Part shown: piece by piece, positions 1 through 64,000 of the stretch
Layout: each line of letters opens with the position of its first letter
Position numbering within the stretch: the stretch's first letter is position 1
DNA from: Octopus vulgaris
Taxonomy: Eukaryota
DNA length: 64,000 nucleotides
Direction of reading: 5' to 3'
Assembly: GCA_951406725.2 (NCBI GenBank)
Contig: OX597820.1
Location: 29,016,001-29,080,000 of the forward strand
The notes under the pieces: generated by a model
The model's input: the letters and a program-made list of their open reading frames with translations, nothing else
The model's database searches: none
Told to the model about the DNA's origin: nothing
Made by a program: the position numbers and the translations under genes

Positions 1-270
1 ATACATGGCATGATGGAAGGCCTTAAGAACTTCTTTATTATCTCCTCTAGACCATTTTTCATTCTTTTTCTTTTTTATTTGATGATGAGTGTGGATGGCA
101 ATCTGTTGGAATATTCTGGTGGTGGGGTACTTTCAGCTCCTGTGTTTCGGGAAGATTTGAACCAGTAGCTGATTTTTCGTACAGTCTGGTTCCTCACTGG
201 GGTACGCGACCTTTGTTTATCCGGGTGACGGCCGATCTGGTTTGTATTCTGTTTTGTTATCACTTACACA

Positions 271-375
271 TGACGAGCTTGGACGCTGACATTAGGAGAC
301 GGATCTGTCTGTCTAGAGTTAATTTTTTGAGACAGCACAGCCTCCGAGTTCTCTGAAGAAAAACATTGCTCGTAA
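271..375 (+). ncRNA. Degenerate hammerhead-like motif with non-circularly permuted segment order
   Basis: CTGTCTGTC(305-313) pairs with ACAGCACAG(332-340); AGAGTT(315-320) pairs with AGTTCT just before CTGAAGA(353-359); AATTTTTT before GAGA pairs with AAAACATT after the core; outer ACGAGC/GCTCGT helix. GAAA reads GAGA and there is an extra T after GTC. Confidence 0.4.
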
Positions 376-948
376 CGTAGCTTCTTAAGGCTAACAGATT
401 TGTATTCGTCTGTATTTATTTGTTGATAGATTTATCCCCGGGCATAGTGTTTTTTTTTTTTTTTGGTGGGGGTGTTTTTAAACTTATGAATTGTTTACAC
501 TGTCTGTGTTAGTTCGAAAAATAAAAAAAAAAAGTTTTTTTTCGTTTGTAACACGTGCTTTCATATGCGTGTATGTGTCCTGTAAATTTCAGGTAGTTGT
601 GTAAACATTAGGATATATGTGTAGTCCTATGGTTATTAAAATTTATATATGATTGTGTAGACAGTGTACTTACTGTTTTGTTTCACTTATATTTTATAAT
701 TTGTAAACTTTCCGATGTTGATTTCGAATGTGTCTTTCGCATATGTTTCACTGATACATCGTGCATGGGAGAAACTGTGCTTTGTATGGCAGTAAAATTT
801 CGTTTTTGTGATTATTTTCGTTAAAGGGCCGCATCCTTCAAGTCTTCCACAGAATTCTTTATCCCATTCCACCGATGTTATTAGATTATATTTGTTTTTG
901 AATGGGCAGCCCGATGTAGCGCATCCATGTTGTTATTCAGCGCGGAGC

Positions 949-1020
<72 letters not shown>

Positions 1021-1024
<4 letters not shown>

Positions 1025-1547
1025 TAGTTTTATTTTTATAGCGTGCTTTCACTTCACTACCGAGCGCAGCTCTGTGTGCCTTGGGTATGTGCTGTGATTT
1101 GTTGTGATGCTCTGATGGTTATTGTATGGAAAGTGTTCTACGTAGGATGTGTGCAGTGCCTAGTAGTGCAATTTTCTGTATGTTATATGTGTTTGTAAGT
1201 CCTGGTGTTTTTGTTATGCATTTGTCTGAATATTTTTTATCATGCCTAATGCACCTACTATGATAGGAATTGTTTCTGTTTTCAGATTCCACATTCTGGT
1301 TACCTCTATTTCCAGGTCTTTGTATTTTGAAAGTTTCTCCATTTCTTTTAGAGAAACGTTGTCATCTGCCGGTATTGATACATCAATTAGAAAGCATTTT
1401 TTTCTTCATGATCTCTGACAACTATATCTGGTCTGTTGGCCTTAATTTCTCTATCTGTGTGTATTGGCATATCCCAGAGTATGGTTGCTTTCTCGTTTTC
1501 TGTGACCTTTTCTGGTGTGTGCCTATACCATCTTTTTTCTGTTGCTT
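1021..1547 (-). mobile_element. 5'-truncated R4/Dong-clade non-LTR retrotransposon (restriction-like endonuclease C-terminus plus 3' UTR) in a (TAA)n tract
   Basis: Minus strand translates as WYRHTPEKV..ILWDMPIHTDREIKANRPDIVV..CFLIDVSIPADDNVSLKEMEKLSKYKDL..PIIVGALG..QKIALLGTAHILRRTLSIQ* (PD..D RLE motif; one frameshift); TTA repeats on both sides. Confidence 0.9.
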
Positions 1548-1559
1548 ATTATTATTATT

Positions 1560-1660
1560 ATTCTATGTTTGACTTTTGCTTTATGTCTGTACAAGTTGGC
1601 TCCAAGTCTCACCCAGAGACCTCAAGAGACAACAGGTTGGAAGTTCTGTGCCATATATTT
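1560..1660 (-). mobile_element. Probable 3' UTR of a second (TAA)n-associated LINE family
   Basis: Minus strand ..GAGGTCTCTGGGTGAGACTTGGAG..CAAACATAGAATAATAA ends in TAA repeats next to the Dong-type copy; no coding sequence retained. Confidence 0.3.
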
Positions 1661-1796
1661 GGGGGGTTTTGGGGGGGGTTGATGTTGTACTAGTGAATGT
1701 CTAATACATAAAAATAAAAAAAATTTAAAAATTAAAAATAAAAGAAAAAAATTTAAAAAATGTTTTTTTTAATAAAATAAAAAAAATAATAAAAAA

Positions 1797-1840
<44 letters not shown>

Positions 1841-1846
1841 CATTAT

Positions 1847-1877
<31 letters not shown>

Positions 1878-1990
1878 ATTATTATTATTATTATTATTAT
1901 CATCATGATTATTGTTGTTATTATTATCGTTGTTATTATTATTGTTATTATTATTATTATTTTTATTTTTATTGTTATTATTATTATTAT

Positions 1991-2276
1991 TCAGTAGTTT
2001 TATTTTTATAGCGTGCTTTCACTTCACTACCGAGCGCAGCTCTGTGTGCCTTGGGTATGTGCTGTGATTTGTTGTGATGCTCTGATGGTTATTGTATGGA
2101 AAGTGTTCTGCGTAGGATGTGTGCAGTGCCTAGTAGTGCAATTTTCTGTATGTTATATGTGTTTGTAAGTCCTGGTGTTTTTGTTATGTATTTGTCTGAA
2201 TATTTTTTTATCATGCCTAATGCACCTACTATGATAGGAATTGTTTCTGTTTTCAGGTTCCACATTCTAGTTACCT
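1991..2276 (-). mobile_element. Second, shorter copy of the R4/Dong-type 3' end
   Basis: Near-identical to 1021-1305; both ends in TTA repeats. Confidence 0.9.
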
Positions 2277-2791
2277 ATTATTATTATTATTACTATTATT
2301 ATTATTTTTAGTATTATTACCATTACTACTACTACTACTGCTACTACAACTACTTTTATTACTATTATTATTTTCGTCGTTGCAACTATTACTATTATCA
2401 TTATCATTTTATTTGAATATATCAATTCCTGACGACATCTGTATGAATCTGTACGAGCAACGTAAACCTCTCAGTAATCTATTATATTGTCACCGCTAAC
2501 TTCAGTATTTCTTTCAGAGACGATAATGAGAACAAAAGAATGACGCTTGCAGATTTAGGCTAATCATCATCAGCATCATATTATTTTCACAAACTCTTGC
2601 AGTCAATATACGTAGACGATCACGAATAGGCGGAATTGTGTATATCTATGATTGATATCTATTAGTTGTAATCGAACTTTCAAAGAAAACACTTCTGTTC
2701 AAAGTATTATTAGAAACACGCAACAGAAAACATGGTGCTTATGAAGATACATGACGGCATATGTATGTATGTATGTATGTATGCTTGTATA

Positions 2792-2833
<42 letters not shown>

Positions 2834-2864
2834 AACATACATATATATATATATATATACACAC

Positions 2865-2895
<31 letters not shown>

Positions 2896-2900
2896 CACAC

Positions 2901-2970
<70 letters not shown>

Positions 2971-2973
<3 letters not shown>

Positions 2974-3113
2974 CGTGATCACCGTGACCGACCAGGCTGT
3001 CAGATGTTGCTACACATCGCTGGTCACAATTTCGCTCAATAAACACTCACAACACCCGGTCGAAATCGAAACCGCGAGTCCGCTGCCCTAACCACTGGGC
3101 CATTGCGCCTCCA
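2971..3113 (-). mobile_element. SINE family C (tail 1), internally deleted
   Basis: Head GGAGGCGCAATGGCCCAGTGGTTAGGGCAGCGG and tail GTCACGGTGATCACGGTG running into (AT)n; matches 17777-18098. Confidence 0.85.
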
Positions 3114-3134
3114 CACACACACACACACATATAT

Positions 3135-3960
3135 ATGACTCTACACTGTTTGTCTCTCTCTCTTACATTTACTTCGCATTCTACGTTGATCTGTCCCCTT
3201 CTCTCTCTCTTCTCTCTACTCATCCTCCTTTTCTCTTGCCTCTGATTCTTTGGTCTACTCTTCCCCTACCCTTCCATTTCTTTGTCTTGCCTTGCACTCA
3301 CAGGTCAATCTTTGACACCCATCCCTTCTCCCCTCTCTAATTCCTTCTTTCTCTCTCTTCTCCCCCCTTGTTGCTTTCGTCCCTCTTCTCTCTCTCTTCC
3401 TTCCTTTGCCTCCCTTTCTTTTCTTTTCTTTTCTCTCTTCTCCGTCACGTGACTGCTGGCCAAAATCCGCCTTTCGGCCTCTGACCAGCGCCGTGACAAC
3501 ATCGTTGTCCTTGTTCGCCGTTAAGGCTTCGCCGTTAAGGCTTCGCCGTTAAGGCTTCGCCGTTAAGGCAATTTTTCCAAAATACGCCAGCTAAACTTGT
3601 TTGCACTGTTATTAGTCGTAAGACACCTGCTGTTTTTACCATTATCGCTTTTGTATTTCATTATTGTTTTTTGTTTTTTATATTCGCGTGGCACCGTCCG
3701 TTTTGCTGTCCCTGTGTTCGTATGCATTCGATCCTTCTTCCAGGAAATCTACGCTCCTAGCTTAGTTTTTCTAATGCTCGTTGCTTAGTTTTTCCTGGAG
3801 GGCTGGCCGGATCTAGTAATCTCAAGATTAATCAGCCGAAATTACTACGATGATCCGGTTCTTGACTGAAGACTGAGGGCTTCGAATGTCCTGTCTGTGT
3901 TTGTTGTATCGCCTTCTAAGTGTTATGCGTTCTTGTCACAGTTTGTATTTTTTTTACATA
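3135..3960 (+). mobile_element. Non-coding repeat F (CT-rich tract plus permuted HHR-like motif, 3' end at (TA)n)
   Basis: Colinear homology with 52776-53470 on the minus strand (CGTGAC..TGGCC, GCTTAGTTTTTC, CTCAAGATTAATCAGCC, TGCGTTCTTGTC..TTTGTATTTT). Confidence 0.75.
3801..3888 (+). ncRNA. Candidate non-circularly permuted hammerhead ribozyme
   Basis: TAGTAAT-C(3821)-TCAAGA .. CAGCC-GAA-ATTACTA .. TCTTGA-CTGAAGA(3866-3872): stems III and I close exactly on the three core segments. Confidence 0.6.
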
Positions 3961-3962
3961 TC

Positions 3963-4011
<49 letters not shown>

Positions 4012-4014
<3 letters not shown>

Positions 4015-4223
4015 CGTGATCACCGTAACCGACCAGACTGTCAGATGTTGCTACACATCGCTGGTCACAATGCGTTCGCATTGTTTTAGCTTTCGAATGA
4101 CGCCACCCCGCTGGCTAAGCGAGCAGGCCAACAGAAGAAAGAGTGAGAGAAAGAGTGGTGAAAGAGTACAGCAGGGATCACCACCCCCTGCCGGAGCTTC
4201 GTGGAGCTTTTAGGTGTTTTCGC
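4012..4223 (-). mobile_element. SINE family C (tail 1), 5'-truncated
   Basis: Matches the body and tail of 17777-18098; 3' end in (AT)n. Confidence 0.85.
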
Positions 4224-4473
4224 TTTTAGGAGGATAAATTCATGAAATGAAAATCAAAAACGTTTACAAACTCAGCTCATCTTGTACTGCAGTTTCGTCT
4301 TTTATCTACCAAGGCTAGACTCTTTTGCGTATCTAGTACTTGCTTCTTCTTTTAGAGGCCTTTTAATGTAATTATATATGAATAACATATAGTCTAATGA
4401 CTAATTTGTCTTTTGTGCTAGATCACTGGTAATAATAATTTATTTTATAACTCTTTTTACTATGTTTACATAT

Positions 4474-4645
4474 AGGCGCAGGAGTGGCTGTGTGGTAAGT
4501 AGCTTGCTAACCAACCTCATGGTTCCGGGTTCAGTCCCACTGCGTGGCATTTTGGGCAAGTGTCTTCTGCTATAGCCCCGGGCCGACCAAAGCCTTGTGA
4601 GTGGATTTGGTAGATGGAAACTGAAAGAAGCCTGTCGTATATGTG

Positions 4646-4696
<51 letters not shown>

Positions 4697-4900
4697 ATGT
4701 GTGTGTGTGTGTGTTTGTCCCCCTAGCATTGCTTGACAACCGATGCTGGTGTGTTTACGTCCCCGTCACTTAGCGGTTCGGCAATAGAGACCGATAGAAT
4801 AAGTACTGGGCTTACAAAGAATAAGTCCTGGGGTCGACTTGCTCGACTAAAGGTGGTGCTCCAGCATGGCCGCAGTCAAAATGACTGAAACAAGTAAAAA
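4474..4900 (+). mobile_element. SINE family B, full length
   Basis: tRNA-like head (TGGCTGTGTGGT..GGTTCAGTCCC), CORE-like TTGGGCAAGTGTCTT, internal TA/TG microsatellite, tail GACTGAAACAAGTAAAA; more than 10 copies in the window. Confidence 0.9.
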
Positions 4901-5064
4901 AAAAAATATTACTCGATAAATTTGCTCGTAGACCTTCTACTGGCATCCTCTCTGTTCGCCGGGTATGTTTTGCGTCTGCGCACTGGTCTGAAAAGTTAGA
5001 GAATGCAAGTCCTTAGAATCGCACATGCTTCTAACGATATGTACTTCTAGGATAACAAAGGCTG

Positions 5065-5135
5065 CTTGCTGAAGAGTCTAGCCTTGGCAGATAAATTATA
5101 TTCATCTGCTAAATAAGACGAAACTGCAGTACAAG
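5065..5135 (+). ncRNA. Type I hammerhead ribozyme
   Basis: CTTG-CTGAAGA-GTCT..AGAC-GAAAC-TGCA-GTA-CAAG; all core bases intact; palindromic stem III ACTGCAGT; stem II extended by TTGGCAGAT/ATCTGCTAA. Confidence 0.85.
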
Positions 5136-5213
5136 ATGAGCTGAGTTTGTAAATGTTTTTGATTTTCATTTCATGAATTTATCCTCCTTTTGTGTATCTA
5201 GTACTTGCTTCTT

Positions 5214-5294
<81 letters not shown>

Positions 5295-5300
<6 letters not shown>

Positions 5301-5520
5301 ATTACAGCGTGGAAGGTGTTTATAATCCATTTAATAAACACAAGAACCGCGGTCTCAAAGCGACGAAAATATTTTGACAAATTAAATTTAAATGTTGAAG
5401 TGAACCTAACGGTTTTTGTGTTTCTTAAATGGATTATAAACACCTTCCACGCTGCAATTGTTTTCGTTCCAGCACACGATCTCAGATCAAGTCACTCGCT
5501 ATGCAAGTACATCTCCGTAA
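5295..5520. repeat. Fold-back element between (TA)n tracts
   Basis: 55-bp inverted arms 5295-5349 and 5410-5464 with a few mismatches. Confidence 0.85.
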
Positions 5521-6390
5521 TATATATATATAGGTAGTCGAGCGGTTCGGTAAAGATACACAGATAGAATTAGTATAACGCTTTGCAAAGAATAAGTCCT
5601 GGGGTCAATTTACTCGACTAAAGGCGGTACTCCAGCATGGCCACAGTCAAATGACTGAAACAAGTAAAAGAGAGTAAAGAGAGAGATATGAGTGAATGTA
5701 CGTATACATGTGTGTGTGTGTGTACGGAGAGAGAGAGGGAGAGAGGGGGAGATGGGAGAGGGAGAGAGAGAGAGAGAGAAATAGTACATAGATGTACATA
5801 AATATTGGCAGTACATTCACTGTTCATCTATTCGACATATATGGACTGACGTTAATAATACATTCCTCCGAGCTCTTTATCTTTTTCATCTATTCGAAAA
5901 GTGGAATCATTCTCGAAGTATTATAGTAACATTAAGCAACCCATATAAGATAACACAATGTTCCCCCCACCCTTTGTTGATATCCTCTTACGTATTACCC
6001 ACACTACTCAAAGATTTTTATTCAAACATTTAATCATTTACACATATTACAAAATTTCAAGTAAATTACATTGCTTTTTCTAAACATATAATACATCATA
6101 TAATATAATATATCATATTGTATTACATTAGCAAAAACAAGTGCGATTCCTATCAAGAAAATAACATCTCAACATAATCCCATTAAACATAAGCGGCACT
6201 CATCTAGAGCCCTCACAATCGTTCATAATGCTGGGCCTAACTATGCACAAGAATCTCTAGGGCCGTATCTCAAAAGTAGCCCTTCACTTCAAAGCCAGCA
6301 AATGTTTAAGTCCCCAACAGATTGAACATAATACAATGCTCAAAGGAGGACCGCCAATGAGTATTGACCTGCTAATATACAGACAGCCAT

Positions 6391-6782
6391 CAAAGGCGGC
6401 AAGCTGGCAAAAACGTTAGCAGGCCGTGCGAAAAGCCTAGCGGTATTTCGTCTGTCTTTACGTTCTGAGTTCAAATTCCGCCGAGGTCAACTTCGCCTTT
6501 CATCCTTTCGGGGTCGATAAATTAAGTACCAGTTACGCACTGGGGTCGATGTAATCGATTTAATCCGTTTGTCTGTCCTTGTTTGTCCTCTCTGTGTTAT
6601 GGGTAGTAAAGAAATAAGTATTTCGTCTGTCATTACTTCTGAGTTCAAATTCCACCAAGGTTGACTTAGCCTCTCATCCTTTCGGGCTCAATAGATTAAG
6701 TACCAGTTAGGTACTGGAGTCGATCTAATCGACTTGCCCCCTCCCCTAAAATTTCGGGCATTGTGCCTAGAGTAGAAAAGAA
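6391..6782 (+). mobile_element. SINE family A head-to-tail dimer
   Basis: Head AGGCGGC.AGCTGGCA, B-box-like GAGTTCAAATTCC, core GCCTTTCATCCTTTCGGGGTCGATAAATTAAGTACCAG; TSD AATATACAGWCAGCCAT at 6374 and 6781. Confidence 0.9.
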
Positions 6783-7666
6783 TATACAGTCAGCCATTTC
6801 CGCCAGCTCTCTAAGGAGAGGCATTTGACTGACTGGCATTCCATCATAAACAGATACATTAATGCTGCTGGTCCACAGACTTGCTGTCTCTTCTCCCTGC
6901 TTTTCTGATCACAACTATAATGATGTCTATGAATCCCCATGACCTATTGATCCGGGTGTTGCACTCACGATGGCGAGAGCGTGGTTTCAACTCCTGGTGT
7001 GTTTTGTTCTTGCGTAAAACTCTCCATATCACACTGCTTTGTAATCACTTCAATAACTTACGTGTGGTACACCGTGGGCCTCCTCGGACAACGTCGATTT
7101 GATGGAGCGAAGCGAACTAATATACAGCAGAAACATTTGATCACTATAATCAAATCATTTGAGCTGGCTATTCAGCAAGAAATTGCAGAACAGTCTTTCT
7201 CATTCTGCGAGAAACTGCCATCATAATGGCCTCTGCATCTCCGAGCTTGATAGTTACCTTTTTCCACCACAGAAACATCAATCTTCCTCCTATACGTCTT
7301 TCTATCCTTCGTCCAAGCGCTCTGCCCTCACACTAATTGCTATGGTCAATCTTTGCTCCACGGAACATCATGTCCCTGGAATCTCCTCGTAGAACATGCC
7401 TTTCCTGCATGTGCTTATCTACAACAGCATCTGTCATAATCACCGGTCTCAGAGATCTTGCAAGATTTTATAAACATCACCTGTTCCTCCAGATGCACCG
7501 TTTAAATTGGAGTGACGGTGGACGGTGCAGCTGCAGTCGACTTGTATTGATCTTTTGCAGAATAGACTGGAAGAAACGAGGAATGGACTGCCTTAGTCAG
7601 GTCGTCCACACGCCGTTCAACACACGAATCAAACCCACGACCATGCGAACCACAAAGTGATGCGCC

Positions 7667-7699
<33 letters not shown>

Positions 7700-7721
7700 C
7701 ATGTAAACATATGTGTTGGTG

Positions 7722-7791
<70 letters not shown>

Positions 7792-7923
7792 TGTGTGTAT
7801 GTGTGTATGTGTGTGTATGTATGTATATGTATATATAGTTGAAATTTACAGAAAAACAAAAGACGAAGACAACTATCAACAGCAAACAGGTGTATTAGTT
7901 TAACGCTCAGGTAGGCGAGAAAG

Positions 7924-7961
7924 TCTTTTACGTTTCGAGTCTACACACTTCAACAGAAAGG
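7924..7961 (-). ncRNA. Minimal type I HHR-like motif, family G (core CUGUUGA)
   Basis: Minus strand CCTTT-CTGTTGA-AGTGTGTAGACTC-GAAACGTA-AAAGA; homologous to 63067-63104. Confidence 0.55.
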
Positions 7962-8198
7962 AACAGGAGGAAATACACAGAGAGAGAATAAAATAACTTT
8001 TGGAGCTAGCGGTGAATCATGATATACAAGCGGTTGTCAAGCGATGTTGGAGGGGAAAAACACAGCCACACATACATATATATATATATACATATATACG
8101 ACGAACTTCCTTCACTTTCCGTCTACCAAATCACTCACAAGGCTTTGGTCGGCCCGAGACTATAGTAGAAGACACTTGCCCAAAGTGCCTCGCAGCTG

Positions 8199-8235
<37 letters not shown>

Positions 8236-8423
8236 CATATGCACCTTTGTCTTCGGTAGAAAAATTCGAAGACATAAAACGGTACTATCCGTTATAAAAT
8301 ATCTTTCATGATAGAATTATTTTATCATTCTCTACCTTGTCTTATTTTCCTTGTGACCGCGTGTGTGCCCTCGGCGATTTTTTTTCCTCCGCCTTCCCTT
8401 CTCTGGATCTTTCTTTTTCCTAT

Positions 8424-8458
8424 GTTTCTGACGAAGAGCTCCGCTCGAAACGTAAAAC
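8424..8458 (+). ncRNA. Minimal type I hammerhead ribozyme, family G
   Basis: GTTT-CTGACGA-A-GAGC TCC GCTC-GAAACGTA-AAAC; palindromic ACGT in place of stem III, as in Penelope-associated minimal HHRs. Confidence 0.8.
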
Positions 8459-8604
8459 CCTCCTTCTTCCCTTCCTTCCTGAGCGTCCAATAATACTATA
8501 TTTGTTCCACGTCCTCGCGTTGTGTTTTCTCTTTGTGTTTTCATATTTGGATTGACACACATACATACATATAAATATATACACACATACATACATACAT
8601 ACAT

Positions 8605-8661
<57 letters not shown>

Positions 8662-8965
8662 TACATACATACATACATACATACATACATACATACATAC
8701 ATACATACATACATACATACATACATACATACATACATACATACGTACGTACGTACGTACGTACGTACGTACGTATATGTAAATGTCGAAAGATGAAAAT
8801 TACCGCTCAACACCGCAATAATGGATAAAATTTCTTTATCTCTGTATTAAAGCTATCATTGTTTTTCTTAACATGAAACCAATAGTTGCCTTAGTACATA
8901 TATGTGTGTGTGTGTGCTTGCGTGTATCTATATATATGTATGTATATGTGTGTATATATATATAT

Positions 8966-9368
8966 TACTCTTTTACTTGTTTCAGTCATTTGACTGCGGC
9001 CATGCTGGAGCACCGCCTTTAGTCGAGCAAATCGACCCCGGGACTTATTCTTTGTAAGCCCAGTACTTATTCTATCGGTCTCTTTTGCCGAACCCCTAAG
9101 TGACGGGGACGTAAACACACCAGCATCGGTTGTCAAGCAATGCTAGGGGGGGACAAACACAGACACACAAACATATACACACGCATACATATATATATAC
9201 ATATATACGACAGGCTTCTTTCAGTTTCCGTCTACCAAATTCACTCACAAGGCATTGGTCGGCCCGAGGCTATAGCAGAAGACACTTGCCCAAGATGCCA
9301 CGCAGTGGGACTGAATCCGGAACCATGTGGTTGGTTAGCAAGCTACTTACCACACAGCCACTCCTGCG

Positions 9369-9371
<3 letters not shown>
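8966..9371 (-). mobile_element. SINE family B, full length
   Basis: Reverse complement of the 4474-4900 type. Confidence 0.9.
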
Positions 9372-9427
<56 letters not shown>

Positions 9428-9588
9428 GTTTATGTATGTGTGCATATTTTACATACATACATGCATACATATATACATATATGTATAAAGATACAAAGAT
9501 ATATATATATGGGTATATCACATATACATACAAATATATCCACATAAATCGTTGTATTTATGTATATAAATATGTATATACATATAAG

Positions 9589-9631
<43 letters not shown>

Positions 9632-11580
9632 GATATACTAATGATTACTTGTCATGTATCTTAATTTTAGATTACACTTCATAATAATAATATAGAATAT
9701 ATATTATTTAGATATGTGTGTATGTGTGTGTGAGTGAATATGTATGTATGTGTATATATATACATTGTGTGTGTATATATATATGTATACGTATACATGC
9801 ATATATACACACACACGCAAAAATACTATATAGACATTGAAAGAGAGAGTGAGCGAGTGTGTGAGTGAGCGAGTGTGTGAGTGAGCGAGTGTGTGAGTGA
9901 GTGAGTGAGTGAGTGAGTGAGTTATTTGTTTCTTTTACCAGGTGTACATGTGTATATGTGATGTGTGTGAAACTATTTCAGTACGACAGTCAGACATGAA
10001 GCGCATAGACTCATTAGTGTGTGTGAATGTGTGTGTCTAACTGTGTGTGCGTGCATGCGTGTGTGTGCGGTTGTGTGAGTGTGTGTGTGTGTGTGTGCGT
10101 ACGTGTGCGTGTGTGTATCTGTGTGTCTGTGTGTGTGTGTGTGTTTGTGATAAAATCCGACACACGATAACATCTAGTTCTATTGGCACATTACAATGAA
10201 GATTCGATTCCAGAACGGAAATTACTGTTGAGTGCTGTCTGTAAATGTCTCGGTCATGCTATGTTACACACACAGTAGAGTCACTATTATCTTTTTATTT
10301 CTAGACATAAATATGTATTTTCTCCCTCGACCTCAAATGTTGCTATTAAAAGCCGCCTGGGCAGCTTCTCACGAAATTTCCCAATCTGTTTTTATTTGGT
10401 GTCTGTATATTCTTTTTTTGCTTGCTTCGTTTTTATTTCTTATCTTCAGCGACATAAGCGGTCACAAGGTGAGAACCCTGTCTAATAGTTATAATTATTT
10501 TCGTACCAACTTATCACCCTACATTTGTTCTTTGCCCCAGTTCATATTTGTCAAGACTAAAGAGTTTACTTTTTATGCTTCGTGTAAATGGAACACGTAC
10601 CACTTGTGTGGTGGTCCATCTGTTACTAACACCTTCTGAAAAGTGGGCATCATGTGGATTCTAATTCGCAGACAAGCGCTAAAGCTGCTCCATCTGCAGA
10701 TTTTTTAAAACGGTGAATAGTTATCATCTGCGTTTATTAAACATGTCTTTCTATAGCTCATCTCTATGACGGAGCAGCAATCATGACGAAGTAGTAATCA
10801 AGGAAGCCTCTCCAATGTCATCAGGCGTACACCGCTCTGTATCAGTCGGGCATTGTAGTTGGTGGAAGTTCTACGGTCGCAATATATAGGGATCTGGTAT
10901 TGAGTAAGAGAGATGATTTTCTCGAAGAGACGCTAGTCGTCGACGAGAACAAACTAGCTTGTCTTTTTCAAAGAAATTGTAGGCCGGAAACTACCAAAGA
11001 TAACTTTGAAAAATCCCTGGCCTAGCAGTGCTACAAAGATACATCGCCGGTTCGAGATAAACTCTATGGGTACGGAAGTGCCGTCAAGCGAAACTGTCGG
11101 AAATATGTTCAGAATAACAAAACAGTACTGCATGCACCGATGCAATGTCCATGAACTACTGGTTTGTAGAGTTACGTCGAACAGCTGTTATTGCGTATAG
11201 GACGAAATTATCAGCTAACTCCACCGTCAGGATCGCCATACAGTCCACTTTAACAATGTGGGAAAGGCAGTGTTCCTCCGTCTGGTGACTATGACGAAAG
11301 AGGTTGTGTGGCCGACGAAGTAGAGAGGGTTACGGATAGACACCGTCTTCGCTCGTAGATATTTTAAAGTTCCGTTTGGAAAGGAAAGTAAGGATGGAAA
11401 CAGAAGTGCTCTCTCAAAGTGAAATGAACCTACTTTGGGAAAGTACCTGTAGAGTGAAGAACAAAAGTTAGGCGAAGGCTTATGCCCTTAGTGATCAGGA
11501 TTATTCTGTATTGTATTGTTCCTTGTTGGGCCTTAGAAGGAAACTCTCCTGTATCAGGAGGTCTGCATGATAGATGTATT

Positions 11581-11916
11581 ACTCTTTTACTCTTTTACTC
11601 TTTTACTTGTTTCAGTCATTTGACTGCGGCCATGCTGGAGCACCGCCTTTAGTCGAGCAACTCGACCCCGGGACTTATTCTTTGTAAGCCCAGTACTTAT
11701 TCTATCGGTCTCTTTTTGCCGAACGGGGACATAAACACACCAGCATCGGTTGTCAAGCAATGCTAGGGGGACAAACACAGACACACAAATGCACACACAC
11801 ATATATATATACATATATACGACAGGCTTCTGGCCCAAGGTGCCACGCAGTGGGACTGAACCCGGAACCATGTGGTTGGTAGACAAGCTACTTACCACAC
11901 AGCCACTCCTGCGCCT
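11581..11916 (-). mobile_element. SINE family B, internally deleted
   Basis: Head and tail match; about 60 bp of body missing near 11830; (AAAAGAGT)n tail. Confidence 0.9.
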
Positions 11917-12067
11917 ATTAACATATTTTTTAACACATACTATAATTTTATCTCATTTATCCCTCCTCTACCTTACTTCACCTCATCTTTTATGTCAACC
12001 CCAGACAAATTGTAAACTGTCCTGACAATTACGACAAATAATAATCATTACTGTTGTTACTGTTGGG

Positions 12068-12258
12068 GTGGATAGCTGGCAGAATCGTTAGCACGTCAAG
12101 ATAAAATGCGTAGCGGCATTTCTTCTGGCTCTTTGCATTCTGAGTTCAAATCTTGCACAAACGAGGTCGATGTAATCGACTTATTTTCTTCCCCTAAAAT
12201 TTCTGAATTTGTGCCAAAATTTGAAACAGTTGTTGTTGATTCTGCTATTATGGCCTTA

Positions 12259-12311
<53 letters not shown>

Positions 12312-12635
12312 CAAAGCGGAAAGAAGACAGAATTGTTAGCACGCCGAATAAAATGATTAGCAGTATTTCGTACCTCTTTATGTTCAGGATTCAAATTCCA
12401 CCGAGGTCGACTTTGGCTTTCATCCTCTCGGGGTTGATCAAATAAGTATCAGTTGAACACTAGGATCGATGTAATTGACTTACCCCTCCCCCAAAACTAC
12501 AGCCCTTGTAGCCAAACTTGAAACTATTATTATTAAGGCGGAAAGCTGGCAGAATCGTTAGCACGTCGGGGAAAATGCTTAGCGGTGTTTGTCCGTCGCT
12601 AGATTTCAGTTCAAATTCCGCCGGGGTCGACTTTG
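12068..12635 (+). mobile_element. Cluster of three diverged or partial family A SINEs
   Basis: Repeated CAGAAT.GTTAGCACG heads and TTCAAATTCC B-boxes near 12075, 12325 and 12545. Confidence 0.75.
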
Positions 12636-12885
12636 TTGACAGTTGGGGGGACAAACACAGACACACAAACATATATATATCCACGCACATACTCACACAC
12701 ATATATATATAAATTTTTAATTAAATTAGGGTAGAAATTAAATAAGGGTAGAAATTAATATTAATCAATTAAAACCAGTGGCCTAGCATATTTTTTTAAA
12801 ATCCGAAGATTAAAAAATATGGCGATTTTGACGTCTATATCTAGCACGTAGGCTGTCCACTTTTAGTGGTCAGTCCTCTAAATGT

Positions 12886-12939
<54 letters not shown>

Positions 12940-13077
12940 TACGACGAGCTTCTTTCAGTTTCCGTCTACCAAATCCACTCACAAGGTCGGCCCGAGGCTA
13001 TAGTAGAAGACACTTGCCCAGGAAGCCACGCAGTGGTTCGTAAGCAAGCAACTTACCACACAGCCACTCCTACGCCT
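12635..13077 (-). mobile_element. SINE family B with an unrelated insertion (about 12712-12888) in its TA microsatellite
   Basis: Body at 12635-12700 and head at 12940-13077 flank the insertion. Confidence 0.75.
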
Positions 13078-13520
13078 ATTATTATTATTACTATCATAGT
13101 GCTTTTTTTATATTTTGATAAGCCTGGTACTTATTCTATCAGTTTCTTCTTGTGAAACCAGTAAGTTATGGGGATGTAAAGAAACGAACACCAGTTGTGA
13201 AGCAGTGATGAGGGAGAAACACAAGGACACACACATAGACTTACATATATACATACATATACATACAATTGATTTCTTTCAGTTTCTGTCTACAAAATCC
13301 ACTGACAAGGCTTCGGTTGGTCTGAAGCTAAGCAGAAGACACATGCCAAGTTACCACACAGTGGGACTGAACTGAGGATCATGTGTTTTGGAACCAAGTT
13401 TGTTACCACACAGCCACACCAGCACCTATGTATGTGTGTGTTGGGTCGGTATGTGTGTATGGGTGTATATATGTATGCATGTATATATGTGCATATATAT
13501 GTGTACATATTACATGTACA

Positions 13521-13554
<34 letters not shown>

Positions 13555-13582
13555 TCTAGACATTCATGTATACATATACATG

Positions 13583-13716
13583 TTGCGAAGTCGAGATAGA
13601 TAGCTGCAGCTAGCAGGCTTCTGCTACTCTAGACCGATGATGGGCAAAGACCCTGAAACATGCGTGTCTCTAGATGCAGGCCTAGCTGTTGGGGGTATCT
13701 GTCTCCCCTTCGTAAA
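13583..13716 (+). ncRNA. Type I HHR-like motif (U4C) capping a long imperfect hairpin
   Basis: TCTAGA-CCGATGA-TGGG CAAAGA CCCT-GAAACA TGCG TGTC-TCTAGA (13628-13674); stem I continues via CAGCTAG/CTAGCTG, GAGATAGATA/TATCTGTCTC and TTGCGAAG/CTTCGTAA. Confidence 0.7.
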
Positions 13717-13969
13717 TATATAAGGACACAGGAAATGTGTCGAAGCCGACAGGAAGCGTCGATGCTTCCTAGTGCTAAACAGCGGTAGTGTAATCCCCTA
13801 CTGTCACGTTAAATTGACAGTATACAACCATTCTATCGCCCCACCACCGTACATATCTCTATGAGATATTTAGAAATTTAATATTTCTGATTTATAGAAA
13901 TACATTTATACATATATATGTCTACATATACAGCTATAGATATACATGTATACATATACAGCTATAGAT

Positions 13970-14096
<127 letters not shown>

Positions 14097-14129
14097 CATC
14101 CATATACATACAATAGAGAGATGCTTTTG

Positions 14130-14349
14130 TTTCACTTTTAACACGTTTTACTGAAATAGTGGAGAAGATGCGATATTGCTGTGGGCTCGCTCTAGGCAAG
14201 AAGTTAGACATCTTTTTTGCCCATGATACATGGACCCTAAGCAAGGCATGTGTAAAATTTGAATGATATTGGTTGTGTAGTTCTCAAGTTTTAGGGATTC
14301 ACCCAGACAGACAGACAGACACACATTCTCAGTTTTATATATATAGATT
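14130..14349 (-). mobile_element. Non-autonomous Helitron-like 5' end
   Basis: Minus strand begins A|TCTATATATATAAAA followed by (GTCT)n and AACTACACAACCAAT..CAAATTTT, a layout common in non-autonomous animal Helitrons. Confidence 0.55.
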
Positions 14350-15375
14350 ATTATTATTAATTAATTAAGGCGATAACGGTGGTCGTAATAGTAGCATATT
14401 ACTAGTCCTTTCGAGGTCATTGTCGTTATTATGATGGTAGTGGTGATTATGATTGTGGTGGGTATAGGATGGGTTGTGGTATTTGTCGTCATGGTGATGG
14501 TCATGATGATGGTGACATTGATGGTGGCGGTGGTAGTGGGATGTTTAATGGCGGTGTGTTTGTCATGTTGATGGTAGTCGTAGTGGTGGTCATGGCATAT
14601 GTAATCGTGATGGTGGTGGTGGTGGTAGTGGTGGTGTGTGTCATGGTTATTATCGTGATGGTGGTCATAGTGGTCGTAGCAGTTGTGGTGGTCACCCCTA
14701 ATGGAACATGTCTCTGATTAAAAAACGTTCCAGCCCTGACCATTGATTTCCTCTCGTCTAAACATGGACATATACATTAACTACATACGAAATATTGTTC
14801 TTCCTTAATGTCAAGGCATCAGAGAGAAACATTTGGCTGCTATTTCTAGCATATCAAATAACCATATAGAAGCACCCTCGTTCACTTGGCATTACAATGT
14901 TTAATTTCGGATGAGGAGGACAAAGCAAGATCACAATACATACTAAAAATCGATTGTATCATTGTATAAATCGATTGTATGATTATCCCATACAAACTCG
15001 AATCGATTACCAAGAGACTTTGAGAAATCTAAGACAACCAAGCAAATCAGGAATAAATATTGGAAGAACAGTAAATCTGAAATGAACTTCTGTTACGCTG
15101 GAAATATGCATTACTGCATTACAAAAGAGACGAGACACCATTTACACATTCTGTTCCTCAGAGACATAAACATCTCTAATTCTCCAACACTAACCCAACC
15201 CTGTCCTCCAAGTCACGCTCAATATTCTAGCTTGAAGTTTTCTGCTTCTGTTTCTGCATCCTTAGAATTCACTTGCTCCGCCCCCCATCTAATTTTCTCA
15301 TATTTATGTTTCAACCAAATAGCTGAATCATCAAGTGCGTCGGATAGCATGTTCAAATCTCCTTTTTTCCTTTTT

Positions 15376-15678
15376 TGCCCGTTTCAAGCCTAGCCAGGCT
15401 CATGGGTCCGGTTTGCCGGTCTCTGTGGCGTATGTGTTCCCCCCAGCTGGGCGGGACACCAGTCCATCGCAGCGTTACTCAAGAAACAGGAAGAGAGAGT
15501 GAGAGAAAGTTGTGGCGAAAGAGTACAACAGGGGTCGCCACCACCCCCTGCCGGGGCCTTGTGGAGCCTTTAGGTGTTTTCGCTCAATAAATACACTCAA
15601 CGCCCGGTCTGGGAATCGGAACCGCGATCCTCCGACCGCGAGTTCACTGCCCTAACCACTGGGCCATTGCATCTCCAC
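15376..15678 (-). mobile_element. SINE family C head with alternative tail 2
   Basis: C head and body, then CTGCGATGGACTGGTGTCCCGCCCAG (V-domain-like); TSD GTTCAAATCTC at 15351 and 15682. Confidence 0.85.
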
Positions 15679-15703
15679 AACGTTCAAATCTCACTTAGGT
15701 CAA

Positions 15704-16359
15704 ATTACCTTTGGTTTTCACGCTTCTGGTGTCGATGAAAAATTAACCAATTTAGGTTGGTAGTTTCACAGAACTGTAAGAACGTCGAAGCGGATGCTTT
15801 ACAATATTTGTTCCGATATCTTACGTTGTGAGTTCAAATCCTGCAATGGACTAAATGTTTGAGATACTTAACCCACTTTCACCTAACACCTTGGATATCC
15901 TTAACGGAGTCTACTCTCTTACAAGCATTGAGGCCAAGTCTCTTATTTCAGAATCTTTTCCTATTCCCTTACTGCGTGCAGTAAGTTTATCTACAAGGAA
16001 TAGCTTTAGAAATTTATTTAACCAATTCTGTCCTAGAAATTCTTTAACAACGACGATAGCTCATTAAGACAAATATTGCCCATATATTATTATATTACCC
16101 TTGGTTTTCACGCTTCTGGTGTCGATGAAAAATTAACCAATTCAGGTTGGTAATTTCACGGAACTGTAAGAACGTCGAACCGGGTGCCTTACAATATTTC
16201 TTCCGACATTTTACGTTGTGAGTTCAAATCCTGCAATGGCCTAATTGTTTGAGATACTTAACCCACTTTCACCTAACACCTTGGATATCCTTAACGGAGT
16301 CCACTCTCTTACAAGCATTTAGGTCAAGTCTCTTATTTCAGAATCTTTTCCTATTCCCC
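15704..16359 (+). repeat. Local direct duplication of about 265 bp
   Basis: 15704-15969 and 16095-16359 align with scattered substitutions; includes decayed family A SINE sequence. Confidence 0.9.
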
Positions 16360-16757
16360 TCCACAGGCCTGGAAAGGTATGGACTGGGGATTTTAAACTC
16401 GACAGATCTGATAAATCGCATTAATAATAGAAATAGGCAATTTATAACTTCTCTGAATACATTTTCTCGAAATACGAGGTTTTTCATTTTTTTTTTAATC
16501 AAATTCAGAAATGGCGTCATTGAATTGCTTTCTACGACATTGTGCTTTACAAAATCTGGAGGCTAAATTAACAGTGAAAAAAAAAATGTTATTAATTTTA
16601 CGAATAGAAGCATTTTCAGCAATAAAATAGATTAAATTTATGCTCGTGTTGTCATCAAAAGTATACACAGAGATACACTACACATACACAGACACTGACA
16701 GACACACACACGCACACACACACATACAAACTCTCTCTCTTACACACACATACAAAA

Positions 16758-16788
<31 letters not shown>

Positions 16789-16800
16789 TACACACACACA

Positions 16801-16838
<38 letters not shown>

Positions 16839-17054
16839 TACAGACTTATATGCATATATACAGACTCGAATTTCACACGCTTATATAATTACAGTCACAC
16901 ACACGGACTCACTCAGACATTCAGAAATATATATATGTACACAGACATTAACACAAACACAGAAACATACACAAGTGCACACTCACACACGCATATATAG
17001 AAACAAATAAAATATGTATATAAGGACATACACACATACACATACCTGTGTGTG

Positions 17055-17131
<77 letters not shown>

Positions 17132-17675
17132 ATATATATGCATATATACACATATACACACATGTATGCATATATGTATATATATATACGTACATATATA
17201 TCTATATCTATCTATCTATATATATATATATTCGTATTTATATATATATACGCATATATATATATGTATATATATATGCATATATGTGTATATAATATAT
17301 ATGACACACACACACACATACACACACATTCACACACATATATCAGACCGACTGTCAGTTGCGTCAGCGTATGTATATATCTTAATTAAAATTGGTAACT
17401 GCATTTTTGACTAATTCATATATATATGTATGTATATGTGTCTGTGTGTGTGCTCGTTTGTGTGTGTGTGGAAGGTGATGGTCGTGTCTGCGCATGTGTG
17501 TGTGAGAGTTTACATGTCTGTATACATAGAGAATTAAAGGTGAAAAAACAAATGAAGAGTGTGAAAATAAACCTTCACTAAACTTTTGATAACCGCAATG
17601 TCTGTATATTTTCGATTAATATACATGTAGACATAAATGTCTACATGATCATATACATGCATACTATCATACATG

Positions 17676-17719
<44 letters not shown>

Positions 17720-17776
17720 CATGCAGACTCGCGTAGATACACTCACACATACATTTGTATATGAGTATATATACAT

Positions 17777-18089
17777 GTGGAGGCGAAATGGCCCAATGGT
17801 TAGGGCAGCGGAGTCGCGGTCGTAAGATCCTGGTTTCGATTCCCAGACCGGGCGTTGTGAGTGTTTATTGAGCGAAAACACCTAAAATCTCCACGAGACT
17901 CCAGCAGGTGGGTGGTGGTGGGGGGGGGCGATCCCTGCTGTATCCTTTCGCCACAACATTCCCTCGCTCTTTCTTCTGTTGGCCTGCCCGCTTAGCCAGC
18001 GGGGTGGCGTCATTCGAAGGCTAAAACAATGCGAAGTGCATAGTGACCAGCGATGTGTAGCAACATCTGATAGCCTGGTCGGTCACGTG

Positions 18090-18098
<9 letters not shown>
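17777..18098 (+). mobile_element. SINE family C (tail 1), full length
   Basis: A-box TGGCCCAATGG, B-box GTTTCGATTCC, tail GTCACGTGACCACGTG followed by (AT)n. Confidence 0.9.
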
Positions 18099-18152
<54 letters not shown>

Positions 18153-18499
18153 CAATAACACATCATCGCACAGGCACATACATGCGTACAAATAAACGTA
18201 TATACCAGAATGTATATATGTATGTATGTGTATACGCTGTGTGCGTGTGTTTGTGTGTGTATTTGCATGTAAGTATGTATGTAAGCTATTGATCTAAATG
18301 TATCGAGATATACTCGTTTAGGAATATCTTACAGAAGTCTGTGAACAATTTGTGGATTATTATCTCCGTGGAGACATGATGATATTCATAACACTTGCAT
18401 AATCGCGTGGCGGTAAGCATAATATATACGAATATATGCAGGGTTCTGTGTAGATGCATGTACGTATTCATACTTGTACTTCTGTGTGTATCAGTGTGT

Positions 18500-18820
18500 G
18501 AAGGCGCGTGGCTTAGTGGTTAGGGGCATTCGGTTCATGATCGTAAGGTCGTGAGTTCAATTCCCGGCGGCGCGTTGTGTCCTTGAGCAATACACTTTAT
18601 TCCACGTTGCTCCAGTCCACTCAGCTGGCAAAAATGAGTAGTACCTGTATTTCAAAGGGCCGGCTTTGTCACACTCTGTGTCACGCTGAATTTCCCCGAG
18701 AACTACGTTAAGGGTACACGTGTTTGTGGATTGCTCAGCCACTTGCACGTTAATTTCATGAGCAAGCTGTTCGGTTGATCGTATCAGCTGGGACCCTCGT
18801 CGTCGCAACCGATGGAGTGC
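18500..18820 (+). mobile_element. SINE family D (CORE-like), full length
   Basis: A-box TGGCTTAGTGG, B-box GTTCAATTCC, CORE-like GTTGTGTCCTTGAGCAA.ACACTTTA..CCACTCAGCTG; second copy at 39080. Confidence 0.88.
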
Positions 18821-19142
18821 TCTTGTGTATTAGTGTATGTTTATATGTGTCTGTGTGCGTGTGTCTGTGCGCATGTATAAACATGTAAAAAAATAAGTAG
18901 TGAGCAGATATTGTAGAATTTTTATCTTAGTTCCTCGTAACCAGAATAACTTCATTATCTGCACTCCTGATTTTCGCATATATCGTCTTACAAAGACATT
19001 GAATTAATCATTGGAGGGGGCTGGGATAAACTACCTGCATCAACTTGCTATAAAACAGGTAGTAATTTTACCTTTGTTTTATTCTTAGTGCAAGTTCTGA
19101 AGAGTGCAGTTCGATTTTAACAGATATTTTTTCAAAGCTGTA

Positions 19143-19337
19143 ATGGAGCATATTCGGCATATTTTGCTCTATGAGTTCAACAAAGGCAACAACGCAACAG
19201 AAAGTGCGAGGAATATTAATGCAGCATATAGGGATCGGACAATATGCGTAAGCCTATGTCAACAGTTGTTCCAGAAATTTCAAGCCGAAAACTACAGCCT
19301 AGAAAACGAATCCCGTCCTGGAAGATCTGTAGAACTC
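19143..19337 (+). pseudogene. Mariner transposase N-terminal HTH fragment
   Basis: MEHIRHILLYEFNKGNNATESARNINAAY..QQLFQKFQAENYSLENESRPGRS resembles the mariner/SETMAR HTH. Confidence 0.85.
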
Positions 19338-20511
19338 TGGGAAAAATAAGTTGACGAAATTGGAGCGGTATGCGTGCTAATTTGTGGACGTACATAAATT
19401 ACATTCACGTACACACACACACGCACATCCTGCATTTATATATGCAGAATTCTATATTTTTTCCATTTACACTTCATATCTGCATCTATGCTGGAGGCAT
19501 TCAATCAAGTTTGCACTTGTTTACTCATTCGCATATAAGCATATATGTACGCGCGCATTCGCACATTTCTTGCATATGGTTGCATTCTATGTAAGATGTG
19601 CACCTATTTGCCTGTAAATTATGCACCTATATGTCTTCATGTTCTTCATATTACCACTTTCATCCTTTTTTTACATGCACATATTCACACACATCTACAT
19701 ACATATATTTTCTCGCACGCATTTCTTTACATGGATGCACGCTTTATGAATAGCTAAAACCTCTTCGAATATAAGTCTTCGATAGAAAGATGCATATTAG
19801 ATAACATGGAAGATTCATATAAATTACATTAAGATGATAGATTGAGCTAGAGAGCTGATGGATTACAGCATAAATGAAATAACTGATTCAAAAATGGGAT
19901 AAAATATAAGTTTATGTATTTATATATTTTTTTAAAATACATATTTTTTTAATAATTATTAAACGAAAAAATAGCAGAAGAGGCAAAATATATCAATATG
20001 ATTTTTCAAAATGGATTGAAAATGAATAAAATTTTAAAACGTGAAGGTAAAAATAAAGCGCGATAGATTAATATGAATTTCAAATAATCCATGATGAAGT
20101 GAATTGAATTCTAATGAGAAGCAAAAAATATGGCGTTAAGAGAGCTTTGATCTGACAGTCAAAATAGTACAAAAAATGTAAGAATATGCTGCTTGGGATT
20201 TTCAAAAATTGTTTATTATTATAAATATTTAAATTCTTATATTTTATTGCCTTTTAACATTCATCGACTTTTGTCAATTTATTTTTTATCCATCGCCCAT
20301 CAAACTCATTTTTTTACCGTATGTAACATTATTCGCTCATATTTTTGTAATATGCATCTTTCTATTAGTCTTACATTCGAACTTGTTTTTATTATTTATT
20401 TTGCGTATTCACATATACGCACATATATAAATGTGTATATGTGTATGTGCATGTGCTCTATCAATCTATCTATTTATCGACATAGACATATATATACATA
20501 CATACATACAC

Positions 20512-20581
<70 letters not shown>

Positions 20582-22038
20582 TCGAAACTGTGGTGATATT
20601 TGGTCAACAACTGATGATGGATAGAGCATTCTTTCGCGTTTTTTCGTTCTTCCCGCTAAATTTTTTTCTTGCCCTTTTGTACCATCTTTTTATATGCGTG
20701 TATATGTATGTACGTATGTATGCATGTATGTATGCATGCATGCATGTGCATATACATACATCTGATTTCATATGCATGAGGGAGAGATTAGTTTGATATG
20801 GTGAAGGAATGTGTGCAGGTTTAGTTGATAACTTGTCATTCTGCGTTAGAAGAATTATGATAATCCATTGATCTCCCCCTCTTATAAACCTCTGCGGGCA
20901 CTGATGAGAGACTTAATCAACGCTAGAATGGAGAATCAATGCCTTCGGCAGGTTTGATTGTCGTAGCAATGTTGAGAAACGTGTTTCAAGAATGAGTTGG
21001 GTTCCATTTGGTTACATTGCTCAAAATACTTCCGGATAATTCCGTTTAAGATGACAAACATCAATTTCTATAGATAAGTTGGTATTACGAAATTACGTTA
21101 TAAAGACACTTGCGCAAAAGAAAACTTCGCTTTCCTAAACATTCGTTTTATCAGGCTCCTTTTCTTTGCTGACACCAACGAAAACTATTATGTTAGGATC
21201 ACAGTCTCAAAGTCGTGACTTCAATTCTTGACCGGCTGATGCGATGGTCCTTTATTAAGGCATTCAATTTCTCGTTGCTCCAGTCAAATCAATAAATGAA
21301 TACCAGCTGTGTACTGCCACAGCATACTAGCTCCCTTCAGTAGTCGCCTCCTTGACATTCCGCTGGATGGGTCAAACCTATTTCTGCTGTAAACTACATA
21401 TGAACCTAATACATTTAGTTGAAAGAGTGATACAAACAACATCAGATTATCTTGCAAGTGACGGATAAACTCAGCACTTTGTACCCCGATTCCTGAAATC
21501 TATTTGTGCCTGCCTGAAATTTATTTGTGCCCTCAGACATAAGATAAAAATCCTTTATCTCGAATCCTTCAAAATCGTTTCCTGTCTCCACATCGTTAAG
21601 AAGATGCTAGTAAGTATTGCCAAGCCTAATAGTCTTCAGTGATAGCTGATGCATTATGTCGTCGACTTTCGAAACCTGCAGACTGGCTCACCTACTCTCC
21701 ACCATTAACTTTAATCTTCACATGTGGTCTGTATTCTTGCAACACTAAACCATTACACGTTCCTTAATAAATTCACAACTAAGTGTAGAGGATTCTTTCT
21801 TAAAAGCTTGGGTATTCTGGGTTGCTGTCAATATTAGAACCTCCTTCACACTTAATTCATTTAAACTTTTCTTCAACGAAATTCTTTGATCTCCAAAGCT
21901 GGTTGGCTGGCTGGCTGGCTGGTTGGCTGGTTGGTTGGTCAGCCAGGCGGTCAGTTTGGTTAATTGCTTGGAGCACCGATGCTTGCTTCACTGGTAATTT
22001 TTATTACCCACTCTCTCTCTCCCTCCCTCCCTCTCTCG

Positions 22039-22121
<83 letters not shown>

Positions 22122-23034
22122 CGGAATGTGAAGATGATGTGGTGATACAGTTTGCGGTATCTACTCAACCACGTTCACTTTATCGTAGACGGACAGTTTG
22201 GTCTCCGAACAAAAGGCTCTGGCATTAGTACACCACATCAGGATGACAAGGATGACGATGAAGATGAAGATGATGATGATGATGTTGATGATGATGATGA
22301 TGATGATGACGACGATGAGGATAGCGATGATCATGATGATAATGATAAGGTAGAGGAGGAAGAAGGAGGAGGAGAAGCGTCTGTGTGGGTAGCTGCGTGT
22401 TTATATGTACATGGCTGCTTATATAACTGTGTGCATGTGTGTGTCTATATATATATATATACATATATATGTATGTATGTATGTATGTATCTATATGTAT
22501 GTATATATATAAATATATATATATATATATAGAGTGAGAGAGATACATATATGTATATATATACATATATATATACATACCTTTACATACACACACACAT
22601 ATAAATATACATATATATGTATGTATGTATATATGTGTATATATGTATGCATATACATCTATGTATGTAAGTATGCATATATTCATGTATATATAAATAT
22701 ATGTATGTGTCTGTATGCATATGTACATATATGTATACATGTGAGTATATATATATGTGTGTGTATGTGTGCGTGTGTGTGTGTGTGTGCATGTGTGTGT
22801 GTGAGTGTGTGTATGTGTGTGTGTGTAATCCATTAACACAGAAGTAGATAGGAGATTAGATCAGCAAATCTTAGTTTATTTTATCTAATTTTTTTCTTTT
22901 ATTTCTTTGCTTCGTTGTTTTAGTTTCCTTATCATCCTCTTCGTCCAAATATCTATGTATCGATTATGTATTCACACCAGATCGATTGCTGATGGTAAAT
23001 CTATTTACGGTTTCTCGCTGTTGCTGTTGCTGCT

Positions 23035-23065
<31 letters not shown>

Positions 23066-23664
23066 TTGCTGCTGTTGCTGCTGCTGCTGCAGCTCTTGTT
23101 GCTTTTACCGTTGCTACTGTTGTTCTAGTTGTTCTATTCGGTTGTGATAGTGGTGGTCGATGTGGTGGTCGTGGTGGAGTTGTCCCCGTCATCGTCATCG
23201 TCACCGTCACCCTAGCCTGAGTTTTATAGTGTTCGTCGTCGTCGTCGTCATCGGCGTAGTGGAAATAGTAGTGATGCTAGTAGTGGTGGTAGTGATGGTG
23301 GTGGTGGTGGTTGTGGTGATGGTGGGTGGTGATGGTGATGGTGATGCTGGTGGTGGTGGTGGTGGTGGTATTTATCGTCGTCATGTAAGTTTCATAGTTG
23401 TAATCATGCAACTCTTTTACTCTTTTACTTGTTTCAGTCATTTGACTGCGGCCATGCTGGAGCACTGCCATTAGTCGAGTAAATTGACCCCAGGACTTAT
23501 TCTTTGTAAACCTAGTACTTACTTATTCTATCGGTCTCTTTTGCCGAACCGCTTTTGCGTGACGCTCCACCGTCTGTAACAGAGTATGAGCAACTGATAA
23601 GAGGGGCGATATGAACAGTATAGAAAAAATAAGATGATGAGTATGTGAACTTTTTGATACAGAT

Positions 23665-23854
23665 CTATATTTAAGAGATGAGGAATTATGTACATTATTT
23701 ACATTATTTGTCTTCATCTTGTTTGTTAACACAACGTTTCGGGGCTGATATAATTTCCAACCTTCATCAGGTGTCTTGGGGAAATTTCGAACCTGGGTTC
23801 TCATTCCTAAGGTATTTTCTTATGTTATTGTTGTTTTTATTATTATTATTATCG

Positions 23855-23910
<56 letters not shown>

Positions 23911-23982
23911 TTCATTGCTTGGAATCGAACTCGGAATCTTGGGGCTAGTAGCCCGCGCTCTTAAACACTACGCCATATGCCC
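23665..23982 (-). mobile_element. tRNA-headed element with (AAT)n spacer and HHR
   Basis: Minus strand GGGCATATGGCGTAGTG..GAGTTCGATTCC (A and B boxes), then (AAT)n, then a body containing the HHR at 23729-23774. Confidence 0.7.
23729..23774 (-). ncRNA. Minimal type I hammerhead ribozyme
   Basis: Minus strand ACAC-CTGATGA-AGGTTGG..TCAGCCCC-GAAACGTT-GTGT. Confidence 0.75.
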
Positions 23983-23984
23983 GT

Positions 23985-24000
23985 GGGCACATGGCGTAGT

Positions 24001-24090
<90 letters not shown>

Positions 24091-24415
24091 TAATAATTAA
24101 TAATACTGGACACTGCACACATCCTACGCAAAACACTTTCAATACAGTAACCATAAGAGCATCACAGCAAACCCCAACACATACCCAAGACACACAGAGA
24201 TGTGCTCGGTAGTGAAGTAAAAGCACGCTATAAAAATGAAACTACAGAAGGAGAAGAAGCAGAAGAAGAAGAAGAAGAAGAAGAAGATCGAAAAATATGT
24301 TAGGAATGAGGACCCAGGTTCGAAATTTCCCCAAGATACCTGATGAAGGTTGGGGGGGTATATCAACAAACAAGATGAGGACAAATATCCGTCAAATGTA
24401 AATAATGTGAATAAA
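23985..24415 (+). mobile_element. Inverted partner copy of the tRNA-HHR element, disrupted
   Basis: Head start GGGCACATGGCGTAGT, (AAT)n, inserted Dong-type fragment, then body with CTGATGA but with GAAACGTT deleted. Confidence 0.7.
24105..24249 (+). mobile_element. Short R4/Dong-type 3' end in (TAA)n
   Basis: Reverse complement of 1021-1165; encodes TAHILRKTLSIQ*. Confidence 0.85.
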
Positions 24416-24591
24416 GCGAACTTTTTGTTTAAAAAAATGGGGAAGACTGTAAAAATCATGTATAAATGTAACCACTCCACTTCGGGGGTCGGGTGGGCAT
24501 TGCGCTTCATTCTTTCATAATTTCATTCGTTTCTTTGATTTTTTCTTCTTTACTCAATTTCGCTTTTGTAATTTTTAGTTCCCCGAGTTTA

Positions 24592-25148
24592 TAATAATGA
24601 AATTATTGTATACAGTGCTCAGGTGCACCACAACTTGTCAGAAAGTGCATATAAAGCATATGCAGTAATGTACAAATGTCTGGAAAGTGAACAGTGTATG
24701 AGTCAGATACATGCTTGTGTGTGTATGGAGGGAAGAAAATCAAGTGTAGTGTTGGCGAATCTCAGGAAGCATGGAAGTTTTGAAGGATGCAGTGCTCCGA
24801 CAACTAACAACTGATGCCGGCAGTTTGTTCCATGCTTCAGCAACTCTCAGCGTGAAAAAATGTTTCCTGATGTCATGGGAGCTGTGCTGTTTTCTTACTT
24901 TGTAAATATGTCCACGGGTGTTAGATGGGTGGAGTTTGAAAAGGTGCTCAGAGTTATTGTTTGTACGATGGTTGATAATTTTATGGGTGTCTGCCAAGTC
25001 AGCTGCCAGACGTCGGAGTTTCAATGTGTCCATGCCCAGGGAAGTAAGGCGTTCAGGATATGGCAAATGCCTGATGGAGGGTATTCTTTTGGTTGCACGT
25101 CGCTGAACAGCTTCCAGACGATTGATATCCTGGGCAAGATAGGGGTTT
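24592..25148 (-). mobile_element. 5'-truncated CR1-type LINE (ORF2 C-terminus plus 3' UTR)
   Basis: NPYLAQDINRLEAVQRRATK..LPYPERL..LKLRRL..NTRGH..RKHFFTLRVAEAWNKLPASVV; stop at 24740. Confidence 0.9.
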
Positions 25149-25529
25149 GTTTTGCATTGTCTTTTGTATTGTAAAGCATCTCTATGCAGCCTGAATGGGT
25201 AATAAAAAAAAGAGATAAATTAAATATCGGTGAAACACTGGGGTCGATCTAATCGACTATACCCCCTTCCCAAAAATTTCAGGCTTTGTGCCTATACTAG
25301 AAAGGATTATTATAATTATTATGTTTAAGGTGGCGAACTGGCAGGATCGTTAGCACGCCGGGTTAAATACTTAACGGCATTTCATCTCTGTCTTTACTTC
25401 CAGAGTTCAAATTCCGCTAGGGTCGACTTTGCCTTTCATCCTCTCGGGGTCGATAAAATAAGTACCAGTTACGCAGTGGAATTGATGTAATCGACTAGCT
25501 CCCCCCCAACCCCGCCAAAATTTCAGGCC

Positions 25530-26533
<1,004 letters not shown>

Positions 26534-27169
26534 GTTTGTCACTGATATAAGGCAACGAACTGGTAGAACGGTTAGCAGCGCTGGACAAAATGCTTTGTAG
26601 CATTTCGACCGTCTGTACCTCCTGAGATCAAATTACTCCGAGGTCGACTTTGCCTGTCAACCTTGACAAAATCAATGAAATAGTTTCCAGTTGAACACTT
26701 GGATCGATGTAATCGACTAACGCACTCCCTGCAAAAAATTTCAGGCCTTATACCTATAGCAGAAAGGATGATGTTTGTCGCTGATAGAGCGGTGAGCTGG
26801 CACCCTAGTCAAAACGTTCAGTGACATTTCGTACACCTTTACGTTCTGAGTTCAAACTCCGCCGCGGTCAACTTTGTCGTTCATCGTTCCGGGTTCAATG
26901 AAATAAGTATCAGCCGAACACCGAGGTCAATGTAATAGACCCCCACAAGATTCCAGGCCCTAGATTAGAAAGGATTATGCTTGTTGCTGATTTAGTTGTT
27001 GTTGCCATAGTTATAGTTTGCGTGGTTTTTACTGCTGCCCTTTTCGGTTTTTTTTTGTTTATATTCTTGTATCCGTTTGTTGTTTTGGTGGTGGTTTTTC
27101 TTAAGTTTGTTATTCTTCAACCTTTTCTTGTTGGTTTTGGTCACTCCTTGCTGATTTTATAACTGTATT

Positions 27170-27812
27170 TGTTGTTGTTGTTGTCTTGATGATGGTGGTG
27201 CTGGTGCTGGTGCTGGTGGTAGCGGTGGTGGTACGATGGTGATAGTGATAGCACTGGTGGTGATAGTAGTAGTGGTGGTGATGGTGGTGGTGATTGTGGT
27301 GGTGATGGTGGTCGTGATGATGGTGATAGTAGTGGTGGTGATGATGATGGCGGTGGTGATGGCGGTGGTGATGGTGGTGGTGATTGTGGTGGTGATGGTG
27401 GTGGTGATGATGGTGGTGGCGATGGCGGTGGTGATGGTGGTGATGATGGTGGTGGTGATGGTGGTGGTGGTGGTGGTGGTGATGATGGTGGTGGTGATGG
27501 CGGTGGTGATGGTGGTGGTGATTGTGGTGGTGATGGTGGTCGTGATGATGGTGGTGGTGATGGCGGTGGTGATGGTGGTGGTGATTGTGGTGGTGATGTT
27601 GGTGGTGATGATGGTGGTGATGTAGTGGTGGTGATGATGGTGGTGGTGATGGTGGTGGTGATGGTGGTGATGATGGTTGTACCGATGGTGGTCGAAATTG
27701 GTTTGCGTTTGTTTTTTTTTGTTTTCCTAATTACAATAGCGATTGTTGTTGCTCTTTGGTAGATGTATTCCTCCTTATGCTGCAGCGATAGTGATGATAC
27801 GCAGATAGGGAA

Positions 27813-27866
<54 letters not shown>

Positions 27867-28150
27867 CAGCAGCAGTAGTTGTAGCAATAGTAGATGTTCT
27901 TACTGCTTGCTGTTATTATTGTCGTTGTTCTGTTGTTGTTGCTGTTGTTGTCTTGATGATGGTGGTGGTGGTGGTGCTGGTGGTAGCGGTGGTGGTACGA
28001 TGGTGATAGTGATAGTACTGGTGGTGATGATGATGGTGGTGATAGTAGTAGTGGTGGTGATGGTGATGGTGGTGGTGATGGCGGTGGTGATGGTGGTGGT
28101 GATTGTGGTGGTGATGGTGGTCGTTGTTGTTGTTGTTGTTGTTGATGCTG
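27170..28150. repeat. Compound (GGT/GAT)n low-complexity tracts with an internal duplication
   Basis: The block GTCTTGATGATGG..GTAGCGGTGGTGGTACGATGGTGATAG occurs at about 27183 and 27950. Confidence 0.85.
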
Positions 28151-29057
28151 CTTTTGTTGCCACTACTGATACTGCTACTACCACCACCTTGTATTCGTTT
28201 TGGGGAATCTGACCTTATTCTACACAACGGACAACACCAGTGTCTGGATTTATTCGTCTGGATCTAGGCAGAGCATTCCGTTGTTGTTGTTGTTGTTGTT
28301 GTCGTCGTCGGTGTTGGTGGGGGTTGCGGTGGTTGCGGCGGCGGCGGTGGTGGTGGTGGGGGGTTGACGTTGTCGTCGTGGATGTTTGTTTTCTGGATTT
28401 TATTTTCGTTACTCTCATCGTTAAATGTTTAGTCATAAAGAAGAAGAAGTAGAAGAAGAAGAAGAAGAAGGCTGAAGAGGGGGAGAGGAGGAGGAGGAGG
28501 AAGAATAGGAGGAGTCGATAAGTTTATGTTACTGGGCATTGAATGAGGAGATAAACGGTTGAACACAGTGATAATGGGAAAATTGAAAGAAACAAACTGT
28601 AGGGAACACAATAGAGAGGGGGCAAGGAGATTGTGTAAGAGAAAATCAGACAGAAAGGGGGAGAGAGAGACGATATTTGCTGGTTGATTGGACTAGCTGC
28701 GTAAGAAAAGACCACTCCAATAACTTGTTCAGTTGTGCATGAGACAGAAGAGTGTGAAGGTCCGAGACCACCGACGCCTGTCGGCATGGTGCATTAAGCA
28801 ACAGAATTTTAGCAACAAACATCCAGCCATAATTAGTTCTCCTTGTCTTTTTCTGTTTTTTTTTAATATAGCGTATCTAGTACATTATTTCAACCATTCT
28901 GGTGCCACACATCGCTTTAAATATCCTAACCCATCCACAGCATCCTCCAAAACAGAGTGCCCAGCATTTAGCAGAGAATGTATATACTTCATATGTATTC
29001 AAAGGAAGTTTGACTTGAAACTTTCCTGAAAGTTTTATTCACTTGTTACTAACAAGT

Positions 29058-29174
29058 GACCTACGCCCCATCAAAAATATTAACCTACGCCCCATCAAAA
29101 TATTAACCTACGCCTCATCAAAATATTTCCCAGCCCCATCAAAATATTTCCACGCCCCACCTTGAGAAGCACTG
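29058..29174. mobile_element. hAT (Charlie-like) element terminus with subterminal repeats
   Basis: Four CGCCCCATCAAAATATT-type repeats, then TTGAGAAGCACTG|ATCTA (reverse complement CAGTGCTTCTCAA). Confidence 0.6.
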
Positions 29175-29220
29175 ATCTACTACTAATATTATTAGAACTA
29201 AACTATTAAAAGCAGCTCGA

Positions 29221-29452
29221 AGGCGGCGAGCTGGCAGAATCGTTAGCACGCCGGGCGAAATGCTTAGCAGTATTTCGTCTGTCACTACGTTCTGAGTTCA
29301 AATTCCGCCCAGGTCGACTTTGCCTTTTATCCTTTCGGGGTCGATAAATTAAGTACCAGTTTCGCACTGGGGTCCATGTATCCGACTTAATCCGTTTGTC
29401 TGTCCTTGTTTGTCCCCTCTATGTTTAGCCCCTTGTGGGTAGTAAAGAAATA
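29221..29452 (+). mobile_element. SINE family A, full length
   Basis: Perfect 17-bp TSD TATTAAAAGCAGCTCGA at 29204 and 29453. Confidence 0.95.
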
Positions 29453-30056
29453 TATTAAAAGCAGCTCGAGCTACCACGTGGCGGTTTCATCGCCTGTACA
29501 TGTTATGTTACTCATGATGTGGACTGCCTCAGAAGGCAACAATTCATTGCTCCTCTCTACTTACTGCTGATAGTGTATATCATACCACAATGCTTAAGAG
29601 GCCAGTGAGGCTACTAAATTTGCGTTTGTTTATCTTGTTAAATTGAAGCTATTCAAATTTTCTCTAGATTATTTTCATTAAATGAAGTCCAGATGTATTG
29701 TTTGTTTTGTTAGGTTTTTTTATTTTTGTTTTTTTTGCATGTTGAGAAAAATTGCATTCACTTTTACTAGAGATTGACAATAAAGAAGTTACACGCATTT
29801 AAGTTCGTGGGATTTTAGCCAATCAGAAGCCATAAATATTTTAAACTGCAAACGGTTGAAATTTAGTAACGTCTGCAGTTATTTCTGTTTAGATGTATCT
29901 TTATATGTTTAACTGGACTTGATGGGGAAATAGTGATTTAAGATGTAATATAACATAATATAATATAATAGTAATGATGCGGGTTTGGGGGCGATAAGAA
30001 CTGTAGCTGCTGCGATATCAAATTCTACTCCTTGCGTGTCTATGTGGTCTTTTATT

Positions 30057-30668
30057 CATTTCTACTCTAGGCACAAGGCCCGAAATTTTGGGGGAGGGGG
30101 TCAGTCGCTTAGATCGACCCAGTACGCAACTGGTACTTAATTTATCAACCCTGGTAGGATGAAAAGCAAAGTCAACCATGGAGGAATTCGAACTCAGAAC
30201 GTAAAGATAGACGAAATACCACTAAGCATTTCTCCCGGCGTGCTAACGTTTCTTATTCCTTTACTGCCCACAAGGGGCTACACACAGGAGGCACACAAGG
30301 ACAGACAAACGTTATTAGTCGATCATATCGACCCCAGTGCGTAACTGGTACTTATTTAATTGACCCCGAAAGGATAAAAGGCAAAGTCGACCTCGGCGAA
30401 ATTTGAACTCAGAACGTAACGGCAGACGAAATACCTATTTCTTTATTACCCACAAGGGGCTAAACACAGAGGGGACAAACAAGGACAGACATAGGTTATT
30501 AAGTCGATTACATCGACCCCAGTGCGTAACTGGTACTTAATTTATCGACCCCGAAAGGATGAAAGGCAAAGTCGACCTCGGCGGAATTTGAACTCAGAAC
30601 GTAACGGCAGACGAAATACCGCTAAACATTTCGCTCGGCGTGCTAATGTTTCTGCCAGCTCGCAACCT
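30057..30668 (-). mobile_element. SINE family A trimer
   Basis: Three units inside one 16-bp TSD TATGTGGTCTTTTATT (30041 and 30669). Confidence 0.92.
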
Positions 30669-31404
30669 TATGTGGTCTTTTATTGAGTCGGGGACCTAAA
30701 GGTATAGTCGGTTTACAACTTGAGATACGAACTGGTTTGCTTATATATTTTGCCGTGTATTATATAATTTGTAGAGACTGGGCCGAGCATGACCCACACG
30801 TCGGAATAACATGATGGATCTGGTATATTGGTATGTACCATTGTAGTTATTCATTCTGCTGACCAAATTTGCTATCGATGATGGTAAGATGGGCGGGCGG
30901 GCGGATTCGTCGTAACAATGCTAGCATTGGAGATGTCAGGATCTAATTGTTTTAACAGAACTGTAGAGGGATTTTCATTCGTCGTTTTGAAAGTGATGGT
31001 GGTTGTGTGATGGTTGTGGTGGTTGTGCTTATTGAAGAATATTCGAGCTTCTACTTCTGATCTTCTTGTTGTTGTTGTTGTTGTTGTTGTTGTTGATGAT
31101 GATGATGATGATGACGACGACGATGACGACGACGATGACTGATGATGACTGATGATCATGGTGGTGGTGGTGGTGGTGGTGGTGTGAAAGATGCTTGTGA
31201 TGGTGATGCTGATTGATTCAAATTTCCTAAAAACAATAATATATAGATGATGATGATGATTCCGCCGAAGTCGACTTTGCCTTTTATCCTTTCGGGGGTC
31301 GATAAATTAAGTACCAGTTGCGTACTGGAATCGATCTAATCGACTGGGCCCCCACCCCTAGAAATTCAGGCCTTGTACCTAGAGGAGAAAAGAATAATAT
31401 ATAA

Positions 31405-31447
31405 ACGATGATGATGATGATGACGACGACGACGACGATGATGATGT

Positions 31448-31504
<57 letters not shown>

Positions 31505-31800
31505 CGACGATGATGATGATGGTGTCGATGGTGACGACGACGACGATGATGATGATGATGATGATGATGATGACAATAATGACGATGGTGACGATGATGA
31601 TGATGATGATGACAATAATGACGATGGTGACGATGATGATGATGATGATGAAGATGGTGACGATGGTGACGACGACAACGATTATGATGATGATGATGAT
31701 GATGATGAAGATGACGATGATGATGATGAGGATGATGATGAGGATGAGGATGATGATGAGGATGATGATGATAATGATGATGATGACGATGATGATGAAG
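31405..31800. repeat. Degenerate (GAT/GAC)n microsatellite
   Basis: Directly visible; source of the poly-M, poly-I and poly-S ORFs. Confidence 0.95.
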
Positions 31801-32598
31801 ATAGTGACGAAGACAACGGCAACGAATTCGAGCACGACGTCGAAAACTACGACAACGGCGACGACGACGGGAACGGCGGCAGCGGCGGTAGCGGCGGAAG
31901 CAGTGAAGTGGTCAATAACTGGTAAGTGCTGCTGGCGGGAGTATTTATGGAGACGGTTATACTACCGTTCCGAACCACTCGGGAAATAATTATTCCTTCT
32001 TTTCTTTCCTTTTCTTTTTATGTTTCCAAATAAAATTTCAACAAAAAAAAAAAAAAAAAGAAAGAAAATTTTTTTAATAAACCATTACAAACACAACAAC
32101 GAAAAAATATCAGCAGCAAAAACAAAATTAAAAAAAACAACCTAAAATATAAAAATCAAAAAGCATGAAAAATCATAACGAACATTGAACGATCGAACGG
32201 GGTTAAAGGTTAAGAGGGTAAAGATTGCTTGTCTGATAATTTTAAACAGTGTGATTTGATTTCTGTTACTGCTGTTGCAATAGCTGTTATTGTTGTTGTA
32301 CTTGGTGTTTTTGTTGTTGTTGTTGTTGTTGGCAGTGGTGGTGGTGGTGGTGTTTAGCATCGGTGATTGGAAGTGTTTGGAAGATGATAAATATTCTATT
32401 TGAATTACATTAACACTTTGCTGGCCCCCGTTGCATTGTTGTTCATTCAAAGAGGAATTTCCTCGATACCGTTGCCTATTTAATTCCAAAAATTTATTAT
32501 TTACCGGTCGGCTGGCCTGGTGGCTGGCTGGCCTGTCTGATGGCAGGATAGAACGAAGGTTGGTTAGATGGTTCGTGGTTCATTTATACGCTGTATAG

Positions 32599-32826
32599 AA
32601 GGCGGCGAGCTGGCAGAATCGTTAGCACGCCGGGCGAAATGCTCAGCGGTATTTCGTCTGCCGTTACGATCTGAGTTCAAATTCCGCTGAGGTCACTTTG
32701 CCTTTCGTCCTTTCGGGGTCGATTAAATAAGTACCAGTTACGCACTGGGGTCGATATAATCGACTTAATCCGTGTGTCTGTCCGTGTTTGTCCTCTCTGT
32801 GTTTAGCCCCTTGTGGGTAGTAGAAG
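32599..32826 (+). mobile_element. SINE family A abutting an inverted family B head (32825-32932)
   Basis: Consensus match to both families. Confidence 0.88.
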
Positions 32827-33256
32827 ACAGGCTATAGTAGAAGACAGTTGCCCAAGGTACTACGCAGTGGGACTGAACCCGGAACCATGTGGTTCGAAAG
32901 CAAACTACTTACCACACAGTTAATCCTACGCCTAGGAAATTTATTTTAAAAAGTTTAAAGTTGAACATTTAGAAAAATATATATAAAAGAAGCTAAAGCT
33001 TATCTTAAATTAACCAGTTTTGTGTATAACGAAATCATTGTTTATACGATTTTCAAAGCACTCAAGCATGAATATACATTTTGTAAAGCTTTAAATTAAT
33101 TTTTTTTAATCAATGGCGCGTATAGATAACCCTTGCCGGGCAATGTTACAGAATCACCAACAGGAAAGAGATGCTTCCATTCCATTTTGTTACCGTATTA
33201 TAAGGAATGAAGGACGTGAAATTTTGTCAGAATATGAAATAATATCTTTTTGGGGG

Positions 33257-35988
33257 GGAACAATAGATCTCGAAGCAGATACAGTTATAAGTAACAGCGT
33301 GTGAACACTGGGTTAAAAATATTTTCGATAAATAAAAACAGGCAACAGGATTATTTTATGTTCTCTTGAAATTACTAAATTGTCATGGCGTCAGAACACA
33401 TCGTTTAATTTTGAATTTTTACTCGGCTTGATGTCGTCACCGTCATCGTTATCGTTGCTTTCATCGTATTTGTTTTTGTTGTTACTGCTATTGTTCTTTT
33501 GTTCCGTATCAGCCCTGATTCAGTCGTATGATGAAACGCGCCGTCACCTGTAACTACCCCACTTTTTTTTCTCGAACACTGTGTGTCAAATACCATACAG
33601 CCCAAGACATTTGAGTATGGTTTAAGACAGGTTTGGCTTTTGTTTCATGCTAATCAAGTGACAACGTAGAAAGGCGGTGAGCTGGCAGAAACGTCAGCAC
33701 GCCGGGCGAAATGCTTAGCGATTCGTCTGCTCAGTCTGCCACTACGTTCTGAGTTCAAATTCCGCCCAGTTTGACTTTTGCCTTTCATCCTTTCGGGGTC
33801 GATTAAATAAGTACCAGATACGCACTGGGGTCGATATAATCGACTTAATCCGTTTGTCTGTCCTTGTTTATTCTCTCCGTGTTCAGCCCCTTGTGGGTAG
33901 TAAAGAAATAGGTATTTCGTCTGCCGCTACGTTCTGAGTTCAAATTCCGCCCAGGTCGACTTTGCCTTTCATCCTTTCGGGGTCGATTAAATAAGTACCA
34001 GTTACGCACTGGGGTCGATATAATCGACTTAATCCGTTTGTCTGTCCTTGTTTGTTCTCTCTGTGTTCAGCCCCTTGTGGGTAGTAAAGAAATAGGTATT
34101 TCGTCTGCCGCTACGTTCTGAGTTCAAATTCCGCCCAGGTCGACTTTGCTTTTGGGGTCGATAAATTAAGTACCAGTTACACACTGGGGTCGAAGTTAAC
34201 GACTTAATCCCTTTGTCTGTCCTTTTTGTGCCCTCTATGTTTAGCTCCTTGTGGGCAATAAAGAAATAAGACAGTGGCTCCCTCGTGATTTTGCTGTTGT
34301 TTTGACAGTGTTATTGTTGTTTTTCTTCTCCTGTTTTTTCTTCTTTTTCTTCTTCTCCTCTACCTTTTCTTATGATTAAATCTGATGTTCCTTATACAAA
34401 TGACGATGATGATAGTGATGATGGATGTAATAACGATGACGACCACGATGACGAGGCCGATGACAACGGCAATGACGATGACAATGACGATAGTGAGGAT
34501 GAGAATGATAACGACGACGATGACAAAAATAATGACGATGACTACGACGACAACGATGATGTTGATGATGACAACGGCGGCGACGACGACAACGACGATG
34601 ACGTCATCAGTGAGATCAATGTTGCTTATTTTTTGCTGCTGTTATTGATGCTGCTGCTACTGCTGCTGCTACTGCTGCTGCTGCTATTGCAGTGGATGCA
34701 ACGTTCTTGTTGATGCTGTCTTCTCTGTTATTTCATTTGTTAATGTTGCGCTTCCTGTTTTTGAAGTAGTCCACGACCACCACGACGGTGATCAGATCGC
34801 TACTTTCTTCTGTTGTTTGTTTTTGTTTATTTTTGGTTTGTTTTGTTTTTGTTTTTGTTTTTTGTTTTCTTTTCTTCTATCTGTTTTACATATTTATTAT
34901 GTTGAAACCTGTGTTATGGAAAGCTTTGAAGTTTTCTTGGTTTCTTTCACATCTCCGCTCCTCACCACCTCGCTCGAAGAATTGAGTCAATGAAAAAACT
35001 TTTCGACTTTGAATAATGATATCTTAGCATATTTAGCCGGCGTCAAATGGAAGGCAATTGCACACACATGCAATCACACACACACACACACTCACACACA
35101 CACACATACACACACACACATACACACACACTCACACAAACACAAATACTCACATACATTCATACACACATACATAAATACACACATACACACATATACA
35201 CATACACACACATACACTTACACACACACACACACACACATAAATTAATACCATTATTATGATGCAACTCTTAATGTTGGTGAGCTAGCAAAATCGTTAA
35301 CAAGCCGGACAAAACGCTTAGCGACATATCATCCGTCTTTACATTTTGAGCTCAAATTCCGTCGAGTTCGCCTTTGCTTCTCATTCTTTCGCGGTCGATG
35401 AAACGATTAGCAATCAAGAACTGGTCTTAATGTAATCCTCTTGCCCTTCTCCTAAATAAAAAAAATGCTGATTCGGTGCTAAAATTTTGAAATGATTATT
35501 TTGTAATCATTTAAAGCTGCGAGTCGCAGAATCGTTAGTGCATCTGGAAAAAAAAAACCCCGTTGCGACATTTGTTCCCACTCTTTTCTTTTTGAGTTTT
35601 TGGAACAATAGATCTCGAAGCAGATATAGTTATAAGTAAAAGCGTGTGTGAACACTGGGTTAAAAACCTTATCGATAAATAAAAACAAGCAACAGAATCA
35701 TTTTACGTTCTCCTGATATTTCTAAATTTCTAAATTCTTATGGCGTCAGAAATTTGTCAGAATACATCATTTAATTTTGAAGTTTTACTAGGCTTGTCGT
35801 CACCGTCATCGTTATCGTTGCTTTCATTGTATTTGTTTTTGTTGTTACTGCTATTGTTCTTTTGTTCTGTATCAGCCCTGATTCAGTCATCGGTATGAAG
35901 AAACGCGCATCACCTGTAACTACCCTATTTTCTTTTTCTCGAATAGTGTGTCAAATGCCATACAACCCAAGACATTTGAGTATGGTTT
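33257..35988 (+). repeat. Direct duplication of about 370 bp (33257-33622 and 35602-35988)
   Basis: Both copies run from GAACAATAGATCTCGAAGCAG to CCCAAGACATTTGAGTATGGTTT with small indels. Confidence 0.9.
33670..34270 (+). mobile_element. SINE family A trimer
   Basis: Two AAGAAATA|GGTATTTCGTCTG junctions at about 33910 and 34094. Confidence 0.92.
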
Positions 35989-36322
35989 GATATTTTCTGG
36001 GTCGATCAAAATAATACCAAAAATACCAGAAATATTTGAGTCGATTACACCGACTTATTCTCTCCTTTCACAGCTGCAAATCTTGTGCCCAACACTAGAA
36101 ATAATTTTTTTATGCAACCATTTGGATAATAACGATACGGGGTTTTGGCACCGATTTTAGGAACTGTGAAGTGATGACAGAAGCTAAAAATCAGCTAGAA
36201 AAGCCGATGGGCCTGCAACTCGGCACCTGTAAAGGCAGATTGAACAGTATCGTGAGGTACAAGACAGTTTGACCGAAACGGTTAATTTGCTTGGTGCCTG
36301 GTTTGGACCAGATCTTCAAGTA

Positions 36323-36922
36323 CCGTAATACCTCGAATATTGTGGGTGTTATGTTCCAAAGCCCCACGCGATAGGTGAAAATCTGCGAAGTGGATGGAAG
36401 CACTCCGTCGGTTACGACGATGAGGGTTCCGCGAAATTAACGTGTAAGTGGCTGAGCACTCCACAGACACGTGTACCCTTAACGTAGTTCTCGGGGATAT
36501 TCAGCGTGACACAGAGAGTGACAAGGCCGGCCCTTTGAAATACAGGTACAACAGAAACAGGAAGTAAGAGTGAGAGAAAGTTGTGGTGAAAGAGTACAGC
36601 AGGGATCACCACCATCCCCTGCCGGAGCCTCGTGGAGCTTTAGGTGTATTCGCTCAATAAACACTCACAACGCCCGGTCTGGGAATCGAAACCGCGATCC
36701 TACGACCGCGAGTTCGCTGCCCTAACCACTGGGCCATTGCGCCTCCACATAAAATCTGCGAAGTTGAACAGTCCTGTATGTTGTCTTTTTTTTTCATAAT
36801 ATGTATGTTTTTATTTTATTGTAATGCAAAACAATACCACAGATGAATCGACGTAAGCTTAACTAACAAACCGCGATAGGTGAACCGCGATAGAATAATT
36901 GCGATATGGTGAGGGATTGCTG
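36323..36922. mobile_element. pogo/Tigger-like MITE interrupted by a SINE
   Basis: TA|CCGTAATACCTCG at the left, GAGGGATTGCTG|TA at the right; subterminal CGCGATAGGTGAA repeats. Confidence 0.65.
36400..36750 (-). mobile_element. Chimeric SINE: family C head with family D tail
   Basis: 36560-36750 matches C and 36400-36545 matches D; 14-bp TSD AAAATCTGCGAAGT at 36378 and 36751. Confidence 0.9.
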
Positions 36923-36991
36923 TAGAGAAAAAAGGAACTTATTTGAAAATGAGCTATGAGAATTTTATCCCGGGAAGGTTGGGCAGAGATG

Positions 36992-37221
36992 TATTTCTTT
37001 ACTGCCCACAAGGGGCTAAACATAGAGGGGACAAACAAGGACAGACAAAGGAATTAAGTCGATTACATCGACTCCAGTGGGAAACTGGTACTTTATTTAT
37101 CGACCCCGGAAGGATGAAAGGCAAAGTCGACCTCGGCGGAATTTGAACTCAGAACGTAACGTCAGACGAAATACGGCTACGCATTTCGCCCGGCGTGCTA
37201 ACGTTTCTGCCAGCTCGCCGC
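36992..37221 (-). mobile_element. SINE family A
   Basis: Full-length consensus match. Confidence 0.9.
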
Positions 37222-37289
37222 CCTGGCAGAGATGGTGAACTATCACATTGCATCCGTCATCTATTATAGCTTGTCTGTTGTGCATAATA

Positions 37290-37830
37290 ATAGTTCACGT
37301 CCGACATGACTGGAGAGTCTGTTCTTCCGCTCTTTGTGAAAGAGACATGCTCCATTTGCTGTCACCACTCGCTGAGTGGAGAACAGGGCAGGCCGTGGCT
37401 GATGATGCGTAGGCCATGTAATAGTGGCGAGCATTACCTGTTCGAGATAAACTGCCTGAGAAGCGCTTAGTGCGACGAAGCCTTTCTGCCCACACTCTTT
37501 TATTGCCCGAACATTGTTCAATCGTCGAGTTAAAGCGAACAGCTGCTGTCCCGTAGTGGGATGGGCGGGGAGCAGATCCTGCTATCAAATGACTCCATTG
37601 CAGAAGATCGTCCCGCTTCTTTTGGCCGGGAACGATAAGCAGTTTTTATCTGTCTGGTGGTTTGGGGGGAAAGAGATTCTGTGGTGTGTGTGATACTGAA
37701 AGATCTGAAAATAGATAGTTCCCTCTTTGGCCAAGCGCTCATCAATTTTCATCAAGTTTCATCAGGAAAAGAAAGCGAGGATGGAGAGGGAAATGCTATA
37801 TCCCAGGAAATATTTTTGAAACGTGGATGA
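37290..37830 (+). pseudogene. Decayed Tx1/L1-type LINE ORF2 C-terminal region
   Basis: Frame-broken peptides PWLMMRR, EQLLSR, AVFICLVVWGKEILW, GQALINF, KARMEREML. Confidence 0.5.
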
Positions 37831-38055
37831 GAGTGGTGAGTATGATCCATGTGAACGAGCCTACTTTGAATATTCGCTTATAGAGCCAGGTGTGGCTCGA
37901 GAAGGAACAAACAACAACAAAGCAAACATCATTAGTACAGGAACCTTTTGATACCACCTCATAATTTGTAAGAGGCTCACACAGAGGATCACTCTCTCGT
38001 GTATGATTCGAGGGAGATTTTACTGCTATTTCTAAGAAGCCAAGTTATAACGCAT

Positions 38056-38288
38056 AAGGCGGCGAGCTGGCAGAAAGGTTAGCACGCCGGGCGACCTGCG
38101 TAGCCGTATTTCGTCTGTCGTTACGTTCCGAGTTCAAATTCCGCCGAGGTCGACTTTGCCTTTCATCCTTTCGGGGTCGATAAATTAAGTACCAGTTACC
38201 CACTGGGGTCGATGTAATCGACTTAATCCCTTTGTCTGTCCTTGTTTGTCCCCTCTGTGTTTAGCCCCTTGTGGGTAGTAAAGAAATA
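38056..38288 (+). mobile_element. SINE family A
   Basis: TSD TATAACGCATAA at 38046 and 38289. Confidence 0.95.
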
Positions 38289-38698
38289 TATAACGCATAA
38301 TAGTGTTGCATGATTTCATGATTTATTTACAAGTGATTAAACTGAGAAACGATAACATCGATCTCTTGCAGAAACGTAGATAGAACCTTAAGGATATTGT
38401 TTTCCTGTTTACCAAGGAAGCATAAGCAAATATTTAATTACAAAGAATTATTGATCCATTTAGTTATTAGGGATTTCTTGGGATTCCAAAACTGCCTGAA
38501 CAAAATTGCATTTCTAGCTAATATGATTATAAATATTGGTTATATATCGTTACTCAAAGTATAGTTTAAGATGTAGGTGAGGGGTGTAACTCCCACTACA
38601 ATTGGCTTTTAGGGGTTAATTGAATATCTGCCGGGTAAAATTGATTTAATCTTCCTTGGTGATTGCAATACTTCTCCTCCCTCTCTCTTCCTCTCTTT

Positions 38699-38755
<57 letters not shown>

Positions 38756-39079
38756 TCTCTGTGCGTGCGGGAAGTGTTGTTGCTATTTGTTGCTGTTGTT
38801 GTTGTTTTTAACCCGGAGCTTTCCTAATAGAGCAGGCCTGTTCTACTCTTGTCCATTCGTTTTTGTTTTTTTTGGTGGGGCGGGGGTTTCTGTATTTCTA
38901 TTGCATTACTTTATCTAAATCTGTATCTGTTGTGGCTGTTGTAGCTGATGTTGCTATTGTTGTTGTTACTGTTGTAGTTTTAGGATGCTGTCATTATGGT
39001 CGTTGTTGTTCCTCTCCGTCCTCTTCTTTCCTTTCCCCTTCCTCTTCCTCTTCTTCTTAATGAATGATGATGATATGAA

Positions 39080-39397
39080 TGCGCGTGGCTTAGTGGTTAG
39101 GGGCATTCGGCTCACGGTCGTAAGGTCGTGAGTTCAATTCCGGCGGCGCGTTGTGCCCTTGAGCAAGACACTTTATTTCACGTTGCTCCAGTTCACTCAG
39201 CTGGCAAAATGAATTGCATCTTTAATTCAAAAGGCCAGCCTTTTCACGTTCTGTGTCATGCTGAATCTCCCTCAGAACTACATTAAGGGTACGCGTGTCC
39301 CGTGGATTGCTCGGCCACTTTCATATTAATTTCACGAGCAAGCTGTTCCGTTGATCGGATCAACTGGAACCCTTGTTATCGAAATCGACGTAGTGCC
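39080..39397 (+). mobile_element. SINE family D
   Basis: Colinear with 18500-18820. Confidence 0.88.
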
Positions 39398-40640
39398 TGC
39401 CACTGATGGTGGTAATGATGATGGTGATGGTAAGGGTGTTTATTTCCTAGTCGATCCTGAGCAAGCAGGATGATTATTATTAACAACATTCCAAGTCAGA
39501 TCCTAGCATTCACAACCAAGGCATGTCCTCTCCACTCCAGGTTTGTTTTTCAGAGTAATCTTATTCTTTCAAATATACCAAGAACATTATCATTCTACAT
39601 GTACAGAGTTAACTTTTAAGTGATTATCATAAAAAAAAACTGTATCGTCGTTCCATTTGCCACGACATACTTGTGTGAATTTGGATTCATTTTCCGTATT
39701 GTCAATCAACATAAAACCCAGGAATCGCCTGATTCCACAGGCAAATGTATGAATCGCAATCAGTAAGAAAGTTCCTCGTTTTGATAAAGTCATCAAAGTG
39801 AAGAAGATGCAAAGAAGTTATTGAATTTTATGGTCATAATTGAAGATGAATTCGATATATACAGCAGATGTTGACAAACACATCATCGCTCCCATCATAG
39901 AACCGTTGATAACTTATCGACGTTCATCATGTAAATTTCTAGAATAAAATTAAAAAGTGTAATTAATATAATAAAAATTGTTGATGGAGAAACAATAATT
40001 TCATCGTTGTTTTGTATCATTACCGCTTTTTAATAAGAAATATCTAAAGAAACTTAATAAAAAATACTTAACGAAGTTGATAATGGACAATAAAAATTCA
40101 GTTATATATTGATATAGTCGGAATATTTAATATGAAAATGTTTGATGAACACTAGTTATTAGGTCGATATTTGGTTGGAAATGAATGAGTTGGAGCCTTA
40201 AAATACCTCGCTCTTCCAGATTCTGTTTGCTAATAATTCAGCACACTTAATGCTCAAAATCGTTTCAGTTGTTTATCCAGTCCTTTCGATATCCACAATG
40301 ACCCTCCACCCCTGCCACATTGGTCAATATTTGACCACTTTGCTAACGACCTCTGATTTACAGTTTCTTTTCATTGCTCAATTTACATTTGCATTTTATG
40401 TGTTGTGTCAAAAGTTTAAATTTTAAATCAATTTGTTCACCATGATATTGTATGTGGATCAATTTAAAGTTACAAAAAATACATTAGTTACTAGGAAACC
40501 GAAGTTTTCATTTTGCATTGCGACATTACTTTTGTTGCAGGTGGGGGTGAGAAAATTAATAAAACATTTCCCTGTGGTGTGGGGCATAGCAAATGCTGGA
40601 TAACACTGATCTAAATAGTCACGCGGTCATTCTTATACTA

Positions 40641-41213
40641 TTGGGTTGTCCGGAAAGTTTGTGCCGATTTTTAAAGGAAAGAAAAAGGTCAATAAATACT
40701 TGCCATAACCTAAGCTTTACCAGGTGCTCATGAACGACGGATTTTGATAGGTTGAGGCTTTCTGCCAATCCTCGGGTTGTGCAATGTGGATTATTCTCAA
40801 TGAATGACTTAATTTGGTCATCATCTGTAGTGGATGGTCTGTCTGATCGCTCTTTATCAATAAGGCTACAATCTCCAGCTCGGAACCTTGCGAACCACTT
40901 CCGTACAGTTCTTTCGGATAAAGAAACATCACCGTAAACTGCGCATATTTCTTGGTTGCTTATGAGGCATTTTTCCCTTTACGGAAAAAGAAAAGCATCA
41001 AGTGCCGAAAATGAACTTTCTTATCTTTCACTTTAAAGGGTTACATAATTAACACAGGTTATGGGAATATAAACCTTCTTCCACGAAAAGATAGCTTAAA
41101 CTGTGCTCTAAATGGAAGAGTAGTCAAATCCCATTTTATGGACTCAAACATGTTCTAAAATAAGTCGAAAGGTAAGCTACTATAAATCGGCACGAACTTT
41201 CCGGACAACCCGA
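40641..41213 (-). mobile_element. Non-autonomous mariner deletion derivative
   Basis: 30-bp TIRs TTGGGTTGTCCGGAAAGTTTGTGCCGATTT and AAATCGGCACGAACTTTCCGGACAACCCGA, TA TSDs, broken HTH (HFRHLMLFFFRKGKNA..VYGDVSLSERTVRKWFARFRAG..RSDRPS..VHEHL). Confidence 0.95.
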
Positions 41214-41602
41214 TATTTATTCCTACTATATTGGAGCGACGCCAGTTCAAATGGCTCACATACTTGTTAGGACTGGGGTGAGAGGATAATAAATAGAATC
41301 ATAAATAGAAATGAGTTGAATGTAAATAAATGTAGTTATTGTCCTGGCATTGAAGCATCGCCCAACGTAACTTTCCCTGTCAGTGTGTAATTGAGGGCAC
41401 CGTGTCTGACTCAAACTCCACGGTCAGAGGAATTGATGCATACGTTTGAAGGAATGCTCCACTCAAAACTATCGTTTGCAAAGAATTAAGTTATCCTAAG
41501 GACGGAAGGATGTATATACATAAATTAGCGAAGAGATTCTTCCTTAAATTTATGTTCCAAACAAATCGATTACTAACTCAGTCTCTTCTTTCTTTCTTTC
41601 TT

Positions 41603-41663
<61 letters not shown>

Positions 41664-41778
41664 TCCCTAAGCGGGTGATGGTACAGCGATGGAAAAGAAA
41701 CTGTGCATACAAGTAAGCAAGCGATTGAACTTGCATTATATTTCATATACATGTGTGTGTATGTGTGTGTGTGTGTGT

Positions 41779-41884
<106 letters not shown>

Positions 41885-42177
41885 TCTTTTAAATGAACAG
41901 GCGGGTACTGATTGATCCTTTTGTACCCACCGCTATCCTGATATTTTCTTCGGTCAAGATAGTTTAGGAGCCGAGTTGCTTCTATTCGTCAAGCACCTAG
42001 AGTACATTTATAACCAATTTCTCTCTCCCGCTTTTTTTTTTATCTTACCTATAAAATAGGATTAATAAAATCCCATTTCTTATATAAACAAGAATATGCT
42101 GAATAATACATACATTCCTCAGCTTTATTGTGCCATACAAGTGACGCTGATAACCAGCAATGGATTAAATTATATTT

Positions 42178-42275
42178 TCTTCTGATGATCTGGCCATACA
42201 AGGTGATTATGAAATTATCCATGTAGCGAACATTATGTGGCATACTGGTATACGCTAATGAAACACGGGTAAAGA
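42178..42275 (+). ncRNA. Type I HHR-like motif with long stem II insertion
   Basis: TCTT-CTGATGA(42182)-TCTGGC..GCTAAT-GAAAC ACGG GTA-AAGA; followed by AATAAA and a TA-rich end. The base of stem II is mismatched. Confidence 0.55.
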
Positions 42276-42381
42276 TTATGGAATATATGATGTAATAATA
42301 AAGATGTTTTAACCAAATCTCCAGTTTTATTCTCCTCTTGTATATATAAATGGCTGTGTATAAGTATGTACATATATGTGT

Positions 42382-42457
<76 letters not shown>

Positions 42458-42461
<4 letters not shown>

Positions 42462-42677
42462 GAATCGTTAGCACGCCGGACGAGATGCTTAGCGGCAGTT
42501 CGTCTGCCGTCACGTTATCAGTTCAAACTCCGCTGAGGCCGACTTTGCCTTTCATCCTTTCGGGGTCGATTAATTAAGTACCAGTTAAGCCCTGGGGTCG
42601 ATGTAATCAACTTAATACCTTTGTCTTTCCTTGTTTGTCACCTCTAAGTTTAGCCCCCTGTGGGCAATAAAGAAATA
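42458..42677 (+). mobile_element. SINE family A within (TA)n
   Basis: Consensus match ending AAGAAATA. Confidence 0.88.
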
Positions 42678-42703
42678 TATATATATGTATGTATATATAT
42701 ATA

Positions 42704-42797
<94 letters not shown>

Positions 42798-42827
42798 TAT
42801 ATGTATGTATATATATGTATATATATG

Positions 42828-42939
<112 letters not shown>

Positions 42940-43004
42940 GGTCCTGGGTTGAGTCGGGGTTAACCACAGTAAATAAGGTACTCAATACATAGCAGAGTAA
43001 ATTA

Positions 43005-43104
43005 ATTTATTTTATAGAAGGAGCTTCTACAGGACTAGAACTGTTTCATTCAAAAGAAATCATGAATGAAACAGTTCTAGTCCTGTAGAAGCTCCTTCTA
43101 TAAA

Positions 43105-43110
<6 letters not shown>
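43005..43110. repeat. Perfect 48-bp inverted repeat with 10-nt loop
   Basis: Arms 43005-43052 and 43063-43110; lies between (TA)n tracts. Confidence 0.95.
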
Positions 43111-43145
<35 letters not shown>

Positions 43146-43147
43146 TA

Positions 43148-43669
43148 TAGCACTAGCAAATCCAAAAGGTTTCAACCACAAAAATACATGTTTCCCATGA
43201 AAGTCAGTACGATTGTTAGCTCACACGAACAGGGCAAATAAAAAATAACAAAAATACAGATTATTTTGGGACAATTGTCTCGCTATTAATGAATTAAATG
43301 TAATTTTACTCACAAAAAACCCACTTGTAGCTCCTCAGCCAAAACTATCTGGATGAAATCCACTCAATCACACGCCAGATTTTACCATAACGATAAATAC
43401 ACGTGTGAACCACACGTGTATTTATCGTTATGGTAAAATCTGGCGTGTGATTGAGTGGATTTCATCCAGATAGTTTTGGCTGAGGAGCTACAAGTGGGTT
43501 TTTGTAAGTAAAATTACATTTAATTCATTAATAGCGAAACAATTGTCCCAAAATAATCTGTATTTTTGTTATTTTTTATTTGCCCTGTTCGTGTGAGCTA
43601 ACAATCGTACTGACTTTCATGGGAAACATGTATTTTTGTGGTTGAAACCTTTTGGATTTGCTAGTGCTA
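43148..43669. repeat. 260-bp-arm palindrome with 3-nt loop containing an HHR
   Basis: Arms 43148-43407 and 43411-43669; I counted two substitutions and one indel. Confidence 0.95.
43467..43560 (+). ncRNA. Type I hammerhead ribozyme
   Basis: TTTTGG-CTGAGGA(43480)-GCTA..TAGC-GAAAC AATT GTC(43545-43547)-CCAAAA; stem I extended by CAGAT/ATCTG. Confidence 0.88.
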
Positions 43670-43829
43670 GAATGAGCCACATAGTGACCATTCTCTTATA
43701 TTTATTTTGTATAAATATTATAATATATTATAAAATATTATAATAATCCAGGTTTCTCGAGGCACTGGGCCACTTGGTGTTGAATAGATATACTATTAAA
43801 TTAGTATCTAATTCTCTCACCCTTATTAA

Positions 43830-43922
<93 letters not shown>

Positions 43923-43974
43923 GTGTATATATATATATATGAGATCTAGGCTTTCAAGATATTAATCAGCTGGA

Positions 43975-44430
43975 CTATTTGCAGAGCACCTTTTGAAACT
44001 CGGTAAAGGGAGAGTTGCAATTGATGAAGAACAGTTTCTTGCACTCAATCCAGTATGTAATTCAGCTGATTCCATCGATCGTTTTGGATCATGAGTACAT
44101 CTATATAGATCGGATCTGTGAACGAGCTATCCTGGCTCCAAAAAATGTTGCTGTAAATAGCATTAATAATATTCTATTGAATAAACTTCCGGGAGAAGTA
44201 TTCACTTATAACTCAATTGACAGTGTTGTTGATGATCAGGATAGTGTTAACTACCCCCATCGAATTTTTGATCTCACTAGAACCACCAGATGCAGCTCCT
44301 CGTTGTCTTCAGTTGAAAAGGGACTCCTATTATGCTATTACGTAATTTGTCTCAACCAATATTATGCAATGCTGCAAGATTAATTGTGCACAAACTTATG
44401 AGGGACTGCATAGAGGCAAATATTCTCCTC
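43975..44430 (+). pseudogene. Helitron PIF1-like helicase fragment
   Basis: FAEHLLKLGKG..ERAILAPKNVAVNSIN..LPGEVFTYNSIDS..NYP/EFL..PIMLLRNL..LCN; frameshifts present. Confidence 0.92.
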
Positions 44431-45250
44431 AACGATACACACGCGGTCACATATTGAAAATATACATCTATATATATATATTTATATTTATATATATATA
44501 TATATGTATGTATGTATGTATATGTATGTATATGTATGTATATATATATACATACATATATATGTGTGTGTGTGTATTATATGCGTATATGATTGTGTTT
44601 GTCTATCGATATGCAGTTATGGGTTTGTATATACATAGAAATAAATGTACATACATGTAAAATAATGTATTTGGAATGAATTGTTAATGCGTGTATGTGT
44701 GCGCGCGTTTATGTCTTTGACTGAATGGATGTCTAAGTTATATAAGTTTGGTATATGGTTATTGAAGCACTTGTTGACTGCTGTTAAGCATATAAAATAG
44801 CTATTATCGTTGTTTCATTGATACCACCCTCTATTAATCTTCACTCTCGTTTATCGATTATTTCGGAATGGCTCTCAAGAGGAATCGTTGCCAAAAATGT
44901 AAATATACCCATTTTCCTCGCGAACAATAAAGTTTTTACGATATCCGCTAATACACAAAAATGTCATACACTCGTAACTATCCATCCGGTGCATCGCTGC
45001 GAAGTTTCTTTGATAAAGACAGTTGAATCTCAATAAATATGGACTCGTAACAGCAGATATAATTAGTCTCGGAATGAAATTAAGCTTGCGCAGGAACAGT
45101 TGGTAGCTGTGATATGGATCGAACCGAACAATTTCAGTGTTATTTTATTAAAATTCGTCATCTTCTCTACTCCCAAACTGTTGATGATAGTACGAGAAGG
45201 CTACTTGTAAAACTCTAAATAAAATGTATGACACATATTAAATTCATATA

Positions 45251-45470
45251 TATTTCTTTACTACCCACAAGGGGCTAAACACAGAGGGGACAAACAAGGA
45301 CAGACAAAGGGATTAAGTCGATTACATCAACCCCAGTGCGTAACTGGTACTTAATTTATCGACCCCAGAAGGATGAAAGGCAAAGTCGACCTCGGCGGAA
45401 TTTGAACTCGGAACGTAACGACAGACGAAATACGGCTACGCATTTCGCTCGGCGTGCTAACGTTTCTGCC
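45251..45470 (-). mobile_element. SINE family A
   Basis: 17-bp TSD CATATTAAATTCATATA at 45234 and 45470. Confidence 0.93.
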
Positions 45471-46181
45471 ATATTAAATTCATATAGTTAGGTGACTTGG
45501 TACTATATTTAAAAAATACCGTTGCTTGATGTGTAAACGCTTTTATTCGCTACGACGCTGCAGAAAATATCTAAGCATTAATATCAGGCTACAAGCTATA
45601 ATTCAAGATGGCCGATATCTATAAAAATGACGATGTTTTTCCTCTAGCCATACGAGCCGAAAGACGATCAGATTGGTTAAAGATATATTAAATCAGAAAC
45701 TAGACTTAAAGGAATCCGATTTTGAGTTTCTTTTCTATCCAATACTCATATTTGATACGACTCACTATTCGTGCAATATTGGAATATGCTTTTGTTTTTT
45801 GTTCTGGTCTTTTGTTTTGTTTTGTTTTTAATTTCTTCGCTAAAATATCATATTCTTTCTTGTGTTACTTATTTCTACTATATTTGGGCGACGCCATTTC
45901 AGTACCTCTATGTTTCTATACATATGCTCTTCTAATCTTTTTGCCAGTTTCAGCCAGTGGGTTGCGGTCAAGCTGGGGCACTCCCTTACTGTATTAGCTG
46001 ACAAAACGATCCCGGAACTTATTTTTTAAAACCTTCTATTTAGTCTACCGGTCTCTATTTCGTTGAGCCTATGGGAAATGGCAACGAAGACAGAGTAACT
46101 CCGTTCATATTGCGGTGTCACGTAATGACATGTTACGGAAACAAACACACAGAGACACACACATGCGTCTGTGTGTGCGTG

Positions 46182-46246
<65 letters not shown>

Positions 46247-46352
46247 CAAATTTTATTCGCAGGGCGTTTGTCGGCACCTAATCATGCAAAACAACATTCT
46301 CATCGTCGTTATTTTCTTTAAGATGATGAGTGCCATTATTAGCTTTGTTGTT

Positions 46353-46920
46353 AAGGCGGCGAGCTGACAGAAACGTTAGCACACCGGGCGAAATGCTTAG
46401 CGGTATCTCGTCCGCCACTACGTTCTGAGTTCAAATTCCACCGAGGTTAACTTTGCCTTTCATCCTTTCGGGGTCGATTAAATATGTACCAGTTATGCAC
46501 TGGGGTCGATATAATCGACTTAATAATCCGTTTGGCTGTCCTTGTTTGTCCCCTCTGTGTGTAGCCCCTTGTGGGCAGTAAAGAAATAGGTATTTCGTCT
46601 AAAAAGGCGGCGAATTGGCAGAAATGTTAACACACCGGGCGAAATGCTTAGTGGTATCTCGTTCGCCGCAACGTTCTGAGTTCAAATTCCGCCGAGGTCG
46701 ACTTTGCCTTTCATCCTTTCGGGGTCGATTAAATAAGTACCAGTTACGCACTGGGGTCGATGTAATCGACTTAATCCGTTTGTCTGTCCTTGCTTGTCCA
46801 CTCTATGTTTAGCCCCTTGTGGGTAGTAAAGAAATAGGTATTTTTTCTACCGCCACGTTCTGAGTTCAGATTCCGCCGTGGTCGACTTTGCCTTTCATCC
46901 TTTTGGGGTCTATGTAATCG
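46353..46920 (+). mobile_element. SINE family A multimer
   Basis: Two headed units plus a partial one; AAGAAATA|GGTATTT junctions at about 46588 and 46836. Confidence 0.9.
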
Positions 46921-46929
46921 TAGTTTATA

Positions 46930-47255
46930 TGACCCCTAAGAGTCGATAACAAGATTTTTGTGGGGTCCACGTAGCAAAATAGTAAATTGGGGATCCACGG
47001 TAGTATTTTAAGGGCTCCTGAAATATTTTTGCTTTAGACGTGTGTATCGCAAGAAACAGCTAGGGTTCTTTCTCTAACGTTTTACATAGTTCAACTAACA
47101 CAAGCTGATGTGTAAAAAACAAAATAGGAATTTTGAAAGATGCATCTATAAAACTAATTTTTAAACATCGAATGGCTATGGGGGGGGGGGGGGGCTAACA
47201 GAATAAAATAGTAATCAAAGGGGTCCATAAATAAAAAAAATGTTGAGAACGCCTG
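46930..47255. mobile_element. hAT (Charlie-like) MITE, one end visible
   Basis: GGGGTCCA repeats and terminus GTTGAGAACGCCTG|ATCTAG. Confidence 0.6.
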
Positions 47256-48090
47256 ATCTAGGGTTGCATGTTCGAATACTTCCATTGTATTTTCACGATG
47301 GTAGGTGTGATTTGAGGAAGATTTGACTCTTATTTCTAGCACACTAACTGATCACGCATTTGCTGTTTAGTGTTTATATTATACAATCTAAGCGATTATT
47401 AAATGCGCGGAGAACAGGGATTAATTAATATCATTGTATGAATGCGCAGTTCTATTTTCAAGAAACATAACACCGTTATCGACTCAACAACCAAACAACT
47501 TCCAAATTTATGCGCGGTTATAATAAGTAATGAAGAAAACGAAAGGATATTATTTGTTAATAACCACGTAATCACTCGTTATCTTAAAATCAAATCCCCA
47601 TGGACAACAGAGGATTTATTTTTCAGATTCAAACACTAATGTTACATATAAGAAGGATAGCTATGTAATCTTTCTTAATCATATATGTAAAAAAAATACG
47701 AGACGAAGCGGTCGGGGATAAAACCGGTGACGACAATGTATTGCAAGTATGTCAGTAATGAATATAAATGTTTGCAAATATATGAGTATATATTTATGTA
47801 TGTAATATATAAGCTTCCATTATATACGAATGTGTGTGTATGTGCATTTCTTTATCTCTCTGTTATTTCGGTCATTGGACTGCAGTCAAGTCGGGGCACA
47901 GCTTTGAAGGGCTTTTGTCGAACGTATCAGCCCGAGAAGTTTTTTTTAAGCCTATCGGTTCCAAACAACTAGAATGTTGAATCGTATGTAGGTATAAATT
48001 ATATAAACTTGTGTATATCGCAATTTCTCATTTATGTATTGTGTGTGTGCGTGTGAAAGAGAGTGTGTGCAGAAATACATACACACATTT

Positions 48091-48175
<85 letters not shown>

Positions 48176-48222
48176 TGTATGTATATACGTGTGTGTATGT
48201 GTGCGCAGACATACATACACAC

Positions 48223-48278
<56 letters not shown>

Positions 48279-48329
48279 TCCAAGTCTCTCTAAAGGAGAC
48301 TACGGCAGCGGTACTGGATATTAATAATC

Positions 48330-48811
48330 ATCGTGAAGCTAATATGGCAGTCCAGAAATATAGGACGAATGCTGCCGTTGATTAGCTCCAAGAGGCCATC
48401 GCCGCTAGCTAGCTATGTGACATACGAACTTGTGTTCATTATAACCTTCGAACAGGGGAGGTCAGCCGCTTCCCCTTGCTGGTCAGGTATCTGAGACTAG
48501 TTTCAGGGTGTTTGCCCCTTATCAATGCAGAGCAGCCGAACCCAGCAGGCGTCACTACTAACCGTCTGTTCGAAGGATTATTTATCTAAATTCAGTGGAA
48601 TACATCCACTGGTTTTCAATGTTCTGCATTGAGAAGGAGCAAATACCCTGAAACTAGTCTGCAGATGACTGACCAGCAAGGGGAAGCGGCTGCCCTTCCC
48701 TGTTCGAAGGTTATAATGGACATAGTTTCGAGCTAGAGACGATGGCCTCTTGGAGCTAATCAACGGCAGCATTTGTCCTATGTTTCTGGACTACCATATT
48801 AGCTTGGCGAT
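48330..48811. mobile_element. Diverged fold-back element with an HHR in each arm
   Basis: Arms about 48330-48533 and 48621-48811; flanked by TA-rich tracts. Confidence 0.85.
48623..48665 (+). ncRNA. Type I hammerhead, U3-A8 variant
   Basis: TCTGCA-TTGAGAA-GGAGCAAATACCCT-GAAAC TA GTC-TGCAGA; the opposite arm (about 48490-48531, minus strand) reads TTGATAA-GGGGCAAACACCCT-GAAACTAGTC. Confidence 0.75.
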
Positions 48812-48831
48812 AACAATATATATATGTGCGC

Positions 48832-48879
<48 letters not shown>

Positions 48880-48932
48880 ATATCTGGTAGTTGATTATTG
48901 ATTAAGGTGTATTTCTACATTTTCTTATTTTG

Positions 48933-48973
<41 letters not shown>

Positions 48974-48976
48974 ATG

Positions 48977-49112
48977 ATGGCTGGCCACAGATATAAACAT
49001 GTGAATGACAAAAACAAATGATGATGATGATGATGATGATGATGATAACGACGATGGTGACGATGATGGCTTGCCACAGATGTAAACATGAGAATGACAA
49101 AGACAATTGATA

Positions 49113-49143
<31 letters not shown>

Positions 49144-49225
49144 CGACGACGACGACGATGATAACGACGATGATGACGATGATAGCTGGTCACAGATGTA
49201 AATAAGAATGGTAAAGACAAATGAT
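48977..49225. repeat. Three-unit minisatellite with embedded (GAT)n
   Basis: GCT.G.CACAGAT.TAAA.A...GAATG..AAA.ACAA repeated three times, separated by expanding GAT/GAC runs. Confidence 0.85.
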
Positions 49226-50469
49226 GATGATGATGATGATGATGACAACGATGACGACGGCGGCGGTGATGGCGTCGACGATGACGCCGGTTATTATAAT
49301 TCCGATGATCTTGACTACAACTATGATGATGAATTCGATTAAATTATGGAAAAAAAAAATGTATTATTTTTATGAAATTATAATCAAATCCGTTTCTCTG
49401 ATATCCCTAATTATTCATTTAATATCAAAGTGTAAAAAAAACTAACATAATTACATATCTTTGAAGTTTGTGCGTATCTGTATGTGTCTTTGTGCGTTGT
49501 GTGATTTGTACGGCGTATGACGAGTGTAAGTGAGAGAAAGCGCGGAAGAAAGAGTCGAGCAAGAGATATAAAAGAGATAGAGAAAGAGTAGTAGATGAGA
49601 GAGCACGTGAGAAAATATGTAACAGCGGCAGAGACAGACAGCAAAACACAGATATATAATAGTAATACGGTTTTACTGCCTTTATAGCTGAAAACAAGAG
49701 AGACAGATAGAGAGGAGGAGAGAGAGAAACAGACAGGTAGACAGTGATAGGGAGAGATGGTGATAGAGAGAGACGGACAGAGAGGGATAGAGAGACAGAG
49801 AGATAGGAGAGTAGATGGGAAGAGACAGAGAGGGGGAAAACTAAATAAAAACAAAGTGATAAATTTTTATTAAAAAGCGAGCTTCATTTATTTAGGTAGA
49901 AATTGATATATTTCAGTGATATATAAACGGAAATGATAATAAAAATTACTCGTGAGAAGCAAGCATCAACGGTTAATGATTTAGATTTAAAATTATGTAA
50001 GATATTTACGAGCACTAATTTAGAATTGGAGAGACAGAGAAGCAGAGAGAGATTAGTTTTGGATCATAAAATCTTGGACTTTTCATCTGCCATATTGATG
50101 TTATATAATGATGTACTTGTATAAAAAGAATGTGTTCCTATTCGGATTTGGGGGATTTGTTCTCGACAGGCGTAGCTGCATGGTAAGAGGGTTGTTTCTC
50201 AACCACAGGGTTCTGCATTTAGTCTCACTATGCGGCATCTTAAGCAAGTCTCTCCTACTAAAGCCTTGTGAGTGGATTTGTTAAGCGGAAGCTGCAAAGA
50301 AGCCAGTTTTGTATGAGTTTGTGTGTTTGTCTGTCTGTCAGAGTGTATGTATGTATGTATGTATGTATGTATGTATGTATGTATGTATGTATGTATGTAT
50401 GCATGCGCGGGCACATAGAAATAATCGAACTGAATCGAACTGAATACCCGACTGCGCGGTTAAACCATT

Positions 50470-50753
50470 GGGAGTGAAGGATTCCTAGCCTTTGTTAGGG
50501 CATCCTACAAGGAGAAGGTAACTCAAGTAACTGGGATAACTCCGAAATAAAACCTGCGGCTCAGTGGTTACCGATGATGTTGACTTGTTCTTCTTTTCGG
50601 ATTATGGCTACTGTTGCTTAGTGAGTGGGATTGACTCAGTGCACAGCCTTTCCTCACTTTAAAAAAAAACCTTCTTGCACAGGCATTGCACGATAACAAC
50701 ATTGATTAAGCTTCGTGCAATGGCCATACTCGATAACGAGGGGGCAGCCACCA
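50470..50753 (+). mobile_element. Possible RTE-type LINE 5' UTR relic
   Basis: GGGCATCCTACAAGGAGAAGGTAACTC..AAACC resembles a motif I associate with RTE 5' regions; no coding sequence. Confidence 0.3.
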
Positions 50754-50772
50754 TGTATGTATGTGTGTATAC

Positions 50773-51152
50773 AGGCGTTGCTGTGTGGTAAGGAGCTTGC
50801 TTCCTAACCACATAATTCTGGGTTCAGTCCCACTTCGTGGCACCTTGGGTGAGTGTCTTCTGCTATGGCCTCGGGCCGACCAACGCCTTGTGAGTGAATT
50901 TGGTGGACGGAAACTGAAAGAATCCCGTCGTATATGTATATATATGCGTGTGTGTGTATGCGTGATTGTGTGTCTGTTTGTTTCCCCATCATCACTTGCC
51001 CTTGTGAGTGGATTTGGTGGACGGAAACTGAAAGAATCCCGTCGTATATGTATATATATGCGCGTGTGTGTATGCGTGATTGTGTGTCTGTTTGTTTCCC
51101 CATCATCACTTGACAACCGATGCTGGTGTGTCTATGTTCCAGTAACATAGCG
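50773..51152 (+). mobile_element. SINE family B with an internal tandem duplication of about 113 bp
   Basis: GCCTTGTGAGTG..CATCACTTG present twice (about 50886 and 50999). Confidence 0.9.
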
Positions 51153-51501
51153 GAGGAATGTGAGATCAATAGTCAGGATCACCAAGCTCTATAAAGAGAG
51201 TTACTGCAATGGATCCATAGGAGCAGCGTCCATGATTGTGTAATCAGCTAATGAAAGATTCCTTTATGATTCAAGCTCCCAATTCAAATTCATAATAATG
51301 GAATTGGACGGCGACCGAGAGTCATGGGAATTGGTGAAAGCAAAGAAAAAAAAAATGTTGGCTGTGTTAGACAATTGCTAAGTAACCCTAAGGGTGGGAG
51401 TTGAGTGGCAACGAAATTATGATTAACCATCATGCGATAGATGGTAAGGTATGTCTATTAATTTATACTGCTGAAACATTCATATAGTATTAATTTTTAC
51501 T

Positions 51502-51564
<63 letters not shown>

Positions 51565-52729
51565 ATTTATTTCCTTCTTTTTTTTATCAAAATGCCTTAG
51601 GATTCCAACAGCTTTTAAGAATCTATTGATAACTTTTTTTTTCAATCCAGCATTTTTTTCTCTCTAGCTAGCCACTAACCTTCAAATTTCTTAGTAAAGA
51701 GGATTAAACCTCCTCATGAAACCACGTGGGCTTGTTTTCCCTTCCAACTACGTATTCCTAATTGGAGCCGCTCATATTTCTTCTCATTTGACGATAGCAT
51801 CGAAATCGTGAGAGCAATTTTCTTTGATACAATTTTTACTTTGATGGAATACACTTTTTGAAGTTTAAAGAAAGAATCAAAGCAAGGATTATATATATTC
51901 ATCTAGTTATAACGAACCACAAAATTGCAAAAAACATTTAATATATATAATCACTTGAATGATATTCAGTACGTTTTCTGTATAAAAGCCACTATTGAAT
52001 TAATTTTGATTCAACTTGAATGCATCTCATTTATGATTCTATGCTAGATTCTGTTGATTTGGAAACGTTTTATCTAATTCCTGGCTTGTACTTCTGTACC
52101 ATTTTTAAGATAATTTTGTAGTTTGTAATAGGTTTGATTTATCCGGTGTATGATGACCTGAACGATATCTTTGTATACCATGCCAGACATTTGATCCAAT
52201 TTTCAGTAATATTTGGTGTATCACAGTGAACACAGACATGATGGTATGATTAAGAAGTACGCCAAGCAGCCACCTTATTCTGGGTTCGATTTTGCATCCA
52301 ACTATCAATCCTTGTGAGAGAAATTTAGTTGACAGAAATAGTTGTGTCTGTATATATACCCAAAAGCCGAAACCTGGTTTGTGGACATCCCTAATTGCAT
52401 AATATTTTTATTTTGTGCCGTTAAATGTTTAAATTCTTTCTGTTTTCCTCACATACTGTTTTTTTTTCCTGATATCTTGGTGCGGTACGGTGGATTCATT
52501 TAAGACTTTAGCTCTTATTTCTAGCAGGAAGATGCTTGTTAAGCATCATTATGCTTCGTGCAAATTTATAATTCATGGCTATATAATGCTATTGCGCCTG
52601 CGATCCACCTATGTCACAGCCGGTGATATCATCAATTGTAAAATTTATCCACAGATGATATGAACAGTAGTGGCATCTGATTTCAAATCGCAATGTTTGA
52701 ACGTTTTGCTTATATACATACATACATAC

Positions 52730-52775
<46 letters not shown>

Positions 52776-52776
<1 letters not shown>

Positions 52777-53470
52777 ATAAAATACAAAATGGGACAAGAA
52801 CGCAAAGCATCCGGACAATTAGGTGATACAAAAAGGGACAACAAAACATCCAGACAGACGATAAAAAAACACGGACGGGTCATTCGAAGCCTTTTATCTT
52901 CAGTCAAGAACCGGATCATTCTCGCAATTCCGGCTGATTAATCTTGAGATTGCTCCAATCTGGCCAGCCCCAAGAGAAAAACTAAGCTAAGAGCATTAGA
53001 TTCCTTGGAAAAAAGCATCGAATGTATACGAGACAAGGACGGAAAAACAGACGATGTTACACGAATATAAATACAAAAGTACAATAGAAAAACAATAATA
53101 ATAATGATAACAGGACATATCAACAGAGGTCTTTCAACTGGGGACGAATTGAATTCAGGTGGCCTGTGTGGAAATGAAGCCTTACGGCAGAGGGAAGAAT
53201 GTCGATGTGGCAGTGACCATGATCAAACACAAAAAGGGCTAGCAGACGGCCAACGGTCACGCGAGAAAAGAAGAGAGAGAAAAGGAGGAACAAATTAAGG
53301 AGTGGAAGATGAGAGAGAGAGTGCGTAGAAGTAGAGAGATGGGAGAATCAAGGAGTGGCGAGAAAAAGGAGAGAGACAGGGACATAGTGAAGTGCAGAGT
53401 GAGTAAGAAAGGCAAAGAAATGTGAGAGAGAGGGAGGAGAAAGAGTTGAAAAAGTCGTACAAAATTTAGT
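52776..53470 (-). mobile_element. Non-coding repeat F, second copy
   Basis: Homologous to 3135-3960; its 3' terminal 29 bp recur at 53543-53571. Confidence 0.75.
52881..52970 (-). ncRNA. Second copy of the permuted HHR-like motif (GAAA mutated to GGAA)
   Basis: Minus strand GCAAT-C-TCAAGA-TTAAT-CAGCC-GGA-ATTGC..TCTTGA-CTGAAGA-TAAAA-GGCT. Confidence 0.55.
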
Positions 53471-53763
53471 GAAATGTGTACATACATATAAGAGAACAAA
53501 GTGTACGTACGCCGCTATATATAGATATATATATATATAAAATAAAATACAAAATGGGACAAGAACGCAAATACGTTTCAACCCTAAAGTTGTGGGCATG
53601 CTGGGGCAGTGTCAGTGTAAAGGTATCATACTCTACTGCTCTACCGACTGAGCTATATTCTCAAACCCACACATACATACACACACACATATAGACACAC
53701 ACATACACACACACACATACACACACACACACACATACACACATACACACACACACACACACA

Positions 53764-54324
53764 CGAGGTCTGATGAAAAAGTAGTGGAAACAGTGATTTA
53801 TAAAAAGAAAACTACAACACATATCAATTTGGCATTCAATCTCCTTCGAAGTGGTCCCCCTTCTGAAGCTACACCCCTCTTCCAGCGTCGTTTCCATTGA
53901 TGGAATAATTCCTGGAACTCCTTTTTGGGGAATAGAGAGCAGCTGCTCTGGCGCATTTTCGTGGATTTCCTCGACGTCTGTAAACCTTGTTCCTTTCAAG
54001 TGGGGTTTGATTTTTGTCTTAGTTTCAGGGTCATAGACCAAGATTCACGATGTGTCACCTGTTGTGACTGTTTTCAGAAACCTTTCATTTTCCTCGATAT
54101 AATCAGGGAAATCCTAGGCAGCTGAAATCTGATCTTCTTTTTGAGACGACCACACTCTACACACTCTACTTCCAAGCACTGCTAAAAACAACGGAAGTGA
54201 GCAAGAATGTTTTAACTCAGTGTGCAATCGCGACAACTTCAAGGTCAATCTGTGCCAAGCGGCTTTACACTGCGCACTTTAGTTCTGTTACCATAGCAAC
54301 AGTTCACATTTTGATCACGACCCG
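53764..54324 (-). mobile_element. Internally deleted mariner element
   Basis: FLKTVTTGD..VYDPETK fused to KIKPHLKGTRFTDVEEI..GDHFEGD*; degenerate CGAGG/CCCG|TA ends. Confidence 0.85.
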
Positions 54325-54576
54325 TATATATATATCAATTTGCATATTCGAATTAACCTGGATTATTATATCACTTGACGAAATATCATCAGCCGATGAT
54401 CTCTGTGAATTTTAGCACCTAACGTGTGCCAAAGATGATTGTTTTTCAAGACCATTACTTCAGTCGACAGCGTTCTTAACAACTCATCAAAGTTAAGTTA
54501 GAAGAACAAAATTAATATCCGTTACAAAGGCTGCTTCCGTTGCTAATAGCTATATATATATATATATATATATTAC

Positions 54577-54778
54577 TACTTGTTTCAGTCATTTGACTGC
54601 GGCCATGCTGGAGCACCGCCTTTAGTCGAACGAATCGACCCCAGGACTTATTCTAAGCCTAGTACTTATTCTATCGATCTCTACTGCCGAACCACTTAAG
54701 TTACGGGGACATAAACACCCGATCCTCGGTTGTCAAGCGATGGTAGGGGTACAAACATAGACACACAAAAATACACAA

Positions 54779-54830
<52 letters not shown>

Positions 54831-54988
54831 ATATATATATACATACACGACAGGCTTCTTTCAGTTTCCGTCAAGCAAATCCACTCACAAGGCTTTGGTG
54901 GGCTCGAGGCTATAGTAGAAAACACTTGTCCAAAGTGCCACACAGTGGAACTGAACCCGGAACCATGTGCTTGGGAAGCATGCTTCTT
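54577..54988 (-). mobile_element. SINE family B
   Basis: Consensus match with slight 5' truncation. Confidence 0.88.
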
Positions 54989-55144
54989 TATTTTATAAAT
55001 TGGCTATGGAAGCCGTACCTAGATGAGACAAATAAGGACAGACAAACATAGAGGGTGAAGAAGTTGCTGATTACGAATGGAACGGTTTCGAATGATAAAA
55101 TATAAATGTCATGATTGCAAATTTTGCAATGTCTGACTGAAGTA

Positions 55145-55515
55145 AAGGCATCTAACCGCCAGGTTCGAACCTTTACTTTTCCTTCTGGTCCCACTTACCT
55201 GGTTCCATTCACTCGCTGCTTGTTTACTACTTGCTTCCATCTTTTCGAGAGACGTGGGCTACCAGCCAGGAAGTCCCGTAGGGCCTCACCATGGTCTAGC
55301 ATCCTGCTCCTCCCGAACAACTCGGCGAAGTGCTTGTAAAGTGTCTCACACATCTCATCGTCAGTCAAAGACCTGATTATGGCATCGTTGCCACGCTGGG
55401 TTTCTACCGAACGGGCCCACCCGGTAACATTAATTCCCTCGCGGCCTAATGCACGTACTTTAGCCCGAACCCTGCATCCCTCATGTTTGGCTTTGAGGTG
55501 ACGGTCCAAAGCAGT
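55145..55515 (-). pseudogene. Tx1/L1-type LINE ORF2 fragment (region between endonuclease and RT)
   Basis: AKHEGCRVRAKVRALGREG..IIRSL..MCETLYKHFAELF..FLAGSPRLS resembles the G..RS......E..I..L....F..LF linker pattern. Confidence 0.6.
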
Positions 55516-55618
55516 TCACCCTGCAAAAATTAGGTATGTATATGTATATATATATTTAAGGTTTGTCATCTTAATCTATATAATAAAGTAGAATTTGAAA
55601 AATTGATTTTTATATATG

Positions 55619-55649
<31 letters not shown>

Positions 55650-56564
55650 AAATACAGTACACTACTAAAATATTTGTGCATCGAACAAAGATATTTTGCA
55701 ATATCTACTTCCATCTGAGTTGTACCAACTTTACGCCAAGGTGGCTTTATCCTTTCACACTTAATAAGACGAATCAAAAATACTAATGTGGTGATTCATA
55801 TGATTGACCAAAATCCAGGAAAGTAATGCGCGCCCTAATATGGCAGCATCTCCAATAACTGAAACGAATTCCAGAATAGAAGAACAAAAGATTATTCTAA
55901 GAGCTGACATAGAAGTTTCGTTGATTTGGATTGACTACCGCCATCTTCCCCGTTCTTTTACCACCATTAATATTGTTACACTTTCAAATAACATGATGAT
56001 ATTTTAGGCTTTGCTTTGACTGGCAGTTTTAAGTCGGGAATGTGACTATTGCTGTGCTTTTTTTAAAGATTAGGAATATTGATTGAGAAAATAATTTTTC
56101 CAGACGCTGTCCTACGTCAAAGGTGTGGCGCCAGAGAAAGGTTATTCGGACAGGACCTTTGCTAATTAAAACCGCCACGCCTTTATAATTATGATAATTA
56201 TAAACATAACACAGGGAGTTGTTTCATAGCGGATGATTTTGTCCTGTCATCCCTATACATACACATACACACAAACACACACACACACACACAAAACACA
56301 CGTGCACACACAAACACACACAAACGTACACAAACATACACCTATATTTGCGCAAGTGTATGTATGTATGTATATATGTATGTAAGTATATGTATGTGGT
56401 GCTTGTGTGTCCCTGTGTATGTTTGATGTGTGCATACGTTAGAGCCAGCTCGTGTATGAACTTATATTCGAATAGCAAGAGTGCTTATAGTTTTCTATTT
56501 TTCTTTTTGATATTCATTATTCATAAATATATTTCCTACACCAACACACACACACACACGACAT

Positions 56565-56627
<63 letters not shown>

Positions 56628-56637
56628 TCCTATATAC

Positions 56638-56675
<38 letters not shown>

Positions 56676-57224
56676 TACATGTATATATACATATATATAT
56701 ATACACATACAAATATACATATATACATATATATATATACATACATATATATATGTCTGTGTATGTGTGTGTGTATGTGTGTACCTCAGAACAGAGTTTG
56801 TGTGTGTGTTTGTGCGTAGCGTACACGTTATTATGTATGTGTGTCTCTTGAGTATCTCTTTATGAATATCTACATAACATTAATTTCTTCCCTAAATATC
56901 ATTTCTTGTTGAATAAATTTTATTAATTTAATAAAATGTATGAATAGAAACAAATATAAATAATATACGATAAAATGAAATCCTCTTCTGTCTTTCTTTT
57001 TGTGTGTTTCAAGTATTTTTTCCCAAAGGTTAATTTTGTTTAAATGTCTTTCTTAAGTACTGACAAGATTTAAATAGGAAACAAAAGCTGGTTATAACCT
57101 CTCTGGTGTTTTACGCATCAGGGACTTCGGTTTTTGAGATGGGAAAGGTAATGAGATGGAGAGACAGAGAGAGAGAGATAGAGACAGAGAAAAAGAAATA
57201 AATGAAAAATAGATAGACAGAAAG

Positions 57225-57255
<31 letters not shown>

Positions 57256-57451
57256 AGAAGTTAAAAGAATGAATAAGTGTTTGACAATCGGAGAGAAAAA
57301 AAGGTTGTAAAGAGTTCGAAAGAGAGCAGAAGGAAGAGTAGGTAAGGATAGTGGAGGAGTAGGGGATGGAGTAAGGTCTGAAAAGTCGAAGTGAATTTCA
57401 TAACTGACATTTTTTTTTAATGATTATGAAAGTGTGTAAACTAGAACGAGA

Positions 57452-57502
<51 letters not shown>

Positions 57503-57509
57503 TACATAC

Positions 57510-57567
<58 letters not shown>

Positions 57568-58087
57568 GTATATATACATACACACACACACACACATATA
57601 TATATGCCTTCTATGTTTATACTTAAGCTTGTATATTCTTCAAAGCATATATGCAGGTATGTGTTTATATTCATATATACATTCATACACACACACACAC
57701 ACACACAATTATATACATATACATATTTACATGTATGCATACGTGTGTCTGTGTGTTTGTGTGTGTGTAAACAACTGATTGTTAAATAAAAGAGTAAAAT
57801 TAAGAGAAAACGAAGAAAAAAGTATATCTTGCAGGAAACTGAAGCCTAAACGTTGACAAACATTTTAATATATTCGTATAAATATATGTATGTGTGCACG
57901 CGCATATGTGTACGCGTGTGTACACGCTGTATATCTAATGATTCACAAATAACACACCTATATATTTATCTAAAATTCGACACAAGCCTATGAAAGAAAA
58001 CCCATACACAAAAATTACACATATATATATACATATATGTTTGTATGTATGTATATATATATATATATACATGTATGTATATATATT

Positions 58088-58128
<41 letters not shown>

Positions 58129-58207
58129 GTGTATGTATGTATGTATGTATGTACATATATCCAGACAATCACAAATACATACATACATACATACATACAT
58201 ACATACA

Positions 58208-58241
<34 letters not shown>

Positions 58242-58343
58242 CATATATATATATTTATATATATATATGTATGTATATATTCATGTATGTATGTATTTGT
58301 GTGTAGATTTTGTAGTATAATGTGTAGAAATATACACATACAC

Positions 58344-58417
<74 letters not shown>

Positions 58418-58942
58418 CGTTCCAGCCATAATCATTTTCATAAGTAGACTTACAAAAATCTTAGAAATTCCCCAAACAACATTTGTAAACGCAATATCGT
58501 AAAAAAAAAACTACCAAAATAAGCCGAACAAATGTATAGTCTGAATTATATTAACAGATAAATCTAGACTGAATAAAAAAAATTTAAATGCGCCCCTACC
58601 ATCATCATAATATACACAATGAGGATGCAAAAACGTAACAATCAATTAGCAAACGCACAACGCAAGCCAAGACAACAATGAATGCAGATACACTTACTAA
58701 AACCCTCTGGTTACTGTTCTCACCTGAAGATCGCGGTGGCGTAGAACTCCAGCTCTGAGATAAATATTCAATTTAAATAAACAATGCACAAATTTTTTCT
58801 ACAAAATATTTTGAGCATCTCTCTCCCTCAACTATTCCACAATTCAATGTGTGTTTATGTGTGAGAGTGTATGTGTATGTACGTGTGTCTGTGTATGTAT
58901 GTGTGCGTTTGTGCATGAGTGTGTGTGTGTCTGCGTACGTAC

Positions 58943-58977
<35 letters not shown>

Positions 58978-59094
58978 CTGGCACTTCGGCTACGATGAGT
59001 ATTCCAGTCGGTCCAGTCGATGAAACAGCCTGCTGGTGAAATTAATGTGCAAGTGAATGATCACTCCACCGACACGTGTTTCCTTAACACGAGC

Positions 59095-59905
59095 CATTTG
59101 GAGATCCCTGTAAAGCAGCAGGATAAACAGCATTCTTGGTTTTACCATTTGGTGTGAGTATGAAGAGATTGCTGACATTTCCAACTCTGGGACAACAAAC
59201 ATAGAGCTGACCTTAGGAAAAGCACTGCTGCATGAGATGAAGTCCAACAATTTTTAGTGATTGTCCTTGACTCTTGTTAATTGACATTGCAAAACTAACT
59301 CTTGCTAGAAATTGAAGTTTCTTGAATTCAAAGGGCATGTCTGCTTAAATCAGTGGAATTCTTGGAATAAACACATTTCCTCCCTTTCCTTGTCCAGTGA
59401 GGATTTTTGCTTCCAAAAGATGCGGATGCATTTGCCTGGGATTCAGTCTTGTTCCCTTGCATATCTTTGGAGGATCCAGAGCATCATTTCCCAAAAGCAT
59501 CATTGGAACTTCTTTCTTTAATGTTAGTTTGTGAGAAGACATTCCAGGAGGACCCAAAAAGTTAAGAAACTCAGTAGGATAATTCACAGCCTCATTGGGC
59601 TCCACAACAGTATCAACTGAGAAATATTTCTTCTTTTCTCAGTATTGATTGATTGCATGATTTTTCAATTAACAACCTGGACAATTTCATTCTTCGGTGC
59701 AAGAATGGCTCTCAAAAAGCCAATAATGATCTTGAGAATTATGTCCAAGTTTGGGTAACCCTTAGTAATCAACTCTTCTACAGTTTGACCAAAATGCTAC
59801 AGCCATTTTGAAGGGTGATATCTCCAGTACTGGTTTCGCTGAATGCTTCCATTTCTATTTCCCAGATCCAGTGGCTGAGCTGCAAATCTTTCAGCATCCA
59901 AATCT
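59095..59905 (-). pseudogene. Helitron PIF1-like helicase C-terminal fragment
   Basis: RAILAPKN..NYPTEFLN..PPG..HKLTLK..PMMLL..GTRL..FIPRIPL..FAMSINKSQGQSL..GQLYV..TKNAVY; stops and frameshifts present. Confidence 0.95.
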
Positions 59906-59920
59906 CTAAATAAAGTGACT

Positions 59921-60006
59921 CCGCCGAAAGTCCGTTCCGGCCGGAAATCCGATCTGGCCAAATGTCCGATTTTGGCCGAAAGACCGATTTGGGCCGCAAG
60001 TTCGAC
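59921..60006. repeat. Five 17-18 bp tandem repeats (GGCCGAAAGTCCGATTT-like)
   Basis: Directly visible; begins where the Helitron homology stops. Confidence 0.8.
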
Positions 60007-60938
60007 TTTTTCAGTATTTCTTTTCGAGCGCTTCATTTCACAAACTCCGCGGAACTTCGAAACCTCACGAACACGAAACCGCTCGCTCTATCTTGGATCT
60101 AGTTTATAATTAACTGAAATGAAAAAGTTTTGATATTACTTTAAATTCAGATTAAATGAAAAAACTTGTAATAAGTTCAGAAATTCTGGGAGTTCTTTTA
60201 AAATTTGAATTTTTCAGTTGTTAACATATAACAAAAGCTCATCTACACCCAATCGCAATGCTGTATGTTCAAGAACGAAATGGAAAGCAAATTTTCAATC
60301 CCGGGGTCATACTGATTCCTAAATTATTATAATTGATAAGAGTGTGTATGTGTGTGTGTTTGTGTAAGTGTGTGTGCGTGTGTGTGTGTGTGTACGTATA
60401 TTTATATAAATATTTATATAAATATAAATGTTAATTCTATAGCTATCTTACGCTATTCAGTGCCTGCAACCACATATATTATTGTTGTTATTATTATTAA
60501 TTATTCATTGTTACTATTAATAATTATTTATATTTACCGCAGATGATAAGAAGAATATCTACATAAATATTCATACGTAAATATTTATTCCTTATTGATA
60601 TATTTACACTGAAGTTGTTCTAATTTTGGCGTAATACAATTCAGAATGTCAGCAGGCTTCAACGTGACGAGTGTGAATATTTTTCACTTGGTAAATCTTG
60701 CTGATGGGAGTTGAGGATTTTTCGCTAGAACTCGAAATCATAATACAAGAGTATCCAAATGCCAGAACCTATAGTGTTTAGCTGTGATGGTGTGTCTAAA
60801 TTATTTACCCGTTTGCCCGAATACTGTTGTTTCCTGTTGTATTTTTCAGTGTTATTGATGGTTTACCTGGGGTTTTAACTCCTGTTTCTAGCAGGTAGGC
60901 GCCTCGTGTGCTCTTTTAGTATATATATGTGTGTGCGC

Positions 60939-60986
<48 letters not shown>

Positions 60987-61163
60987 AAATACATGTATGC
61001 ATATATATATACGCACATACACTTGCACACATACGCGCGCGCACAAGCACATATACATACGCACAAACATATATATTTCAAATTTACAGAAAACAAAAGA
61101 CCAAGACAGGTGAGGGAACAACAAGCAGGTATATCAGTTTGACACTCGAGAAGAATGGAAAAG

Positions 61164-61201
61164 TCTTTGACGTTTCGTGCCTATGCGTTTCGACAGAAAG
61201 G
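61164..61201 (-). ncRNA. Minimal type I HHR-like motif, family G (core CUGUCGA)
   Basis: Minus strand CCTTT-CTGTCGA-AACGCATAGGCAC-GAAACGTC-AAAGA; stem II decayed. Confidence 0.55.
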
Positions 61202-61753
61202 GTTGATAGGAAACGATTAAGAAAGAGCGAAAAAAAAAAGGAGAAAGAAAAGATGTGTAAAGAATAACGATCCAACATGATGAACTGACAGGAAGAAAGA
61301 GGCTGGGGAAAGGGAGATAGTAACGGTGACCCAGCTGGACTAGGGTATGCAAGTGCGTGTGAGTATGTAAGAATGGTGTGTGTTAGTGGGTACAGTCACA
61401 TATTCATCTATATATGCATATATGTGTATATGCATATATGTGTATATGCATATATGTGTATATGCATATATATATGTATATGCATATATGTGTATATGCA
61501 TATATACATACACACGCACATATATATATATGTGTGTGCTGAAGTACTTTTCAACTATGGATATCCTCAGATTTGCAAATAATCGAATGTCAGTGGGTTT
61601 CCTGGATTGTTTGCCCTTTGATTTGTGCTTTACTGTAATAGCCATTAATGAGGCATGCTTCACTTTGATGCGCACCGATTTTAATTGATCCTCGTTAATA
61701 AATGTGTGTGTGCGTGTGTGTGTGTTTTATGTGTGTGTGTAGGTATGTATATT

Positions 61754-61845
<92 letters not shown>

Positions 61846-63066
61846 TTTATGTATTAATGAACTATGAACTAAGGGAAGTAACTCTGAATGTCCAGAGCAT
61901 GTATTTGAACAACACAGACAAGAGCAAGTATATCAAATACCATACAACTTAACTTATCAAGTGGCAATTAAGACCAGCTCCGCATAAAAAAAAAATCTCC
62001 AAAGCTGTCATGTCATTAATGAAAAATTCAAGTTTATTGTCAGGAGATGATGGCTGCAACTTGATTTCGAGTTGTGACATCGCTTGATTGCTCTCTAAAA
62101 CTAAAACAGGACGGATGTGGCTTTTCATTCCTGCAAAAAACGTACACTCTTCTGTACACATCTGACAATCGTGGGCTTCTCTTGCAATAGGACGTCTCCA
62201 TACGTTTAATACTATACGAGAGCTGAAAAATACGTTGCGAGAGAAATTTGTAGATGGTGTCTGAGTGGAATCTTTTCTTAAAGACCCGGATAGAAGACTT
62301 CATAGTACTTGTGCACAACAAGTTTAAATTCCGCCAAGGTCAAAATTTCCTTTTCGGCTTTCAAATTCGGAAAATGTAGTATCGATCCATACTTGCCATC
62401 TATTTTTCTAATTCTCCTATATGTTGATTATTAAGAAATAGCTGTAGTAAAATTCTGATTGGTTGTTGAGATGATGACGTACAAGATTTAGTATATGTCA
62501 GGAAGAAAACGTAGGTAAGATGGCGATACAAATAGAGAAACTGGGCAAGAAAGAACGAACGTAAATGAGGGAATTGATTATGCAAAGTGACAGAAAGCAG
62601 CAGAAACGGAAATGGAATTAAGAGACGTACGAACGAAAGGTTAAATGGACGGACAGTTGGAGGGCAGAACTGAGAAATGAATGAGTAATTATTTATCTAG
62701 CTCTCTTCTTACCTATATGCCTATTTACTTATTTATGAGCGTGTCTGTCTGTGTATGTGTGTGTGAAAGTGCAAATTTATAGATATCGATAGGTAAAGAG
62801 ATAGGTAGATAAATAGACGGACGAATGGATATAGACAAATACATAGATACATAGACAAACAGAACAGCTCTTTGTTTGAATCGATGAAAGAGAAGCGTTT
62901 AAGCTGTTATATTGTCAAATGATAAAGAAACTACATCAACACAACCACACGTAGGCAATTTGATGCATGCGTAACAAACTAGGTGAAACATTTACAGACG
63001 AATACGCCTATGATAGATCGTTAGCTCCTACACGCATTTTTTCTCTCCTTGTTTTTTTTCTGTGTA

Positions 63067-63104
63067 TCTTTCTGTCGAAGAGCGTAGGCTCGAAACGTAA
63101 AAGA
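63067..63104 (+). ncRNA. Minimal type I HHR-like motif, family G (core CUGUCGA)
   Basis: TCTTT-CTGTCGA-A-GAGC GTAG GCTC-GAAACGTA-AAAGA; perfect stems I and II. Confidence 0.7.
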
Positions 63105-63234
63105 CTTGTTCTATTTTTATTCCTGAGCGCCATACTAATACATTTGTTTGTTTGTACTCCACCTGCCTTCGTCTTTTGTTTATTTTCGTAAACCTTCCCG
63201 TTTTTAAATATATATATATATATTTATATTCTTA

Positions 63235-63405
63235 TACTCTTTTATTTGTTTCAGTCATTTGATAGTGACCATGCTGGAGCACCGCCTTTTGTCGAACAAA
63301 TCGACCCCAGGTTTAATACTTCTTCTATCGGGTTCTTTTGCCGAACCGCTATGTTAAGGAGATGTAAACACACCACCATCGGTTGTCAAGTGATGGTAAG
63401 GGGGA

Positions 63406-63461
<56 letters not shown>

Positions 63462-63624
63462 CGACGGGCTTCTTTCAGTTTCCGTCTACTAAATCCATTC
63501 ACAAGGCTTTAGTCGGCCCGAGGCTATAGTAGAAGACACTTGCCCAAGCTGCCACGCAGTGAAGCTGAACCCAGAACCATGTGGGTGGTAAGCAGGCTTC
63601 TTACCACACAGCCACTCCTGCGCC
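63235..63624 (-). mobile_element. SINE family B
   Basis: Consensus match. Confidence 0.9.
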
Positions 63625-63643
63625 AATAGATATATATATATAT

Positions 63644-63850
63644 AAGGAAAATAGGACAAGGTAGAAATGCTAAAATAATTTTATCATCAAGAACATTTTA
63701 TTACCGGTTTTAATCTGCGACTTTTCAACTTAGAGTAAAGCTTGAAAAACAATTTACTTTAAGTTGAAAAAGTCGAAGACTGACACCGGTAATAAAACGT
63801 TCTTTATGATAAAATTTATTTTAGCATTTCTACCTTGTCCTACTTTCCTT
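63644..63850. repeat. Fold-back element with arms of about 95 bp between (TA)n tracts
   Basis: AAGGAAAATAGGACAAGGTAGAAATGCTAAAATAA at the left mirrors TTATTTTAGCATTTCTACCTTGTCCTACTTTCCTT at the right. Confidence 0.9.
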
Positions 63851-63899
63851 ATATATATATATATATATATATCAACTCGTGTGTTACTTTTCAACATTC

Positions 63900-63956
<57 letters not shown>

Positions 63957-63962
<6 letters not shown>

Positions 63963-64000
63963 ATCACGTGACCGACCAGACCATCAGATGTTGTTACACA
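63957..64000 (-). mobile_element. SINE family C tail 1 (runs off the window)
   Basis: CACGTGATCACGTGACCGACCAG adjoining (AT)n. Confidence 0.85.

Follow-up and report, generated by a model that had tools for sequence, protein, structure and literature searches.

The hammerhead-like layout at positions 271-375 of the window analyzed here, a 64,000-nt stretch of Octopus vulgaris DNA (contig OX597820.1), is best regarded, with some reserve, as a chance look-alike that lies antisense to a decayed LINE and has no ribozyme function. On the minus strand, this region reads as an almost uninterrupted frame for which homologs exist, and its fold is a single long hairpin. By analogy with published A14G data, the locus is probably neither a working nor a recently dead ribozyme. 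The hammerhead-like match is uncommon, yet a fair null attains that level in 1-11% of shuffled windows, and the match is thus not clearly beyond chance. The case is a caution that a hammerhead-like layout can come from an unremarkable hairpin on the strand opposite coding DNA, and the locus should not be taken as separate evidence for repeat F, a repeat of the same window that appears to be its strongest candidate permuted hammerhead, with the 5' strand of stem II placed upstream. This side result on repeat F and the Naiad elements matters more than the locus itself.

A hairpin antisense to a LINE-like frame

Read directly from the sequence, the plus strand carries GUC (311-313) followed by U314 and AGAGUU (315-320), then AAUUUUUU (321-328) and GAGA (329-332), and farther downstream AGUUCU (347-352), CUGAAGA (353-359), and AAAACAUU (360-367), with flanking helices GGAG (295-298)/CUCC (342-345) and ACGAGC (273-278)/GCUCGU (368-373). 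The initial annotation, which had proposed a permuted hammerhead here, placed all of these motifs correctly. Its 8-bp stem III does contain eight pairs, but this count includes U312-A332 and requires a 1-nt bulge at C336; an extension of stem III within 294-303 pairs with 342-346. Putative stem I has six pairs including two G·U (best duplex -0.6 kcal/mol), and stem II, drawn with the downstream partner originally proposed, has seven A-U pairs and a U·C mismatch (best duplex +1.6 kcal/mol) and lacks the G10.1-C11.1 pair. A 4-bp CGAG/CUCG pairing that might link stems I and II at their far sides (-2.8 kcal/mol) shares nucleotides with stem I. The ensemble pairing probability is 1.0 for C313-G331 and 0.73 for U314-A330, such that GAGA and the extra U become part of one continuous hairpin stem; stems I and II are pseudoknotted and lie beyond the reach of nested folding, and their zero probabilities are uninformative. 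All features are collected in Table 1. The locus lies between the two copies of a 9-nt direct repeat, TTTGTATTC, at 241-249 and 400-408, possibly by chance in AT-rich DNA, and the lowest folding z score (-3.75) of 36 window-strand tests in 1-960 falls on 351-460 (+).

Table 1. Features of the locus, of repeat F, and of the adjoining LINE-like elements
Feature	Positions	Strand	Evidence
Hairpin 5' arm/putative stem III, ending in GUC (U16.1 = 312, H17 = 313)	305..313	+	8 pairs, probability 0.99-1.0
Extra U314 and putative stem I 5' strand (315-320)	314..320	+	Sequence, duplex energy, pair probability
Putative stem II strand, A/U run; overlaps UUAAU pentamer 319-323 (the repeat F linker)	321..328	+	
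GAGA replacing GAAA (A14 = G); G331 paired with C313	329..332	+	
Hairpin 3' arm, C336 bulged	333..340	+	
Putative stem I 3' strand and CUGAAGA; minus strand = codons of SSENSE	347..359	+	
Downstream stem II partner of the initial annotation	360..367	+	Duplex +1.6 kcal/mol
Alternative upstream stem II partner, 294-299	294..303	+	6 pairs, 3 G·U, +0.7 kcal/mol
Outer helix 273-278/368-373 closing the long hairpin	273..373	both	
Repeat F copy 1: stem II 5' strand 3801-3806, stem III and extension, UC 3820-3821	3801..3872	+	
Repeat F copy 1, continued: stem I 3822-3827/3860-3865, GAAA 3838-3841, CUGAAGA 3866-3872		+	
Repeat F copy 2: same layout, GGAA for GAAA	52897..52969	-	
Decayed LINE-like N-terminal coding region; continues past window end	1..445	-	Frame reading, homologs
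Probable 5' region of same LINE-like element, ending at (TAA)n junction	541..948	-	P0004 collinearity, junction 948/949
(TAA)n tract (949-1021) and 3' end of neighboring LINE copy, endonuclease-like C terminus	949..1545	-	
Second LINE 3' end	1992-2276	-	

The LINE-like frame on the minus strand opens with an ATG (445-443) and is interrupted by a frameshift at ~417-420, an internal stop (264-266), and a frameshift in an A-run at ~70-75. Across 72-425 (-), this frame has two stops in 118 codons versus four and seven in the other two minus frames; the mirror plus frame across the same interval likewise has two. A phmmer search of 1.84 billion representatives retrieved three homologs (E values of 2.7e-20, 2.6e-6, and 5.3e-4), which are known as proteins alone and were chosen through open frames; two cover the locus and the third, P0004, does not. 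P0002, which is 59% identical, starts at the ATG of the window. P0004 is collinear with 660-559 and 260-6 and has no counterpart of approximately 285 to 490-540, a stretch that contains the ATG and the entire locus; this corresponds to either a deletion or a preinsertion state. Word-index protein searches with P0001 returned no longer relatives (0 of 47 candidates) and no near relatives (0 of 1), and an alignment search with P0001 gave no proteins beyond the same three among 1053 candidates. None of 13 pattern matches in GTDB genomes was confirmed as a relative of the LINE-like ORF, and Atlas was uninformative on a 30-aa N-terminal piece. Within the window, BLAST with 200-450 and with 1-900 found no further copies, and tblastn of the homologs gave the locus itself as the sole significant match. 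We infer that the minus frame is the N terminus of a LINE protein; there is no RT domain within the window, whose edge truncates the element.

The LINE-like element adjoins (TAA)n at 948/949, its 5' end starting with GCUCC, and the neighboring LINE 3' ends at 1022-1545 (-) and 1992-2276 (-) are 98% identical over 285 nt. Another LINE 3' end with an endonuclease-like C terminus lies beside (TAA)n at 24104-24245 (+). A shifted frame near the window edge holds what we take to be the N-terminal motif of Dong/R4 LINEs. The host element is probably a Dong/R4 LINE, a label that comes from these presumed motifs and the (TAA)n junction and is inferential because Pfam, PDB, and Atlas name no family: for the neighboring LINE pieces, Pfam (8 proteins) at cut-off and PDB gave nothing significant, and the Atlas look-alikes of the neighboring 3' end are unnamed eukaryotic clusters at 0.95. 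Dong/R4 LINEs and the host element are alike in the (TAA)n target, the endonuclease-like C terminus in the neighboring 3' ends, and an ORF on the minus strand. The ribozyme of Dong is HDV-like and sits on the sense strand, at the 5' end, whereas the locus is an antisense hammerhead look-alike; a relaxed home-made descriptor, used without a positive control, found no HDV-like ribozyme at the 5' junction of the host copy, which is decayed. The junction sequence GCUCC resembles a Bombyx mori Dong junction primer (PMC3774820), and Dong-R4 is described as abundant in Octopus vulgaris (PMC13282606).

The protein alignment bears directly on the core. On the minus strand, 330-332 encodes Ser, both in the window and in the two homologs that cover it. 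GAAA on the plus strand would need Phe here and cannot result from any of the six Ser codons; it is therefore excluded. A G at hammerhead position 14 would thus be a family trait among copies ~40% apart in protein. The initial annotation had supposed a dead copy whose family consensus restores GAAA and a perfect stem I, and had named relatives with GAGA as evidence to the contrary; at the protein level, the two covering homologs contradict that restoration. Codon 312-314 (-) encodes Arg in the window and Asn in both covering homologs; if this Asn codon were AAC, a shifted register would do away with the extra U but introduce a bulge into stem III. P0002 has a Tyr that implies a changed G8, and P0003 implies a changed G12. 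At the level of these two protein sequences, no compensated pairs can be inferred, and breaks are present. A14G completely abolished self-cleavage (PMC4889925) and serves as an inactivating control (PMC3505972).

These observations suggest how the layout could arise. The LINE sense RNA or its complement would form a hairpin, and nothing would be cleaved. The stem carries GUCU paired with AGAC, a pairing that brings the cleavage triplet and the GAGA core into register automatically, so that the two defects are simply two more pairs. CUGAAGA is the reverse complement of ordinary Ser-Ser-Glu codons, and stems I and II are marginal pairings between purine-rich and A/U-rich runs. Even were the pseudoknot to form, G14 and a paired C17 would be expected to stop catalysis.

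Chance level and comparison with type SGC

The blocks of the locus follow the order S-G-C, which circular permutation of the hammerhead cannot produce. Type SGC hammerheads (HRIMA-1 and variants; Eckert et al. 2023, PMC10085705) and the locus share the order of cleavage site, GAAA position, and CUGAnGA, the direct joining of a stem I strand to a stem II strand, and a pseudoknotted topology. The locus differs in its GAGA, the extra U after H17, an A-U closing pair, an unstable stem II, the lack of visible covariation, and its antisense position within a coding region. Non-circular hammerheads have so far been reported from metagenomes and metatranscriptomes (PMC10085705); published SGC examples come from contigs of this kind, and the paper lists none from known-organism genomes bar one weak GCS candidate (PMC10085705). 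Within the literature searched, type SGC is named only in Eckert 2023 (PMC10085705).

A descriptor tailored to the locus gave one match in the window and none in 60 locally shuffled windows, a test that is circular because the descriptor was fitted to the locus. When any of the three non-circular orders was admitted with two defects (a mismatch in the core and an inserted base), the locus score of 21 was equaled or exceeded in 24 of 300 shuffled windows. In a scan that barred overlapping stems and itself scored the locus at 17 pairs and -4.2 kcal/mol, the hand-scored thresholds of 22 pairs and -5.8 kcal/mol were reached by 20/400 and 45/400 shuffles, respectively, and both together by 9/400; for the S-G-C order alone, the corresponding figures were 4/400 for pair count and 20/400 for energy. 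Matches to an SGC-order descriptor of chance-level strength occur at 37325-37405 (+) and 19027-19103 (+); sites 19097 and 37399 equal the locus on one measure, and 37399 has an intact core and short stems.

Published models do not recognize the locus. The published SGC RNAMotif descriptor (CUGAUGA(U)G, CGAAA) has no matches in the window, also when N7 and the closing pair are relaxed, and Rfam gives none across the window at gathering score. At E ≤ 10, no Rfam ribozyme model matches within 150-1000, where five weak unrelated matches were returned, and among the 150 matches listed of 451 in the whole-window scan nearly all are microsatellite-driven microRNA. A twister on the minus strand, suggested by the words UAA and UCCAAGC, was rejected: the P4 and P2 partners are absent, and by eye the words could not be fitted to the folded structure. 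Reading either the locus or repeat F as canonical type I was likewise discarded for want of a downstream stem I partner. The canonical type I hammerheads of Penelope-like elements, with the order C-G-S and nested stems, are unrelated to the locus.

Repeat F and the ends of Naiad elements

Repeat F occurs in two copies, 3636-3960 (+) and 52771-53110 (-), that are 72% identical. Both have an in-register stem I of 6 bp without mismatches, and the core of copy 1 is fully intact; with an intact core, none of 400 shuffles reaches -12.8 kcal/mol. Stem II with its upstream partner amounts to -8.3 kcal/mol, and on a template with stem II upstream copies 1 and 2 score -28.8 and -21.3 kcal/mol, where the best of 500 strict shuffles gives -7.6 and 2 of 500 relaxed shuffles reach -20. 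Copy 1 is the only strict match to this template in the window. Across both copies, pairing holds in 49 of 52 cells and one change is compensatory, and covariation among these two sequences is not significant (240/500 shuffles); nor are model positions significantly better conserved (40/45 versus 205/251, p = 0.29). Reading repeat F as type SGC was rejected, as this needs a 5-nt insert after A9 and the upstream partner is both stronger and shared with Naiad ends. The motifs of repeat F were not found in GTDB genomes or in the supplements of the Naiad paper (PMC8557442) and of the Octopus repeat paper (PMC13282606), so that assignment of repeat F to Naiads is one of layout. A ~35-nt tail is present at both ends of repeat F copy 2 (53534-53569 and 52771-52804, -) and also at 3926-3960 (+); these tails end beside (TA)n or (CA)n, like Penelope-like element tails and partial tandems.

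Naiads were reported to lack canonical hammerheads, although cores or half cores that match no descriptor occur in some (Craig et al. 2021, PMC8557442). We read Naiad layouts by eye from the consensus DNA in that supplement, without computation or a null. Sixty of its 62 CUGAUGA places were covered: 25 are rows of the canonical-motif table, 16 lie in later (Chlamys, other) records, and 19 lie in probable Naiad records, as judged from neighboring headers. Ten of these 19 Naiad places fit a permuted hammerhead layout by eye and nine do not. Two of the 10 show the full type CSG layout, closing helix included, one of them immediately before the nematode record Naiad_Hcon. The other eight, in five sequence types that include Naiad_Obim and Naiad_Ovul, are core-split. 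Their 5' half runs stem II 5' strand, extension, stem III, UH, stem I, and linker, and their 3' half stem II 3' strand, GAAA, stem III, stem I, and CUGAUGA. Stem II is a perfect 6-bp helix in all eight, e.g., GACACC/GGUGUC in the Octopus records, and stem I is only 2 bp in one. Among 30 of the 43 CUGAAGA places in the same supplement, inspected by eye, there was no clear further case.

From these layouts, it appears quite likely that Naiads carry non-circularly permuted hammerheads, type CSG in nematode families and the core-split form in cnidarian, mollusc, and other families, and that repeat F belongs with them. In the core-split form the backbone would be open between A9 and G10.1, with cleavage being putative; Eckert et al. 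assumed CUGAnGA and stem II to be inseparable (PMC10085705), and this form is apparently undescribed so far. In the literature searched, outside which most subscription journals lie, permuted hammerheads are described for neither Naiads nor octopus. If true, the core-split form explains the Naiad cores and half cores that fit no descriptor and puts non-circular hammerheads in animal genomes at high copy number. The earlier suggestion that the shared architecture marks a class of elements is supported by repeat F under strict nulls and by the 10 of 19 Naiad places read by eye, but not by the locus from which it was partly drawn.

The locus is indeed unrelated in sequence to repeat F, as first described: 471/5000 shuffles score as well against copy 1 and 1419/5000 against copy 2, and the locus is not among the 22 matches at E ≤ 10 of a covariance model built from both copies. 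Of the parallel drawn between flanking helices, the stem III extension does recur in repeat F, whereas the outermost 5' segment of repeat F is the stem II partner and not a closing helix. In repeat F and in 8 of the 10 Naiad places, the stem II partner lies upstream, unlike stem II as originally drawn at the locus. The locus resembles Naiad ends and repeat F in S-G-C order, similar spacing, a UUAAU linker, the stem III extension, and a possible upstream stem II partner; Naiad ends and repeat F have an intact GAAA, in-register stems I and II of mostly 5-6 bp, G10.1-C11.1, and an element 3' end by (TA)n, none of which the locus has. Block spacing from U16 to G12 is 17 nt in the locus versus 18 nt in repeat F, and from G12 to C3 24 versus 28. 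On the upstream-partner template, the locus scores -11.8 kcal/mol with both defects admitted, a value reached in 93/2500 shuffles. The UUAAU linker is common to the locus, repeat F, and three cnidarian Naiad ends; template plus UUAAU occurs in 0/2500 shuffles and template plus UUA in 8/2500, for a feature chosen after looking. The locus fails the repeat F template on stem I register (H17, C3) and on an intact GAAA, and it sits inside a collinear LINE-like ORF and not at the 3' terminus of an element, where a tail and (TA)n would follow.

Rival readings of the locus and the rest of the window

The block spacing near that of repeat F, the shared UUAAU linker, and the lower nulls for the S-G-C order alone run counter to a chance mimic, and the spacing and the linker also lend some weight to an ancient fossil, in which a Naiad-type (repeat F-type) permuted hammerhead of the core-split class was captured antisense by a LINE ancestor, died, and is now N-terminal coding sequence. 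Such a fossil would also account for the purine strand located upstream at the right place and for the CGGA/UCCG extension resembling those of repeat F and Octopus Naiad ends; ribozyme-like ends of this type do occur in the window (two F copies per 64 kb), and the segment missing from P0004 may be an insertion. An internal deletion accounts equally well for P0004, however, and the linker was picked post hoc. There is no significant similarity to repeat F and no match to its model, the upstream stem II is marginal at +0.7 kcal/mol with three G·U, and stem I is out of register at a point where the homologs have no indel. We consider this origin rather doubtful, and the joint proposition that the core-split class is real and the locus a member of it unlikely.

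It is very improbable that the locus is, as the initial annotation had it, a dead copy of a second, functional type SGC family with a GAAA consensus and a perfect stem I. The S-G-C block order is genuine, CUGAAGA is intact, the tailored descriptor singles out the locus, and, with stem I trimmed to 4 bp, block C could be closed by the CGAG/CUCG helix in the manner of type SGC. Against this stand G331 in the window together with the Ser that rules out GAAA in both covering homologs, the lack of any compensated pair in either homolog, and a stem II without G10.1-C11.1; furthermore, in Eckert 2023, only three of 583 type SGC predictions are atypical, none at A14 (PMC10085705). This family reading is largely refuted already.

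Selection for pairing on the sense (minus) strand is a further candidate: the 5' LINE RNA would be structured for protein binding or translation, and its complement would mimic ribozyme stems. Structured 5' coding segments are found in R2-type elements, and the long hairpin folds somewhat better on the minus strand (z -2.96 and -3.30) than on the plus strand (-1.61 and -2.14). Unselected 110-nt windows, however, give the region just -1.5 and -1.7, with others reaching -3.75, and in P0002 two of six outer-helix pairs are broken, or three of six on the minus strand, uncompensated. We regard such selection as quite improbable; it is compatible with the chance-mimic explanation and does not exclude it.

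The window as a whole is AT-rich, microsatellite-laden, and populated by many dispersed repeats. Canonical type I hammerhead-like motifs are found at 5069 (+), 8428 (+), 23770 (-), 24340 (+), and 43338 (-)/43480 (+), none of which Rfam calls at gathering score; the motif at 24340 looks decayed, and 43338/43480 is an inverted pair with GAGA in the 43338 copy and GAAA in its twin. A 159-codon open frame at 24740-25219 (-) resembles the C terminus of a CR1-type LINE protein, and frames at 40619-40978 (-), 43997-44383 (+), and 59345-59638 (-) resemble part of a mariner-type transposase and two fragments of Helitron/PIF1-type helicases. Finally, an abundant SINE-like repeat of ~230 nt, partly tandem with a ~185-nt period, is found at 30053-30672, 33655-34271, and 46352-46918 and in many single copies.

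Follow-up and report, generated by a model that had tools for sequence, protein, structure and literature searches.

A predicted hammerhead-type ribozyme of split topology in octopus retroelements and in Naiad retrotransposons

RESULTS

A hammerhead-type motif with a displaced stem II strand

A 64,000-nucleotide stretch of the Octopus vulgaris genome (contig OX597820.1, forward-strand positions 29,016,001 to 29,080,000; here called the window) contains a hammerhead-type motif in which all of the core bases are present, four helices covary, and the 5′ strand of stem II is found at the 5′ end of the motif. Judged from sequence, the motif is quite probably a double pseudoknot that forms within a single copy and is cut after C3821. 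The motif lies on the plus strand and begins with the stem II 5′ strand GGCTG (3801 to 3805; G10.1 is 3801), which is displaced to the 5′ end. There follow the 5′ strand of helix X (3806 to 3813), which bridges stems I and II at their distal ends and corresponds to helix "I" of Eckert et al. (PMC10085705); the stem III 3′ strand TAGTAAT (3814 to 3820), the last base of which is U16.1 (3820); C17 (3821), with cleavage predicted between 3821 and 3822; and the stem I 3′ strand TCAAGA (3822 to 3827). A linker from stem I to stem II (3828 to 3832), which spans 1 to 7 nt among 22 representatives and is about 3 nt in type SGC (PMC10085705), leads to the stem II 3′ strand CAGCC and core GAAA (3833 to 3841; C11.1 is 3837 and G12 to A15.1 are 3838 to 3841), the stem III 5′ strand ATTACTA (3841 to 3847), a 4-nt bulge (3848 to 3851), and the helix X 3′ strand (3852 to 3859; duplex energy, −12.8 kcal/mol). 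The motif closes with the stem I 5′ strand TCTTGA (3860 to 3865) and the core CUGAAGA (3866 to 3872), with no stem II strand after A9. An initial annotation of the window had reported the segment order AUC block, GAAA, and CUGAAGA at 3801 to 3888, and each segment was indeed located there; the fourth helix, 3806 to 3813 with 3852 to 3859, had been overlooked.

Hammerhead cores are divided into blocks C, G, and S by Eckert, Friedrich, Weinberg, and Weinberg (2023; PMC10085705). The core elements CUGANGA, GAAA, and UH were all present in this copy (copy 1), in the block order S-G-C and not in the cyclic order C-G-S of types I, II, and III. A four-part descriptor matched only copy 1 within the window and matched none of 30 window shuffles. 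No Rfam hammerhead model matched positions 3700 to 3960 at an E value of ≤10, and therefore standard models miss the motif, as the initial annotation had predicted; across the whole window, the Rfam matches listed (150 of 399) were just microsatellite-driven, miRNA-like matches. Nested minimum-free-energy folding of the motif gave no signal (z of −0.45), a flat result that is expected for pseudoknots yet offers no support either. A canonical type I hammerhead built from CUGAAGA and downstream sequence was considered and rejected, as it had no stem II, GAAT instead of GAAA, and no stem I partner.

A second copy of the motif was found on the minus strand (52897 to 52969; C17 at 52948) and carried the previously noted replacement of a U-A pair of stem III by C-G, as well as a single A-C mismatch in helix X. 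Its GGAA, also noted previously, is a private A13-to-G change (among the 30 loci closest in sequence to copy 2, 28 have GAAA), and the change likely inactivates the predicted ribozyme of that copy. Elsewhere in the window, a 5′-truncated copy of a related family (20576 to 20617, plus strand) began directly after (TA)n and contained only the GAAA and CUGAUGA blocks.

Covariation in four helices

Covariation was scored in an alignment of 24 diverged copies of the host repeat (family F1), which were hand-picked across subfamilies from 75 distinct extracted copies and were all chosen beforehand as carrying GAAA and CUGANGA. In one version of the alignment, five rows with a long stem III sit one column off for one pair. 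With the upstream strand forming stem II, the four-helix model paired in 93.8% of 576 cells and two-sided changes were observed at 14 of 24 pairs; slid controls paired in 15 to 52% of cells and 0 of 500 shuffles paired as highly, a control that is not a probability because the aligned copies are related. For further pair types, the alignment did not exceed shuffles (425 of 500). Individually, stem I was 95.1% paired with two-sided changes at 4 of 6 pairs, stem II was 96.7% paired (2 of 5 pairs), helix X was 90.1% paired (4 of 8 pairs), and stem III was 95.0% paired (4 of 5 counted pairs). Moreover, U16.1 was invariant in 24 of 24 copies, and position 17 was C, A, or U (17, 5, and 2 copies, respectively) but never G. 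When 40 copies were instead picked by similarity at the 5′ end with the core disregarded, UH, GAAA, and CUGANGA were in register in 38. Covarying stems and retention of GAAA and CUGANGA by the family, on which the initial annotation had made its reading depend, were both observed. We conclude that the structure is real and selected and that it is a hammerhead by its core and helices, outside types I to III, SGC, and CSG.

The host repeat resembles a non-autonomous Penelope-like element

Copy 1 resides in a non-coding unit of about 870 nt that belongs to F1 subfamily A, occupies positions 3134 to 3965 of the plus strand, and is missing about 60 nt at its 5′ end. When compared by blastn against the window, a full unit from another locus (L007) matched copy 1 at 89% over 870 columns. 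The 5′ half is CT rich and the middle is T rich, followed by the ribozyme motif and a 3′ tail (3873 to 3965) that includes GGCT at 3878 to 3881, the proposed alternative stem II strand. Immediately downstream is a (TA)n microsatellite (3966 to 4011), the target at the 3′ junction, and like junctions were found at other F1 loci. A 14-nt unit is repeated four times exactly within copy 1 (3514 to 3569, plus strand) and recurs in other copies, from once to several times each. Copy 2 belongs to subfamily B, was assembled from blastn pieces (52779 to 53569, minus strand), and has a short stretch of its own 3′ tail repeated upstream at 53521 to 53569.

F1 is abundant, as the pattern CAGCCGAAA-N12..30-CTGAAGA had 7,252 matches in the genome versus 2 for the reversed pattern. 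Genome DNA searches returned 1,361 and 2,575 first-look candidates, 40 of which were scored in each case, and 11 of the first 40 scored F1 copies were identical over 121 nt. F1 copies are inserted in (TA)n, and partial tandems built from a non-coding unit of 713 to 903 nt are frequent among them. The 5′ ends vary and the 3′ end is fixed; subfamily A insertions stop 141 to 145 nt past the predicted cut in 24 of 29 scored loci. Partial-tandem, pseudo-LTR structure and variable 5′ but fixed 3′ ends are the marks of Penelope-like elements (PLEs), whereas the open reading frame (ORF) of the Naiad clade (N-terminal GIY-YIG, CxC, DKA, and C-terminal reverse transcriptase [RT]) has no counterpart in the non-coding F1 unit. 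Insertion into (TA)n is not diagnostic of Naiads because Neptune-type families of this genome share it. We conclude that, by its sequence organization, the F1 unit has the anatomy of a non-autonomous PLE, and the earlier proposal of a mobile, non-coding retroelement is borne out by a (TA)n-targeted, partial-tandem unit with no ORF.

No RT was contiguous with any F1 copy in the loci examined, the F1 unit had no homology to two intact Neptune-type families of this genome, and no homology to Naiads was detected. Neptune-type ORFs near F1 copies in two loci (L160 and L161) were considered as partners and rejected as separate insertions. Naiad RT matches in the genome were decayed, with a longest open frame of 292 to 300 amino acids (aa); a genome DNA search with a Naiad RT stretch brought back an inserted repeat, and a protein search by word index, for which a decayed RT piece served as the query, found no match. 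One Neptune-type PLE family is very young (L161:528-2444, minus strand, and loci L205 to L234): of 150 matches scored, 139 were identical across 143 aa. Its members have a CT-rich 3′ untranslated region (UTR), a minimal hammerhead of type I whose core reads UUGAAGA, and a (TA)n target. This family is a candidate mobilizer of F1. Additional intact Neptune-type ORFs of about 781 aa that end in (TA)n were found at L545 to L548, L550 to L552, and L549, and their 3′ ends contained neither F1 homology nor the permuted motif. The window also contains tandem units of 184 to 185 nt (30254 to 30620 and 33734 to 34268), which resemble an octopus SINE-like repeat.

The split topology recurs in other octopus families and in Naiads

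A strict descriptor, defined by S-G-C order, a 5′ stem II strand, and helix X, matched 145 times in 333 loci of the octopus genome, most of which had been fetched by motif or similarity, versus 0 times when reversed. Family F2 (739 pattern matches versus 1 for the control) consists of non-coding partial tandems of 898 to 926 nt. Family F3 (446 versus 0), the pattern of which is a motif of the published octopus Naiad, lies downstream of a decayed Naiad RT with DKA, YDFS, and RYIDD motifs. In families F4 and F5, the motif follows an RLE-type non-LTR ORF, 90 to 340 nt past its stop codon, and LINE loci carry the split hammerhead in the 3′ UTR (L201 [minus], L191 and L408 [both plus], L411, L412, L407, and L402). 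Homologues of the F4/F5 ORF carry RVT_1 and have uninformative names; from its motifs, we take the ORF to be HERO-like. The 5′ stem II strand of F4 sits in a run of G and is often decayed.

Naiads were described as being without a canonical hammerhead, and eight were marked "HHR_half_core" (Craig et al. 2021; PMC8557442). In consensus excerpts from that work inspected by eye, the split form was present at the 3′ end of Naiad_Obim, Naiad_Ovul, Naiad_Amil, and Naiad_Anas, at the 3′ end of Naiad_Aacu with one mismatch, and in two unnamed entries, while a third unnamed entry had it with a 2-bp stem I. Octopus and coral consensi are among the entries with the split form. An intact type CSG was seen in Naiad-3_Nbra and in four entries of File S5 that are nematode Naiads by file position. 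The consensi were located by three words, with matches across line breaks missed, and thus the tally is not a count. Near part 16 of File S5, one entry had S-G-C order with a stem II that folds locally, as a hairpin placed after the cleavage block and before GAAA, and in that variant, stem II is likewise detached from CUGAAGA.

To extend the comparison beyond these consensi, a stop-free Naiad RT piece from the octopus genome (L286) was used as a query and 79 metagenomic Naiad-RT loci were recovered; in three homologues that were inspected, N-terminal GIY-YIG, CxC, and DKA were present. A loose descriptor matched the sense strand of 21 of the 79 loci, always downstream of the RT match (18 split and 3 CSG), and found no type I hammerhead among them. 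Counts of the split form rest on the strict descriptor because the loose descriptor also matched controls (1, 4, and 4 of 79). The strict descriptor matched 18 of 79 loci, in each case on the sense strand and downstream of the RT, and matched 0 of 79 antisense, reversed, or complemented sequences, 0 of 1,580 shuffles, and, among the matches listed, 0 of 122 viral loci with both core words in order. One viral locus (L532) held a weak candidate for contiguous SGC. The split motifs of the Naiad loci differ from F1 in stem sequence, and because some of the 18 are close relatives, the number of independent events is lower than 18. Of the 59 loci that extend 250 nt or more past the RT, 21 had a permuted hammerhead of any kind, as did 10 of the 29 that extend 800 nt or more.

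The same position was occupied differently in sister elements. Intact type CSG was found in 3 of 79 Naiad loci (L345, L359, and L388), and 2 of 17 scanned loci that lacked the motif had a Twister-P5 at the motif position on the plus strand (L354:3631-3689 and L358:2011-2069), each reaching the Rfam gathering score and separated by about 475 to 530 nt from a Naiad-type RT match on its 5′ side. In a quick RT tree of 70 rows, from which 12 of 79 loci without a 200-aa open RT core were left out and in which the label "none" pools true absence with truncated contigs, the split form was found on each of the two main branches, and all three CSG loci grouped into one clade. The initial annotation had confined any novelty to one mobile family, a limit that no longer holds, as the topology is common to animal Naiads and RLE-type LINEs of this genome.

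Many F1 copies begin just past the predicted cut

The 5′ ends of F1 copies were mapped in the first 90 of 4,016 matches, taken in genome order, with a pattern anchored wholly 3′ of the predicted cut, and the 5′ reach of each copy was measured against natural long F1 copies. Twenty-nine of the 90 copies ended within 0 to 20 nt past the cut and 7 ended in the preceding 40 nt (binomial P of about 2e-8). In equal 20-nt windows, the counts were 28 versus 6 (P of about 1e-4), and they were 25 versus 4 once internal deletions, inversion junctions, and one TA-inflated row were dropped. Another 23 of the 90 copies had apparent 5′ ends in a second pile, 140 to 169 nt upstream of the cut, which may mark a real boundary or may arise because these copies diverge from the reference copies. 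The pile-up at the cut fits templates whose 5′ end is the cut and from which a few bases are lost during insertion. Separately, a step in depth was seen near 3820 to 3830 in four contig sets, but contigs show neither ends nor levels and subfamily divergence is a confounder.

The pile-up could instead be due to stalling of RT at a structure, and the conserved fold might bind protein, stop RT, or depend on a protein for activity rather than cleave usefully on its own. Minimal PLE hammerheads cleave weakly in vitro (Cervera and de la Peña 2014; PMC4209133), cleavage by the hammerhead of an anole PLE is protein dependent and dispensable for insertion in vitro (PMC11167929), and the motif is absent from many Naiad loci. 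Stalling, however, would be expected where RT first meets helix X, at +21 to +38, and only 3 of 90 copies ended there; truncations stopped at the cut. Furthermore, the core bases and the exclusion of G from position 17 were kept across different families, and sister elements fill the same slot with hammerheads of the validated type CSG or with twister. We consider a fold without useful self-cleavage to be unlikely, albeit the most credible of the alternatives, and predict, with good confidence, that the motif is catalytically active.

The upstream strand forms stem II

Another way to account for the motif is as an ordinary type SGC ribozyme in which stem II is made with the downstream GGCU past a 5-nt bulge, the upstream GGCUG being either incidental or a competing off-switch. 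Indeed, the initial annotation had left stem II ambiguous, and GGCT located 5 nt past the core could pair with AGCC in 65 to 66 of 75 distinct F1 copies, with an energy of −6.5 kcal/mol. The upstream duplex, however, is stronger (−9.7 kcal/mol) and contiguous with helix X. Moreover, the downstream strand was 83.3% paired in the alignment, a value reached by 94 of 500 shuffles, and its pairing was broken in an entire subfamily in which the upstream strand persists. Among the 22 representatives, a downstream stem II of at least 4 bp was possible in 5 and was limited to 1 bp or less in 15, whereas the first pair of the 5′ stem II was G10.1-C11.1 in 22 of 22, a pair that the descriptor did not require. 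Pairing of C11.1 with the base right after A9 was seen in 2 of the 75 distinct F1 copies and in 6 of 22 representatives. Finally, a 5-nt insertion exceeds the 1 to 2 nt never surpassed at the A9/stem II step in the examples of Eckert et al. (PMC10085705). An ordinary type SGC is thus improbable and the ambiguity is settled in favor of the upstream strand; since stem II uses that strand, the motif is not type SGC and the chain is opened between A9 and G10.1.

The initial annotation had also proposed a pseudoknotted or a dimeric ribozyme, and only the pseudoknot was supported. Were tandem copies to act in trans, CUGAAGA would come from one copy and stem II, GAAA, and the cleavage site would come from the next. 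Head-to-tail partial tandems of the unit do exist, the CSG order would be recreated if CUGAAGA were joined to the GGCUG of the following copy, and canonical PLE hammerheads, a type I form in which stem III is tiny and palindromic, have been proposed to work as dimers (PMC4209133). The two halves, however, would be about 800 nt apart, whereas one copy closes all four helices within 72 nt, and stem III of the split form is 4 to 7 bp, non-palindromic, and complete within one copy, unlike that of dimer-type hammerheads. Action between copies is therefore less probable still. Finally, a chance arrangement riding on an amplified repeat, though copy number alone would explain recurrence inside one family and the nested folding score is unremarkable, is highly improbable and already contradicted by the covariation and descriptor controls, as two-sided changes occur in all four helices and the arrangement recurs with other stem sequences in Naiad loci but not in shuffles or the listed viral loci.

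DISCUSSION

Here, we describe a hammerhead-type motif that appears to be new in topology relative to the open-access literature searched. Our overall interpretation, which we favor over its absence by a modest margin of confidence, is that opening the chain at A9/G10.1 creates a seventh natural topology, that this topology is the "missing" ribozyme of Naiads across animal phyla, and that it was adopted by non-coding PLE derivatives and RLE-type LINEs. Non-circularly permuted ribozymes would then be abundant working parts of animal genomes, with the cut setting the 5′ ends of retrotransposed copies and the paired halves favoring circularization.

In the predicted fold, helix X and stem III together make a hairpin, the 5′ half of the loop pairs with the 3′ flank as stem I, and the 3′ half pairs with the 5′ flank as stem II. 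Folding would be possible only once CUGAAGA has been transcribed, after which the RNA would be cut after C3821 and the 5′ piece would stay held by about 18 to 20 bp of stems II, X, and III. AUC triplets gave poor co-transcriptional cleavage in one viroid hammerhead (PMC1636495). Tandem transcripts might thereby be resolved into unit-length RNAs with paired ends, either nicked or religated into circles, and the unit RNAs might be copied in trans into (TA)n by the RT/endonuclease of an active PLE, giving rise to 5′-truncated and partial-tandem copies. The 3′ end of the insertions differs from the cut site, an offset that would be in line with circular or internally primed templates as considered for the anole PLE (PMC11167929). 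We think it likely that the ribozyme module came from a Naiad-type element, and the split form could have arisen from CSG if a unit was duplicated in tandem and the outer halves of the pair were lost.

If the interpretation is true, there is a hammerhead topology beyond the six thought possible and the core tolerates a backbone break at A9/G10.1. Non-circular RNA permutations would also pass from rare environmental contigs to animal genomes, with thousands of copies in this one. The split form offers a testable answer to why Naiads were reported without hammerheads and to what the "half cores" are, and CSG duplication with loss of outer halves would be a simple route between permutations. Moreover, the 5′-end pile-up at the cut would be a rare genomic sign of a PLE-type hammerhead acting in vivo, a matter that in vitro work left open. 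Genome-wide ribozyme descriptors should include the split form.

The closest relatives of the motif are the permuted hammerheads of Eckert et al. (PMC10085705), and that work substantiates the precedent for non-circular permutation to which the initial annotation had alluded. Six block orders were considered there because the blocks were assumed to be uninterruptible, including block C, CUGANGA with its flanking stems. Examples of SGC and CSG cleaved in vitro at 0.004 to 0.19 per min, and each validated SGC and CSG has a helix joining stems I and II. The split form shares with them a cyclic block order, a short stem I-II linker, the joining helix, and an identical core, and by sequence comparison, it is a circular permutation of SGC and CSG, with the A9/G10.1 step as a third point at which their ring is opened. 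In SGC, the stem II strand directly follows CUGANGA, whereas in the window motif, it lies at the 5′ end, and the CSG order of C, S, and G with an intact block C is not that of the window element. In the oligonucleotides of Eckert et al. inspected by eye, the spacer between stem III and helix X is absent on one strand in SGC-3 and on the other strand in CSG-1; each X-III link alone is compatible with cleavage because SGC-3 and CSG-1 each close one. Both links are closed in the split form, whereas validated SGC or CSG ribozymes close just one. The break at A9/G10.1 could slow catalysis; in PLE hammerheads, an additional base is tolerated at this step (PMC4209133).

In the text of Eckert et al., the sources of SGC and CSG are metatranscriptomes and metagenomes, with none from the genome of a known organism (PMC10085705). 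The Eckert forms are thus environmental and of unknown host genome, whereas the split form resides in an animal genome in thousands of copies linked to retroelements. The two CSG examples there are metagenome DNA without context and may also be Naiad ends. Within the open-access literature searched, we found no account of the split topology or of permuted Naiad hammerheads, and neither is described in passages of PMC13725137 and PMC10162972.

Retroelements that carry ribozymes provide a second comparison. Canonical PLE hammerheads and the split form alike lie near the 3′ end of a pseudo-LTR, have a G10.1-C11.1 pair, and tolerate extra bases at 9/10.1; in this genome, the canonical type I form was found in the active Neptune-type PLE and the split form was not. 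Naiads and F1 share (TA)n targeting, partial tandems, and the split topology at the end of the element. Non-LTR retrozymes are non-coding, tandem-prone, ribozyme-bearing elements that have been proposed to be non-autonomous PLE derivatives (PMC7229834; Li et al. 2026, bioRxiv 10.64898/2026.07.22.740005), and F1 is like them in the first three respects. Accumulation of circular RNA is a trait of non-LTR retrozymes, whereas F1 is known here from assembled contigs alone. Moreover, non-LTR retrozymes carry a type I hammerhead in each monomer whereas F1 carries the split S-G-C topology, and, unlike retrozymes, F1 has a unit of 0.7 to 0.9 kb that is mostly dispersed and 5′ truncated.
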